From contig OZ253470.1 of assembly GCA_965261735.1 (NCBI GenBank), positions 2,944,001 through 3,008,000 on the forward strand: a stretch of DNA of 64,000 bases, written 5' to 3'. Both the position numbers and the translations under genes were made by a program. The first letter of the stretch is position 1, and every line of letters starts with the position of its first letter. Below are positions 1-64,000 of this stretch, piece by piece. The notes under the pieces are model-generated. The model made no database searches. It was not told the DNA's origin and was given only the letters and a program-made list of their open reading frames with translations. Source of the DNA: Alphaproteobacteria bacterium (GTDB lineage Bacteria > Pseudomonadota > Alphaproteobacteria > SHVV01).

Positions 1-1
1 G

Positions 2-109
2 GCGCGGCGGCCGACAAACGTGGTGCTGGTCGCCATGGCCAATAAGACAGCCCGTGTCGCCTGGGCACTGCTCAGGTACGAGCGTATCTACCGACCGACG
101 CCGGCATAG
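2..109 (+). CDS. IS110/IS1111-family transposase (recombinase), C-terminal end; 5' part outside window
   Basis: Manual translation ARRPTNVVLVAMANKTARVAWALLRYERIYRPTPA* matches the IS1111 C-terminal motif A(M/L)ANKxARxAWA. Confidence 0.88.
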   Translation, partial: ARRPTNVVLVAMANKTARVAWALLRYERIYRPTPA

Positions 110-361
110 CCAGCTGGCAAACCGGGATCAAATTGCGAGGGTGACGACGATTTGATGGCGAAACAGGGTTCCACCCGAGATCGGCCAAACCCGAGGCATT
201 GTCCGAGCATCAAGCTCGTTAGTCTGACTGGGCGTCGATCTTTCGGATTCCATCAGGGCCAGCGGTCAGCGTACCGCAGCGAAAAGGCCGGATACATGAC
301 TGCAAGCTCTACCGCCGATTCAAATCAGTTTTCCCCTTGCAACACCGGGGGCGTCCATACA
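110..361 (+). ncRNA. IS1111-type 3' non-coding end encoding a putative bridge/seek RNA; element right end at ~361
   Basis: ~250 bp non-coding tail after the transposase; TTGCAA -35-like box and subterminal IR GGGGGCGTCCAT 3 nt from the end; internal segments match the junction (292-300 = 357-365) and the flank (195-203 vs 363-371). Confidence 0.8.
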
Positions 362-390
362 TGACAGTGCCCCCGCGTTCTTAGTCACGG

Positions 391-488
391 TGTGGGTAAG
401 AATGTGGGTAGGAAAGAATCTTCTACCGAAAAATATGCTTGTTATCAATACTTTATGTTGTTTCTTTGGTGGACCGTGGCTCCACCAT
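391..488. other. Possible integrative-element end (att/arm-type sites)
   Basis: TGTGGGTA direct repeat (391-398, 403-410), AT-rich tract, and TGGTGGA...TCCACCA inverted repeat with a tRNA/tmRNA-like 3' end CTCCACCA. Confidence 0.4.
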
Positions 489-609
489 TGCTTTAGAAGG
501 GGTTAGGCTGATACGGCTTAACCCCTCGTCGTTTCGGCCGACCACAAAGTGACCACGCGAACGAAGCCAAGGGGTGGCCGAAGTCTGCCCGTTGCGTCTC
601 GAAGGCCTG

Positions 610-679
610 GCTCAACGCGTTCACGCACATGGCCTCGCGCAGGCTCAAGGAAACCGGAATCCACGTGAACGCGTTGAGC
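610..679. repeat. Perfect 16-bp inverted repeat (small palindromic/MITE-like element)
   Basis: GCTCAACGCGTTCACG (610-625) / CGTGAACGCGTTGAGC (664-679). Confidence 0.7.
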
Positions 680-761
680 GATGACGGACCGTCCGGCGGA
701 TTTCTTTCGCGATGGTGATGCGATCTTCTGGTAGGCGGGCGTTCATCCATAGGGGTGCATC

Positions 762-1388
762 ATGAAGATTGGCGTTATTGGTTCAGGCAACATCGGTGGC
801 ACGCTCGCGAGCCTCTTGCTCAAGGCCGGACACGAGGTGGTGATCGCGAACTCTCGCGGGCCCGAGAGCCTCAGCGAGCTGGTCGCGAAACTCGGTCGCG
901 GAGCCTCCGCCGCATCGGTCGAGGAGGCCGCGTCCTCAGGCGACGTCGTCATCGAGGCCATTCCCTTCAGCAAGCTAGACACGCTTCCCCGCGCGGAGCT
1001 CGAGGGCAAGGTGCTGGTCACCGCCTCCAACTACATCCCGCGACGCGATGGCGAGCTCGACCTCGGCGGGCTCACGCAGAGCGAGTACCTCCACCGCCTC
1101 GTGCCCAAGACCCCTATCGCCAAGGTCTTCAACACCATCTACTGGGAGCACCTGCTCGCCGAGGGCAGCACCAGCAAGGCGCTGGCGGAGCGACGCGTGC
1201 TGCCGTTCGCGGCCTCGGATGCGCAGGCGGAATCCGTTGGCCGGCAGCTCATCGAGGAACTCGGATTCGGACCCCTCTTCTTGGGCGACCTCGCCGGGGT
1301 GCGCGGGCTCAGCGAGCCTGGTGATCCCCTCTACAACAAGCAGCTCACGCTGGCGCAAGCCCAGAGCATGATCACCGCCCAGAGCTGA
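762..1388 (+). CDS. NADPH-dependent F420 reductase-like NAD(P)-binding oxidoreductase
   Basis: MKIGVIGSGNIGG Rossmann motif, ANSRGPE, KVFNTI. Confidence 0.85.
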   Translation: MKIGVIGSGNIGGTLASLLLKAGHEVVIANSRGPESLSELVAKLGRGASAASVEEAASSGDVVIEAIPFSKLDTLPRAELEGKVLVTASNYIPRRDGELDLGGLTQSEYLHRLVPKTPIAKVFNTIYWEHLLAEGSTSKALAERRVLPFAASDAQAESVGRQLIEELGFGPLFLGDLAGVRGLSEPGDPLYNKQLTLAQAQSMITAQS

Positions 1389-1405
1389 CAGAGCCCCGGC
1401 CGGGA

Positions 1406-3289
1406 CTACGTCCCTCCGAGACGGGTCTTCTCCGCGCCGAGGCCGGCGGGTGCATCGTCGAACGACGCATAGTTGTAGGCGCACAACGTGGCATAGAGAC
1501 CGCCCTCCGCGATCAGCACGTCGTGGGGGCCGCTTTCGACGATGCGGCCGTCCTGCAGCACGATGATTCGGTCGGCGCCGCGTACGGTCGCGAGGCGGTG
1601 GGCGATAACGATTCCCGTGCGCCCCCCGAGCAGGCGCTTCAGTCCGATCTGGATCTTGCGTTCGGTATAGCTGTCGACGCTCGCGGTCGCCTCATCGAGG
1701 ATCAATATCTTCGCGTCGGCGACCAGCGCGCGGGCAAAACTGAGCAGCTGGCGTTGGCCGAGCGACAGGTTGCGGCCTAGCTCCACGAGTACCGTGTCGT
1801 AGCCGTCGGGCAATCGCACGATGAAGTCATGGGCGCCGACCACGCGGGCCGCGTTCTCGATGTCGTCGCGCGTCGCGCCCGCCTTATTGAACCGGATATT
1901 CTCGTAAATCGTGCCGGTGAAGAGATAGGGATCCTGCAAGACCATCGATACGTGGCGCGCCAACGACGCCTTGGCGTAATCGCGCACGTCCCGGCCGTCG
2001 ATCAGGATGGCGCCGTCCCACACCTCGTAGAAGCGGTGTAGCAGGGCGGCGATGCTCGTCTTGCCGGAGCCGGTCGGGCCGACCAAGGCGACCGTCTCGC
2101 CCGGGCTGACCGTGAAACTCAGGTCGTGGAGGACGGGGCGGGCCGCTTCGTAGCCGAACGTCACGGTACGAAATTCGATCCTACCCTCGATCTCGTCCGG
2201 ATCCGCCGCGCCGGGTCGGTCGGTGATGGCGAGCGGTACGTCGAGCACCTCGAATATCCGCTGACCTGATGCCATGGCCCGCTGCATGACGCTGTACTGG
2301 GTGGTGAGCGAGCGAATCGGGTCGAAAAAGCGCTGGACGTAGAACACGAACGCGACGATCACGCCGATGTCGAGCGCATCGTCAAGAACTAGCGTGCCGC
2401 CAAGGACGATGACGATCGCGAGGGCCACGCCGGTCAAGGTATCGACGATCGGCACCATGGTCTGGCCGAGCTTGGCTGCCCGCAAATGCGCCTTCAAGTT
2501 CAGCCGCGCCTTTTCGTCGAACAAGCCGGCGTTGACCGTTTCGCGGCGCATCGCCTGAACCGTGCGCACGGCACGAATGCCTTCGGCCAGCGCCCCGTTG
2601 ACGACCGAATTGGTTTCCCGGGCAAGGCGGAAGGCGCGCCGTGCCTGGGGCAACCAGACGATGCGCACGAGAAACAGCGTCGGCACGATGCCGAGCGTGA
2701 GCAACCCGAGCTCGAAGTTGAGCGCGAGCATGATCACGACGATGCCGAGTAGCAGCACGAGGTCGCCGATTGCCGTGATCGAATTGTCGAGGAATTCCTG
2801 CAGTGCGTTCACGTCGCCTTGCAGGCGCGACATCATACGGCCGACCTCCGTCCGATCCATGAAGGACAGGGCAACGTCCTGGAGGTGCGCGAACATCGCT
2901 CGCCGGAGATCGAAGATCACGCGCTCGCCGGTCCATCCCACGAGCCAGTCCTGTAGCCAGCTGGCGGCGTAATTGATCGTGATCACGGCCGCGAAAACGG
3001 CGATCGCAATCGACAGGAGCGCCGCGTCTCCGCCGCCGGCCATGATGGCCTCGTCGATCGCGCGGCGCACGATCAACGGAATCGCGAGCTGACTCCCGGT
3101 GAAGGTGAGCACGGCCAGGACGGCGATCACGACCGCCCGGCGATAGCCCTGGATGTAGGACATGAAGCGGCGCACCACCTTGCGGTCGAAGGCGGCGCCA
3201 AACATCTCCTCGTCGCGGCTGATCTGTGAGCCGACAACGGCGCGCAGCTTGCGGGTAGTGCTCGCCTGAGCGGGATCGGCCGCAGTCAT
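1406..3289 (-). CDS. ABC exporter, fused permease/ATPase (subunit B of heterodimer)
   Basis: TM domain, Walker A GPTGSGKT, signature LSLGQRQ, Walker B ILILDEAT; start overlaps the partner's stop. Confidence 0.92.
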   Translation of the reverse strand: MTAADPAQASTTRKLRAVVGSQISRDEEMFGAAFDRKVVRRFMSYIQGYRRAVVIAVLAVLTFTGSQLAIPLIVRRAIDEAIMAGGGDAALLSIAIAVFAAVITINYAASWLQDWLVGWTGERVIFDLRRAMFAHLQDVALSFMDRTEVGRMMSRLQGDVNALQEFLDNSITAIGDLVLLLGIVVIMLALNFELGLLTLGIVPTLFLVRIVWLPQARRAFRLARETNSVVNGALAEGIRAVRTVQAMRRETVNAGLFDEKARLNLKAHLRAAKLGQTMVPIVDTLTGVALAIVIVLGGTLVLDDALDIGVIVAFVFYVQRFFDPIRSLTTQYSVMQRAMASGQRIFEVLDVPLAITDRPGAADPDEIEGRIEFRTVTFGYEAARPVLHDLSFTVSPGETVALVGPTGSGKTSIAALLHRFYEVWDGAILIDGRDVRDYAKASLARHVSMVLQDPYLFTGTIYENIRFNKAGATRDDIENAARVVGAHDFIVRLPDGYDTVLVELGRNLSLGQRQLLSFARALVADAKILILDEATASVDSYTERKIQIGLKRLLGGRTGIVIAHRLATVRGADRIIVLQDGRIVESGPHDVLIAEGGLYATLCAYNYASFDDAPAGLGAEKTRLGGT

Positions 3290-5121
3290 TCGCCGGCCTC
3301 CGGCGCGGCGCTCTGCGATTCGGCTCGGCTCTGAAGAGCCTGAAGCGCGGCGTACTTGCCGCCGCTCGCGATCAACGACTCGTGCGTGCCGCGTTCGATC
3401 ACCGCGCCGTCCTCGATGAAGAGGATCTCGTCCGCGTGCTTCAGCGTGCTCAGGCGATGAGACACGATGATCGTCGCCCGCGAGCCCGCATCGGCCATCA
3501 GGGCCTGATGGATGAGCCACTCGGTCCCGGCGTCGATCGACGCCGTAGCATCATCGAGAAGGAGGATGGCAGACCGCAACAGCGCGGCGCGCGCTATGGT
3601 CACCCGCTGTTTCTGGCCGCCCGACAGCGAGACGCCGCGTTCGCCGACCAAGGTTGCGTACCGATCCGGTAGGGCATCGACAAATTCGCCGATCTGCGCG
3701 CTCGAGGCGGCATCGCGAATGTCGTCCTCCTCGGACCAGGGATCTCCGTAGGCAATATTGTTTTCGATGGAGGACGTGAACAGAAAGGGGTCCTGCTGCA
3801 CCACGCAGACGGCGTCACGCAAGGAATCGGTGGTGACGTCACGGATGTCCTGGTTATCGATCGTGATGCGGCCGCCGGTCACGTCGTAGTGGCGCGGCAG
3901 CAGTTGGGCGATGGTCGATTTGCCGCTTCCGGGCGGGCCCACGATTCCCAGGGTCTTGCCACGCTCGACGGTAAACGCGACATGGCTAAGGACAGGGTGG
4001 TCGGCGTCTCCGCCGTAGCCGAAGGACACGTCCTCGAACCTTACTGAGCCGTCGCCGATCTCGAGCGCCGCGGCGCCCTCCGAATCCCGGATGGCAGGCT
4101 CGAGGTCGAGCACGCTGAACAACCGACCGCCGCAGGTCGAGGCGCGGGCGAAGGCATTGACCACCATGCCGATCTGGCGCACCGGCTGTTGCAGGATGGT
4201 CATGAAGGCGAGGAACTCGGTGAGCGTCCCGACGGTCATCCCGCCATTCAGCACGCGCAGGCTCCCGGCCCACAGCACGAGGCCCATGGCCGTGAAGAAG
4301 GCGAACGTCATCGCGCTGCTCGCCGACGAGCGGACCGCGATGCGCTGGCGCGAGATCGCCAGTGCGTCGTTGGAGGCGTCATCGTACTTGCCGAGTTCGT
4401 GGCCCTCGGCGCCGAAAGCGCGCACCACGCGAATGCCGGTCATGTTCTCGTCCATGATCCGACCCAGCATCGCAAGGCTTTCCTGCAGCCGAAGCCACAG
4501 CCCCCTAAGCCGAAGGCGAACGGTGGCGGACTGCCAGGCGACAAAGGGAACGAAACTCAGGCTCAGGGCGCCGAGCACCACATCGGTCGAAAGCATCAAG
4601 GCGCCTCCCGTCGATATCAGAATGACGAGGAGAACCGAGCGCAGGATGCCCGTGTTGACGAGCATGCGGACGCCCTCGATATCGAGGATGCCGCGCGTGA
4701 CGAGATCGCCGGTGTGCGCCCTGTCGTGAAACGAAAAACTGAGCTGCTGGAGCTTCTCGTAGAACCTCAGCCGTAGGTGATATCCGATAAGGTGGCCGAT
4801 CGACTCGCCGCCATAGTTGTGGACCAGCGTGAACCCGCCCCTGAGGACCGACGCGCCGAACAGGAGGCCGGCCGTGGCCCATAGGGCGTCTCGCGCGGTT
4901 TCGATATCGATCACCGCGTCGTCGAGCGACAGCAGCGCGCTGTCGACGGCATCCCCGAGCAGCCGGGGAATGGTCAGCTGAAACGCGGCCGCAAGAATCG
5001 TGGCGCCGAGGGCGATGGCGATGCGCCATCGGTAGCGCAGGGCGAGGCTCGCAATGCGCCACAGAATCGCAAAGTCGCCGCCCGCCGGGCGGCCCTTGGG
5101 AAGATCCTTAGTCGGCATCAC
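3286..5121 (-). CDS. ABC exporter, fused permease/ATPase (subunit A, degenerate Walker B)
   Basis: GPPGSGKS, LSGGQKQ, LLLDDAT (E>D degenerate site typical of heterodimeric exporters). Confidence 0.92.
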   Translation of the reverse strand: MMPTKDLPKGRPAGGDFAILWRIASLALRYRWRIAIALGATILAAAFQLTIPRLLGDAVDSALLSLDDAVIDIETARDALWATAGLLFGASVLRGGFTLVHNYGGESIGHLIGYHLRLRFYEKLQQLSFSFHDRAHTGDLVTRGILDIEGVRMLVNTGILRSVLLVILISTGGALMLSTDVVLGALSLSFVPFVAWQSATVRLRLRGLWLRLQESLAMLGRIMDENMTGIRVVRAFGAEGHELGKYDDASNDALAISRQRIAVRSSASSAMTFAFFTAMGLVLWAGSLRVLNGGMTVGTLTEFLAFMTILQQPVRQIGMVVNAFARASTCGGRLFSVLDLEPAIRDSEGAAALEIGDGSVRFEDVSFGYGGDADHPVLSHVAFTVERGKTLGIVGPPGSGKSTIAQLLPRHYDVTGGRITIDNQDIRDVTTDSLRDAVCVVQQDPFLFTSSIENNIAYGDPWSEEDDIRDAASSAQIGEFVDALPDRYATLVGERGVSLSGGQKQRVTIARAALLRSAILLLDDATASIDAGTEWLIHQALMADAGSRATIIVSHRLSTLKHADEILFIEDGAVIERGTHESLIASGGKYAALQALQSRAESQSAAPEAGE

Positions 5122-5242
5122 AGCGGATTATAAGGGGAAGCAAAGGGCATCTGTTGCGGTGCTTGCGCTTCGCGGCAGCGAGAGAGCCTCCGCTCTGTTC
5201 TTGGACTGTGGCCCAATCCGGATCGGTTAAGCTCGCCGGAGC

Positions 5243-6193
5243 ATGCGCGGGCACGAGCAACGACACCATCGAGGGGCGGTTAGCCGGAATACGGTCCTAG
5301 CCGCGTACCTGCTGCTCGGCATCGCCGCCCTCTGCTGGTCCGGCAACACCATCGTCGTGCGCGCGGTCCACGCCGAGATCCCGCCGTTCGGGCTCGCTTT
5401 CTGGCGAAGCATCCTGACGATACTGGTCCTCTTCCCGTTCTTCCTGCCGCGGTGGCGACAGCAGCTTCCCATCCTGCGCGGGCACTGGAAGCTCGTGATC
5501 GTCCTCGGCCTCACCCAGTTCGTCGGCGGGCAAGCGTTCATGTTCCTCGCGCTGCAGACGACGACAGCGGTCAACGCCGGCCTCCTCAACGCCACCGAGC
5601 CGATCATGACGGTGCTCGTTGCTTGGCTGCTTATCGGCGAACGCTTCAACCGCTGGCAGGGTCTGGGCATCATGATGGCTTTGACGGGTGTCGTCATTAT
5701 CGTGCTGCGCGGCGACCTCGAGAGATTGCTGGTCCTTCGATTCGTCCCCGGCGATCTGTGGATCCAGCTTTCGATGTTGAACTGGGCGGTCTACGCCGTG
5801 CTCCTCAAGAAGTGGGCGCCAGCCGGCCTGCATCCTTTCGTGCTGCTTTTCGCGATGTCGATCCCGGCCTGTGTGACGCTCCTGCCGCTCTACGTCGCGG
5901 AGATGACGTTCACCGACAGGATGATCGACCTCAGCTGGGGCACCGCCGCGGTCGTTGCCTACCTGACCTTGTTCGGGACCGTCATCGGCGTCGTCTTCTC
6001 CAACGTCGGCATCGCTCGGATCGGGCCGAGCCGCGCCGCCAGCTTCAACTATCTGATTCCGGTGTTCACGGCCGTGCTCGCGGTCGTGCTGCTGGGCGAG
6101 CGGTTCCAAAACTACCATTTCGGCGCCATCGTCCTTGTGTTCTCGGGCGTGTGGCTCGCCAATCGCGCGCACCGCCGCAAGCCCGCCGTATGA
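5243..6193 (+). CDS. DMT/EamA family transporter
   Basis: ~10 TM helices; WSGN, ALQTTTAVNAGLL, IGPSRA motifs. Confidence 0.88.
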   Translation: MRGHEQRHHRGAVSRNTVLAAYLLLGIAALCWSGNTIVVRAVHAEIPPFGLAFWRSILTILVLFPFFLPRWRQQLPILRGHWKLVIVLGLTQFVGGQAFMFLALQTTTAVNAGLLNATEPIMTVLVAWLLIGERFNRWQGLGIMMALTGVVIIVLRGDLERLLVLRFVPGDLWIQLSMLNWAVYAVLLKKWAPAGLHPFVLLFAMSIPACVTLLPLYVAEMTFTDRMIDLSWGTAAVVAYLTLFGTVIGVVFSNVGIARIGPSRAASFNYLIPVFTAVLAVVLLGERFQNYHFGAIVLVFSGVWLANRAHRRKPAV

Positions 6194-6323
6194 GCCGATC
6201 AAGTGTCGCCGAGAGAGTGTCCAACGGCTACCGGCTCCGTCAAACAGACGTTGCCACATCCGAGGCGCTACTATGGCGGCATCAAATCGTGCAGAGCATG
6301 AATCAATCGCGGGAATCAACACG

Positions 6324-6692
6324 ATGAACGACGTACCGAATCCTACCGAGGTGGTCGAGGCTTATGTCAAGGCGGTGCGCGCGAGCGACCTCAAGGGGCT
6401 GCGTGCGGTGTTCGCGGACGATGCCGAAACCTTCGGCTTGCCGACGGAGTGGATGGAGAGCGGCCACCTCAAGGGGGCCGACACCATCGTTGCCTTTTAC
6501 GGCGAGCTGCTCGAAGACCGCGGCGGCGCCAATCCACATCCTGGCCCCCTGATGGTGGTCGGCGACCGTGTCGCTGTCGAAATCGACGTGCATCACCGCG
6601 ACTACATCGAAGAGGTCTCCGACTTTTTCACGATCAAGAGCGGCAAGATCACCCGCCTCGCGGTCTACTGCGGCCGCAAACGCGCGAAATAG
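6324..6692 (+). CDS. SnoaL/NTF2-like family protein
   Basis: VVEAYVKA...DLKGLRAVFADDA...GDRVAVE...GKITRL pattern. Confidence 0.75.
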   Translation: MNDVPNPTEVVEAYVKAVRASDLKGLRAVFADDAETFGLPTEWMESGHLKGADTIVAFYGELLEDRGGANPHPGPLMVVGDRVAVEIDVHHRDYIEEVSDFFTIKSGKITRLAVYCGRKRAK

Positions 6693-6781
6693 GGCGACCG
6701 CCGTCAGGCCAGGATGCGGATCGTGGTTTCCCGATCCCGCCGGCTCGACTACCATCGGAGGCCGAACTGCGGGAGCAAACT

Positions 6782-7468
6782 ATGTCAGGTAGTGCAATGA
6801 AGCAGGGATCGCGCGTGGCCAGCCGTGTCGCGCCACTTCTTTGGGCGGCCGGATTGGCGCTGCTCGCCGGTCTTGTCGGTTCCTCGCCCGCTGACGCGGC
6901 AGGCGTCGAGCCGGTCGGGATCGTCGAATCGATCGAAGGTGAACCCACGGTCATCCGCGCCGACGCCGAAGAGGCCAAGCCGCTTTCGCTTCATGCGCCG
7001 GTCCATCTACAGGACATCGTCGAGACCGACGAAGACTCGCTGGTGGCGATCACGTTCGTCGACGACACCACGATCACCCTCGGTGAAGACACCTCGATCG
7101 AGATCAACGAGTATCTCTACGATGCCGGCGCGGAGAAGCGTTCCGCCCGATTCACGGTCTCGGAAGGCATCATCAAGGTGGCGGTGAGGACGATATTGCC
7201 GGATTCGCAGTTCGAGGTGCAGACCAGCACGACGGTCGCATCCGTGCGAGCGACCGTGTGGGTGAGTGAGACGCGCTCCGACAGAACGGCGCTCGTCGCC
7301 CTCGAGGGCAGCGTTGCCGTGCGCAGCGCCGACCCCGGCATTGCCGGCGAGGTCGTCCTCGAATCGGGCGAGGGCGTCGAGGTCGGAATGGGCCAGGCGC
7401 CGGCTACGAAGGGGCGCTGGCGGCAGGGCCGGATCGCTGAGTTCAAGCGCCGCACCACGATCGAGTGA
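6782..7468 (+). CDS. Exported FecR-domain protein
   Basis: Signal peptide; VG.V..IEG, D.VET, F.D.T.ITLG, T.T.VASVR.T FecR-domain motifs. Confidence 0.8.
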   Translation: MSGSAMKQGSRVASRVAPLLWAAGLALLAGLVGSSPADAAGVEPVGIVESIEGEPTVIRADAEEAKPLSLHAPVHLQDIVETDEDSLVAITFVDDTTITLGEDTSIEINEYLYDAGAEKRSARFTVSEGIIKVAVRTILPDSQFEVQTSTTVASVRATVWVSETRSDRTALVALEGSVAVRSADPGIAGEVVLESGEGVEVGMGQAPATKGRWRQGRIAEFKRRTTIE

Positions 7469-7968
7469 GCGCGGCGAAGGCGTTCGTGCTCAGGTGGTCC
7501 GCGCTCCTTGCGGTCGGGTTCCTGGCTGCGGCCTGCGTCCTGGTCGATGTCGAGGCGGTGCGCCGCATGACCCCCGAGGGGCCGAGCCTCAACGCCGCTC
7601 TACACGCGGCGTATCTCACCCGTGCCGATTCCGAGCTGGCGCGGGGCGATCGGCTCGCGGCCAGCCTGTTCGCCTACAAGGCGCGCGCCGCGGCACGGGG
7701 TGAATACGTGCCGCCGGAAGCCCTTGAGGATTGGAGCCCGGAGCAAGCGAGCCGAAGCCGGCTTGCGATAGCGCGCTCCCGCCTGATGGTCGCACTCGCC
7801 GGAACGCGGCGCTTCAAGGCGCCCGAGGAGGCCGCGCGGGCTCAGGTCACGTTCGACTGTTGGATCGAATCCGAGCGCGAGCGGGCGCCGGCACAAGGGG
7901 CCGGCGACTGTGAGGCCGAGTTTCGCACCGCCCTCGTCGCACTGCGGCGCACACTGGGGGATCGGTGA
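7465..7968 (+). CDS. Putative lipoprotein resembling the N-terminal helical domain of alphaproteobacterial OmpA-family proteins
   Basis: LAAAC lipobox-like motif; P..AARAQV.FDCW.E...C motif; no C-terminal peptidoglycan-binding domain. Confidence 0.6.
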   Translation: MSAAKAFVLRWSALLAVGFLAAACVLVDVEAVRRMTPEGPSLNAALHAAYLTRADSELARGDRLAASLFAYKARAAARGEYVPPEALEDWSPEQASRSRLAIARSRLMVALAGTRRFKAPEEAARAQVTFDCWIESERERAPAQGAGDCEAEFRTALVALRRTLGDR

Positions 7969-7974
7969 GGGCCG

Positions 7975-8380
7975 ATGGGCTGGCTGAAGAGGATCAGCGA
8001 GCTGAGAATCGGCGTCGCGTCGGCGCTGCTGACGACCATCGTCTACCTCATCCTGATCGAGACCGCGCCGCTGCGCATCCTCGAGGGGCAGGCCCTGGAC
8101 CTGCGGTTCCGCCTGCGCGGCGCCCTGGCGCCGGGCGGCGATATCGCCATCGTCCAGATCAACGACCAAAGCATCGCGCAAGAGGGCCGTTGGCCCTGGA
8201 GCCGGCTGAAGTTCGCGGAGGCGGTGCGCTGGCTCGACGAAGCTGGGGCACGCGTCGTGGTCTTCGATCTCCTGTTCGGCGAGCCGCAGGAATCCGTCGC
8301 GGTGGCCTCGCTGAAAAAGATGCGCAAGGCGATGGCTCGCCTCGGCGAGGCCGAGCCCGAAAACCGCGATACCGCACTAG
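7975..8380 (+). pseudogene. CHASE2-domain sensor (probable adenylate/guanylate cyclase) truncated by IS5-family element
   Basis: DLRFRLRG, IAIVQINDQSI..GRWPWSR, GARVVVFDLLF.E; interrupted at CTAG 8377-8380. Confidence 0.8.
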
Positions 8381-9332
8381 CAGGGTGCTGAAAAAGTCAT
8401 CATTGCCGGGCCTTGAACTCGGATTCATCGCCGAAATGAAATGAGATTTCGTGTCTTAGGGTGAAACCGTCTTCAATCTCGACCGATCCGATGCCCTGGG
8501 CTTCGTCCAGTTCGATGATCTGCCACTTTGCGGTCAGCGGCGTGCCGGTATCGCCCGTCATGTTGGCGCCTCCGCCAGCAGTCTGGGTAGTCGGACGAGG
8601 TTGTAGGCGGCCAAGGCCAGGGTGAACGAAGCGTCGACCCGGTGGCGGCCCCGGAATTTGGTCTTGCTCAATCCCGCGCTCGTCTTGACCCAGCCGAAGA
8701 CCTCCTCGATGCGCTTGCGGCAACGTTGGCTGACGCCGTAACCGGGATGGCGCGTCGTGCGCCCGTCTATCTTGGTCTTGCGCCGCTTGCCGGTCTTGGT
8801 GACGTGGTCCTGGACGGCGATATGGGGGGTCACCTTGCGGTGCCGCAGTTCCTCGACAAAATCCGCGACGTCAAAACCCTTGTCCCCGCCCACCGTGATC
8901 CGACGCCGCCCGCCTCTACTCTCCACCGGGCGATGCCTGTCGATCAGATCAAGGGCGGCTTCGCGTTCCGCCGTGCCCGACGCAATGGTCACGCCGCCGC
9001 CGACTGCCAGACCATGGCGGTTCTCCGTCAGCGCATGGCCCATGTAACACAGCTTGCTTTCCCGGCCATTACCCTTGCGATAAAGCCGGGCGTCCGGATC
9101 AGTGGTGCTTGCATGGGTCGCGTTCGAGCGTTTCTCGCCATGAAAATCCCGCGCGGCGTTGCGCCCCGATCCCCCGTCGCCATCGTCCTCACCTTTGGGA
9201 CGAAAGCTCTTCATCGACGCCCAGGCCTCGATCAATGTTCCGTCTACCGAAAAATGATCCCGGCTCAATAGTCCCCCTACCTTGTGGTGCTGGATAACCC
9301 CCGCAAGCAGCTGCCCCGAAACCTCCGCCTCC
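8381..9332 (-). mobile_element. IS5-family (IS1182-like) element, 5'-truncated
   Basis: Terminal CAGGGTGCTGAAAAA after CTAG; transposase motifs DHFSVDGTLIEAWASMKSF, DKGFD, RKRIEEVFGW; stop at 8558. Confidence 0.85.
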
Positions 9333-10333
9333 TTCCGAGCCTCGTCTCCCAGCGGCTCGAGACCGAGCGCGTACCGTATGCTCTCGATCATCGTCGACTT
9401 GCCGGTACCGCGTCCGCCGACCAGGGCATTGAGATTGCCGTTGAAATGGACGGAAGTGTCCCCCAGAAACCCGCCCTCCCACGTCATCGAGAGGAACTCG
9501 GCATGGGGTTCCGGCGGCGGATCGCTGTTCAGTCGGATACGGGACTCAGGGTCGAGGAACGCCTGACGGAACGCTTCGACCGAGACCTCCGACATTTTGA
9601 TGAAGCACGATGCACTGCATTTTTTCCGGTCTTCAGGACTGTTTGCATCCGACGCATTGACGATCGCGACGGCGCGCGGGCGCTTGTGCTCCGCATCCTT
9701 GTTCAGAAGGATCTGTCTGAATCCGTCCGGTGCGTCCTCAACAGGCCCGGGTAGCGCGCAGGCAAGCAGGTGGGGCGACGTCCAAACGTCGATCCGCGTC
9801 TGGCCCTGAAGGGTTCTGAGCAGGCCACCTTTGGACGCCACGTGGGCGGCCACGACTACGGCGCCCCACTCCCTCGACCTTTCCAAGAGCGCGGAAGAGT
9901 CCAAGCTTCCAATTGGCGAGGGACGATCCGGATCGTGGACGCGACACTCTCCTATGAACCTCTCTAGCCTGTCATCCTTGTCGGGGTCGAACAGGCAGAG
10001 AAAGTGAACGCCGTCCTTCGATACGGCCTCGAATCCACCAAACGCCCACAAGCCCGCGTCTCTAGCCGCACGCACCAGAGTCATGGAAGACTGAACGCGG
10101 TAGTGGTCGGTTATGGCCACGACCTCAATACCCTTCGCGAGGCACGCCTCTACGATGGCGTCGTTGTATTCGCCTTCCGATTCGAATGTAGTGTGCTTGT
10201 GATGCCTCTTGAGATACGCGAAGGGATTGATCTGCAGGGCGCAGCGATAGAAACGCGCGCCGTTGGGAAGCTCCAGCGCCGCATGCATGGACTCAGACAT
10301 AAGGGGTGCTAACTCTGTCCCTACGGCAGCCAT
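9333..10333 (-). pseudogene. PHP-domain + AAA ATPase (TrlF/Ppl-like) N-terminal half, fused in frame to the IS5 transposase remnant
   Basis: GARFYRCALQ, AITDHY, GVHFLCLFD, AAH, ASDA PHP motifs; Walker A GGRGTGKS; GGAGG RBS upstream. Confidence 0.75.
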
Positions 10334-10505
10334 ATCCGATCCTCCATCAACAATTGGCCAGCGGTGCTCATTCCCGTTCCAGCCCTCTCTCATGTTCCGC
10401 GACATATCGGTCGACCGCATCTCGCACGACCCACGCCAACGACACCTTTTTCTTCCTGGCGAGCCGCTTCAGCATTTCGTAAGTGTCGGGTGAAAAACTG
10501 ATCGA

Positions 10506-11899
10506 GGCTGTGTCTCGAAAGTGGTGGAAATTTGAGGATGGCGTAATCTCCGGGTGACAAGACAACCACCCAATCGGCGGCTAGCACCGCCAAGGAGATC
10601 ACGCCATGAAGAACACTACCGAGACTTCCGCGCTTTCGCTACTGGCCAATGACGCCGGCTATGATCCGCTCGAGGACCGGCTGCGGGAGAACATCAGATC
10701 CACGATCGAGGCCGTTTTTGAGGAGGAACTTGCGCAGTTTCTCGGGCGCTGCCGATACGGTCGAGAGGACGCGCTTCGGCAAGGGTATCGGAACGGGCAC
10801 CGGGAGCGGCAACTGACGGGGACATTCGGGACCGAGAGGGTGAGCGTGCCGCGTGCGCGGATCGTTGAGGAAGACGGTCGGGCGTCGGAATGGCGTTCGC
10901 GGGCGCTGCCGCGCTACCAGCGGCTGACCAGAAAGGCCGAGGCGCTGATCGCTTCGGTGTATCTGTCCGGAACCAACACGCGGCGGGTGAAACGCGCGCT
11001 GTTCGGGCTCTTCCGGGGTGCTGTGAGCAAGGACGTTGTGAGCCGGGCGTGGCGCAAGGTGAAGGTCGATTGGGACGCCTGGTGCAGCCGTGGCCTCGCG
11101 GATGAGGATATCGTTCGGCTGATCCTTGACGGCACTGTGATCAAGACCCGACTGGACCGCAAGGCCACCAACATCTCGGTTCTCGCGGCTATAGGGGTGC
11201 GCCGGGATGGCCAGAAGGTCTTGCTTTCGATCGGGAATATGGGCGGAGAAAGCCAGGCGGCGTGGCGCCAGTTCCTCGACGACCTTGATGCGCGTGGACT
11301 GAAACGGCCCGGGTTTGTCATCGTCGATGGCGCGCCGGGACTGGAGGCGGCTCTGTCGGCGCTTTGGGGCGATGACCTTCCCGTTCAACGCTGCACCGTG
11401 CACAAGCACCGCAACCTTCTGGGTCATGCTCCCAAACACATGCATGACGAGCTGAGCGAAGATTACCGCGATATGATCTATGCCGACACTGCCTCCGAGG
11501 TGGAAACCCGCCGCAAGGCGTTTGTCCGCAAGTGGCGGCTGAAATGCAGGGCCGTCGCGGACAGCCTCGCAGAAGCGGGCGACAAGCTCTTTACCTTCAC
11601 GCGCCTGTCCAAGAGCCAATGGAAATCAGCCCGAACGACCAACGCCATTGAGCGTCTCAACGAGGAGTTCAAGCGCCGGATCAAAACACAGACCGTGCTG
11701 CCGTGTCCCGAAACAGTGCCGATGCTCCTCTGGGCACTCCTCGCTTCCGGCCAAATCCAGATGCGCAAAGTCGATGGATGGGAAACCCTCGATCAGCTAA
11801 TCGCCGACGAAACCCTTGACCGCGCAGCCTGACCGCCGCAAAACTCAACCCGCTCGGAGAGGCGCCAAAACCAATTTCCACCACTTTCGAGACACAACC
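10506..11899 (+). mobile_element. IS256-family element, apparently intact
   Basis: IRs GG(C/T)TGTGTCTCGAAAGTGGTGGAAA; 8-bp TSD CTGATCGA (10498-10505, 11900-11907). Confidence 0.93.
10606..11832 (+). CDS. IS256 transposase
   Basis: GYRNG, LILDG, IVDGAPGL, QRCTVH, TTNAIERLNEE. Confidence 0.95.
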   Translation: MKNTTETSALSLLANDAGYDPLEDRLRENIRSTIEAVFEEELAQFLGRCRYGREDALRQGYRNGHRERQLTGTFGTERVSVPRARIVEEDGRASEWRSRALPRYQRLTRKAEALIASVYLSGTNTRRVKRALFGLFRGAVSKDVVSRAWRKVKVDWDAWCSRGLADEDIVRLILDGTVIKTRLDRKATNISVLAAIGVRRDGQKVLLSIGNMGGESQAAWRQFLDDLDARGLKRPGFVIVDGAPGLEAALSALWGDDLPVQRCTVHKHRNLLGHAPKHMHDELSEDYRDMIYADTASEVETRRKAFVRKWRLKCRAVADSLAEAGDKLFTFTRLSKSQWKSARTTNAIERLNEEFKRRIKTQTVLPCPETVPMLLWALLASGQIQMRKVDGWETLDQLIADETLDRAA

Positions 11900-11993
11900 C
11901 TGATCGATGCGCGGACCGAAGACACAGTCTCGGGATTCGTGCTCCCCATGTCTGCCTTACGCTGTTCCATACCGCATGACCCCTTCGTATCCT

Positions 11994-12016
11994 CACCACA
12001 ATACACCACAATGGTG
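11994..12016. promoter_or_regulatory. Candidate RHH operator
   Basis: CACCACAAT tandem repeat plus inverted TGGTG directly upstream of the RHH gene. Confidence 0.5.
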
Positions 12017-12189
12017 AATGACCATAGCCCTTGGACACCACATGTGGCGCCCGACCCCACCACCCCTGCCTGAGGGCCGTGCAGGGAATAGGGATGGATC
12101 ACTTGCCGTCCCCGTACGGACGCTGAAACGCTTCACGCACTCTGGGCACCAAAAGGTGAAAGCGCGCTTACTAGGCCTAATCTCCGCGC

Positions 12190-12580
12190 ATCCGCAACGG
12201 AGCGGATCAAGGCCGAGATCGGCAGTCTCCAGTTCTCGGCGCAATACCAGCAGAGCCCAGTTCCGCCCGAGGGCAACCTCATCAGGCGCGACTGGCTCAA
12301 GACCTATGACACCGCCCCCTCTCGCGGTCCCGGGATCAGGATCGTGCAAAGCTGGGACATCGCAACGACGACAGATGAGCGCAACGACTGGTCGGTCTGC
12401 ACCACCTGGGCCATTAAGCAAAAGGACTTCTATCTCCTCGATGTCTGGCGCGCCCGGGTCGAGTTCCCCGCGCTCAGGCGCAAGATCGTCAACCATGCGC
12501 TCGCTCACCAGGTACAGACCGTGCTGATCGAGAAGGCCGGACCGGGGCTGCAGCTGGTCCAGGAGTTGCAGACACCCCGG
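12190..12580 (+). pseudogene. Phage terminase large subunit, C-terminal nuclease fragment
   Basis: FSAQYQQSPVPPEGNLIRRDW, IVQSWDIA, DWSVCTTW, YLLDVWRARVEFP, LIEKAGPG. Confidence 0.75.
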
Positions 12581-12686
12581 TTTCCACCGGGCGACCGCCG
12601 GAACGACAATCCGCCCCAGAACTGTGCTCAGGCGTCTAACTCACTCGCCGTTTTACACCTGCCCTTGGACGGCGACGCCCATGCCG

Positions 12687-13562
12687 CTATTCCGCAGCCT
12701 CCAGCTTGTCCTGTGTTCGAAGCTCAAAGTCCAACGCGTCGTGCCGCTCGCGAAGCTGATCCCCAGGCGGCCCGCCGATCCGGTTGACCTTGCGCCCGCG
12801 GACCACCGCATCGCGCGCTGCGATCTCCTCATGCCAGCGCACGACGTTCGTGTAATCTTTCGCCGCGAGGAACTCGGCCGCGTCATAGAGCTTGCCGGTG
12901 GTCAGCACGCCATACCACGGCCAGATCGCCATGTCGGCTATGGTGTACGCATCGCCCGCCACATAGCGGGTCTCAGCCAGTCGCTTGTCCAGCACGTCCA
13001 GTTGCCGCTTCACCTCCATGGTGAATCGGTCGATCGGATACTCCATCCTGTAGGGGGCATAGGTATAGAAATGCCCGAAACCGCCGCCGAGATAGGGTGC
13101 GGAGCCCATCTGCCAGAACAGCCATGACAGGCACTCGGCCCGTCCCGACGGGTTCTCCGGTATGAAGGCGCCGAACTTCTCGGCCAGGTAGAGCAGGATC
13201 GCACCCGATTCGAACACGCGTGTCGGCTTGGCCAGCGAGTAATCCACCATCGCGGGGATTTTCGAGTTCGGATTGATTGCGACGAAGCCGGACCCGAACT
13301 GATCGCCCTCGCCGATGTCGACGACATAGGCATCGTACTCCGCACCGCTGCATCCGGCCGCCAGCAACTCCTCAAGCATGACAGTGACCTTTACGCCATT
13401 GGGCGTTGCGAGCGAGTAGAGCTGGAGCGGATGCTTGCCACGCGGCAGCTCCGCCTCATGCGTCGCGCCGGAGACGGGCCGGTTGATGGATGCAAATTGA
13501 CCGCCACTCTCTCGCTCCCATTTCCAGACCTTCGGGAGTTCGTAGGCGGGAACATCAGTCAT
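12687..13562 (-). CDS. yghU: Glutathione-dependent disulfide-bond oxidoreductase (GST family)
   Basis: PKVWKW, INRP.SGATH, LYSLATPNGVKV, LRERHDA.DF. Confidence 0.9.
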   Translation of the reverse strand: MTDVPAYELPKVWKWERESGGQFASINRPVSGATHEAELPRGKHPLQLYSLATPNGVKVTVMLEELLAAGCSGAEYDAYVVDIGEGDQFGSGFVAINPNSKIPAMVDYSLAKPTRVFESGAILLYLAEKFGAFIPENPSGRAECLSWLFWQMGSAPYLGGGFGHFYTYAPYRMEYPIDRFTMEVKRQLDVLDKRLAETRYVAGDAYTIADMAIWPWYGVLTTGKLYDAAEFLAAKDYTNVVRWHEEIAARDAVVRGRKVNRIGGPPGDQLRERHDALDFELRTQDKLEAAE

Positions 13563-13689
13563 GGCGTCGTCCTCTGCGAGCATCGGGAATGAATGTGTCT
13601 TCCGGCATCCACGCCACAAGAGCACCAAGGCCGCTCCCTTATCCCCGTCGCGCAACATCGCCATGCGCGGTCACCGCGCCAAGTCCAAC

Positions 13690-13955
13690 TGAGGTGAGGG
13701 CGCGGCGAACGTGGACAGCGGCAAGTGAGGGTGGGAGTCGGGGGGGGGCTGTTCCTCCTCAAAGCGGTTGGGGCTCAGGTAGCAGGAGGCGGAGTGTAGG
13801 CGCCTCTCGTTGTAGCTGTCGATGAAGCGCGGCAGGTAGCGCGCCTGACATCCCCCTCACTCTCGAAGGCCATGGGATGGCCCCCCTCGACCTTTAGCGC
13901 CCCCTTTAGGAACTCGAACTCCAGGGCCTGCTTGCCTAGCAGGCGTTCGAGTGAG
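13690..13955 (-). mobile_element. Highly deleted IS3-family remnant
   Basis: OrfA fragment LERLLGKQALEFEFLKGAL lies next to OrfB C-terminus LPRFIDSYNERRLHS...YLSP..FE. Confidence 0.65.
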
Positions 13956-13959
13956 CCCG

Positions 13960-14769
13960 TGGCCTGCCCCCGATTAGTGGTCCAGCGCTTAAGTTAGAGT
14001 TTGGCGCGGGTTAAGTTGATGGGCCAACCGTAGCCCCTCAACAGCGTAGGTTGGCCCCTCAACGTTTGGCAAGATGGTTTCTGGGGCCGGCGGTCTGTAT
14101 CCGAGCGAGCTATGCGGCCGGATGGTATTATAGTGATGCCGCCATCGTTCGATCAGCACTTTGGCCTCCTTCAGTGTAGAGAAGATCTCCGTGTTCAGGA
14201 TTTCGTCCCGGAGCTTTGAGTTGAAGCTCTCGTTGTATTCGTTCTCCCAAGGTGACCCGGGCTCGATATAGAGGGTATTGACGCCGCTCCTGCCGAGCCA
14301 GTCGCGGACGGCATGAGCGGTAAACTCTGAGCCGTTGTCGGAACGGATATGATCCGGCGGGCCATGTTGGACGAAGAGCTCGGTCAGACAATGGAGTACA
14401 TTGTCCGAGTTCAATCTTCGCTCGACGACAACGGCCATGCACCGCCTGGTGAACTCATCGATCACGGTGAGCATGCGGAACTTCCTCCCATCGTGTGTTC
14501 GATCCATGACGAAGTCATAGGACCAGACGTGATTGGGCCAGCACGGCCGCAGACGGATGCAGGATCCGTCGTTGAGCCACAGCCTGCCCCGTTTCGGTTG
14601 CTTCTGTGGGACCTTCAGCCCCTCCCGCCGCCAGATGCGCTGGACCCAAGCGGATGATCGCGGCCGTGAGTGCCTCTTCATCATCCCGACCACGGGGTCT
14701 CTTGCGCTGGGTTGAGCGATGTTGGCCTGCAACAGCACAGGCACGTCGCTCGGAGATTCCCAGTTTGGC
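13960..14769 (-). mobile_element. IS3-family (IS407-like) remnant, 5'-truncated by IS1595 and internally deleted
   Basis: End TGGCCTGCCCCC; OrfB motifs WSYDFV, IRSDNGSEF, PGSPWEN, RPHSSLGYRPP; ISERRAC segment in a different frame. Confidence 0.85.
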
Positions 14770-15796
14770 CCTGCTCATCCGTGACACTCCGCTTGGGGAG
14801 GCGCATGTTCTCAATATGTTCTCTCTACGGGAGTCACGGTCATGAGGTACAAGGTTGCATCGCGCGTGCGTGGTCTGAGCGACGAGGCGTTTCGGGAGGC
14901 CTTCGGCACCAAGGAGCAGTGCCGCGCGGCGCTGGTCCGGCTGCGCTGGCCGGGCGGCTTCGTCTGCCCCTGCTGCGGCCATCGCGGGCATTGCGTGCTG
15001 GCGGGCCGGGGGCTCTATCGATGCAACCGGTGCAAGAAGCAGACATCGCCCACGGCGGGCACGATCTTCCACGCGACCAAGCTGCCGCTGACACTCTGGT
15101 TCGCCGCCATCCACCTGATCGTGACGGCGAAGAACGGCCTCTCGTCGGTGGAACTCGGCCGCCGTCTCGGGGTCAAGCAGCCGACGGCCTGGGCCGTGAA
15201 GCACAAGATCATGGCGGTGGATGGCGCGGCGCGAGGGGGGGACGCGGCTTACGGGGCGGGTGGAGATGGACGACGCCTATCTCGGCGGAGTGCGCTCCGG
15301 CGGCAAGCGGGGCCGCGGCGCGGCGGGCAAGACGCCCTTCGTGGCGGCGGTCTCGACCAGTCCCGAGGGGCGTCCGCGCAAGGTGAAGCTGGCGCCGGTC
15401 AAGGGCTTCCGCAAGCGCGAGATTGCGCGCGGTGCCAAGCACTGGCTGGCCCCCGGCGCGGCGGTTGTGACGGACGGCCTGGGCTGCTGGAGCGCACTCG
15501 ACGAGGCCGCCTGCAGCCACCAGGCGATCCGCACCGGCTCGGGACGCAAGGCGGCCCGCGTGGCGTCATTCAAATGGGTCAATACGGCGCTCGGCAACAT
15601 CAAGTGCGCGGTCACCGGGACCTATCGCAAGCTCGGCCCCGATCACACCGGGCGCTACCTCGCCAGTTTCGCCTGGCGCTACAACCGCCGTTATCAACTC
15701 CAGACGATGATCCCGCGCTTCGTCCATAGCGCCGCCCGAACCGACCCGATGCCCTATCGCCTCCTCATCGCAGGATGAATGTCACGGATAAGCAGG
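14770..15796 (+). mobile_element. IS1595-family element type A, copy 1 (frameshifted transposase 14842-15778)
   Basis: IRs CCTGCT(C/T)ATCCGTGACA; zinc finger CPCC...CNRC, VEMDDAY, VTDGL; +1 frameshift near 15220; no TSD. Confidence 0.9.
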
Positions 15797-15803
15797 TTTC
15801 TAT

Positions 15804-16202
15804 TTAGCCCTCGCCGCCTCCAAAGCCACCGCCTCCGATCCCGTCGTAGCTGCCGCCCACGCCCCCGCCATGCGCGATCAGCGCGTAATCGCTCGCCGCG
15901 GCCCCTAGGACAAAGCCGCTCAACAGGGTCATGTCGGCGGCGTGCACCATGCGGCGCTGGCGCAAGATTCGTTCGGCGCGTTCGACCTCTTTCGGATCGT
16001 CGGACAGTTTCGCCGCTTCCGCCGCCGCCAACTCATGGAGCAGCCGCTGGTACTTTCGCCATAGCCGATGAATGCGCCAGCCAGTGAAGACAATGACAGC
16101 CGCAATAGCCAGCCCGAGCACCAACTGACCGGCGTCGAGCCGCACAATCAAAATCCAAGCCAGAATTGTTAACACTGCCCCATCGAGCAAACGACGTAGC
16201 AT
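15804..16202 (-). CDS. Hypothetical small membrane protein with Gly-rich tail
   Basis: Two TM segments; GAGGAGG RBS before ATG. Confidence 0.55.
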   Translation of the reverse strand: MLRRLLDGAVLTILAWILIVRLDAGQLVLGLAIAAVIVFTGWRIHRLWRKYQRLLHELAAAEAAKLSDDPKEVERAERILRQRRMVHAADMTLLSGFVLGAAASDYALIAHGGGVGGSYDGIGGGGFGGGEG

Positions 16203-16299
16203 GCATCCCTCCTCGCGTTGGTTGCTCTATCCAACATTTTCCAGACAGCCTCCAATTTGCAGCCAAACGTAGGCAAATCCTGCCACCGATGGAAAAGTT

Positions 16300-16918
16300 T
16301 TTCCCTTCGGCCCTCCGGCAGTGGTGTTAAGCCAACAACCGCAGGTCTGGACGGACGCTTTACCGATCACCTGCAACGCCGCCCGATATGACCGAAGGCT
16401 GTCCGTGACGATCGAAGCCGGCCGGCCATAGCGTTTCATCGCGCGCTTCGGAAACTTAAGCGCAGCCCTGCGATCCCGCTGTTTCGTGGCAAAAACCTCG
16501 AGCACTTCTCCAAAAGGTCAGAAAGACGGGGTCGGAAAAACCACTACGAGACGCAGGGCTGTGAAGCATACCGCCGCACCGATTTGGATCCCATCCACGA
16601 ACACCATATGCGCCCGCGGCGCATGAATGCCGCTTCACAGAGGCCGGACATACGACAGTACCTGACCGCATGTCACAAGTTATTTAAATTCCATCTTGCA
16701 CTGCAGGGGGCATCCACATACGTCTCGTGGCAGACGTCGACACCGCGCTCGAACAGAAGATCTTCGACCTGTCGCAGCGGCAACGGGTAGCGGACATACA
16801 TCATCACCGCGAGGCGGATGACCTCTGGCGAACTGTTGAAATAGCGGAAGGGATTTCGCATCTGGCAAAACTATGGATGCCCCATCTGCTGCATCAATCC
16901 ATTTTTTCTGACAACACC
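16300..16918 (-). mobile_element. IS6-family remnant interrupted by an IS1111 end
   Basis: IR GGTGTTGTCAG; MRNPFRYFNSSPEVIRLAVMMYVRYPL...ERGVDVCHET | GEVLEVFATK.RD..AALKF...IVTDSLRSY. Confidence 0.85.
16511..16720 (+). ncRNA. Orphan IS1111-type right end with putative bridge/seek RNA (transposase deleted)
   Basis: Co-linear with 150-361 (TCGG..AAACC, AGGCCGGA, CTTGCA, GGGGGC.TCCA. + 3 nt); guide segments match the junction and flank. Confidence 0.8.
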
Positions 16919-17050
16919 CTGCTGGTTGCTGCACGCGCCGTATCGCCCCCCAGCCGGCGCTTGCCGGCCTCCAGGAACTCTTTGGACCAGCTGCAATAAA
17001 GGATCTCTGACGGGGGACAGTCGGAAAAGGGGATTGGCGACAACCGCGTT

Positions 17051-18075
17051 CCTGCTTATCCGTGACACTCCGCCTTAGGACGCGTATATTCTCAATATGT
17101 TCCGCACGCGGAGGTCACGGCTATGGGGTTCAAGGTTGCATCGCGCGTGCGTGGTTTGACCGACGAAGTGTTTCGCGAGGCCTTCGGCACCGAGGAGCAG
17201 TGCCGCGCGGCGCTGGTCCGGCTGCGCTGGCCGGACGGGTTTGTCTGCCCCTCCTGCGACCATCGCGGGCATTGTCTGCTGGCCGGCCGGGGTCTCTATC
17301 AATGCAACCGCTGCAAGACGCAGACATCGCCCACAGCGGGCACGATCTGCCACGCGACCAAGCTGTCGCTGAAGATCTGGTTCGCAGCCATCCATCTGGT
17401 CGTGACGTCGAAGAACGGCATCTCGTCGGTGGAACTCGGCCGCCGTCTCGGGGTCAAACAGCCGACGGCCTGGACTGTGAAGCACAAGATCATGGCGGTA
17501 ATGGCCCGGCGCGAGGAGGAGACGCCGCTCTCGGGGTGGGTGGAGATGGACGACGCCTATCTCGGCGGGGTGCGCTCCGGCGGCAAGCGGGGCCGTGGCG
17601 CGGCGGGCAAGACGCCCTTCGTGGCGGCGGTCTCGACCAGTCCCGAGGGGCGTCCGCGCAAGGCGAAGCTGGCCCCGGTCAGGGGCTTCCGCAAGCGCGA
17701 GATCGCACGCGGTGCCGCGCGCTGGCTGGCCCCAGGGTCGGCGGTTGTGACGGACGGCCTCGGCTGCTGGAGCGTGCTCGGCGAGGGCACGTGCAGCCAC
17801 CAGGCGATCCGTACCGGCTCAGGACGCAAGGCGGCCCGCATGGCGCCATTCAAATGGGTCAATACGACGCTCGGCAATATCAAGAGCGCGATCACCGGAA
17901 CCTATCGCAAGATCGGCCCCATCATGCCGAGCGCTACCTCGCCAGCTTCGCCTGGCGATACAACCGGCGCTATCAACTCCAGACCATGATCCCGCGCTTC
18001 GTCCATAGCGCCGCACGCACCAAACCCATGCCCTATCGCATCCTCATCGCAGGATGACTGTCGAGGATAAGCAGG
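17051..18075 (+). mobile_element. IS1595-family element type A, copy 2 (transposase 17123-18057, frameshift near 17920)
   Basis: IRs CCTGCTTATCC; 8-bp TSD ACCGCGTT (17043-17050, 18076-18083). Confidence 0.92.
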
Positions 18076-18163
18076 ACCGCGTTTGACCTTTTCGGCATAG
18101 TCTGAATTCGGTAACTCTTTAAAATATAGGGATTTATTCTCCCGCGCCTGATGGTGAACAAAT

Positions 18164-19268
18164 CTTGCCTATCCGGCTTACACCCACACCCACTAGGGCT
18201 AGAATGGGCGCAACCCGGATATAGGGGAGCGCGCCATGGATGTTCTCGACCGCGCCGATCTCCCATTCCCGCATTCGCTACCCGAGTTCCAGCGACTTTT
18301 CCCCGATGATGCGGCCTGCGCCGCCTACCTGGAGAAAGCCCGCTGGGGAGACGGCTTTGCCTGCCCGCACTGCGGCACGGCGGGAGAGCCGTTCCACTTT
18401 GAAAACCGCCCTGGCGTCCTGCGCTGCCGCAAGTGCCGCCAGAACACCGGGCTGACGGTGGGAACAGTGATGGAGCGTAGCCACACTCCGCTGAACGTCT
18501 GGTTCTGGGCCGCTTATCTGGTCGCCAGTCAGACGCCCGGCATGTCCGCCGTGCAGTTTCAGCGGCAACTTGGTCTTTCGCGCTACGAGACGGCCTTTCA
18601 AATTCTCCACAAGCTCCGCTCGGGCATGGTGCGGCCCAACCAAGACAGGATCGGTGGACATCCCAAGAACCATGTTGAGGTGGACGAAACCTGGGTTGGC
18701 GGGCGAACGCGTGGGGAAGGCCGTGGTGTTCACCACAAGGTTCCCGTCTCCTGTGCCATCGAGGTGCGTCATCGAAAGCCGGGCACCAAGCTCGACAACC
18801 GGAAAGACGGACGCTATGCCGGACGCGTTCGGCTCGCCGTCGTGCTCGACCGTAGCGCCGAGTCGCTCTGTGGGTTCGTCGAGAGCACCGTCGCGCCGCG
18901 ATCGCTGATCGTTACTGACGATTGGAGCGGCTATGCTGGCCTCGGTAAGCGCGGCTATGAGCACTTCGCTGTTGCCGAGTGTGGTGATCCAGAGGTTGCC
19001 GAGCAATACCTGCCGATCATCCATCTGGTTTTCGCCAACCTGAAGACGTGGCTGATCGATATCCACCACGGCGTTAGCCACCAGCACCTACAAGCCTACC
19101 TCAACGAGTTCACCTTCCGCTTCAACAGGCGGTTCTACCCGTTCAACGCCTTCCGCTCATTGCTCGGCATCGCGGGCGACACCTCTGCTCCAACCTATGC
19201 CGAGCTTTACTCGGGAGAGTGGCGGCACCCTACATGTAGCGGTCATGGGCGTTAACCGGATAGGCAAG
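18164..19268 (+). mobile_element. IS1595-family element type B, copy 1
   Basis: IRs CTTGCCTATCCGG; flanks not identical. Confidence 0.9.
18236..19255 (+). CDS. IS1595 transposase (open frame)
   Basis: CPHC...CRKC, VEVDETW, IVTDDWSGY, YLNEFTFRFNRR. Confidence 0.92.
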   Translation: MDVLDRADLPFPHSLPEFQRLFPDDAACAAYLEKARWGDGFACPHCGTAGEPFHFENRPGVLRCRKCRQNTGLTVGTVMERSHTPLNVWFWAAYLVASQTPGMSAVQFQRQLGLSRYETAFQILHKLRSGMVRPNQDRIGGHPKNHVEVDETWVGGRTRGEGRGVHHKVPVSCAIEVRHRKPGTKLDNRKDGRYAGRVRLAVVLDRSAESLCGFVESTVAPRSLIVTDDWSGYAGLGKRGYEHFAVAECGDPEVAEQYLPIIHLVFANLKTWLIDIHHGVSHQHLQAYLNEFTFRFNRRFYPFNAFRSLLGIAGDTSAPTYAELYSGEWRHPTCSGHGR

Positions 19269-19524
19269 GAACCATCAACAACAAGCGGCTTAACATCAAT
19301 CCAAGATGAGCCAGATCCTCCCTTATGAAACAGACTCAACAGTCCCAAATGTTTTGACGACGGACACCCTTTGGTTCTCTTGAGTTTTCAGCGCCAAGCG
19401 CGGCGCGCGAGCAAGTGTAAAGGTTGCTTGACAGTTCGGCGCCATTACGGCCCCGAGTCGGGTACGGCTCGCCGGACCCGCTCTGCCGCGGTGGCAGCTT
19501 GAAAAAGGGCCGGAGTCCGAAGCC

Positions 19525-20415
19525 TCAGTAGCCGGCGCGCGCCTCCTCGGCCACGCCGTAGCGCTCCTCGAGCCGCTGCACCTCGCCCATGCCCAGCAGG
19601 TCGAAGAACTCGGTGAACGAGGCGACCTCGTTCATGAGGCCGGCGATCGAGCCCGACGATTTGATCTCCTCGAGCACCCGCCTCTCGGCGCGGATGGCGG
19701 CGAGGAGAAGGTGGTTGGGGAAGATGATGAGCTTGAAGCCAAGATCGGCGATGACGTCGGCGGCAAGCACCGGCGTCTTGCCGCTGGCCGACATGTTGTA
19801 GAGCAGCGGCACCGACGTGCGGCCCGGAATGACTTCGATCTGCTCCGCGTTGGGCGCCTCGACGAACAGCATGTCGGCCCCTGCTTCCTCGTAGGCCGCG
19901 CCGCGCTCGAGCGCCGCCTCGAAGCCCTCCACGGCGATCGCGTCGGTGCGCGCGATCACCACGAAGTCGGGATCGCGGCGTGCGTCCACGGCCGCCTTGA
20001 TCTTGGCCACCATCTCGGCGGTCGGGATAAGCTGCTTACCGCTCATGTGGCCGCAGCGCTTGGGCAGGATCTGGTCCTCGATGTGGAGCGCGGCCGCACC
20101 GGCGCGCTCGTAGGCCTGGACCACGCGGCGTACGTTGAGGGGCCCGCCGTAGCCGTTGTCGGCATCGGCGATCAGCGGCAACCCGGAGGCGTCGGCGATA
20201 CGCCCGACATTATCGGCCATTTCGGTCAGCGTGAGCAGCCCGACGTCGGGCATGCCGAGCCGCACCGCCGTGGTGCCGGCGCCCGACATGTAGATCGCCT
20301 TGAAGCCGCCTTGCGCGACCAGGCGGGCGCTCATGGCCTCGCCTACCCCGGGCGCCAGGATGACGCCGGGCTCGGTCACCATCTCGCGCAGCCGGGTCGA
20401 GGGATTGTCGGTCAT
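19525..20415 (-). CDS. Isocitrate lyase/PEP mutase family enzyme (PrpB/dimethylmalate lyase-like)
   Basis: YMSG, DADNGYGG, IEDQ..PKRCGH, ARTDA. Confidence 0.9.
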   Translation of the reverse strand: MTDNPSTRLREMVTEPGVILAPGVGEAMSARLVAQGGFKAIYMSGAGTTAVRLGMPDVGLLTLTEMADNVGRIADASGLPLIADADNGYGGPLNVRRVVQAYERAGAAALHIEDQILPKRCGHMSGKQLIPTAEMVAKIKAAVDARRDPDFVVIARTDAIAVEGFEAALERGAAYEEAGADMLFVEAPNAEQIEVIPGRTSVPLLYNMSASGKTPVLAADVIADLGFKLIIFPNHLLLAAIRAERRVLEEIKSSGSIAGLMNEVASFTEFFDLLGMGEVQRLEERYGVAEEARAGY

Positions 20416-20425
20416 GTCGGCCTCC

Positions 20426-21337
20426 TCAGGTGGTTGATGCTTGGGTGCGCATCGTCATGATCGCCTGCCCTGCGACGGCGAGCAAGATGACGGTGCCACC
20501 CGCCAGCGAGGCGCCCGCCGGCACCTCGCTCAGGAGGTACCACGCCCATATCGGACTGAGAATAATCTCCAGCGTGCCAAGGAGGGCGACCTCGCCCGCG
20601 CGCACCAGGCGGGCGCCAAAAGTGAAAAGGATATAGGCCGAGAGCGCGATCCCAATCCCCAACAGGAGGCACAACCCTAGGTCGTACGCCGAGATTGCGA
20701 AGCGCGGCGTCGCCACCGCACCTATGAGCGCCGCGAAGCCGGTGCCGAAGGCGAGCACGGGCATCATGTCGACCGCCCGGCCGGCGCGCATCACGACGAC
20801 GAAGCTCGAGAATGCGAGCATCGTGGCAAGCGCCATGAAGTCGCCGGCGAAGCGGCCGCGGGCGAGGCCGTCGCCGACCATGATGGCGATGCCGGCGAAC
20901 GCGGCCAACATGATGATCCAGGTGGCGCCGCTGAGCCGCTCACGGAGCAACAACCACGCGAGAATACCGGTCATGAAGGGAACGGTTCCGCCGATGAAGA
21001 CCACATTGGCGACGCTGGTGTTGAGAAACGCCCACACGCCGAGGCTTGTTGCGGTCGCCATGAAGGCGCCGCCCGCCGGCCCCTTCCACCCCGCGGCGGC
21101 GAAACACCAGAAGAAGCGGTGCCGGTAGCGAAAGGCGAGGATCGCGATCACGGCCACGAACATCGCAATGTTGCGGTAGAAGATGATCTGCCAGCCGTCC
21201 GCGTCCTCGACGAGCCGTATGACGCTGCCGATGGTGCTCGATAGGAACGTCGAGCCGAGCACGAAAGCGACGCCGAGACCGCCGCGCCGCGCCGCGCCGT
21301 AGGTGGGTGTCCCGAGCACCGAGCGTTGCGACGTCAT
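20426..21337 (-). CDS. DMT/EamA family transporter
   Basis: 10 TM helices; TSVANV, E.IL.P.W motifs. Confidence 0.85.
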   Translation of the reverse strand: MTSQRSVLGTPTYGAARRGGLGVAFVLGSTFLSSTIGSVIRLVEDADGWQIIFYRNIAMFVAVIAILAFRYRHRFFWCFAAAGWKGPAGGAFMATATSLGVWAFLNTSVANVVFIGGTVPFMTGILAWLLLRERLSGATWIIMLAAFAGIAIMVGDGLARGRFAGDFMALATMLAFSSFVVVMRAGRAVDMMPVLAFGTGFAALIGAVATPRFAISAYDLGLCLLLGIGIALSAYILFTFGARLVRAGEVALLGTLEIILSPIWAWYLLSEVPAGASLAGGTVILLAVAGQAIMTMRTQASTT

Positions 21338-22275
21338 GGTGCGGCCGACATCCGTCCCAGCGTCCCGACCTCGGGCATGACCTCGGCGATGAGCAACTTC
21401 GTTTGCGCGATCACGTCGTCGTCGCTATCGCCCATGGGCCGCAGCACGAACTTGCTCGCCCCGGCGGCGACGTACTCGCCGAGCCGGCCCACGATGTCGC
21501 CGGCGTCCCCGACCGCGAAGCTCGGCCGCGCATCGCGCCCCGTGCGTTTGGCAAAGGCGGCGATGCTCTTTTCGACGGCGCCGTCGCCCCAGCCGCCGAA
21601 GCGAAAGCCGAACCCGGCGCCGTAGTGGTCGTCGTCGATGCGGCGCCCGAGCTCGGCGGCCGCCACCTTGATTCCGGCAATGACGGGCGCAACCTGCTGC
21701 GGGGTTTCGATGCCGCTGAGCCAGCCGGTGCCGACCCGCGCGGTGCGCCTGATCGCGGCGGCGCTCGACCCGCCGATCCACAGCGGCAGACGCTTCTGCA
21801 CCGGGCGCGGCGCGATCGCGGCACCCGTGTAGTGGAAGTGCTCGCCATGGTAGTCGAGGTGCTCCTGCGACCAGAGCCGCGAGATGATGTCGAGGGCCTC
21901 GTCGGTACGGGCCCCGCGGCCACCGGCGCCACGGTGAATGGTCTGCCACTCCGGTCCCGGCGCCCGGCCGATGCCGAAGGCCGGTAGCAGGCGTCCTGCG
22001 CTGAGGACGTCGATGGTGGCGCACTGCTTGGCGAGCAGCAGCGGATCGCGCAGCCCGGCGGAGGCAACGTTCATTCCGAACTTGAGCCGCTGGGTCGCGC
22101 CCGCGAGCGCCGCCATTACGCTCATGCATTCGAGGAACGGCTCGGTCGAGACCAGTCGGTCGGTTTGCCAGATCGAGTCGACGCCCTCCGCCTCGCACAG
22201 CTCGACCCAGCGCCAGAAGCCGCGCGCCCCCGAGAAGGGGAACTCGGCGATGCCGAGGCCGATCCCAATTGTCAT
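21334..22275 (-). CDS. LLM-class flavin-dependent oxidoreductase
   Basis: DSIWQTDR, RDPLLLAKQCATIDVLSAGRL, PLWIGG. Confidence 0.88.
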   Translation of the reverse strand: MTIGIGLGIAEFPFSGARGFWRWVELCEAEGVDSIWQTDRLVSTEPFLECMSVMAALAGATQRLKFGMNVASAGLRDPLLLAKQCATIDVLSAGRLLPAFGIGRAPGPEWQTIHRGAGGRGARTDEALDIISRLWSQEHLDYHGEHFHYTGAAIAPRPVQKRLPLWIGGSSAAAIRRTARVGTGWLSGIETPQQVAPVIAGIKVAAAELGRRIDDDHYGAGFGFRFGGWGDGAVEKSIAAFAKRTGRDARPSFAVGDAGDIVGRLGEYVAAGASKFVLRPMGDSDDDVIAQTKLLIAEVMPEVGTLGRMSAAP

Positions 22276-22349
22276 GTGGTCCTCCTCGCGCGCTCGAGTG
22301 CCCGGCCGGCCCGGCGGTCCGGGAGCCGGCGCGGCTCAAGCTTGCGATC

Positions 22350-23240
22350 TTACGCGACGGCGCGGTTGGTTGCTTCGCTGGCGCGCGGCCAAAGGCGCGG
22401 GAAGATATGGTGATGCGGGTCGTCGGGAAAGGGATCGCCCGCTTCGAGGCCCGGATCGACGATCGGCCGTACGCTGTTCTTGTTCTTGCGCACCGCATAG
22501 GTGGCGTCGCCGCCCGCGAACCGGTAGCCGAACGCGCGGCGCCGCCGCGCAGTCGCGTTGCCCGGACCGCCATGCGAGATCATCGGATGATGTATCGTGA
22601 AATCGCCGGGCGCCATGCTGTAGGTGAGGATGTCGTAGGCCTTCTTGTTGCCGCCGATGTCCGGCATGGGCTCGAGCTCGACCGCGCCCTGTTCAGGGGT
22701 GAAGTGCCGGTAGTGTGAGTGCTTGTAGGGATCGCCGGAAAAGAGGGGCTCGTACCACGTCGTCCATTTATGCGATCCGCGCACGAACTCGACCGCGCCG
22801 CTCTCCGGGGTAACCTTGTCGAGGGCGATCCATATGCTGCAGTTCTGCCAGCCGTCGATCGGGCTGCCCGGTTGGTCCTGGTGCCAGCGCGTCGGCGAGG
22901 CCGTGTGTGGTTCCTTGACCAGCATGAAGTCGAAGGCGAGGTTGACGCGCCGCGAGCGCATGAACGATGCCGCGAGTTCGGCCACTGGAGAGTCGAAGGC
23001 AAAGGTGCGGAAGTCCTCGCTCACGGTCCACAGATAGTTGTCGAAGGCATGGCGGCCCGGAATATCGGGCGTGTTGAGGTTCATGCCGACTGCGGTCGGA
23101 TGGGCCAGCATGTAGTCGACGGCGGTGCGCATAAACGCGATCCAGGCGTCGTCGAACATGCCGCGCACGCACACCACGCCGTCCGCCTCGAACGCGCGCA
23201 GCTCGTCGTCCGTGACCGCCCGGAGCGGCCGCCGGTTCAT
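22350..23240 (-). CDS. Phytanoyl-CoA dioxygenase (PhyH) family Fe/2OG enzyme
   Basis: T.WHQD, WIALD, GSHKW, H...HG. Confidence 0.88.
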   Translation of the reverse strand: MNRRPLRAVTDDELRAFEADGVVCVRGMFDDAWIAFMRTAVDYMLAHPTAVGMNLNTPDIPGRHAFDNYLWTVSEDFRTFAFDSPVAELAASFMRSRRVNLAFDFMLVKEPHTASPTRWHQDQPGSPIDGWQNCSIWIALDKVTPESGAVEFVRGSHKWTTWYEPLFSGDPYKHSHYRHFTPEQGAVELEPMPDIGGNKKAYDILTYSMAPGDFTIHHPMISHGGPGNATARRRRAFGYRFAGGDATYAVRKNKNSVRPIVDPGLEAGDPFPDDPHHHIFPRLWPRASEATNRAVA

Positions 23241-23244
23241 GGTC

Positions 23245-23928
23245 CTAGCCACCCACCATCGCGTGCGCCGCCTCCAGCACCTCGTCGTCGCTCGGATGCT
23301 TGCCATACTCGCTCGGGTCGCTCAGGGCCTCGACGAAGAGCCAGCGCACGATGCCGCCGCGATCGATCAGGAAGTAGCTGACCAGCGGCGACAGGTCGGC
23401 CGGCGGACCCGCCTCATCGGTGGACACAGGTTCGAATCCGTCGATCTCGTCGAGCGCGTTGCTCGCCTCGATGACCGGAAGCGCCTCGGGCAGCTCGCCG
23501 GTGGGGTTGAGCCGAATGTTCACCAGGTCTTTCGGGTTCAAACAGGTCGGCCAGTTCGTGGGCTCATCCCGCGTCACGCGGTAAATCGGAACGCCGTAGG
23601 CACGGTGGCTGACGAGCTGCGGGTCGGAGGCGAGAGGTAACCCCGGCGGCCGGTAGCGCGAGTACAGGCGCGCCTGCTTCAGCGGCGTCGTCGTGACTCC
23701 CAAATAGTCGACGCCGACGTCCGCCAGCTTGTCGGCGGTGCCTTTGGCGCTGGCGATCAGGCGCCGGCAAAAGGGACAACTGAAGGAGCGCAGAAGGCAC
23801 AGCAGCAGCGGCGTCCTGCCGGTGTAGGCCTGGAGCGTCGCCCGTCCGTCCCCACTCACGGCGGGTAGGTCGAAATCCGGCGCCGGCTGACCCGCTTGCA
23901 CCAACGCGTTCGTATATTGCGTGTCCAT
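23245..23928 (-). CDS. AhpC/TSA-like redoxin domain protein
   Basis: GQPAPDFDLP, CPFC, FLIDRGGIVRW. Confidence 0.8.
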   Translation of the reverse strand: MDTQYTNALVQAGQPAPDFDLPAVSGDGRATLQAYTGRTPLLLCLLRSFSCPFCRRLIASAKGTADKLADVGVDYLGVTTTPLKQARLYSRYRPPGLPLASDPQLVSHRAYGVPIYRVTRDEPTNWPTCLNPKDLVNIRLNPTGELPEALPVIEASNALDEIDGFEPVSTDEAGPPADLSPLVSYFLIDRGGIVRWLFVEALSDPSEYGKHPSDDEVLEAAHAMVGG

Positions 23929-24125
23929 ACTATGTCTCGATTTCCGGGCCTAGTCGATCGAGGCAGTCTGCTCCCTTTGACTTGCCGAGGCAACCGCGCG
24001 GGGTCGCCACCGAGGCCGCCTTTTGGCGCTATCAGGTCAATCCCGCACCTTGGTCTGGATCAATGCGCGGCGGTGGTTTAACCTCTCCTACTAACAACAC
24101 GATTTGCGTCTATTGGGAGGCACTC

Positions 24126-25262
24126 ATGGCGACGAAGTCCGCGGCCGCGCGCGTCGAGCGATATTCCCCCGATCCCGATCACGCTCTCACCCTTCCGTCG
24201 CACTATTACTTCGACAAGGACATCTACGCCCGCGAGCTCGAGGAAGTCTGGTTCAAGACATGGCAGTACATCGGGTTCACGTCCGAGCTGAAGGAGCCTG
24301 GCGACTACATCAGCACCTTCATCGTCGACCAGCCGGTGTTCGTCGTGCGCAACAAGGACGGGGACTTGCGCGCCTTCTACAACGTATGCATGCACCGCGG
24401 GCACATCCTGGTCGAGGGCAAGGGCAATACGCGCATGGTCACCTGCCCCTTCCACGCCTGGACCTACGATCTCGAAGGCAACCTCAAGGCCGCCGGCAAC
24501 GCGGAGAACGTGGCCGGGTTCCGGCACGAGGACTTCTGCCTGCCGCAGATCCAGGTCGGCGTGACCGCCGGCATGGTGTTCGTCAACCTTGACGAGGCGG
24601 CAGCGCCCCTCGAGGAGTACCTCGCCGGCTTCGAGGCCGACGTCCGCGCCAAGGTGCCGCGCTTCGACGAACTCAAGGTCGCGCGCCGGGACGACTACGT
24701 CATGGACTTCAACTGGAAGTTTGTGATGGACCAAAACGAGTGCTACCACTGCCCTCACCTCCACCCAGGCGTGATGTCGGGCGACGATGCCTACCTCGAG
24801 CCGAGCTTTGACATCACCATGTACGACCACTGGGACTCGGTCGTGGTCAGCGCCGAGGGCGATGTCGAGAGCCCCTACGGCGCCGGCAAGGACGACGAGG
24901 TCCGCGACGTCTATATCTGGACGGTGTTCCCCAACCTGATCATCTCGACCCACCAGGGGCCGTCGAACTTCAAGGTCCAGCGCGTGTGGCCTACGGGGGC
25001 GGAGACGGCGGCCGGGACCATGGACAATCTGTGCATCAACGATCCGCCCACCGAGATGGACATCAAGCAGTTCAACTACTTCCGCGATCGCGTCTGGGCC
25101 GAGGACAGTCCGGCCATGACCAAGCAGCAGCTCGGCATGAAATCCCTCGGCTACACCCAGGGCCGCCTGATGGTCGATCCGGAACGCTCGTGGAAGAGCG
25201 AGCACGCGGTGCACCATTTCGACAAGCAGGTATGGGAGGCGCTGAACGGCCCCAACTATTAG
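24126..25262 (+). CDS. Rieske non-heme iron oxygenase alpha subunit (carnitine/choline monooxygenase-like)
   Basis: NVCMHRG, CPFHAWTY, ECYHCPHLH, C-terminal SEHAVHHF. Confidence 0.9.
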   Translation: MATKSAAARVERYSPDPDHALTLPSHYYFDKDIYARELEEVWFKTWQYIGFTSELKEPGDYISTFIVDQPVFVVRNKDGDLRAFYNVCMHRGHILVEGKGNTRMVTCPFHAWTYDLEGNLKAAGNAENVAGFRHEDFCLPQIQVGVTAGMVFVNLDEAAAPLEEYLAGFEADVRAKVPRFDELKVARRDDYVMDFNWKFVMDQNECYHCPHLHPGVMSGDDAYLEPSFDITMYDHWDSVVVSAEGDVESPYGAGKDDEVRDVYIWTVFPNLIISTHQGPSNFKVQRVWPTGAETAAGTMDNLCINDPPTEMDIKQFNYFRDRVWAEDSPAMTKQQLGMKSLGYTQGRLMVDPERSWKSEHAVHHFDKQVWEALNGPNY

Positions 25263-25284
25263 AGGCCGCCGCTCCGCAGGATAG

Positions 25285-25314
25285 AGGGCCGATCCCGCCG
25301 GGGTCGGCCCTTTT
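25285..25314 (+). terminator. Rho-independent terminator
   Basis: AGGGCCGATCCC-loop-GGGTCGGCCCT followed by TTT. Confidence 0.6.
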
Positions 25315-25338
25315 CGCTGCTAGCCAAGGGAAGAGAGC

Positions 25339-26100
25339 ATGACAAGTCATCGACCATGGATCGGCCTCGTGACTTTGGCCGGCGCCTTCCTCCTGCCGCT
25401 CCCGGCGCAGGCCGCAGGAGACGGCGTGCACTGGGGCTACACGGGCCACGAGGGGCCGGCCCACTGGGGCGAGTTGTCGCCCGACTACGCGCTGTGCAAA
25501 GACGGCCGCATGCAGTCGCCGGTGGATTTGGCCTCGGCGACGACGCGGGCGGACGTGCGCGTCAACATCGCCTACCGGCCGGTGCCGCTCACCGCGCTCC
25601 ACAATGGCCACACGGTTCAATTCAACGTCGACAACGGCAGCGCCATCACCCTCCACGGCAAGTCTTTCAAGTTGCTGCAGGTTCATTTCCACACACCGAG
25701 CGAGCACACCGTCGCGGGCAAGGCGCATGCGCTCGAGGCCCACTTCGTTCACGCGGCCGGCGACGGCGCACTCGCCGTCATCGGCGTGTTCTTTGGCGCA
25801 GGCGGGAAAAACGCGGCACTCACCGGCCTGATCAGGCACGTGCCCATGGAGGCAGCGAAACCGAGGTCCGTCGCCGGGGTCACGATGAACCCGCGGGCCA
25901 TCCTTCCGCGGGCGCCGCAGTTTTATCGCTACATGGGTTCGCTCACCACGCCGCCCTGCAGCGAGGGCGTGAACTGGCTCGTGGTCGAGGCTCTCGCCAA
26001 CGCGTCCGCGGCCCAGATCGCCGCCCTGCGCCAGGCCATGGGCGCCAATGCCCGCCCGTCGCAACCGGCCAACAACCGCCTCCTCATCGAGCCCAACTGA
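25339..26100 (+). CDS. cah: Periplasmic alpha-carbonic anhydrase
   Basis: Signal peptide, HWGY.G..GP.HW, QSPV, QVHFH, EAHFVH, GSLTTPPCSEGV. Confidence 0.93.
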   Translation: MTSHRPWIGLVTLAGAFLLPLPAQAAGDGVHWGYTGHEGPAHWGELSPDYALCKDGRMQSPVDLASATTRADVRVNIAYRPVPLTALHNGHTVQFNVDNGSAITLHGKSFKLLQVHFHTPSEHTVAGKAHALEAHFVHAAGDGALAVIGVFFGAGGKNAALTGLIRHVPMEAAKPRSVAGVTMNPRAILPRAPQFYRYMGSLTTPPCSEGVNWLVVEALANASAAQIAALRQAMGANARPSQPANNRLLIEPN

Positions 26101-26214
26101 AACGGGCCGGCCCTCGATGCGGCCCGCCGCGGCGACATCTCGCGCTTGCACCTGGCCGCGGCACACGCTCTAGTTGGCTGGGGTCCCTGGGGAGTTGGAG
26201 AGGAGAGTGCGCAC

Positions 26215-26505
26215 ATGACGGCGATCGTGACGGCCCACGTCAAGCTCAAGGACCGGGACAAGCTCCAGGAATATGCCAGCCAGGCCGGCGCCACCCTCGA
26301 GCCCTTCGGCGGCAAGTTCCTGTTGCGCGCGGACAAGAGCGGCGCGGAGCTCGCCGGCACCTACCCGGACGACTTCATGGTCATGCTCGAGTTCCCGGAT
26401 GCCGACGCCGCGCGCGGCTGGTACGGCTCCGAGGCCTACCAGGCCTTGATCCCGGTGCGCGAGCAGGCGGCGGACATGACCTTCGTCGTCCTCGAGCGCC
26501 AGTAG
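26215..26505 (+). CDS. DUF1330 family protein
   Basis: FGGKFL.R, LEFPD...A..WY.S.AYQ. Confidence 0.85.
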   Translation: MTAIVTAHVKLKDRDKLQEYASQAGATLEPFGGKFLLRADKSGAELAGTYPDDFMVMLEFPDADAARGWYGSEAYQALIPVREQAADMTFVVLERQ

Positions 26506-26589
26506 CCGCCGGCGGCGAATCTGGCCTCTGTCGGGCGGCGACTCGACGACGGCGCCGCGCGTTCACCCGCGCCGAGCTTCCAGCACGAT

Positions 26590-27003
26590 ATGAAGCGTCG
26601 GTGTGTATCCGCCGCACTTTGCGCGGCCCTCTTGATGATACCGGCGCTCGATTCGTGGTCAGCGCACGCCGGGTCCGCGTCGCTCCACCCCTATGACGGA
26701 ACGTGGCGGGTCCTACTGAGACCCGAGAGCATCGATCCCGACTGCGTCGCGCTGGAGCTCGCGGCCACCCTGAGGGTTGAGGGCAGCGAGGTCAGCGGGC
26801 TCTTCAACCATGCGTCCACGGGGGTGTACGAAGTCCATGGCGAGATCATGAGCCACGGTGCATCGCTCATCGTCGCTTACGGAGTTGATACGAATAACTT
26901 CACCGGGCTGTTTCAGGACGACCAAGGGTCGGGCCGCTGGAAGAGCCGCATCTTTTTCTGCAAGGGCTCGTGGGTCGCCGAGCGCGAGAGCGTCGGGCAA
27001 TAG
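26590..27003 (+). CDS. Hypothetical exported protein
   Basis: Signal peptide; YDGTW...C...G.W...C.G.W. Confidence 0.6.
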   Translation: MKRRCVSAALCAALLMIPALDSWSAHAGSASLHPYDGTWRVLLRPESIDPDCVALELAATLRVEGSEVSGLFNHASTGVYEVHGEIMSHGASLIVAYGVDTNNFTGLFQDDQGSGRWKSRIFFCKGSWVAERESVGQ

Positions 27004-27307
27004 GGCGTCGGGAGCGCGCCAGGCCTTATCGTAGGGTCATGGGGATCGTTGATAGGCACCGGTGCTGCCGCTGAGGTGGCCCGGAGACGTGGCATTCGAC
27101 GTTCGACATCGAGTTCGAGTGCATCGCGATCGGCTGAGCGAGCCCGGCGCTGCCCGCCCCCGGGCCATGAAACAGGGGAGCCCGCGTCGAAGAACGGTGT
27201 GCTGTTGTCGCGGCGGGACCTTGCCCCTACACTCGCCCCGAGCCGGCGAGAGGGCCTCCGGGTGGGCCTGGCCGGGCCCTATGACCGCCCCGCGAGGAGA
27301 TAGCGAA

Positions 27308-27997
27308 ATGGTCAACAAGTCGCGGTTCAGGCAGGAATTAGAGGAGGCGGTCGGCGAGCGCCATCTCGTCAACCATCCACTCTATAAGAATTGGCGGGAG
27401 GGTGAGCTCAGCCGCCAGGGCATGATGGGTATGATGCTGGAGAGCTGGTTCTGGATCAGCCGGCTCGTGCCCAAGGGCAACTTCCTGATCGCCTCGAAGG
27501 CGCCCCAGGACGTGATCGACATGGAGCTCGAAAACGTCGGCGAGGAGCTCGATCCGAAGAATCCGCACCCGGCGCTGTTCCTGCGTTTCATCAAGGCGTG
27601 CGGCTTCGATCCCGACGCGTTGACCGAGGGCCGCGGACTACCCTCGACGGAGTGGTGGTGCAACTGGCAGCTTGCAGTCGCCGAGCACGAGCCCTGGCAG
27701 GCGGGGGTCGCCGCCATGCACGTCGGCAGCGAGTTCCAAGCCGCCGGCACGATGACGAGCGTGCTCGCGGCGCTCCGCGAGGAGTACAAGTTTTCCGAGC
27801 ATGACATCGAGCATTTCTGGATCCACGGCGAAGCCGACGTGAGGCACAGCGCGTCGGCATTCGAGGTCCTGGAACGCCATTGCACGACGCGCGAACTCAA
27901 GGACCTCGCCGCCCGCCACGTTCGCGACAGCGCCCGCTTCAAGTGGTTCTTCACCGACTGCATCTATCTCCACTACGAAAAAGGCGAGCTCAACTGA
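27308..27997 (+). CDS. Heme-oxygenase-like (TenA/PqqC/CADD) iron-containing redox enzyme
   Basis: NHPLY..W.EG.L, EN..EE.....H, SE, F..H.EAD..H ligand pattern. Confidence 0.78.
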   Translation: MVNKSRFRQELEEAVGERHLVNHPLYKNWREGELSRQGMMGMMLESWFWISRLVPKGNFLIASKAPQDVIDMELENVGEELDPKNPHPALFLRFIKACGFDPDALTEGRGLPSTEWWCNWQLAVAEHEPWQAGVAAMHVGSEFQAAGTMTSVLAALREEYKFSEHDIEHFWIHGEADVRHSASAFEVLERHCTTRELKDLAARHVRDSARFKWFFTDCIYLHYEKGELN

Positions 27998-28019
27998 GCG
28001 TCGCCGCGCGGACCCCATC

Positions 28020-28943
28020 ATGCATCAGATGCCGCAACCGAACCCGGTAACGACCAAGCCGAAATTCGCGATGCCGGAAAAGGCCTGCGACACGCAGGTC
28101 CACCTGTTCCACGGCGTCGAGGAGGCCGGTGAGGCCTCCAGCGGGGCGCTGGGTGATGAGTCCGTGCCGGGCCAGCGCGCCTACCTGCCGCCGCACGCGC
28201 CGCTCGAAGCGATGCTAAACATGCACCGCGCGGCAGGCATCGAGCGCGGGGTGTTCGTCCATCCCCTGCTCTACGGCGGCGATCACAGCATCATGCTCGA
28301 TGCCTTGGCGCGTGCGCCCGGCACATACAGGGGCGTCGCGACGGTCGATGACACGACCTCGGATGCCTCCCTCGAGACCTTCCATCGCGCCGGCGTCCGC
28401 GGCGCGCGATTCCATTTTCGCAGGCTTGTGGGGGAAATCCCCGATGCCGCCGTCTTCCAACGGACGATCGCGCGGATTGCCGAACTCGGCTGGCACGCGG
28501 TGCTGCACGTCCAGGGCGACGAGATGGAAGAGTATGTGCCCTTGTTCAAGTCGCTGACGGTGCCCTTCGTCATCGATCACATGGGGCATATTCACTTTTC
28601 CGATGGCCTCGATCAGCACCCCTTCAAGCTGATGCTCGACCTCATGCGCGAGGACAATTGCTGGGTCAAGATCGCGAACGCCGATCGCTTGTCCGAGGTC
28701 GGACCGCCCGGCTACAGCGACGCCGTCCCCTTCATCCGCGCCATCGTCGAGGCTGCGCCCGAGCGCGTGATTTGGGCGACGGACTGGCCCCAGGTGTTTT
28801 ACAAGACGCCGTTCGACCTCACCGACGAGCTACCGGACACGGGCGATCTTCTTAATCTCCTCTACGATGCGGTGCCCGATTCCGTCATCCTGAGAGGGAT
28901 ACTGGTGGACAATCCGGCCCGCCTCTACGGGTTCGACGACTAG
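28020..28943 (+). CDS. Amidohydrolase family 2 (LigI-like lactonase)
   Basis: ACDTQVH, GVRGARF, VIDHMG, WATDWP, ILVDNPARLY. Confidence 0.85.
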   Translation: MHQMPQPNPVTTKPKFAMPEKACDTQVHLFHGVEEAGEASSGALGDESVPGQRAYLPPHAPLEAMLNMHRAAGIERGVFVHPLLYGGDHSIMLDALARAPGTYRGVATVDDTTSDASLETFHRAGVRGARFHFRRLVGEIPDAAVFQRTIARIAELGWHAVLHVQGDEMEEYVPLFKSLTVPFVIDHMGHIHFSDGLDQHPFKLMLDLMREDNCWVKIANADRLSEVGPPGYSDAVPFIRAIVEAAPERVIWATDWPQVFYKTPFDLTDELPDTGDLLNLLYDAVPDSVILRGILVDNPARLYGFDD

Positions 28944-29129
28944 GGCGCACGCCCGGGGGGGGGGCGTTTGCAATCCCTACGGGCCGAGCGCATACTTTCG
29001 GCGCGAGGCGGACCGAGACGACCCGACACGCGCCTCGAGGCACGGGAAGAGGCAGCCCTAGCATGTGCCGGGCTGCCGGGAGCAGGTCCCGACGCTGCAG
29101 ACAAATAACTAAATTGGGAGGAGCGCGCA

Positions 29130-30161
29130 ATGTTAGCAAGGCATTGGTATATGGCTGCCGTCTCCGTACTTGCGGTCGCTTTTTTCGGCGCGGCCCAGGC
29201 GGCGGAAACGATCGTCGTGTCGTCCCATTCGCCGGGGACACACTTTCTCACGGCCGAACTCCTCGTACAGTGGGGGAAGGACGTCGAAAAGGCGAGTAAC
29301 GGGAGCTTGAAGGTCAACGTGCTCAAGGCCCCGCTCGGGACCCCCGCGGCGCAGTTCGAGGTTGCGCGCGACGGCGTCGCCGACGTCACGTTCGGCGTCC
29401 CCGGATACACGCCCGGGCGTTTTGTGCTCGCCGAGGTGGCGGGCGTGCCGAACATCGGCAACACGGCGGAGAGCCTGTCCGTCGGATTGTGGCGGACGGT
29501 GCTGAAGTTTCCCCAAATGGAGGCCGAGTTCGAGGGCGTGAAGCTGCTCGGTCTGGCCGCCGTTTCGCCGCGGCAGTTCTGGAATGGAAAGCGCGCCATC
29601 AACTCCCTCGACGACTTCAAGGGCCTCAAGATCCGCGTCTCGGGCGGATTGGACGGGAAGGTCGCCAAGGCCATAGGCGTCACCACTATCCTGCAGCCGG
29701 CCGGCAAGGTGTATGAGCTCCTTTCCAACGGCGTTATCGATGGCGTCGTCTTCCCCAAGGAGACGATGAAGAGCATGAAGCTCGAGCGGTTCATCAAATT
29801 CGGCACGCTGGTGCCGGGTGGCCTGTCGGGCGCCCCGATGTTCCTGGTCATGAATCAGAAGCGTTTCGACGGCCTGTCGAAAGCGGACCAGGGCGCCATC
29901 ATGAGCGCCTCGGGCGAGCACTTCTCCAAGCTCAACGGCCCCCTGTGGGATACGCGCGACCAGGCCGGGGTCGATCACCTGCTCGCCCACGGCGCCAAGA
30001 TCGCGACCGCGAGTCCGGCGCTCGTCAAGCAGATCAAGGCGGTGACGCAGGGCGTGGTCGACGGTTGGATCGCGGAAGCGAAGTCCAAGCGCGGCGTTGA
30101 CGGTGCGGCCCTCCTGCGCGTGTTCCGCGAGGAGGTCGAAAAGTACGAAGCCACCATGTAG
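29130..30161 (+). CDS. dctP: TRAP transporter substrate-binding protein
   Basis: Signal peptide, DFKGLKIR, VYELL..GVIDG. Confidence 0.9.
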   Translation: MLARHWYMAAVSVLAVAFFGAAQAAETIVVSSHSPGTHFLTAELLVQWGKDVEKASNGSLKVNVLKAPLGTPAAQFEVARDGVADVTFGVPGYTPGRFVLAEVAGVPNIGNTAESLSVGLWRTVLKFPQMEAEFEGVKLLGLAAVSPRQFWNGKRAINSLDDFKGLKIRVSGGLDGKVAKAIGVTTILQPAGKVYELLSNGVIDGVVFPKETMKSMKLERFIKFGTLVPGGLSGAPMFLVMNQKRFDGLSKADQGAIMSASGEHFSKLNGPLWDTRDQAGVDHLLAHGAKIATASPALVKQIKAVTQGVVDGWIAEAKSKRGVDGAALLRVFREEVEKYEATM

Positions 30162-30228
30162 CGGGCCGGCATCGAGGCGCGGGCTCGCTCACTCCGTGAG
30201 CGGCGATCCCGCTGGCGGTGGGCGCGAT

Positions 30229-30720
30229 ATGGAGAGCGACCGGTTGGGCGTGTGGTTGAACCGGTCGCTTGGCGGCCTCGCCGGCGTGCTCCTGTTCGCC
30301 ATCATGGTGCTGACTTTCGTCGACGTCGTGGGGCGCTACCTCTTCAGCGCCCCGCTCCCCGGCGCCTACGAAATCACCGAATTGATGCTGGGATCGCTGA
30401 TCTTCGCGGCCCTGCCGCTGGTCACGGTCCGGGCCGAGCACGTCACGATCGATCTCTTGGACCCCATGGTGCCGCGGCCGTGGCGCGGCCCCCAACGAGT
30501 TGCAGTGAACTTCCTTGCGGTGGTGACGCTGGCCGTGATGTCGGCGGTCGTGTGGGATCAGGCCGAGAAGATCTCGGCCGCCGGCTTGTACACCGAGGCG
30601 CTCGAGATTCCGAGCGCCCCCGTCGCCTACTTCATCAGCGTCATGGCCGGGTTCACCAGCCTGCTCCTTCTGACAACGACCATCCGCAGCCTCTTGAGAC
30701 GGCGAATCGACAAGCCCTGA
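30229..30720 (+). CDS. dctQ: TRAP transporter small permease
   Basis: 4 TM; DVVGRYLF..P..G..E..E, HVTID. Confidence 0.88.
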   Translation: MESDRLGVWLNRSLGGLAGVLLFAIMVLTFVDVVGRYLFSAPLPGAYEITELMLGSLIFAALPLVTVRAEHVTIDLLDPMVPRPWRGPQRVAVNFLAVVTLAVMSAVVWDQAEKISAAGLYTEALEIPSAPVAYFISVMAGFTSLLLLTTTIRSLLRRRIDKP

Positions 30721-32015
30721 TGGTCGATTCGCTGATCGGCTTCGCGGCGCTGCTGGCGCTCGCCCTCCTTCGCCTGCCGATTGGGTTCGGCATGGCGATC
30801 GTCGGGTTTTTCGGGTTCGCCATCTACGTCGGCTGGGGCCCGGCGCTGGCCTTGGTCGGCCAAACCACTTACGGCACCGTCCTGAACTACGAATACTCGG
30901 TGCTGCCCCTCTTCATTCTGATGGGCAACTTCGTCAACCGCGCGGGCTTGTCGGACGAGCTGTACGCTGCCTCTCACGCCTTTCTCGGCCACTTCCGCGG
31001 TGGCCTGGCAATGGCCACCATCGTTGCCTGCGGCGGCCTCAGCGCGGTTTCGGGGTCGAGCCTCGCGACCGCGGCGACCATGGCCAAGGTGGCGATGCCG
31101 CCGATGCGCCGCTATGGCTACGCGGACAGCCTCGCCACCGGCTCCATCGCGGCCGGCGGCACGCTCGGCATTCTCATCCCGCCGAGCGTGGTGCTGGTGA
31201 TCTACGGCATCATCACCAGCACCGATATCGGCAAGCTATTCATCGCCGGGATCGTACCCGGGGTGGTGAGTATCCTGCTCTACGCGGCGGCGATCCAGAT
31301 CGTGACGCGAGTCTGGCCCGAGCTCGCGCCGCTGGCGGAGCGCACCGGATGGGGTGAGCGGCTGCGGGCGCTCAGGCGTGTATGGGGCGTGCTGCTCCTG
31401 TTCGCCATCGTCATGGGCGGTATCTACGGCGGCGTGTTCACGGCCACCGAGGCGGCTGGAATCGGCGCCAGCGGCGCCTTCCTCTTCGCGCTCGGGCGTC
31501 GTGCGCTGACGTTACGGCTTCTGTTCCGGGTCTTGGTGGAAAGCGCGCGCACCTCGGCGATGATGTTCTTCGTCCTCATCGGGGCGCTGGTCTTTTCCAA
31601 CTTCATCAACATCGCCGGGCTCCCGGCCGGGCTCTCGGACTGGGTCCAGAGCTTCGATGTCGCCCCGATCGTCGTCATCCTCCTGATCGCCGGCATGTAC
31701 ATCGTCCTCGGCTGCGTCTTCGAGAGCTTCTCGATGATGCTGCTGACCGTGCCCACGTTCTTCCCGCTCGTGACCGGCCTCGGCTTAAGCCCGATTTGGT
31801 TCGGCATCTTCGTCGTCGTGGTCATGGAGATCGGGCTGATCACCCCGCCCGTGGGCATCAACGTGTTCGTGCTGCGCGCGGTCCTACCCGAGGTTTCGAC
31901 GGCCACGATCTTCCGCGGCGTGACACCGTTCTGGATCACCGACATCGGGCGATTGACGCTGCTCATCTTCGTGCCGGGACTGGCCGTATTCCTGCCTGGC
32001 CTGATGATTCGATAG
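30720..32015 (+). CDS. dctM: TRAP transporter large permease
   Basis: LPLFILMG, SGSS.AT, GTLGILIPPS, ITPPVG. Confidence 0.92.
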   Translation: MVDSLIGFAALLALALLRLPIGFGMAIVGFFGFAIYVGWGPALALVGQTTYGTVLNYEYSVLPLFILMGNFVNRAGLSDELYAASHAFLGHFRGGLAMATIVACGGLSAVSGSSLATAATMAKVAMPPMRRYGYADSLATGSIAAGGTLGILIPPSVVLVIYGIITSTDIGKLFIAGIVPGVVSILLYAAAIQIVTRVWPELAPLAERTGWGERLRALRRVWGVLLLFAIVMGGIYGGVFTATEAAGIGASGAFLFALGRRALTLRLLFRVLVESARTSAMMFFVLIGALVFSNFINIAGLPAGLSDWVQSFDVAPIVVILLIAGMYIVLGCVFESFSMMLLTVPTFFPLVTGLGLSPIWFGIFVVVVMEIGLITPPVGINVFVLRAVLPEVSTATIFRGVTPFWITDIGRLTLLIFVPGLAVFLPGLMIR

Positions 32016-32082
32016 AACGGGCGGCTACGCGACGGCGTGTGGTATCGGCGGCCTCTTGTTCTTTGTGACGACCAGCTGGAAC

Positions 32083-33187
32083 CTTGCCTATCCGGTTAAC
32101 GCCCATGACCGCTACATGTAGGGTGCCGCCACTCTCCCGAGTAAAGCTCGGCATAGGTTGGAGCAGAGGTGTCGCCCGCGATGCCGAGCAATGAGCGGAA
32201 GGCGTTGAACGGGTAGAACCGCCTGTTGAAGCGGAAGGTGAACTCGTTGAGGTAGGCTTGTAGGTGCTGGTGGCTAACGCCGTGGTGGATACCGATCAGC
32301 CACGTCTTCAGGTTGGCGAAAACCAGATGGATGATCGGCAGGTATTGCTCGGCAACCTCTGGATCACCACACTCGGCAACAGCGAAGTGCTCATAGCCGC
32401 GCTTCCCGAGGCCAGCATAGCCGCTCCAATCGTCAGTAACGATCAGCGATCGCGGCGCGACGGTGCTCTCGACGAACCCACAGAGCGACTCGGCGCTACG
32501 GTCGAGCACGACGGCGAGCCGAACGCGTCCGGCATAGCGTCCGTCTTTCCGGTTGTCGAGCTTGGTGCCCGGCTTTCGATGACGCACCTCGATGGCACAG
32601 GAGACGGGAACCTTGTGGTGAACACCACGGCCTTCCCCACGCGTTCGCCCGCCAACCCAGGTTTCGTCCACCTCAACATGGTTCTTGGGCTGTCCACCGA
32701 TCCTGTCTTGGTTGGGCCGCACCATGCCCGAGCGGAGCTTGTGGAGAATTTGAAAGGCCGTCTCGTAGCGCGAAAGACCAAGTTACCGCTGAAACTGCAC
32801 GGCGGACATGCCGGGCGTCTGACTGGCGACCAGATAAGCGGCCCAGAACCAGACGTTCAGCGGAGTGTGGCTACGCTCCATCACTGTTCCCACCGTCAGC
32901 CCGGTGTTCTGGCGGCACTTGCGGCAGCGCAGGACGCCAGGGCGGTTTTCAAAGTGGAACGGCTCTCCCGCCGTGCCGCAGTGCGGGCAGGCAAAGCCGT
33001 CTCCCCAGCGGGCTTTCTCCAGGTAGGCGGCGCAGGCCGCATCATCGGGGAAAAGTCGCTGGAACTCGGGTAGCGAATGCGGGAATGGGAGATCGGCGCG
33101 GTCGAGAACATCCATGGCGCGCTCCCCTATATCCGGGTTGCGCCCATTCTAGCCCTAGTGGGTGTGGGTGTAACCCGGATAGGCAAG
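32083..33187 (-). mobile_element. IS1595-family element type B, copy 2 (nonsense mutation)
   Basis: Near-identical to 18164-19268, inverted; CAA>TAA stop at 32783-32785. Confidence 0.92.
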
Positions 33188-33343
33188 GGCTTTTGTTTGT
33201 CCCCATCCACCACAACATCAAGTGATCAATGAACCGCACACTAACAAAATTTATTGAAGATTCGTTTATGACGGCGCTCCTCTCCTCCATGATCTCGCGC
33301 CCGTGACAACAACACCCGACGTCCGTCGGGCGCCCCGAGGCGC

Positions 33344-34663
33344 TCAAACCGGCAACCGGACAAGTGCTCGCAGCCCGCCGAGCGGTGCCGCCTCGAGAGT
33401 CAGGTCGCCACCATGGCTTTGCGCCACGTCGCGGGCGATAGCCAGTCCGAGGCCCACGCCCCCGGTTTCCGGATTACGCGAGGCGTCGAGGCGACGAAAC
33501 GGCAGCAGTGCATCGGCGCGCTGCTCAGGCGCAATGCCCGGGCCGTTGTCGTCGACCGCCACCTCAATGGTCTCGCCGTTGCGCGTCGCCTCGACCGTCA
33601 CGAGCGTGCCGTAGCGCCGGGCGTTGTCGACCAGGTTGGTGACGCAGCGCTTGAACGCGTTGGGCTTGAGGGCCGCGTTCATGTCGCCCGAGGTGGTGAG
33701 GCTGATCTCGCCGCCTTGGCGGCTCGCCGAATTGACCACGTCGCCGAGGATGCGGGCGAGATCGGCGGGCACGGTGGCCTCCGCATCCTGGCCGCGCGCG
33801 AAGGCGAGGTAGCCCTCAACCATCGCCTCCATGTCGCGCACGTCGGCGGCGAGGTTGTCGATCTCGGCGCCATCACCCAGCATCGCCAATTGCAGCTTGA
33901 TCCGCGTGAGCGGGGTGCGTAGGTCGTGCGAGACGCCGGCCAGCATCTCGATGCGCTGCCTGATCTGGCGCTCGATGCGCGCCCGCATGCGCACGAAGGC
34001 GCGGGTCGCCTGGCGCACCTCCTCGGCGCCGGACGGCTTGAGATCGGGGACGTCCCGTCCTTTGCCGAAATTGTCGGCGGCCGTGGCAAGGCGGCGGATG
34101 GGGCGCATCTGATTGCGCAGGAAGACGATGGCGATGGCGAGCAGGACCAGCGACACGCCGACCATCCACATCACGAAAATGATGGTGGTCGAACTAGACA
34201 CGCGCTTGCGTGACGTGAACACGCGCAGCGTCCCGTCCGCCAGTTGCACCTTGACCTCGACGCGGTCGCGCAGGCTCGCCGTGTCGATCCGGTACGGGCG
34301 CCGAAGGCGCTCGTCGAGCGCGCGAGAGAGCATGCGGTCGAGGGTCCAGTTTCGCACCTGGAAGGGAGGCGGCGCGCCCGCCAGCACGTGGTCGGGCAGC
34401 CAGGTGACGTCGAGATTGAGCTGCTTGCTGGCGAGCGCGCGCACTTCCGCCTGTCGCGCCGGCGAGGGATCGGCGCCCAACAGGGTGATCACCATCGAGA
34501 TGTCGCCAGCGAGGCCAAGCGCAAGGCGGCGGCTCACGTCATCCCAGTGGCGCTCGTAGAAAACATAGGTGGCGATGATTTGCAGCAGCACGAACGGCGT
34601 CACGAGGATCACCAACGATCGGCCGAACAAGGTGCGCGGCATCAACTGCTTCAACATCGCCAT
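33344..34663 (-). CDS. EnvZ-like sensor histidine kinase
   Basis: 2 TM, HAMP, GVSHDLRTPL, NLVDNA, DNGPG, GLGL. Confidence 0.93.
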   Translation of the reverse strand: MAMLKQLMPRTLFGRSLVILVTPFVLLQIIATYVFYERHWDDVSRRLALGLAGDISMVITLLGADPSPARQAEVRALASKQLNLDVTWLPDHVLAGAPPPFQVRNWTLDRMLSRALDERLRRPYRIDTASLRDRVEVKVQLADGTLRVFTSRKRVSSSTTIIFVMWMVGVSLVLLAIAIVFLRNQMRPIRRLATAADNFGKGRDVPDLKPSGAEEVRQATRAFVRMRARIERQIRQRIEMLAGVSHDLRTPLTRIKLQLAMLGDGAEIDNLAADVRDMEAMVEGYLAFARGQDAEATVPADLARILGDVVNSASRQGGEISLTTSGDMNAALKPNAFKRCVTNLVDNARRYGTLVTVEATRNGETIEVAVDDNGPGIAPEQRADALLPFRRLDASRNPETGGVGLGLAIARDVAQSHGGDLTLEAAPLGGLRALVRLPV

Positions 34664-34724
34664 CCCGGCGTCGTTCAGTGCAACACCCGATCCCTGCGGC
34701 CGTCCCGCATGGCTGGGGCTGGCT

Positions 34725-35390
34725 TCAGTCAGGCCACAGCACGTACCCCTCGCCGCGCACGGTCTGTAGGTATCGCGGCACCCGCGGGTTCGGCTCGATT
34801 CTACGCCGAAGCCGCGTGATTTGCACGTCCACCGAGCGATCCCTGGCCCCGCCCGTCAGCCGGCCGAGCTCGGCGCGCGACAGTGTCACCCCCGGGCTCT
34901 CGGCGAAAATGCGCAGCAGCTGGATCTCGCCCGAGGTGAGATAAACGGGCGCCCCGCCCAAGCTCAACTCGCCGCGGCCGACATCGAAGGTGTATTCGCC
35001 GAGCCCGATGCCTTCGGCCGCCGGCCGCTGAACGCGGCGCAGTATCTTTCCGATACGGAGCAGCAGCTCGCGCGGCTCGAAGGGCTTGACGAGATAGTCG
35101 TCGGCGCCGCTCTCGAGGCCGGCGATGCGGTCCCGCGGCTCGCCCATGGCCGTCAGCATCAGGATCGGCACGCGGGTCGATGCACCCAGCGATCGTGTGA
35201 GCTCGACCCCGCTCTCACCGGGCATCATGACATCGATGATCAGGAGATCGAACGCGAGCCCGGCCATCTTGCCGCGCGCCTCCGCGGAGTCGGTCGCGGC
35301 AGTCACCCAGTAGCCGTTCTCCTTGAGGTATTTGCTGAGCAGCTCTCGCAGGCGCGTATCGTCGTCGACAACGAGAATATGAGGCGTCAT
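34725..35390 (-). CDS. OmpR-family response regulator (PetR-like)
   Basis: HILVVDDD, DVMMPG, DDYLVKPF, RSVDVQITRLR, QTVRG.GY. Confidence 0.93.
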   Translation of the reverse strand: MTPHILVVDDDTRLRELLSKYLKENGYWVTAATDSAEARGKMAGLAFDLLIIDVMMPGESGVELTRSLGASTRVPILMLTAMGEPRDRIAGLESGADDYLVKPFEPRELLLRIGKILRRVQRPAAEGIGLGEYTFDVGRGELSLGGAPVYLTSGEIQLLRIFAESPGVTLSRAELGRLTGGARDRSVDVQITRLRRRIEPNPRVPRYLQTVRGEGYVLWPD

Positions 35391-35586
35391 AGGCTGTCCG
35401 ACGTACCGTTTCCAACCGGTCCCGCGCCCGGCAAGCGTACACTTTTTTGCGCCCCCAAAGAGCAGGGATCCTTGCCGACCGCGCCCCGCGGGCCTCGAAT
35501 CCCGCCGCTTTCGTTGACACCACAAACTTACAATGTTACGTCTGAAGGGTGTATTTCGGACATATTCTGACCTAAGGCGTTCGGTG

Positions 35587-36492
35587 ATGGCCTCCCTTCC
35601 TTTTGACGATCGCGACGGTGTTATCTGGTGTGACGGCCAGATGATTCCGTGGCGCGATTGCAAAATCCACGTTCTCAGCCATGCGCTGCACTACGCCTCC
35701 GCCGTGTTCGAGGGGGAGCGCTCGTATGACGGCGTCGTCTTCAAGCTGAACGAGCATACTGAGCGGCTGGCCAATTCGGCCCGGGTTATGGGCTTCGAGC
35801 TGCCCTATAGCATCGCCGAAATCAATGCCGCGACCGACGAGGTTCTGGCGGCCAGCAACATCGTCGATGGATACGTGCGCCCGGTGGCGTGGCGCGGTAG
35901 CGAGGAAATGGGTGTTTCGGCCCAGGCCACCAAGATTCATCTGGCCATCGCCGCGTGGCAGTGGCCGTCGTACTTCACGCCCGAGGCGCGGCTTCTGGGG
36001 ATACGCCTCAAGACCGCTCGGTGGCGGCGGCCGGGGCCCGACATGGGTCCGGTCAAGACCAAGGCCGCCGGGCTGTACATGATCTGCACGCTGAGCAAGC
36101 ACGAGGTCGAGGCGGAGGGCTATCACGATGCCCTCATGCTCGACTGGCGCGGCCGCGTCGCCGAGACGACCGGTGCCAACATCTTCCTCACCAAGCAGGG
36201 CGTGCTGCATACTCCGACGCCCGACTGCTTCCTCGACGGCATCACGCGGCGAACCGTCATCGAGCTCGCCCGCGCGCGCGGCTACTCCGTGATCGAACGC
36301 GCCGTCATGCCCGAGGAGCTCGCCGGCGCCGATGAAATATTCATTACCGGCACCGCCGCCGAAGTGACCCCGGTCAACGAGATCGACGGGCATATGTTCG
36401 AGGTCGGTCCCGTGGCCCGGCAGATGATCGAGGACTACGACGCCGTGGTCCACCGCCGGGCTCCAGCCGTGGCCACGGCCGCCGCCGAATAG
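35587..36492 (+). CDS. ilvE: Branched-chain amino acid aminotransferase
   Basis: PFDDRDG, LHYASAVFEG, K.KAAGLY, LDGITR, GTAAEVTP. Confidence 0.93.
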   Translation: MASLPFDDRDGVIWCDGQMIPWRDCKIHVLSHALHYASAVFEGERSYDGVVFKLNEHTERLANSARVMGFELPYSIAEINAATDEVLAASNIVDGYVRPVAWRGSEEMGVSAQATKIHLAIAAWQWPSYFTPEARLLGIRLKTARWRRPGPDMGPVKTKAAGLYMICTLSKHEVEAEGYHDALMLDWRGRVAETTGANIFLTKQGVLHTPTPDCFLDGITRRTVIELARARGYSVIERAVMPEELAGADEIFITGTAAEVTPVNEIDGHMFEVGPVARQMIEDYDAVVHRRAPAVATAAAE

Positions 36493-36643
36493 GCCTCTCT
36501 TGCGGCCTCCGCCCCGGCGCCGGCGCTATAGGCCTACTCGCCCATCCGGCGCTGCGCGGCCCCCAGGGCCACATGCTTTCGATCACAGCGGGTGCGAAGC
36601 AAGCCGCCTTACCGTTCCCGCCTGATATGGTAAGGAGCGGAAC

Positions 36644-37380
36644 ATAAGCGCGGACCCCCTCCGTCGTGTACTAGAAGCGACCGGCTATCTGCCGGAGGGC
36701 CAGCCGGCGCCAGGCGTGCGCCTTGGCGAGGACGCTCGCCGCATGCGTCACGGTCGCGCATTTTCGCCCGATGCGTTGTGGCGAGGGTCCTTAGCTCTCA
36801 CGGTCTATTTTAAGTTCGAGTCCTCGCGTCCGACTGATGAGCTTGTTGGCGCCTGGCGGCGGGAGATATGGAACGAGGGCTTCGCGCCGCTGCTCTGGGT
36901 GATCTGTCCAGACCGGATCGACCTCTACAATGGTTTCGGCCGCCCCTTGGAGACAGGGGACGCCGCCAAGCACCGGCTTCGGACTTTCCGCAACATCGAC
37001 TCTGCGCGCAGTGAACTCGACGCGCTCGCTGGCCGGCTCTCAATGGAGACAGGCCAGTTCTGACGCCAAACGCCCACCATCGATCGGAAGACCAGCGTCG
37101 ATCGGCAACTGCTGTCCGATCTCGCCTCCCTCGAGCATGACCTAGTGGGCGCGAACCTCGAACGTTCCGAGGCTCAAGGGCTGATCGGGCGCTCCATTTT
37201 CACACAGTATCTCATTGATCGCGGTATCGTCGGCGCAGCGCGCCTTCAACGTCTTTGTGGCCATCACGCCCTACCGCGAATCTTGCGCGGACGCGCCACT
37301 ACGGAGCGGCTGTTCGCTTGGCTTAGCCATACGTTCAATGGCGATATGTTCCCGACTTCGACCGCTGCAGCAACGCCTCG
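36644..37380 (+). pseudogene. N-terminal part of a large N6-DNA methylase / type IIG-like restriction-modification protein
   Basis: RBS AAGGAG followed by ATA (mutated start); W.EIWN, VDRQLL.DL, LIGRSIFTQYLIDRG, LF.WL...FNGDMF; in-frame TGA at 37061-37063; cut by IS256. Confidence 0.65.
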
Positions 37381-38829
37381 GATCGTGTCCCGCGGAGTGG
37401 TGTAAAAGCGTTGCGCTCTACGCGGCTCCCGGCGGGTAGGGCCGGGACGTTCAGGCTGCCACGGTGGGCAGCGTGATGGGGACACCATCGCTCAGCGGAG
37501 CGATGGATTCCAGCGTCATGTATCTCCTTGAGACGGCCCACTCGTCGTTCTGCTCGAGAAGGATGGCGCCGACGAGCCGTGTGATGGCGGCTTCGTTGGG
37601 AAAGATACCGACGACGTTGGTGCGACGCTTGACCTCGGCATGGAGCCGTTCGATCGGGTTTGTGGAGTGCAATTTCTGGCGGTGCTCCCTGGGGAAGCTC
37701 ATGTAGGCGAGGACGTCGTGCTCGGCTTCGTCCATGAGAACTGCCAGCTTGGGCACCTTGGGCCTGAGCTGGTCGGCGACCTGGCGCCACTGGACCTTCG
37801 CGCTGTCGGCGTCCTCCTGGGCGAAGGCGGTGGCGACGAAGGCGGAGACGACGCGCCGGCCCTGGCGGCCGGCATGGGCCAGCAGGTTGCGGGCGAAGTG
37901 CACGCGGCAGCGCTGCCATGTGGCGCCGAGGATCCGGGTCGCGGCGGCCTTCAGGCCCTTGTGGTCGTCGGAGATCACCAGCTTCACGCCGCGCAGCCCG
38001 CGCCGGGCCAGCGAGCGCAGGAACTCGGTCCAGAAGGTCTCGGCCTCCGACGCGCCGATCGCCACGCCCAGGACCTCGCGGCGGCCTTGGTCGTTGACGG
38101 CCACAGCCACGGTCACCGCGACCGAGACGATGCGTCCGGTCTGGCGCACCTTCACGTAGGTGGCGTCGAGCCACAGATAGGGCCAGTCGCCCTCCAGCGG
38201 TCGATCGAGGAAGCCGTTGACCTTATCGTCGATCTCGCCGCACAGCCTGGAGACCTGGCTCTTGGAGGCGCCCGACATCCCCATCGCCTGAACCAGATCG
38301 TCGACCGAGCGGGTCGACACCCCCTGGATGTAGGCCTCCTGGATCACCGCAGCCAGCGCCTTCTCGGCCATCCGCCGCGGCTCCAGGAAGCCCGGGAAGT
38401 AGCTTCCCTTCCTCAGCTTCGGGATCTTCAGCTCGACCGTGCCGGCCCGCGTCTCCCAGGACCGGTCGCGGTAGCCGTTGCGATGGGTGATACGATCCGC
38501 CGAGCGCTCGCCGTGCCCGGCGCCGGTCAGGCCCTCAACCTCCAGTGCCATCAGCCGCTCGGCCGTGAAGCCGATCATCTCGCAAAGCAGATCGGCATCG
38601 GAGCTCTTCTCCAAAAGCGCGCGCAGGGTCATCATGTCCTGGGTCATCGTGGTTCTCCTTCGGGTCAGGTTGGTTTGCACTAGCCCAACCCTAAACCGGA
38701 ACCGCGATGGCCTCCGCTGTGGATAGCCGGCTTGCCTACGCCAGACTCTCGGCGGTCGCTACGGCAAGCCGCCTACCCACAGCTACCAGAGGCTCCAACA
38801 ACTCCTACACCACGTCCTGGGATACGACC
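37381..38829 (-). mobile_element. IS256-family element (second type), no TSD
   Basis: IRs G(A/G)TCGT(G/A)TCCC...GTGGTGTA; flanks belong to unrelated genes. Confidence 0.9.
37451..38647 (-). CDS. IS256 transposase
   Basis: [39 protein letters not shown]. Confidence 0.93.
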
Positions 38830-38961
38830 GTCGCCAACCACATCTCGGCGAGCGACTGGCTCTTCACGGGAACGCAGGCCCCCGAGCCGGCTGCGCTGGC
38901 CTTGTTCGCCTTCGGGCTCGCCGGGCTCGGCGTAACGATGCGGCGCCGCCGGACCGCCTAA
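38830..38961 (+). pseudogene. 3' remnant of a PEP-CTERM sorting-signal protein
   Basis: APEPAALALFAFGLAGLGVTMRRRR*. Confidence 0.8.
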
Positions 38962-39109
38962 CATCTCGTTGCAGCGCTCGCTGTGCGCGGCGCCGCTCCA
39001 TCGAACCTCCCCATAGGCGGCCGCCCTGCGGCGTGCCGCCCCAGGCAATGCCAGGCCTAAACTGTGGTGCCGCCTGTAGGGTTCGCGGCGGGCGCCCAGA
39101 TGGCGCCGC

Positions 39110-40087
39110 CTACATAAAGAGCGACTCGTTCTCCATGCCCTCGTAGAGCTGGGCCACGTATTCGCCGTAGCCGTTGTAGATCTGGGTCGCGACGCGTTCG
39201 TCCGTGCCGATCAGCCGCTCCGTCCGCTGGCTCCAGCGCGGGTGCGCGATGTCGGGATTGACGTTGGCCCAAAAGCCGTACTCGTTGGGGCCGACCTCAC
39301 CCCAAAACGTCTTCGGCCGCTCGGCCGCGAAGGTGAAGCGCACGATCGATTTGATCGACTTGAAGCCGTACTTCCACGGCGCCGCGAGGCGTAGCGGCGA
39401 GCCATGCTGCTTGGGCATCGGCTTGCCGTAGATGCCCGTGGCCATGAACGTGAGCTCGTTGGTCGCCTCGGCCATGGTCAGCCCCTCGACGTAGGGCCAG
39501 GGATACCAGAACTGCTTCAGCCCGGGCGCGAACTTGGCATCGCCGAAGGTTTCCATGACCACGTATCTGGCCGACGACAGGGGCTGGGCGAAATCGACCA
39601 ACGCCTTCATCGCAAAGCCGCTCCACGGCACCGCCATCGCCCAGGCCTCGACGCAGCGGTGCCGGTAGTAGCGCTCCTCGCGCGGCATCTTGGCGATCAA
39701 CTCGTCGATACCGATCTCGATCTCTTTCTCGAGGAGGCCGTCGAAGCGCACCGTCCAAGGCCGGATCGGTAGCTTCTGCGCCGCCTTCCAGATCTGCTTG
39801 TGCGAGCCGAACTCGTAGAAATTGTTGTAGGTCGCCGCGACCTTGGGATCGGTCATCTCGCGATCGAGGAAGTAGCGGATGTTGCGCGCGAAGGGATAGA
39901 GGTGCTCGGACGGGTCGGCCTCGGTGGCCGCCCGCGCGGCGCGCGGCAGCGCCCCGAGAGCCCCGCCCGCGGCCAGGATGGAGCCCGCCGCGATACCCTT
40001 CATCAGGCGCCGCCGGTCATGGAACACGTGCTCCGGCGTGAGCGCGGATTCGGGGATCTCCCAGCCGCGTGGAATCTTGATCAGCAT
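39110..40087 (-). CDS. msrP: Protein-methionine-sulfoxide reductase catalytic subunit
   Basis: Tat RRRLMK, YNNFYEFG, RHRCVEAW, PWKYGFKS, HPRWSQ. Confidence 0.95.
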   Translation of the reverse strand: MLIKIPRGWEIPESALTPEHVFHDRRRLMKGIAAGSILAAGGALGALPRAARAATEADPSEHLYPFARNIRYFLDREMTDPKVAATYNNFYEFGSHKQIWKAAQKLPIRPWTVRFDGLLEKEIEIGIDELIAKMPREERYYRHRCVEAWAMAVPWSGFAMKALVDFAQPLSSARYVVMETFGDAKFAPGLKQFWYPWPYVEGLTMAEATNELTFMATGIYGKPMPKQHGSPLRLAAPWKYGFKSIKSIVRFTFAAERPKTFWGEVGPNEYGFWANVNPDIAHPRWSQRTERLIGTDERVATQIYNGYGEYVAQLYEGMENESLFM

Positions 40088-40193
40088 GGCGAACCTCCAG
40101 CCGTACGGCGCTGCCCACGAATGTGCCCTGTGTGGCGCTGCGGGCAAGTCAAATCTTCGTGACGCTTTGCCCGCGCGCAGCTGCGTGGAAACC

Positions 40194-40976
40194 CTAGGTG
40201 AAGCTCACGGAGACCGTGCCGAGGTTCCCGAAATCCCCTTCGACGGTGTCGCCGGGAGCGACCTGGACCACGACGCAGGTGCTCCCCGTGGTCACCATCT
40301 CGCCGGACTTGAGCCCCATGCCGCGCGCCGCCGCGTAGTTGGCGAGCCAGACGAGCGCGTTGAGCGGACTGCCCAGCACCCGCGCCCCGGTATCGCGCCC
40401 CTGTTCGACGCCGTTGAGGGCGATGCTGACTTCGTGCTGCGGTAGCGCCGCCGGGGACCAGTCCTCGACCATGGTACCGGCGACGAACTCGCCGTGTGTC
40501 GCGTTGTCGGCGATGAACTCGGCCGGGGGCAGCGCGAGCCAGTCCTCGTAGCGCGACGCGATCACCTCGATGGCGGGACACACCCCGGCCACGGCGGCGA
40601 CCACCGCCTCCTCCCCATAGGGCGCCCCGGCCGCCGGCAGGTCCGCCTTCAACCGAAATGCGAACTCGACCTCGGCACCGCGCGTGAAGACCGCGTCCGC
40701 CTTCAGGTGCGCGCCGCTGTCGTGCGTCTTACCTTCGATCAGGCGGCCGAAAACCGGGTCGGAGAGCTCGAAGCGGGCCATGGCGCGGGCGCTGGTGGCG
40801 CCGATCTTCCAGCCCACCGGGGCGCCGCCATAGAGCGGCACCACGCGGCGCTGGATCTCGTAGGCATCGTCGATGCTGGCGGGGCGCAGTCCCTCGGGAA
40901 GGCGGGCGAGGCAGCGGCGCGAGCCGAGGGCGCCCGCTAGCAGTGCCGCGGCGCTCTCGTAATCTTCAGCCTTCAT
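40194..40976 (-). CDS. 2-keto-4-pentenoate hydratase-like (FAH family)
   Basis: GWKIGATS, EVEFAF, AIEVIASR, IADNA, VTTGS. Confidence 0.85.
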   Translation of the reverse strand: MKAEDYESAAALLAGALGSRRCLARLPEGLRPASIDDAYEIQRRVVPLYGGAPVGWKIGATSARAMARFELSDPVFGRLIEGKTHDSGAHLKADAVFTRGAEVEFAFRLKADLPAAGAPYGEEAVVAAVAGVCPAIEVIASRYEDWLALPPAEFIADNATHGEFVAGTMVEDWSPAALPQHEVSIALNGVEQGRDTGARVLGSPLNALVWLANYAAARGMGLKSGEMVTTGSTCVVVQVAPGDTVEGDFGNLGTVSVSFT

Positions 40977-40980
40977 GCCC

Positions 40981-42999
40981 CTACTCCGCCGCGTCCGCCG
41001 CCAGCACCTGGTCGGCGAGCCGCCCAACCAGTTCCTGGAGGTGGTCGAAGTCCGATGTGAAGGTGCCGACGCCCTGCGAGAGCGAGCGCAGCTCGACGAT
41101 CAAGTCCTGTACCTCGACCTGCGGAATGCGGGCGCTGACCACGTCCCAACCCTGCCAGTCGGGCCGCGGCTCGAAGCCGAGGATTTGCCCGCGCCGGCTG
41201 CTGACGAGGGTATTGACCTTGGGCGTGTACTCGGAAGGCACGGCGACGTCGACCTTGAGGATCGGCTCGAGCAGCACCGGGCCGCATTGCGGCATGCCCT
41301 CGCGCATGGCCAGCGCGCCCGCCGTCTTGAAGGCGAGCTCGGAGCTGTCGACGCTGTGGAAGGAGCCGTCGGTCAGGGTGACGGACACGTCGACCACAGG
41401 GTGGCCGAGCGGCCCCTTGCGTAGATACTCGCGCACGCCGGCCTCGACGGCGGGAATGTACTGCTTGGGGATGGCGCCGCCCACGATCATGCTGGCGAAG
41501 GTGATGCCGGAGCCGCGCGGCAGCGGCTTGATATCGATGTGGACGTCACCGAACTGGCCGTGGCCGCCGGTCTGGCGCTTGAAACGCCCGTGCTGGGAGA
41601 CCGGCTTGCGGATCGCCTCCTTGTAAGGGACCTTGGGCCGCTCGGTCGCGACCTCGAGCCCGAACTTGTTCTTGAGCCGCTCTACCGCGACGCGCAGATG
41701 CATCTCACCCTGACCGCGCAGCAGTAGCTCGTTGGTATCCTGTATGTGCTCGGTCGACAGCGACGGGTCCTCATCGAGCAATCGAGCCACGGCGCCCGAT
41801 AGCTTGACCTCGTCGTTGCGATTGGCGGCGCTGATCGCCAGCGCGTAGACAGGCGGCAGGACATCGGCCCGAGGTAAGCCATGGCCACCCTTGGCCGTCG
41901 ACAGCGTATCCCCGGTTGCCGCCTCATCGAGCCGGCTCAAGGCGATGACATCGCCGGCAGTGGCCTCGCCGAGTTTCTTGGTCTGCTGGCCGAGCATCGC
42001 AAAAATACCGGAGGGGCGGGCACCATCGAGCGTGTCGCCCTCGCTGATCGTGCCGCGCCAGACGCGGGCCAGCGACAGCTTGCCGATATTGGGCTGGTTG
42101 TATGTCTTGAGCACCTGCGCGATCGCCGGCCCCGACGCATCGATGCCGAGGCGCGTCAGCGTCTGCTGTACCCCCGGCGTGTCGTGCCGCAGGGCCTTCA
42201 GCAGGCGGCGCACGCCGTGGTCGACCTCGCCGGCACCGAACATGACCGGCACAAGGTCACCGCCCGCGACGATCTTCGTCAGGTCGGTGAACACCTCCTC
42301 GTTCGCAGGATCGACATCCTCGAGCAGCTTCTCCATCAGGCTGTCGTCGAAGTCCGCCATCTTTTCCAGCATGGCGTAGCGTGCCTGTGCCACCGCCTCG
42401 GCCTGGGCGGCTGGTACTTCGATCGGATCGGACGCGGCGTTCGGCTTGTAGGCGTACCCGCGGCCGCTCGCGAGATCGACATACCCGGTGAGCATTTCGC
42501 CCTCCCTGAGCGGCAACTCACGCGCGACGAGCGGGCGTTCGGACGCGGCCTGCAGGGCGGCGATGACCTCGTCGAGCCCGCCCTCGACGCGGTCGACCTT
42601 GTTGACGAAGATCAGGCTCGGAATACGCTTTCCCTCGAGGAACTTGAGGATCGGCGCGAGCGCGGTCGCGCGCGTCGCGTCGGGCTCACAGACGACGACC
42701 GCGATGTCCGCGCCGACCAGGGCGTTGTAGCTCTCCTGGAGAAACTCGATCGAGCCCGGGCAGTCGAGAAAGGTGATGCTGTCGCCGAGAAAGCTCGTCG
42801 TCGCGACGTTGACCTCGACCCCCATTTGCCGTTCGCGCGCCTCGGCAGAGGCATCGCCCACGGTATTGCCTTCCTTGATGCTGCCCTTGCGCGTCGTTGC
42901 CCCGGTGACGAAGAGGATGCTCTCGAGCAGCGACGTTTTGCCACTCAAGTAAGGCCCGACGAGCGCCACGCTGCGCGCCGCCGCCGTCGTTTCGGTCAT
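40981..42999 (-). CDS. Elongation factor G paralogue (EF-G2)
   Basis: Degenerate G1 GPYLSGKT, DCPG, NKVD, KRQTGGHGQFG, LLEPI. Confidence 0.9.
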   Translation of the reverse strand: MTETTAAARSVALVGPYLSGKTSLLESILFVTGATTRKGSIKEGNTVGDASAEARERQMGVEVNVATTSFLGDSITFLDCPGSIEFLQESYNALVGADIAVVVCEPDATRATALAPILKFLEGKRIPSLIFVNKVDRVEGGLDEVIAALQAASERPLVARELPLREGEMLTGYVDLASGRGYAYKPNAASDPIEVPAAQAEAVAQARYAMLEKMADFDDSLMEKLLEDVDPANEEVFTDLTKIVAGGDLVPVMFGAGEVDHGVRRLLKALRHDTPGVQQTLTRLGIDASGPAIAQVLKTYNQPNIGKLSLARVWRGTISEGDTLDGARPSGIFAMLGQQTKKLGEATAGDVIALSRLDEAATGDTLSTAKGGHGLPRADVLPPVYALAISAANRNDEVKLSGAVARLLDEDPSLSTEHIQDTNELLLRGQGEMHLRVAVERLKNKFGLEVATERPKVPYKEAIRKPVSQHGRFKRQTGGHGQFGDVHIDIKPLPRGSGITFASMIVGGAIPKQYIPAVEAGVREYLRKGPLGHPVVDVSVTLTDGSFHSVDSSELAFKTAGALAMREGMPQCGPVLLEPILKVDVAVPSEYTPKVNTLVSSRRGQILGFEPRPDWQGWDVVSARIPQVEVQDLIVELRSLSQGVGTFTSDFDHLQELVGRLADQVLAADAAE

Positions 43000-43149
43000 G
43001 GCGATACCCTGAACCCCGCGTCTTCCCGGGCCGCCATGGTTTCAGGGGCGCGCCGGCCATGCAAGAAAAAAGGGCCGGCCCTACCCGCGCTCATCGAGGC
43101 GGCGCTAGGCGAGCGCGGGGCGAGAGGCTAGCATGCCCGCACCGGCTCA

Positions 43150-43310
43150 ATCAGGCGAGGGAGGACGCCATCAGTGAGGGGCTGAGGCGGGCCTCTCAAA
43201 CCGTGCGCGGCATCACCGGCCTCGAGGTCGTGGCGCAAAAGGCCAAGGTCGTCGACAGAAAGGTCACCGAGTTTCGGGCGACGATGGAGCTGACGTTCGT
43301 CCTCGAGTAA
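43150..43310 (+). pseudogene. Dodecin-family fragment lacking N-terminus
   Basis: EDAI.EG..RASQTVRGI...V..Q...V...EFR....TFVLE. Confidence 0.6.
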
Positions 43311-43321
43311 GGGACGCCGAC

Positions 43322-44587
<1,266 letters not shown>

Positions 44588-45573
44588 TCAAAAGCGAAGT
44601 TCGCGCCGGCCTGATAGCGCTGGCGCCGGCGGTGCGGGCGGCGCGGCTAGCGGCACCGGCCGCCGTACGCTAAACTGCCGCACATCGACATGTCGCAAGA
44701 GCTGTCCGCCCCGGCGCGCCCACCATGGAGGGCGGCGATGACGCGAACCGCCGCCGCCGCCGCGGCCCTCTTGCTCGGCGCCTGTGCCGCTCCCGCAGGT
44801 GATGGCCCGCTGCCGGGCGCCGCTGCGCTGATCGCCCGCGCCGACTGGGGCGAGTTGGCGACGGCAAAGCTGATCATGATCGAGTACGCCTTCGCGCCGG
44901 CCGAACTCGTGTTCCGCGAGGGTGCCGCTTACCAGCTCGTGATTAGCAATACCGGCAACCACGAGCATCACTTCAGGGCCCCGCGTTTCTTCCTTGCCTA
45001 TCCGGTTTACACCCACACCCACTAGGGCTAGTGGATTGATTCCAACGTTTGGAACCCTCTGTTTCGTGCGGCGATGATATGATCGGGGTCGGCTTTCCAG
45101 ATGAAGGGTTTTGGGTTTGCGTCATTGTATTCGCGGACAAATCGGTTGATGGCGGCCTGAAGGTCGACGACGGATTGGAAGACGCCGTATTTGAGCCTGC
45201 GCCGCGTTAGTTTGGCGAAGAAGCCCTCGACGGCATTGAGCCACGAGCACGAGGTTGGCGTGAAGTGGAAGGTCCAGCGTGGATGGCGGGCGAGCCAGGC
45301 GCGGACCTTGTCCTTCTTGTGCGCGGCGTAGTTGTCGAGGATGACGTGGACGGCCTTGTCCGTCGGCACCTCGCGCTCGATGCGGTTGAGGAAGCGGATG
45401 AACTCCTGATGGCGGTGGCGCTGCATGTTCTGTGCGATGACCGTACCGTCCAGCACGTTGAGCGCGGCGAACAGCGTCGTCGTGCCATGCCGTTTGTAAT
45501 CATAGGTCATCGTACCGGCGCGGCCCTTCTTCATCGGCAAGCCGGGTTGGGTGCGGTCGAGCGCCTGGATCTG

Positions 45574-47492
45574 GTGCGCCAGGCGAACTGGCAGAAGGTA
45601 GGGGGTGCAAGTCCCCCGAAACGAAGGAGTAACCGAACCACGTTTCTCCGCGAGCCGTGCGTCGGCTCCCGCGAGGGGGCAGGCGAAGCGTCGGTAGCGG
45701 TACGGATGGGCAGGGCTATTGAGCATCGAAAAAGCGATGGTCCGGGGTGCCGAGGCTTTCAGATCGGTCGAAGGCAACATCGCAGGCATCGTTTTGGTGA
45801 GATGTCGGCGAGCCCCGCGGTGTCAGAGAACCCATGCACGTTCGCACGCCTTCTGTCGGGACCCTGGGAGGTCTTCAAACTGCCCCGGATGTCGTAAAGG
45901 GGCCGCGTAGGGAATGGAGAAAACCGAAGCCTATGATGAACGGTTTGAAGAAGTCGGATGAGGCCATACGACCTGTGAGGGCGGCGAACAAGGGAGCGCG
46001 AGCTTCTGCGGAGTCGCCGGAGGAAAGGGCCTCAACCAAGGGGAATTCGGATTGCCAAAGCACGCGCCGAACTCAGTGTCGGGCAAGCGTGCCACAGGCG
46101 GCGGCCCGGATACGGAAAGCTGCGGAGAGAGACCCGAAGGAACATCTCACCGCGCTCTTCCACCACATCACGCCGGATGCGCTGCACCGGGCGTTCCACG
46201 CACTAAAGCGGGACGCTGCGGCGGGTGTCGACGGCATCACGTGGGATATGTATGGCGAAGGTCTGGATGAGCGCTTGCTCGACCTGCACCGGCGTCTGCA
46301 CAGCGGGGGAGCGTACCGGGCGCCGCCGGTTCGGCGGGTAGAGATACCCAAGCCGGACGGCGGAACACGACCGCTCGGGATCGCGGCGCTGGAGGACAAG
46401 ATCGTCCAGAAAGCGGTTGTGGATGTGATCCTGACACCGATCTACGAGGTGGAGTTTCTTGGCTTCAGCTACGGGTTCCGACCGGGGCGGGGCGCGCACG
46501 ATGCGCTCGATGCCCTGGCCTTCGGGATAGAACGGCGCAAGGTCAGCTGGATAGCCGACGCGGATCTACGGGCGTACTTCGACACAATCCCGAGGGATTG
46601 GTTGATCACGTTCCTTGAGCACCGCATCGGCGACAGACGGGTCATCCGCCTGATCCGGAAATGGCTGAACGCTGGCGTCATGGACGGTGGATCATGGACA
46701 GACGCGGGCATGGGCACGCCGCAGGGGGCAGTAGTTTCCCCCGTCTTGGCGAACGTGTTCCTGCACTACGTACTCGACCTGTGGTTCGACAAGAAATGGC
46801 GCCCGAACGCCCCGGATGGCGAAGCGATCATCGTCCGTTACGCCGACGATATCGTTGTCGGGTTCCAACACAAGCGGGATGCGGAGCGGTATCTCCGCGA
46901 CGTTCGGGAGAGGCTGGCCCGGTTCGGTCTCAGCCTCCACCAGGACAAGACCCGCCTTGTGGAGTTTGGCCGGTTCGCGGTGAAGAACCGTCGCCAGCGC
47001 GGGGTGGGCAAGCCGGAGACTTTCGACTTCCTGGGCTTCACGCACTACTGCACGACGACCCGGAGAGGACGCTTTCGGCTTGGTCGCAAACCGGTCGCCA
47101 AACGGGTCAACAGGACCCTGGCGCGCATCGATGAGGTGCTTCGCAAGCGCTGGCATCACGACATCTGGGAGGTCGGAAAGTGGCTCGGGCGGGTCTGCGA
47201 AGGCTGGCTCAACTACTTTGCCGTCCCGGGGTCGGGCCGGTTCATCCGTGCGTTCCACCGCAGGCTGCAACGCCTGTGGATGCGGGCGCTACGCCGGCGG
47301 TCCCAGCGAGCCCGATTCAGTTGGAAGCGACTGGAGCGCATAACCGAAATCCTGTGGTCACGCGCCTCCATCCGCCACCCATGGCCGGACCAGCGGTTTG
47401 CCGTCAATCACCCGAGGTAGGAGCCGGATGGTTCAACGACCACGTCCGGATCTGCGCGGGGGGTGCGCAGCAATACGCATTCCTACCGCAAC
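45574..47492 (+). mobile_element. Group II intron
   Basis: 5' GTGCG, 3' ...CTACCGCAAC; domain V GAGCCGGATG...CACGTCCGGATC at ~47422-47452; removal restores the IS630 ORF. Confidence 0.93.
46089..47420 (+). CDS. ltrA: Group II intron reverse transcriptase/maturase, no endonuclease domain
   Basis: GVDG, IPKPDG..RPLGI, SYGFRPGR, GTPQG, RYADD, FDFLGF; start codon uncertain. Confidence 0.93.
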   Translation: MPQAAARIRKAAERDPKEHLTALFHHITPDALHRAFHALKRDAAAGVDGITWDMYGEGLDERLLDLHRRLHSGGAYRAPPVRRVEIPKPDGGTRPLGIAALEDKIVQKAVVDVILTPIYEVEFLGFSYGFRPGRGAHDALDALAFGIERRKVSWIADADLRAYFDTIPRDWLITFLEHRIGDRRVIRLIRKWLNAGVMDGGSWTDAGMGTPQGAVVSPVLANVFLHYVLDLWFDKKWRPNAPDGEAIIVRYADDIVVGFQHKRDAERYLRDVRERLARFGLSLHQDKTRLVEFGRFAVKNRRQRGVGKPETFDFLGFTHYCTTTRRGRFRLGRKPVAKRVNRTLARIDEVLRKRWHHDIWEVGKWLGRVCEGWLNYFAVPGSGRFIRAFHRRLQRLWMRALRRRSQRARFSWKRLERITEILWSRASIRHPWPDQRFAVNHPR

Positions 47493-48134
47493 TGATTTCT
47501 CATCAACCGACAGCACCACGGCATGGGCCGGCGGATCGACATACAAGCCGACGATATCTGTGAGCTTCTCGGCGAAGGCGGGATCATTGGAGAGCTTGAA
47601 GTGCCGCCAGCGGTGCGGGCTGAGGCCATGGGCCTTCCAGATCGCTTGGACCGTCGACGCCGCGACGCCAGCAACCTTCGCCATCGCGCGCAGCGTCCAG
47701 TGGGTCGCCTCGTGCGGCGGCGCTTGCTGGGTCAGGCGGACGATCTCGGCGACGCGCTCCGGCGGGATCGGCGCTTTGCCAGGCGGACGGGACCTGTCGC
47801 GAAGCAAGCCGTTGACACCCTCGTGCATGAACCGCTCCTGCCAGCGCCAGACACAGGTCTTGGACTTGCCGGTCTCGGCCATGATCGACGAGTTCCCGAG
47901 CCCCTCGTCGCTCTTCAGGATGATCCGCGCCCGCCAGACATGTTTCTGCGAGCTCTTCGGGTCCGCGACGATAGCTTGCAATCGCTGACGGTCGCCAGAC
48001 GTGACAGTAAAATGGATGCCGGTGCGCATAGCACAGACTCGCATGACACCGCACAATACGGAATCTCAAATCGGACTCTTTCGTTCCGATCAATCCACTA
48101 GAATGGGCGCAACCCGGATATAGGGGAGCGCGCC

Positions 48135-49079
48135 ATGGATGTTCTCGACCGCGCCGATCTCCCATTCCCGCATTCGCTACCCGAGTTCCAGCGACTTTTC
48201 CCCGATGATGCGGCCTGCGCCGCCTACCTGGAGAAAGCCCGCTGGGGAGACGGCTTTGCCTGCCCGCACTGCGGCACGGCGGGAGAGCCGTTCCACTTTG
48301 AAAACCGCCCTGGCGTCCTGCGCTGCCGCAAGTGCCGCCAGAACACCGGGCTGACGGTGGGAACAGTGATGGAGCGTAGCCACACTCCGCTGAACGTCTG
48401 GTTCTGGGCCGCTTATCTGGTCGCCAGTCAGACGCCCGGCATGTCCGCCGTGCAGTTTCAGCGGCAACTTGGTCTTTCGCGCTACGAGACGGCCTTTCAA
48501 ATTCTCCACAAGCTCCGCTCGGGCATGGTGCGGCCCAACCAAGACAGGATCGGTGGACAGCCCAAGAACCATGTTGAGGTGGACGAAACCTGGGTTGGCG
48601 GGCGAACGCGTGGGGAAGGCCGTGGTGTTCACCACAAGGTTCCCGTCTCCTGTGCCATCGACGTCGTGCTCGACCGTAGCGCCGAGTCGCTCTGTGGGTT
48701 CGTCGAGAGCACCGTCGCGCCAGGATCGCTGATCGTTACTGACGATTGGAGCGGCTATGCTGGCCTCGGTAAGCGCGGCTATGAGCACTTCGCTGTTGCC
48801 GAGTGTGGTGATCCAGAGGTTGCCGAGCAATACCTGCCGATCATCCATCTGGTTTTCGCCAACCTGAAGACGTGGCTGATCGGTATCCACCACGGCGTTA
48901 GCCACCAGCACCTACAAGCCTACCTCAACGAGTTCACCTTCCGCTTCAACAGGCGGTTCTACCCGTTCAACGCCTTCCGCTCATTGCTCGGCATCGCGGG
49001 CGACACCTCTGCTCCAACCTATGCCGAGCTTTACTCGGGAGAGTGGTGGCACCCTACATGTAGCGGTCATGGGCGTTAA
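48135..49079 (+). pseudogene. IS1595 transposase with 25-codon in-frame deletion
   Basis: Versus copy 1 (339 aa) it is 314 aa and lacks the VRHRKPG...RVRLA segment. Confidence 0.85.
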
Positions 49080-49612
49080 CCGGATAGGCAGGGTTTCTTC
49101 GATGCCGTGGCCGTGCGTAGCCTCACGACCGTGCCCCTCGAGCGTCCGGATTGGGCCGACGAGGCCGCTTGGCCGCGCCCCACGGCGCTCGCCTATCGCG
49201 CCGGCGAAGGTGCCCTACGTATCACCTTCAAGACCGCGCCGCTGACCGGCGAGGGCGGGGACGCGGGCGAGGGCGCCGCCAACCCCTTCGCGGCACCGGC
49301 CGACGACGAAGACGACGGCGGTGCGGCGGTGGCGGCCGAGGAGGACGAGACCATCGAAGTCACCGAGGCCGCGGAGCAGGACGACACCATCGAAGCCAAG
49401 ACCCCCGCCGGGGCGGCAGAGGACGCCGGTGAGGAGATCGTCGCGCTGACCATTCCGCGGGGCGCGATCGTGGTCCCGGCCCGGCGCACCAAGCGGCTCG
49501 AGTTCGTCGCTGTGCGCACCGGCACCTACGAGCTCTCCGGCGGCGGGCTCGATCCGATATGGGGCATGCGGGGGCGCATCATCATCGAATAGCCCGGCGC
49601 AACGGCGCCCGA

Positions 49613-50455
49613 CTAGGGCTGCCGGCCGCGCAAGTAGATGACGTAATACGCCAGCGCCACGAGAACGGCGCCGCCGACGATGTTGCCGAGGGTGACCGGC
49701 ACTAGGTTGGCGATGAAGCCGCTGGGCGTGAGATTAGCGAGCGCGCCGTCGCCGAGCCCCGCCGCCGCGACCACGCCCGAATCGAGAGCGGCGAGCCAGC
49801 CCGCCGGAATGGCGTACATATTGGCGACCGAGTGCTCGAAGCCGAGCGCGACGAAGGCCGCGATCGGGAAGATGATGGCGAGGATCTTACCGCTGACGCG
49901 GCGCGCCCCGTACGCGAGCCACACGGCGAGGCAAACGAGCGCATTGCACAGGATGCCGCGAAAGAACGCCTCCGTAAATGACAGATCGACCTTGACCAGC
50001 GCCACCTGCAGGGCGGTCGCGCCGACCTGGTGGCTGCCGAGCGCCAGTGTCCCCGACAGGTACACGAGCAGCGCCGCCCCGAGGGCGCCGGCGAAGTTGG
50101 CGGCATAGACGACGAGCCAGTTGCGCAACAGGGCCGCGAGCGTGATTTTGCGGCCGGCCCAGGCCATGGCGATGAGGTTGTTGCCGGTAAAGAGCTCGGC
50201 GCCGCCGACGACGACGAGGATGAGGCCGAGCGAGAAGGCCAAGCCGCCGAGCGCCCGGGTCGGGCCGAAGCCGAGCGTCGAGCCGGTGACCACCAGCGTG
50301 TAGGCCATGGCGCCGAACGCGATGAAAGCGCCGGCGAGAATGCCGAGCGCGACGAGTCGCAGTATCGGCATCTCCGCCTTGGCGACCGCTGCCGCCTCGA
50401 CGCGCGCGGCGATCTCCGCCGGCGCGTAGGCCTCGACGTCTGATGGTCCGCTCAT
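49613..50455 (-). CDS. Formate/nitrite transporter (FNT) family
   Basis: AGAFIAFG, GAELFTGNN, GILCN.LVCLAVW, FEHSVANM, GNIVGG. Confidence 0.92.
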   Translation of the reverse strand: MSGPSDVEAYAPAEIAARVEAAAVAKAEMPILRLVALGILAGAFIAFGAMAYTLVVTGSTLGFGPTRALGGLAFSLGLILVVVGGAELFTGNNLIAMAWAGRKITLAALLRNWLVVYAANFAGALGAALLVYLSGTLALGSHQVGATALQVALVKVDLSFTEAFFRGILCNALVCLAVWLAYGARRVSGKILAIIFPIAAFVALGFEHSVANMYAIPAGWLAALDSGVVAAAGLGDGALANLTPSGFIANLVPVTLGNIVGGAVLVALAYYVIYLRGRQP

Positions 50456-50590
50456 GATCCTCCAACCCGGCCCTGGGCTTTACGCCCCTCTGGCCCAGAA
50501 TACAGGATAGATTTCGAGCTTCGATGCCGAGGTGCACTTTGTCGGTGAACAGAATTCCCGCATAATGCCACCGTACGGGCGGGGAGCCGG

Positions 50591-50893
50591 GTGATGAAGC
50601 CGAACATCGACGTATCGTCGCACGTGATTGCCGACTTCTGCCGGCGCCACCATATACGAAAGCTGTCTCTGTTCGGTTCGGCTCTACGCGCGGATTTTCG
50701 ACCCGACAGCGATATCGACGTCCTGGTCGAATTCGAGCCCGGGCATACGCCGGGTCTCGCCTTCATCACGATTCAAGACGAACTATCGCAGTTGTTGGGT
50801 CGGGAGGTCGATCTCAACACGCCAGCGTCATTGAGCCGCTACTTCCGCGAGCGCGTTCTTCAAGACGCGGTCGTCCAGTATGCCAGCACCTAA
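50591..50893 (+). CDS. MNT nucleotidyltransferase antitoxin (MntA-like)
   Basis: LFGSALR.DF..DSDIDVLVEF, GREVDL. Confidence 0.88.
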   Translation: MMKPNIDVSSHVIADFCRRHHIRKLSLFGSALRADFRPDSDIDVLVEFEPGHTPGLAFITIQDELSQLLGREVDLNTPASLSRYFRERVLQDAVVQYAST

Positions 50894-51219
50894 GGACGAG
50901 GTCCGCCTTCGGCACATGCTCGATGCCTCCCGAAAGGCGATCGCGTTCCTAGAGGGTCGCAGCCGAGAGGACCTTGACCGAGACGAAATGGTCGCGCTCG
51001 CATTGGCCAGACTCTTGGAAATCCTCGGAGAGGCCGCCAAATCCGTTTCTCCGGAGCTTCGGCGCGCATCCCCAGATTCCATGGAAAGCGTTAGTTGGCA
51101 CACGCGATCGGGTGATTCACCAGTACTTCGATGTGGACCTCGATATCCTGTGGAAGATCGTCCCGGGCGACCTGCCATTGCTCGTGAGCGAACTCGAGAG
51201 AATGGTTCCGCCGCAATAG
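50880..51219 (+). pseudogene. HEPN (DUF86/HepT-like) RNase toxin, frameshifted
   Basis: RLRHMLDA...LEILGEAAK, then in another frame HPQIPW...RDRVIHQYFDVDLDILW; shift near 51065. Confidence 0.8.
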
Positions 51220-51323
51220 TCTTGAGGCTGGCGTCCCAACACATCCCATGAGGGGGCCGGCTACGAGGCACTGGCACGAGGGGCATCAAGCGCCCTATGA
51301 CGAGCTCATGTCCGCCGAGTCTA

Positions 51324-51398
51324 TTACTTCCGCAATTGTTGTCTCACGGCCTTTGGGATAGTGGTTCGGCCTTTGCTGGTAATCGTCGCGACCGGCAT
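51324..51398 (-). pseudogene. AbrB/MazE-type DNA-binding fragment
   Basis: MPVATITSKGRTTIPKAVRQQL* (24 aa). Confidence 0.6.
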
Positions 51399-51470
51399 GG
51401 CAGCCCAACCTCCCAATGGCGGTTCGCGTTCCCCTAGCGGAACGCGCGCGAGGCGTCCTATAACAACGCC

Positions 51471-53672
<2,202 letters not shown>

Positions 53673-53698
53673 CGAGTTGCGCCCGCTGCTCGCACCCC

Positions 53699-55045
53699 TC
53701 ACAGCATGTTTTTGATGTCGCTGGCGAAGGTCGGGTAGGCGTAGGTCGTGTCGGTGAGCATCGGCGCGGTGATACCGTGGCGGATGGCGAAGGCGAAGAG
53801 GTGGACGGTCTCGCCGGCGCCGTGACTCAAGAGGTGGGCGCCGAGGATCCGGCCCGACCCCTTCTCCACCAGCACCTTGGAAAAGGCCGCGGTCTCGGCA
53901 TAGGTGCGGGCCGAGCGCCATGAGGTGAAGTCGTTCGCCTTGACCTCGAAGTCGAGCCCCGCGGCACCCGCCGCCTCCTCGCCATAGCCCACGCTCGCCA
54001 GGGTCGGCACGGTGAACACGGCGGCCGGAATGTCGAGGTAGCTGGGCGCGACCAGCGCCCCGTTCACCAAATTATGGCCGACGATGCGGCCCTCGTAGCT
54101 GGCGACGGGCGAGAGCTGCGGGCCCGGACCCGCGTCGCCGGCCACGAACACGTCGGCGTTGGAGCGGCTGCGCAGGTAGTCATCGACGGCGATGACGAGG
54201 CCGTCATGGTCGATGTTGCCGGCGGCGAGATCGAGCCCGGCGACGTCGGGCACGCGCCCGGCGCCGTTGGCGACCAGCGCCGCCGCCACGCTCTTCTGCT
54301 TGCCCTCGTGCTCGAAGTGCACGACCAGCCCATCGGCACCGCGTTCGATACGGGTCGTGCGCGCGCCGGTGTAGAGATCGACGCCGAGGCGGCGCGTCTC
54401 GTCGGCGAGGCGCGCGACCACGTCGGCATCGAGCGCCGGAAGCGGGCGCTCGGCGAGCTCGATGATGGTGACCTTGGTGCCGGCGCGGGTGAAGACGTGG
54501 GTGAACTCGAGGCCGATGACCCCGGCGCCGATGAAAATCAGCGACTCGGGCAATGCGTCGAGATCGAGGATATCCTCGCTAGTGATGACGTGCGCGAAAC
54601 CCGGGATCGGCAGGCTGCGCGGCGCCGAGCCGGTAGCGATGACGATCTTGCCGCCACGGTAGGGTGTGCCGTCGATGGCCACGGTGTGGGGATCGAGGAA
54701 GCGCGCGCCGCCGTGGACGACCTCGATGCCGCGGCCCTTCAGCATGTCCTCGAACATCTCCGGCACGCCGTCGACGAAGGTCTGCTTGCGCTCGATCAGC
54801 TTGGGCCAATCGAGCCGGGCCGGGCCGACGCTGATGTGGTGCTCGGGCGCCAGCGCGATCGTCTGCAGCGCCTCGGCCGTGGCGACCAGCACCTTCTTCG
54901 GTACGCAGCCGCGCAACGGGCAGGTGCCACCTACCTCGCGCGATTCGACCAATGCGACCGAGCGTCCCGCGGCCTTGGCCGCACTGGCCGCGGCGACACC
55001 GGCGTTGCCGCCGCCTAGAACGACCACGTCAAAGTCGTGCGTCAT
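53699..55045 (-). CDS. Pyridine nucleotide-disulfide oxidoreductase (glutathione reductase-like)
   Basis: GGGNAG, GGTCPLRGCVPKK, GAGVIGLE, C-terminal AYPT. Confidence 0.9.
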   Translation of the reverse strand: MTHDFDVVVLGGGNAGVAAASAAKAAGRSVALVESREVGGTCPLRGCVPKKVLVATAEALQTIALAPEHHISVGPARLDWPKLIERKQTFVDGVPEMFEDMLKGRGIEVVHGGARFLDPHTVAIDGTPYRGGKIVIATGSAPRSLPIPGFAHVITSEDILDLDALPESLIFIGAGVIGLEFTHVFTRAGTKVTIIELAERPLPALDADVVARLADETRRLGVDLYTGARTTRIERGADGLVVHFEHEGKQKSVAAALVANGAGRVPDVAGLDLAAGNIDHDGLVIAVDDYLRSRSNADVFVAGDAGPGPQLSPVASYEGRIVGHNLVNGALVAPSYLDIPAAVFTVPTLASVGYGEEAAGAAGLDFEVKANDFTSWRSARTYAETAAFSKVLVEKGSGRILGAHLLSHGAGETVHLFAFAIRHGITAPMLTDTTYAYPTFASDIKNML

Positions 55046-55082
55046 GATGTCCTCCGTTGTTGGCTGCGGCTTAGCGGCCGCG

Positions 55083-55733
55083 TCACGCCGCCCGGCGCCG
55101 CAGGCCCGCGATGACGCGGGCGGTGCTGGCGCGGGCGTGGCGCAGTTCCGCCTCGAGCGTGGCGATGCGCCGGTTGAGCTCGTCGACCTGGGGTGCGAGG
55201 TCGGCGTCGGTGTAGCGCGGCGTGATGTATTGCGGGCAGTTGCGGTCCCACACCTCGACCTCGAAGAGGATCGCCTGCTCGGGCTCGGGCGCATCGGAGC
55301 CCTCGGCGAGGCGCGCCAACAATTCAGGATCGTCGTCGACCACCCTGGCCCGGCCCCAGATCTTGATGCGCCGGCGGTTGGGGTAGTCCATGAGGAAGAG
55401 GAACGCCCTGGCGTTTTCCGACAGGTTCCCGGCCGTGATGTACTGCCGGTTGCCGCGGTAGTCGGCGAACGCGAGGGTGCGCTCATCGAGCACCTTGAGA
55501 AACCCGGGCGCCCCACCGCGATGCTGCGCGTAGGGCTGGCCGTCGGCGCTCGCGATGGCGATATAGAACGAATCGCGTTCGGCGATGAACCTGGCGAGGT
55601 CCTCGGTGATGGTCCTCGTCCAGCCCCCTTTGCCGTCCATCTTGGCGTAGGCTTCGCGCGAGCCCTTGCGCGCCTGCACGGCTTTCACGGCGGGGCTGAA
55701 GGCGGTGTCGCTCGCGGGCTTGGTCGTGTCCAT
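55083..55733 (-). CDS. Pyridoxamine 5'-phosphate oxidase-like FMN-binding protein
   Basis: F...VK..Q...GSR, PY.QHRGG.PGF, ADYRGNRQY, NCPQYI. Confidence 0.88.
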   Translation of the reverse strand: MDTTKPASDTAFSPAVKAVQARKGSREAYAKMDGKGGWTRTITEDLARFIAERDSFYIAIASADGQPYAQHRGGAPGFLKVLDERTLAFADYRGNRQYITAGNLSENARAFLFLMDYPNRRRIKIWGRARVVDDDPELLARLAEGSDAPEPEQAILFEVEVWDRNCPQYITPRYTDADLAPQVDELNRRIATLEAELRHARASTARVIAGLRRRAA

Positions 55734-55750
55734 GTGGCGTCTCCTTTGCC

Positions 55751-56449
55751 TCACGCGGCGAGGTGCGTCGCGCCCCGGCCGAGCCGGATCTTCTTCGACT
55801 CCGAGGTCACCGTCGGCGCGGTCTTGATGGCCTGGCCTCTGGCATAGGCGCGGCCCGTCGCCGGGCGCGCCGCCACCGCCGCCATCCAGCGAGCGAGGCT
55901 CGGGAAGTCGGCGAAGGTCTCGCCCGCGCGCGCAAGCGTCAGGAGCCAGGGGTAGCTCGCCATGTCGGCGATCGAGTAGTCGCCGGCGATGAATTCGCGC
56001 TCGGCGAGGCGCCGATCGAGCACGCCGTAGAGGCGCGCGCTCTCGCGCTCGTAGCGCTCGATGGCGTAGGGGACCCGCTCTGAGGCGTAGGCCGAGAAGT
56101 GAAGGTTCTGGCCGAGCATCGGGCCGAGGCCGCCCATCTGCCAGAACAGCCACTGCAGCACCTCGGTCCGTGCGCGCGGGTCCGCAGGCAGAAACATCCC
56201 GGTCTTCTCAGCGAGGTAGACGAGGATGGCGCCGGACTCGAAGATCGAGATGGGTTTCCCGCCCGCGTCTGGCTCATGATCGACGATGGCCGGGATGCGG
56301 TTGTTGGGCGAAATCTCCAGGAACCGGTGTGCGAACTGCTCGCCGCGGCCGATGTCGACCGGGATGACGTTGGCGGCCACGCCCGCTTCCTCGACGAACA
56401 GCATCGGCTTGTAGCCGTTGGGGGTGGTCCAGGTGTAGAGGTCGATCAT
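55751..56449 (-). CDS. Glutathione S-transferase (YfcG-like)
   Basis: MIDLYTWTTPNG, SPNNRIPAIVD, FESGAIL, QMGGLGPM. Confidence 0.9.
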   Translation of the reverse strand: MIDLYTWTTPNGYKPMLFVEEAGVAANVIPVDIGRGEQFAHRFLEISPNNRIPAIVDHEPDAGGKPISIFESGAILVYLAEKTGMFLPADPRARTEVLQWLFWQMGGLGPMLGQNLHFSAYASERVPYAIERYERESARLYGVLDRRLAEREFIAGDYSIADMASYPWLLTLARAGETFADFPSLARWMAAVAARPATGRAYARGQAIKTAPTVTSESKKIRLGRGATHLAA

Positions 56450-56489
56450 CGCTACTTCTCCTTGCCGGTCCGGCTTCGGACCGGGCGCC

Positions 56490-57050
56490 TCAGGCGGCGA
56501 GTTGTTGATCGACGTCGACGACATCGACGAGCGGGAAGTCGACCTCGGTTTCCGCGACGTGGTTGAAGTAGTTGCTGAAGGTGTTCAACGCGACGCGGGC
56601 AGTGATCTCGGCAATGTCGCCATCGCCGTAGCCAGCCTCGCGAACGCGCTGCAGGTCCCGATCGCTGACCCAGCCGCGCTCGGCGACGAGGGCGAGGGCG
56701 AACTGCAGGGCCGCCTCCACCTTGGGATCGGCCGAGCGGCCACGCTGGTTTCGCGCCAATTCGTCGGCCTCGACGCCGAGATGGCGGCCGAGGGCGGTAT
56801 GGACGGAGGTGCAGTAGCCGCAGCCGTTGGCGTTGGAAATCGCGAGGCTGAGCTGCTCGCCGAGCCGCCCGCCGAGACGGCCACCGCCGAGCGCCTTCAT
56901 GAGGCCGAGATAGGCTTCGAGTGCCGTGGGCGAAACCGCCAGGGTGCTCATCAGGTTGGGCGTCATGCCGAGCGATTTCTGCACGCCCGCGAGGAGGGTC
57001 GCGGCCTTGCCTTCGGCGCGCGCCGGATCGATGGGGTCGATGCGGGGCAT
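56490..57050 (-). CDS. AhpD/carboxymuconolactone decarboxylase-family peroxidase
   Basis: LG..PNL, NGCGYC..H, N...NY.NH. Confidence 0.88.
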   Translation of the reverse strand: MPRIDPIDPARAEGKAATLLAGVQKSLGMTPNLMSTLAVSPTALEAYLGLMKALGGGRLGGRLGEQLSLAISNANGCGYCTSVHTALGRHLGVEADELARNQRGRSADPKVEAALQFALALVAERGWVSDRDLQRVREAGYGDGDIAEITARVALNTFSNYFNHVAETEVDFPLVDVVDVDQQLAA

Positions 57051-57095
57051 TGTTGAGTTCTCCTTGGTTTCGAGTTGCGGGGACTGTTGGGGCGG

Positions 57096-57318
57096 TCAGG
57101 CGGGGTCGCCTGCCTGGGCGGCTAGTGCGGTCCACGCCTCGCCGCTGCCGATGACGCAGGCGTTCGCCGTATTGGCGGTGGAGCTGGACCGCCGCATCGT
57201 CGCGCACCAAACACATCTGTTGGGCCGACGCCGGCGGCGTCGCGACCGCCATAAGGGCAACGAACGACAGAGCCGAAGCGAGCGCGAAAGCGGCCAGACC
57301 TGTTGCGAACTTCGACAT
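57096..57318 (-). pseudogene. Degenerate small exported protein
   Basis: Signal peptide + AQQMC..RD....L...YGE, then loses plausible sequence. Confidence 0.45.
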
Positions 57319-57337
57319 GATCTCCTCCGGTTTCTCA

Positions 57338-57355
57338 AACAAACGATTGTTTGTT
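57338..57355. promoter_or_regulatory. Candidate TetR operator 1
   Basis: Palindrome AACAAAC-GATT-GTTTGTT upstream of the redox operon. Confidence 0.55.
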
Positions 57356-57371
57356 ACTGTCGACAAATAAT

Positions 57372-57926
57372 CTAGGCGAGCAGGGCGCGCAGTTGCGCGA
57401 TCGCCCTCGTGAAAGGCGCGGGATCGCCGTCGACGCGCATCAGCATGATCGCGCCTTGGGTCTGCGAGACCGAATCGCGGGCCATATCCCGGGCGCGCTC
57501 GGCGCCGTGCTCGGCCTCGAGAACGTGCGCCAACGCCGCGCTCCAATCGTCGAAGTAGCGTCGGATAGGGCTTGCGAATGCGGGCACGCTATTGGTCACC
57601 TCGAGGGCGAGATTGCCGAACAGGCAGCCGCCCTCACGGTGAATGAAGTAGTCGTGGAGGGCTTGGGCGAAGGCCTCGAGCCGCTCCTTGGCCGGGCGAT
57701 CGGTATAGGCGAGGCTGAAGATGCGCTGCTGGTTTTCGTCGATGACCTGCGCCAACGCGGCCTCTGCCAGGGCCTCCTTGCTCGGGAAGTAGTGGTAGAT
57801 GCTTCCCTTGAGCAGGCCGCAGCCGGCGCCGATGTCGGCCATCGAGGTCTTGTAGTAGCCGTTCACCCTGAACTTGTAGAGGGCGCTGGCCACCACCTCG
57901 TCGCGATCTGTCTTGTGAATGCCCAT
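57372..57926 (-). CDS. TetR/AcrR family regulator (NemR-like)
   Basis: GY..TSM.DI, KGSIYHYF.SKE, GGCLFGN. Confidence 0.9.
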   Translation of the reverse strand: MGIHKTDRDEVVASALYKFRVNGYYKTSMADIGAGCGLLKGSIYHYFPSKEALAEAALAQVIDENQQRIFSLAYTDRPAKERLEAFAQALHDYFIHREGGCLFGNLALEVTNSVPAFASPIRRYFDDWSAALAHVLEAEHGAERARDMARDSVSQTQGAIMLMRVDGDPAPFTRAIAQLRALLA

Positions 57927-57936
57927 CTTTCACCAC

Positions 57937-57956
57937 CCAAACGACCGGTTGTTTGG
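57937..57956. promoter_or_regulatory. Candidate TetR operator 2 (autoregulatory)
   Basis: Palindrome CCAAACGACCGGTTGTTTGG directly upstream of tetR. Confidence 0.6.
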
Positions 57957-58042
57957 CAGGTGGTGACGTTTGGCGGCTGTGTCAACCCCCGGCAGGCCTC
58001 CGGTAGGAGAAAATCCTAGTACTTGCTTGCGTAAGTCCGTGA

Positions 58043-58145
58043 CCCACCCCCGCCCCACCCTCCCCCATCAAGGGGGAGGGCTACGAGACTGACGTCGCGC
58101 CATGACTCCCCCTCCCCTCGTGGGAGGGGGTAGGGGGAGGGGGAC
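58043..58145. repeat. Pair of alphaproteobacterial CCCTCCC...GGGAGGG palindromic repeats in opposite orientation
   Basis: CCCTCCCCCATCAAGGGGGAGGG and CCCCCTCCCCTCGTGGGAGGGGG hairpins. Confidence 0.65.
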
Positions 58146-58319
58146 GAATGATGAGTCACTGTCTCGTGCAACCATGTACGAGGCGACGAGGCGGCGCTTC
58201 CCGAGCCGCCCTCGGCAGGCCGCCGCGACCTCGACCGTTGACAGCGAGCGGGCAATGCCGCCACAACCGGTGGGCTACCCCAGCCAACGGCCGAAAGTCC
58301 AAACGCATCACCCCACCCG

Positions 58320-59093
58320 ATGTTCAGCGCCTTCTTCTCCTTTGCCCGACTGCTCGGCGGTGCACTCCGCGACCTCTCACCCATCATCTTGGTGATCGCG
58401 TTTTTCCAGCTCGCGGTCCTGCGCCAGCCCCTGCCCGACCTCGGCGCCATGCTCAGCGGGCTGGCTCTCGTCGTGGTCGGCCTCGCGCTCTTCATCAAGG
58501 GTCTCGAGATGGGCCTGTTTCCCGTCGGCGAGGACATGGCCCAGGCGTTCGCGCGAAAGGGGAGCCTGTTCTGGCTGCTGGCCTTCGCCTTTTGCCTCGG
58601 CTTCAGCACCACGGTGGCCGAGCCTGCCCTCATCGCCGTCGCCGGGGAGGCGGCGCGAATCGCGGCCGAGGGTGGCGTCGTCGCCACGGCGGAGGGCCGC
58701 GCGAGCTACGCGCTGGCCCTGCGCCTGACAGTCGCGCTCGCCGTCGGCGCGGCGCTCATGATCGGGGTTTTTCGTATCATCATGGGTTGGCCGATTCACT
58801 TCCTGATCATCGGCGGCTACTTTATCGCCATCGTCATCACGCCGTTCGCGCCGGCGTCCATCATCGGCCTCGCCTACGATGCCGGCGGCGTCACCACCTC
58901 GACCGTCACCGTGCCCCTGGTCGCCGCCCTCGGCGTCGGGCTCGCGAGCATGATCAAGGGCCGAGACCCGATGGTCGACGGCTTCGGGCTGATCGCGCTC
59001 GCCTCGCTCACGCCCATGATCTTCGTCATGATCTTTGGCATGCTCTGGCACTCGATCTCGGGGGTCTCGGCCGGCCCCCTCACGGGAGGGTAA
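58320..59093 (+). CDS. DUF1538 family membrane protein
   Basis: GL.LF..GLE..LFP.G, TT.AEPAL, AYD.GGVTT..VTVP, DGFGL. Confidence 0.88.
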
Positions 59094-59096
59094 GCG

Positions 59097-59888
59097 GTGG
59101 AGCTGCTCGAAGGGTTCGCGCGGACGGCGCAGTCGACGCTCTTCGACCTGCTGCCGATCGCCGTCGTGCTCATCGGCTTCCGCGTATTCGTGATTCGCCG
59201 GCCGTTGGTGCGGCAGCGCCAGACCCTGCTGGGCTTCGGGTTCGCGCTCCTGGGATTGTCGTTGTTCCTGCTCGGGCTCGAGACGGCGCTGTTCCCGCTC
59301 GGCCGCATCATGGCCGAGCAGCTGACATCGCATGCTATCGCCGCCGCCTCGGCCGCCGGCGACGCGGGCGCATCCAACGACTGGCGGAACTACCTCTGGC
59401 TTTACACCTTCGCGGCGGCGATCGGGTTCGCCACGACCATCGCCGAGCCCGCCCTGATCGCCGTCGCCCTCAAGGCCCACGAGGTGTCGGGCGGCGTCGT
59501 TTCGCCGCTCGCGCTGCGCCTTGCAGTCGCCGTCGGCGTGGCCTTCGGCGTCGCCCTCGGCACCTACCGGATCGTCACTGGCGCGCCGCTATATTGGTTT
59601 ATCATCGCGGGCTACCTCGTCGTGATCATCCTGACCATACGGGCGCAGCGCTGGATCGTACCGCTGGCTTACGATTCGGGCGGCGTGACCACCTCGACCG
59701 TGACCGTGCCCCTGGTCGCGGCGCTCGGTCTCGGCCTCGCCACCTACATCCCCGGCCGCAGCCCGCTGATCGACGGCTTTGGCCTCATCGCCTTCGCCAG
59801 CCTGTTCCCCATGATCGCGGTCATGGGGTATGCCCAACTCACCGCGTGGCGGCAGCACGTCGACGCGCCGCAATGGAGGAAGAAATGA
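59097..59888 (+). CDS. DUF1538 family membrane protein (paralogue)
   Basis: Same motifs as the preceding gene. Confidence 0.88.
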   Translation: MELLEGFARTAQSTLFDLLPIAVVLIGFRVFVIRRPLVRQRQTLLGFGFALLGLSLFLLGLETALFPLGRIMAEQLTSHAIAAASAAGDAGASNDWRNYLWLYTFAAAIGFATTIAEPALIAVALKAHEVSGGVVSPLALRLAVAVGVAFGVALGTYRIVTGAPLYWFIIAGYLVVIILTIRAQRWIVPLAYDSGGVTTSTVTVPLVAALGLGLATYIPGRSPLIDGFGLIAFASLFPMIAVMGYAQLTAWRQHVDAPQWRKK

Positions 59889-60235
59889 AACTGAAGCTGA
59901 TCATGGCGTTGGCCCGCGACGAGGACACCGGCGCCATTCTCGAGGCGGCCCGTGCCGCGGGCGCAACCGGTGCGACGGTCATCACCAGCGCGCGCGGCGA
60001 GGGACTGAAGCCCGAGAAAACGTTCCTCGGCCTTGACCTGAGCGGGCGCCGCGATCTCCTGATGTTCCTGGTCGCCGAGCAGATTAGCCGCGATGTGCTC
60101 GAGACCATCGCCAGAACAGGCGGGTTCGAGGACAAGCCCGGTGCCGGCATCGTCTTTCAGGTGGCGATCGAAGACGCCGTTGGCCTATCTTCGCAGTTCG
60201 ACAAAATCTCCAGCGAGATCGAAGACCAGGTATGA
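59885..60235 (+). CDS. P-II-like signal transduction protein
   Basis: MK.KLI, AGATGAT...ARGEG, G.GIVFQV.IEDAVGL. Confidence 0.85.
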   Translation: MKLKLIMALARDEDTGAILEAARAAGATGATVITSARGEGLKPEKTFLGLDLSGRRDLLMFLVAEQISRDVLETIARTGGFEDKPGAGIVFQVAIEDAVGLSSQFDKISSEIEDQV

Positions 60236-60645
60236 GCGAGATTCCCCACATCAAGGTCAGCGAGGTCATGATCCGCGAGGTGCGCACGATCGCGGCGTTG
60301 GCGACGGTACGCGAGGCCCTTAGGCTGCTCGACGAGACCGGCGTCAGCTCGCTGGTGATCGAGCGGCGCAACGAGGAGGACGAACTCGGCCTCATCGCCA
60401 TATCCGACATCGCCAGCAAGGTCATTGCCGAGAACCGCTCGCCCGATCGCGTCAACGTTTACGAGATCATGCGCAAGCCGGTGCTGACGATCGATCGGGA
60501 CATGGACATCAGATACGCGATCCGGCTCCTCAACGCCTACGGCGGCTCGCGTGGTCTGGTCGTCGATCACGACCGCAGCCTGGTCGGCATCGTCACGCTG
60601 CGCGACATGGTGGTCCGATATGCCCATGTCGGCGAAACAACGTAG
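60232..60645 (+). CDS. Stand-alone CBS-pair protein
   Basis: V.EVM, TVREAL, V.EIMRKPV.T, LVGIVTL.D. Confidence 0.85.
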   Translation: MSEIPHIKVSEVMIREVRTIAALATVREALRLLDETGVSSLVIERRNEEDELGLIAISDIASKVIAENRSPDRVNVYEIMRKPVLTIDRDMDIRYAIRLLNAYGGSRGLVVDHDRSLVGIVTLRDMVVRYAHVGETT

Positions 60646-60711
60646 CCTGGCAAGCGGCCGATCGGGCTGGGGCCTCGCCCGGCGCCGGCCCTAGCGGCTG
60701 CGAGATTGACG

Positions 60712-61482
60712 ATGAACAGCGAGACGCCGCGCGGCGTCGCGCTGGTGACCGGGGCCGGCCAGCGCATCGGCCGCGCCATCGCCCTAGATCTCGCGTACCG
60801 GGGCTGGGCGATAGCGGTCCACTATCACCGCTCGGCGGAGGCGGCCACCGACCTCGCACGATGCATCGGCGAGCAAGGGGGCCGGGCTGTGGCCCTGGCC
60901 GCGGATCTGACGGAAACGGCGACCGCCGCCGCCCTCGTGGAGCGCGCGGCGGCGGCGCTCGGGGCGGTGACCTGCCTCGTCAACAATGCCTCGGCGTTCG
61001 AGCTCGATGGCGTCGGCACGGCGACCCCCGAGACATGGGCCGCGCACATGGAGATCAACGCTCACGCGCCGTTCGTCCTGGCGCAATCACTGGCGCGCGA
61101 GCTGCCCGCTGGCGCCACCGGCAATATCGTCAATCTTCTCGACCAGCGGGTGTGGAACCTGACGCCCCATTTCACCACCTATACGGCGAGCAAGGCCGCG
61201 CTGTGGACGCTGACGCGCACCCTCGCCCTGGCGCTGGCACCCGCGATTCGCGTGAACGGTATCGGTCCGGGCCCGACCCTGCCGAGCGAGCGACAGAGCG
61301 AGGACGACTTCGCCCGCCAGTGCGCGGCGACGCCGCTCGGGCGCGGCACCACCCCGGACGAAATCTGTGCGGCGCTGCGCTTCATCCTGTCGACGCCGTC
61401 GATGACGGGGCAGATGATCGCGCTCGACGGCGGTCAGCATCTAGGCTGGGCCATGCCCGGCGCGCGGACGGCGCGCGAATAG
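60712..61482 (+). CDS. SDR family oxidoreductase (pteridine reductase/FolM-like)
   Basis: TGAGQRIG, VNNAS, DQRV, YTASK; adjacent to folB. Confidence 0.85.
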   Translation: MNSETPRGVALVTGAGQRIGRAIALDLAYRGWAIAVHYHRSAEAATDLARCIGEQGGRAVALAADLTETATAAALVERAAAALGAVTCLVNNASAFELDGVGTATPETWAAHMEINAHAPFVLAQSLARELPAGATGNIVNLLDQRVWNLTPHFTTYTASKAALWTLTRTLALALAPAIRVNGIGPGPTLPSERQSEDDFARQCAATPLGRGTTPDEICAALRFILSTPSMTGQMIALDGGQHLGWAMPGARTARE

Positions 61483-61494
61483 GGGTCGCGGGCG

Positions 61495-61884
61495 ATGGCC
61501 CCTGAACAGCGCGCCGACGCGCACCGTGGCTGGCGCCACCTGTTCGTGCGCGATCTCGAGCTCGGCGCCAAGATCGGGGTGCACACTCACGAGCGCCGCG
61601 ACACCCAACCGGTGCGGATCAATGTCGACCTGTCGGTCGCCGAGAGCGGCCCCATCGGCGACGACCTCGCCAACGCGGTGTGCTACGAGGAGATCGTCGA
61701 GGCGATCAAGGCGATCATCGCCGCCGGACACATCAACCTGGTCGAGACGCTGGCCGAGCGCATTGCCGAGGCGTGCTTGGTCGAGGCTCGCGTGATGGCC
61801 GCGCGTGTTCGCGTCGAGAAACTTGACGTCATCGCGGAGGCGGCCAGCGTCGGTGTCGAGATCGAGCGTATAAAACAACCGTAG
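61495..61884 (+). CDS. folB: Dihydroneopterin aldolase
   Basis: IGVH.HE, Q.V.IN, HINLVETLAE, VEKLD, VGVEI. Confidence 0.9.
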   Translation: MAPEQRADAHRGWRHLFVRDLELGAKIGVHTHERRDTQPVRINVDLSVAESGPIGDDLANAVCYEEIVEAIKAIIAAGHINLVETLAERIAEACLVEARVMAARVRVEKLDVIAEAASVGVEIERIKQP

Positions 61885-62282
61885 AAGCGCGCGCGACCGG
61901 CCCGTAAGGCAAGGATCGCGGCCTTTGCGGCCTGCTTTTGTGCACAGGCCGCAACCGGGGGTGTCCGAAGCGGTCGGCAGCCGTCAAATAACAGATTCCG
62001 GTCGTGAAACGCGCTTACTCACTATCTTCTTGACATTTCATTTATTGCACGATTACAAGTACTTAAAGTTTTCTGCCTATTTGTTAGGCAGACCGCCCGA
62101 ATATTAAGGATTTGTTACCCTCGAGGGCCTACCGCGCCGCCTTGTCCACAGAGATATCCCCAGCTTCCGGGGATATTGTCACGCGCCTGTGACGTCTCCA
62201 AACGAACGGCCGCGACACGCCGGCGCCTAACGCGCGCTACCGGCCCGCGACGCCGAAGGCCGGCGGTGGCATAATGCGAACG

Positions 62283-64000
62283 ATGGAGCGTACCGGTAAA
62301 GAGGCGGCCATAGACGAATCGGCGCGCCGCCGCCCGTGGCGTGACCCTGAAGGCGGCGAGGTCGAGCCCGAGCTACCGCGCCCGGACGCGGGTCGCGCGG
62401 TCATTAACGCCCAGCTCAAGACCATGCCGGCGAGCCCGGGCGTGTACCGCATGCTCGACGCCGAGGGCAACGCGCTCTACGTCGGCAAGGCCAAGAATCT
62501 GAGGAGGCGCGTCATCAGCTACGTCCGGCTGCGCGGCCAGTCCAACCGTATCCACCGCATGGTGGCGGCGACGGCGGCGCTCGAAATCATCACCACCCAT
62601 ACCGAAGTCGAGGCCCTGCTCCTCGAATCCAACCTGATCAAGGAGCTCAAGCCGCGCTTCAACGTTATTCTGCGCGACGACAAGTCCTTTCCCTACATCG
62701 TCATCACCGGTGACACACCCTGGGCCCAGATCGGTAAGCACCGCGGCGCGCGGACCCGCAAGGGCGAATATTTCGGCCCGTTCGCGTCCGCGGGCGCGGT
62801 CAATCAAACCCTCAACGCGCTCCAGCGCGCCTTCCCGCTGCGCACCTGCAGCGACGCGGTCTTCGAGAGCCGAACCCGCCCGTGCCTGCAGTACCAGATC
62901 AAGCGCTGCACCGCGCCCTGCGTTGGCCGCATCAGCCGAGCCGACTACGACGCCCTGGTCGATGAGGCGCGCAGCTTCCTCTCGGGGCGCAGCCATGAGG
63001 TCCAGCACCACCTGTCGCAGCGCATGCAGGAGGCGAGCGGCGCTCTCGACTTCGAGGCGGCGGCGGTCTACCGCGACCGCATTCGGGCGCTGGCACAGAT
63101 TCAGGCGCGCCAGGGGATCAACGTGGCGACCCTCGATGCCGCCGACGTCATCGCCGCCCACCAGGAAGCGGGCCAGGTGTGCGTGCAGGTGTTTTTCTTT
63201 CGCTCGGGGCAGAACTACGGCAACCGCGCCTACTTCCCGCGCCACGACCGCCAAATCGAGGTGGAAGAGGTGCTGGCCGCCTTTATCGGCCAGTTCTACG
63301 CCGAGCGAACCCCGCCGGCGCTGATCCTGTTGAGTCACGAGCCGCACAACCATGCTCTGCTCGCGGAGGCCCTGTCGGTGCGAGCCGGGCGGCGCGTGCG
63401 CCTCGTTCTGCCCGCCCGCGGCGCCAAGTTCGAACTCGTCGAGCACGCTCGGCGCAATGCCCACGAGGCGCTCAGCCGCCGGCTCGCGGAAAGCGCCTCG
63501 CAGCGCCGCCTGCTCGAGGGCGTCGCCGCGGCGTTCGGTCTCGATGCCCCGCCCGAGCGCATCGAGGTCTACGACAACTCCCACATTTCGGGCGCCCATC
63601 CCGTCGGCAGCATGATCGTCGCCGGACCGGAGGGCTACACGAAGAACGCCTACCGCAAGTTCTCGATCCGCGACCAGACCATCGCGCCCGGCGATGACTA
63701 TGCCATGCTGCGCGAGGTTCTGACGCGGCGCTTCTCGCGCCTCCTCCGCGAGGACCAGGCACGCGACAGGGGACAATGGCCCGATCTGGTGCTGATCGAC
63801 GGTGGCGCCGGCCAGCTGGCGGTAGCGCGCTCGGTCTTCGCCGACCTCGGCGTGAGCGACGTGCCGCTGGCCGCCATCGCCAAGGGACCCGACCGCAACG
63901 CCGGCCGCGAGCAGTTCCATGTGCCCGAGCGCGCTCCCTTCGCGCTCGAGCCGCGCGACCCGGTGCTCTATTTCCTGCAGCGCCTACGCGACGAGGCCCA
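62283..64000 (+). CDS. uvrC: Excinuclease ABC subunit C (runs off window)
   Basis: Manual translation: PGVYRM...[43 protein letters not shown]. Confidence 0.95.

Follow-up and report, generated by a model that had tools for sequence, protein, structure and literature searches.

A right-end remnant of an IS1111-type insertion sequence whose predicted guide RNA matches a site in an IS6 transposase gene

A short segment of an alphaproteobacterial genome is very probably a dead 3' stub, left by an IS1111-type insertion sequence with a guide RNA programmed for one site in an IS6 transposase gene. The segment (positions 16511–16720) lies in the window, the whole stretch of 64,000 nucleotides that was analyzed (contig OZ253470.1, positions 2,944,001 to 3,008,000). 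The source genome of the window is referred to as G000, and G002 is a genome of the same family. The reading is built on the identity of the segment, its anatomy, the correspondence between its guides and the flanks of the insertion, and the occupation of the same site in other genomes.

A fragment of an IS1111-type element inside an IS6 gene

The locus is composed of the following parts.

16721..16861, minus strand: 5' part of an IS6 transposase gene (codons 1–47, ending ...CHET; NCBIfam positions 3–43)
16511..16720, plus strand: IS1111-type 3' remnant, D-type (blastn to the full-length relative from G002; 94% identity to a second remnant in G000; contig breakpoints)
16360..16508, minus strand: internal part of the IS6 transposase gene (Pfam DDE_Tnp_IS240; NCBIfam IS6 positions 95–147; blastn to the uninterrupted loci L042 and L043)
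16706..16720, plus strand: right subterminal inverted repeat GGGGGCATCC with the 5-nt extension ACATA (pairs with GGACGCCCCC at the left end of the full-length element L079)
16721..16722, no strand assigned: core dinucleotide CG, common to the element end and the IS6 target

The IS6-family transposase gene starts at 16861 on the minus strand and reads MRNPFRYFNSSPEVIRLAVMMYVRYPLPLRQVEDLLFERGVDVCHET as far as 16721, where the translation ...GVDVCHET breaks off, with the element abutting the codons C-H-E-T. This 5' piece has 79–93% DNA identity to uninterrupted relatives. The internal piece, which starts with GEVLEVFATKQRDRRAALKF..., extends leftward from 16508. The NCBIfam and Pfam scores of both pieces are below the whole-protein cut-offs, because only pieces of the gene remain. 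They are separated by the 210 bp of non-IS6 DNA at 16511–16720, and blastn reveals that 162 bp of IS6 present in the uninterrupted L042 and L043 are absent at this gap. The breakpoints were located with contigs of three DNA runs, which leave the window sequence at 16508, where the IS6 homology ends and the contigs go on into IS6, and at 16511, where the IS1111 homology starts and the contigs go on into IS1111-type sequence. These loose ends place the left border exactly at the 16511 of an earlier note, which had been made from the letters of the window.

The remnant corresponds to positions 1240–1451 of a 1451-bp full-length relative from G002 (blastn). Of an IS1111-type element, designated D-type, there remain the right end and the non-coding region that lay downstream of the recombinase gene; they are inside the IS6 transposase gene, and the window thus holds a fragment of an IS1111-family member rather than a whole one. 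A recombinase with the DEDD_Tnp_IS110 and Transposase_20 domains is present in the full-length relatives L079 and L025; in the window, no IS110-type transposase gene adjoins 16511–16720, in agreement with the earlier observation that the right end is without a transposase. A single deletion took approximately 1.24 kb of the element (its left end and the recombinase gene) together with the 162 bp of IS6. The proposal of the earlier note that the recombinase gene was lost in a later deletion, which spared nearly all of the predicted RNA, is borne out by these missing segments, namely the 162 bp of IS6 and the part of the element before position 1240.

The BLAST search of 16511–16720 that the earlier note had recommended did recover full-length relatives (five in G002), whose flanks were compared; the IS110-type recombinase of full-length relatives supports the identity of the segment as an IS1111-type right end. 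G000 contains 24 matches: the segment itself, one at 94% identity (L002, a second remnant with the same IS6 flank), 16 at 76% and six at 69–72%. The 22 distant copies comprise 14 full-length elements of family A (1379 bp), five copies of family B (a sister of family A, with 81–82% identity to it), two family A 3' stubs (655 and 403 bp) and one that remained unaligned. The 340-aa recombinase of family A is of the IS110 type, and its gene lies directly upstream of the region homologous to the window segment. The elements in G002 are five full-length copies of 1465 bp, designated C-type, with 88–89% identity over the right-end query, plus two stubs. L079 was found in a Rhodospirillaceae MAG by a pattern scan of species-representative genomes. 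It is full length and 92.4% identical to C-type over the whole element; its right end has 92.7% identity to that of the window. Its intact recombinase gene (355 aa) aligns with positions 1–341 of the 343 in the NCBIfam model "IS110 family RNA-guided transposase" and matches Pfam PF01548 and PF02371. In both L079 and L025 the homologous non-coding region follows the stop codon of the recombinase.

The ends of the element have the anatomy of subterminal inverted repeats with short terminal extensions, which is seen at the right end in the window and at both ends of L079. The left end of L079 consists of ATGGTGT followed by GGACGCCCCC, and its right end of GGGGGCGTCC followed by ACATA. Within the right subterminal repeat, the window copy has a private G-to-A change at 16712. 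The core dinucleotide CG (TG in one subfamily) is found at both junctions of the full-length relatives. In L079 and L077 the two junctions do not have the same first core base.

The predicted guide RNA and its guides

The non-coding region was analyzed with an alignment of 15 right ends (the window, L002, L079, C-type, L077, L078, families A and B, the G001 element, and six plasmid elements, which are rhizobial, rhodobacterial and sphingomonad). The features placed on the window with this alignment are as follows.

16516..16667, plus strand: predicted seekRNA/bridge RNA core (RNAalifold on the 15 relatives; closed by stem P1)
16545..16553, plus strand: right-target guide, 5' loop strand (reverse complement of core and right flank; core complement at 16552–16553)
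16556..16572, plus strand: hairpin closing the target-binding loop (folds in all 15; GAGCU/AGCUC, GUGCU/AGCAC, GCAC/GUGC)
16574..16581, plus strand: left-target guide CCGCAC with core CG, 3' loop strand (in the sense of the left half of the target)
16601..16607, plus strand: right-donor guide ACACCAT (complementary to the L079 left end ATGGTGT)
16616..16633, plus strand: hairpin in the donor-binding half, GCGGCG...UGCCGC (folds in all 15; GCGAC/GUCGC covariation in two)
16648..16654, plus strand: left-donor guide ACATACG (equal to the right end of the element with the core)
16696..16701, plus strand: TTGCAC, likely the -35 half of a junction promoter (CTTGCA conserved in the 15-sequence alignment; precedent in ISEc11, as described in PMC11187229)

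Segment 16516–16667 is predicted to be a seekRNA/bridge RNA of the IS1111 type, an assignment based on our alignment and on analogy with the published IS1111 seekRNAs. Stem P1 is formed by 16516–16520 and 16663–16667. RNAalifold and a hand-built structure agree on P1, a long P2, a short P3, the hairpin P4, and a GGCC/GGCC stem around the second hairpin. Over the 27 pairs of the hand-built structure, 96% of the cells of the alignment are paired, compared to 19–49% when the partners are slid by 1–3 columns, and six of the 27 pairs exhibit compensatory change on both sides. The single-sequence fold of 16511–16722 was no better than those of shuffles (z-score 0.31); the structure became apparent only once the alignment was used. 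A search of 15800–17400 with Rfam 15 at E up to 10 returned four chance-level matches to unrelated families, in a database that may hold no model for the IS1111-type RNA. In a metatranscriptome run (X1, Logan contigs, share 0.07), six short contigs matched at 90–99% identity; four are partly on the stretch and none extends across the RNA.

Between P3 and P4 is an internal loop, one strand of which is the right-target guide and the other the left-target guide. The earlier note had read the segment as a right end with a bridge or seek RNA, and had assigned two segments, 16544–16553 and 16571–16581, to its target-binding loop, with the caveat that they might fall in stems of the fold. In the predicted structure both are strands of one loop across the 15 relatives, apart from the first two C of 16571–16581. 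The first segment is CTACGAGACG, which is the reverse complement of the right flank at 16721–16730 (CGTCTCGTGG) at nine of ten positions, and the tenth would be a U:G pair; the coordinates and strings of the earlier note stand as given. A TA in the RNA facing a TG in the flank recurs at the far end of the right guide in several unrelated elements, and the U:G at this position is more likely to be scaffold than guide. The second segment is CCGCCGCACCG. As its first two C belong to the hairpin stem, the effective left guide is 16574–16581.

The correspondence between guides and flanks was calibrated on the relatives. The right guide matches the right flank of its own element at 7–8 of eight positions in 12 of the 15 elements (the exceptions have five, four and six), and not one of 204 mismatched guide–flank pairings reached seven. 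The left guide matches the left flank of its own element at 5–7 of seven positions in all seven elements with a located left end, L079 having six of seven. A flank match of at least nine of ten anywhere in the 210 bp was found in 327 of 20000 mononucleotide shuffles (1.6%), and a single match of this quality is by itself only modestly unlikely. The right-guide match gains its weight because the segment occupies those columns of the alignment in which 12 of the 15 relatives match their right flank. Two features of a seekRNA are found together here: a conserved fold with unpaired guides, and guides complementary to both strands of the target and to the joined ends of the element itself.

For the donor half, the earlier note had pointed out that ACATACG is the element's own end with the core. 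The motif is indeed present both at 16648–16654 and at 16716–16722, and the guide follows the right end across the families of the alignment (ACACACG with ...ACACACG, ACAGATG with ...ACAGATG). The left end that the note had predicted, CG-T-ATGGTGTGGAT, was nearly right. The real end in L079 is (T/C)G-ATGGTGTGGAC, and the extra T of the prediction was wrong because of a conserved 1-nt bulge in the RNA, an A that separates the right-donor guide from the core complement in each of families A, B, C and D.

The TTGCAC at 16696–16701 is likely, by analogy, the -35 half of a promoter that is formed only by the joined ends in a circular intermediate. At a spacing of 17 nt, the joined ends TA+CG+AT would give TACGAT, and this only in the circle. 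The account of ISEc11 (PMC11187229) describes no internal promoter, only one that is created by the joined ends of the circle. The promoter half at 16696–16701 is directed away from the RNA gene.

Target site in IS6 and the host genes of the sisters

The guides of the window copy spell CCGCAC-CG-TCTCGT. The right half of this sequence is what the window shows as flank. Its left half fell within the deletion, and the left guide therefore provides an independent test. We fetched 20 IS6 loci from G000 and its relatives, of which 15 are uninterrupted at the site, and all 15 encode HETVR there. Two of them, L043 and L050, read exactly CCGCAC/CGTCTCGT (the slash denotes the insertion point here and below); eight others read CCGCAC/GG..., and L042 and L068 read CCGTAC/CG.... 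The exact match of the left guide to L043 and L050 upholds the decoding in the earlier note of the guides as the (Y/H)ETVR motif of IS6. Its full reading, Y-E-T-V-R-R, holds for the (H/Y)ETVR part and fails at the sixth codon, as uninterrupted IS6 have Y, F, L or N after HETVR.

The full-length L079 occupies this site as well. Its left junction is ...CCGCAC-TG/ and its right junction /GG-TCTCGTAA, that is, ...CAGTACCGCAC-TG/element/GG-TCTCGTAAGAGAC, and both the IS6 position and the orientation are those of the window copy (...VSYET/VRYW in the IS6 gene). The two flanks rejoin into a continuous IS6 reading (...SYET/VRYW), with the core alone shared. The left guide of L079 is the same as that of the window copy, and the right guides of the two are unlike at the core complement. 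The remnants L002 in G000 and L035 in G002 are at the same IS6 position. All four D-type copies, one of them full length, are thus at one IS6 position and in one orientation, in three genomes; these four are the only insertions found at this IS6 site, three being remnants in two related genomes, and they may not all be independent. For D-type, then, insertion is specific for site and orientation and occurs without target duplication. The earlier note had inferred a lineage that targets IS6, and these copies agree with that part of its proposal.

L002 differs from the window copy in both guides. Its right guide is ..TATGAGACG, compared to TACGAGACG in the window, and its left guide is CCTCAC-CG, compared to CCGCAC. 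Its flank is TCTCAT in place of TCTCGT, and the IS6 variant L055 reads TCTCAC/CGTCTCAT. The guide changes of L002 match the differences in its flank and in L055, which is suggestive, from two copies only, of covariation between guide and target.

We infer the following course of events, in which the RNA would be expressed and bound by the recombinase. The live element, of approximately 1.46 kb as in L079, would have encoded the DEDD recombinase, followed by a non-coding region of ~150–210 nt with two guide-bearing halves. In the target half, 16545–16553 would pair with the top strand immediately to the right of the crossover and 16574–16581 with the bottom strand immediately to its left, and the two loop strands would together specify CCGCAC-CG-TCTCGT, which is (H/Y)ETVR on the IS6 strand. 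In the donor half, 16601–16607 and 16648–16654 would specify the joined ends of the element itself. Insertion would have taken place at the CG core of an IS6 copy, with the element oriented antisense to the transposase gene, and a single later deletion would have removed the left 1.24 kb of the element, with the left end and the recombinase gene, and the 162 bp of IS6.

Sister right ends that are 87–93% identical to that of the window have other guide pairs, and their flanks are changed accordingly. Their host genes are as follows.

L078: IS6 transposase gene, second site, sense orientation, LK/RAMK (Pfam DDE_Tnp_IS240)
L077: ISNCY transposase gene (flanks meet at NCBIfam model position 81)
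C-type, six loci: IS21 transposase gene, FDQM/RAVV (flanks correspond to NCBIfam model positions 3–186 and 195–293)
C-type L021 and L081, and two 5' stubs in G000: IS1380-like gene (DDE_Tnp_1_4)
C-type L025 and L074: IS1182-like gene

The assignment of the L077 host to ISNCY came from NCBIfam; Pfam returned nothing for these flanks. Every clade insertion with identified flanks is in the transposase gene of another insertion sequence. The earlier note had listed relatives with its guides at unrelated sites as evidence that would count against it: for D-type the site held, all four copies being in IS6, and the sisters that sit elsewhere carry guides of their own. The guide set of C-type is found in three different transposase families, with 1–2 mismatches, and the specificity consequently looks looser than a 14-bp match suggests. 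The sites in transposase genes may reflect a programmed preference or survivorship, these sites being neutral. The left flank of L076 resembles a non-transposase gene.

The clade offers a natural series of near-identical guide-RNA scaffolds with differing guide pairs, for which the genomic targets are visible. The series bears on the natural retargeting of recombinases and on mismatch tolerance, for example at the first core base in L079 and L077. The preferred landing sites are conserved coding motifs in the transposases of other insertion sequences, a case of a mobile element disabling a mobile element.

Relatives were sought in samples of genomes, and a lack of matches in these does not imply absence elsewhere. 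At E up to 1e-30, relatives were found in two of eight genomes of an order-level sample and in three of 401 genomes of a class-level sample, and the junction pattern was found in two of these 401. The plasmid collection gave 83 matching records, all at 60–80% identity and none D-type. Metagenomes scanned for a pattern peculiar to the IS6 guides gave zero matches. A general scaffold pattern gave four loci there, three with the same further guide variant and one that matched by chance; none of the four targets IS6. No account of an IS1111-type element aimed at the coding sequence of IS6 or another transposase came up in full-text searches of openly accessible papers.

Probable decay of the window copy, alternative readings and known systems

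Unusual as the element is, the decay of the window stub is of an ordinary kind, and no function is evident for it; this copy is most likely an inert, decayed relic. Three of the 27 conserved pairs are broken in it (at 16544, 16592 and 16611, where the aligned bases are G in 13–14 of the 15 sequences), compared to zero in each of the five nearest relatives, L002 included. The private substitutions of the window copy (seven) are near in number to those of L002 (five) and L079 (eight), and the argument for decay hence rests on where the changes fall.

The earlier note had proposed that the orphan RNA might act in trans. According to this reading, the RNA would be transcribed by read-through and loaded on a resident family A or B recombinase, which it would direct to IS6, and the stub would be a guide-only parasite or a silencer of IS6. 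There is precedent, as non-coding regions supplied in trans support the transposition of ISEc11 (PMC11187229) and IS621 (PMC11208160), and recombinase-only elements, suggestive of a trans-acting RNA, are mentioned in a preprint (10.64898/2026.08.14.744561). The predicted RNA was kept whole, with the breakpoint 5 nt ahead of stem P1. Its scaffold is 76% identical to that of family A and has the same fold, the ends of family A have about one difference each from the donor guides of the orphan, and the second orphan, L002, has zero broken pairs. Yet the IS6 flank was found at none of the 16 family A and none of the five family B copies in G000. The resident recombinases are just 62% identical to that of L079, which is of the cognate type, and a D- or C-type recombinase gene was not found in G000, where only two N-terminal fragments of the sister C-type are present, within an IS1380-like gene. 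Among the eight matched IS6 places in G000, none was apparent that is intact and of the relevant subgroup. No promoter-like site was found in 15700–16900, where shuffles average 0.7; the promoter of ISEc11 is described as existing only in the circle (PMC11187229), and an element without a left end should be incapable of forming a circle and so of forming a junction promoter. With three conserved pairs broken, and with a promoter-like site, a left end and a cognate recombinase all lacking, the suggestion in the earlier note finds no support. Trans activity of the window copy is very unlikely, and we regard the reading as a whole as improbable.

A wider version of this idea is comparably improbable, namely that the clade consists of RNA-guided hyperparasites of IS transposase genes that are retargeted through the two loop strands, with stubs such as L002 guiding resident recombinases against IS6 in trans. 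Were it true, trans guides would let distantly related resident recombinases go on inactivating IS6.

The right-end stub joined to the 5' end of IS6 might instead be a small mobile or repeatedly copied module, given that all three remnants (window, L002 and L035) are 3' stubs joined to the 5' part of IS6. Their left breakpoints, however, are all different: on the 1451-bp reference the window copy covers 1240–1451, L002 covers 1032–1451 and L035 covers 1347–1451. Divergence is greater in the IS6 parts (89% identity) than in the stubs (94%), and guides and flanks vary between the copies in matched fashion. A D-type left-end stub next to an IS6 left half was not found in G000. This genome does hold sister-type 5' stubs in addition to the family A 3' stubs, which argues that decay runs from both ends. 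Such a module is doubtful in the extreme, somewhat more so than the trans reading. G000 carries stubs from both ends of several IS1111-type families.

Least probable of all, and close to negligible, is the reading in which the complementarity is chance or carried-along target sequence and the site was set by a protein or by survival in neutral DNA: a single 9/10 match does occur in 1.6% of shuffles, the clade insertions with identified flanks are all in other insertion sequences, neutral places where insertions survive, and C-type has one guide set in three gene families, but the guide columns follow the flanks in 12 of 15 divergent elements with zero of 204 cross-matches, the left guide predicted a sequence that is missing from the window and was found in uninterrupted IS6, right ends of 87–93% identity with different guides have correspondingly different flanks, and RNA guidance has been demonstrated experimentally for the IS1111 family (PMC11187229).

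The dead stub of an RNA-guided IS1111-type element, as which we read the segment, resembles the IS1111 seekRNA elements ISEc11, ISKpn4, ISPst6 and ISPa11 as they are described by Siddiquee et al. 2024 (PMC11187229). Shared traits are a non-coding region downstream of the gene for a DEDD recombinase, subterminal inverted repeats of which the left one carries a 7-nt extension, the absence of target duplication with a fixed site and orientation, an RNA in which the match to the top strand lies 5' of that to the bottom strand, and a -35/-10 pair divided between the two ends. Among the targets named there are a short ISEc11 sequence, REP sequences and attC sites, whereas the target here is the coding sequence of an IS6 transposase, and the window keeps the RNA end alone. 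There are IS1111-type elements that likewise have a preferred site within another mobile element; these hit a transposon terminal repeat, whereas D-type hits a codon stretch in a transposase gene, which it disrupts.

The bridge RNA of IS621 (Durrant et al. 2024, PMC11208160) is similarly described as bispecific, with target- and donor-binding loops that read both strands around a shared core. IS621 carries its RNA in the left end, upstream of the recombinase, and has the core CT, whereas the present clade carries it in the right end and has CG as its core, with TG in a sister family. Here the donor guides are predicted to flank a stem, and not to form a simple second internal loop. In Pseudomonas putida, the ssr9/MITEPpu9 copies (Pares-Guillen et al. 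2025, PMC12288879) are likewise IS110-family-associated small-RNA genes unlinked to a transposase. According to that report ssr9 has both element ends, forms circles and is dispensable for transposition, whereas the orphan in the window has the right end only and is the product of a deletion.

Core dinucleotides and the C-type guide pair

At the full-length D-type relative within an IS6 gene (L079), the core reads TG at the left junction and GG at the right, and at the relative within an ISNCY gene (L077) it reads CG at the left and GG at the right. Because the first core base thus differs between left and right in both elements, the junction sequences suggest that donor and target need to match only at the second core base, a G. 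In the sister C-type elements, a single guide pair was found in three transposase families (L021, L025 and L027 in G002, a genome of the same family, together with relatives). The left guide of this pair fits best to the IS1380-like site (CTGAAG-CG), and the right guide fits best to the IS21 and IS1182-like sites (CG-CGCCGTG). Judged from these fits, the C-type guide set looks like a hybrid, or like one that is tolerant of mismatches.

Irregular relatives

L076, a C/D-type element on a MAG contig, has its right end interrupted by approximately 1.5 kb of other DNA. Its left and right flanks come from different genes, which suggests that the locus is the product of recombination between two copies. 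In L082, a related right end on pSymB of Sinorhizobium meliloti Rm41, the right-guide columns fit the flank at only 4/8 positions; this mismatch may reflect an off-target insertion, decay or misalignment.

Family A and further IS6 remnants in the same genome

The genome that holds the window (G000, contig C1) also carries a separate IS1111-type family, outside the window.

G000:C1, 374884-376262, one example among 16 places: family A, IS1111-type element, 1379 bp

Family A comprises 14 full-length and two truncated copies. The left flank ends in AACCG or AGCCG in all 14 full-length copies, and the right flank begins with TTCG or GTTCG in 8 of the 16. The guide sequences are GCGTAAC-CG and CG-TTCGGATG.

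G000:C1, 1989050-1989360: internally deleted IS6 5' part, the reading ...VRYW being retained

This IS6 part is followed by the left end (ATGGTATGGACGCC) of a further IS1111-type family and has a left-end-like sequence, in reverse, on its opposite side. Two other IS6 5' parts, at G000:C1:4087204 and 4469905, are truncated 8 and 18 bp, respectively, rightward of the site at which D-type elements insert, and their left flanks are unrelated.

Genes around the stub

Two transposase-like gene copies, diverged from each other, stand one on either side of the stub region. Both are split over two frames, and we take their readings to resemble IS1595-type transposases. A further reading frame is located directly left of the IS6 remnant.

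Window 14842-15778: transposase-like copy (ORFs 14842-15729 and 15221-15778)
Window 15804-16202, minus strand: ORF of 132 aa whose N-terminal part includes a hydrophobic stretch and whose C-terminus is rich in glycine
Window 17123-18057: second transposase-like copy (ORFs 17123-17989 and 17062-18057)
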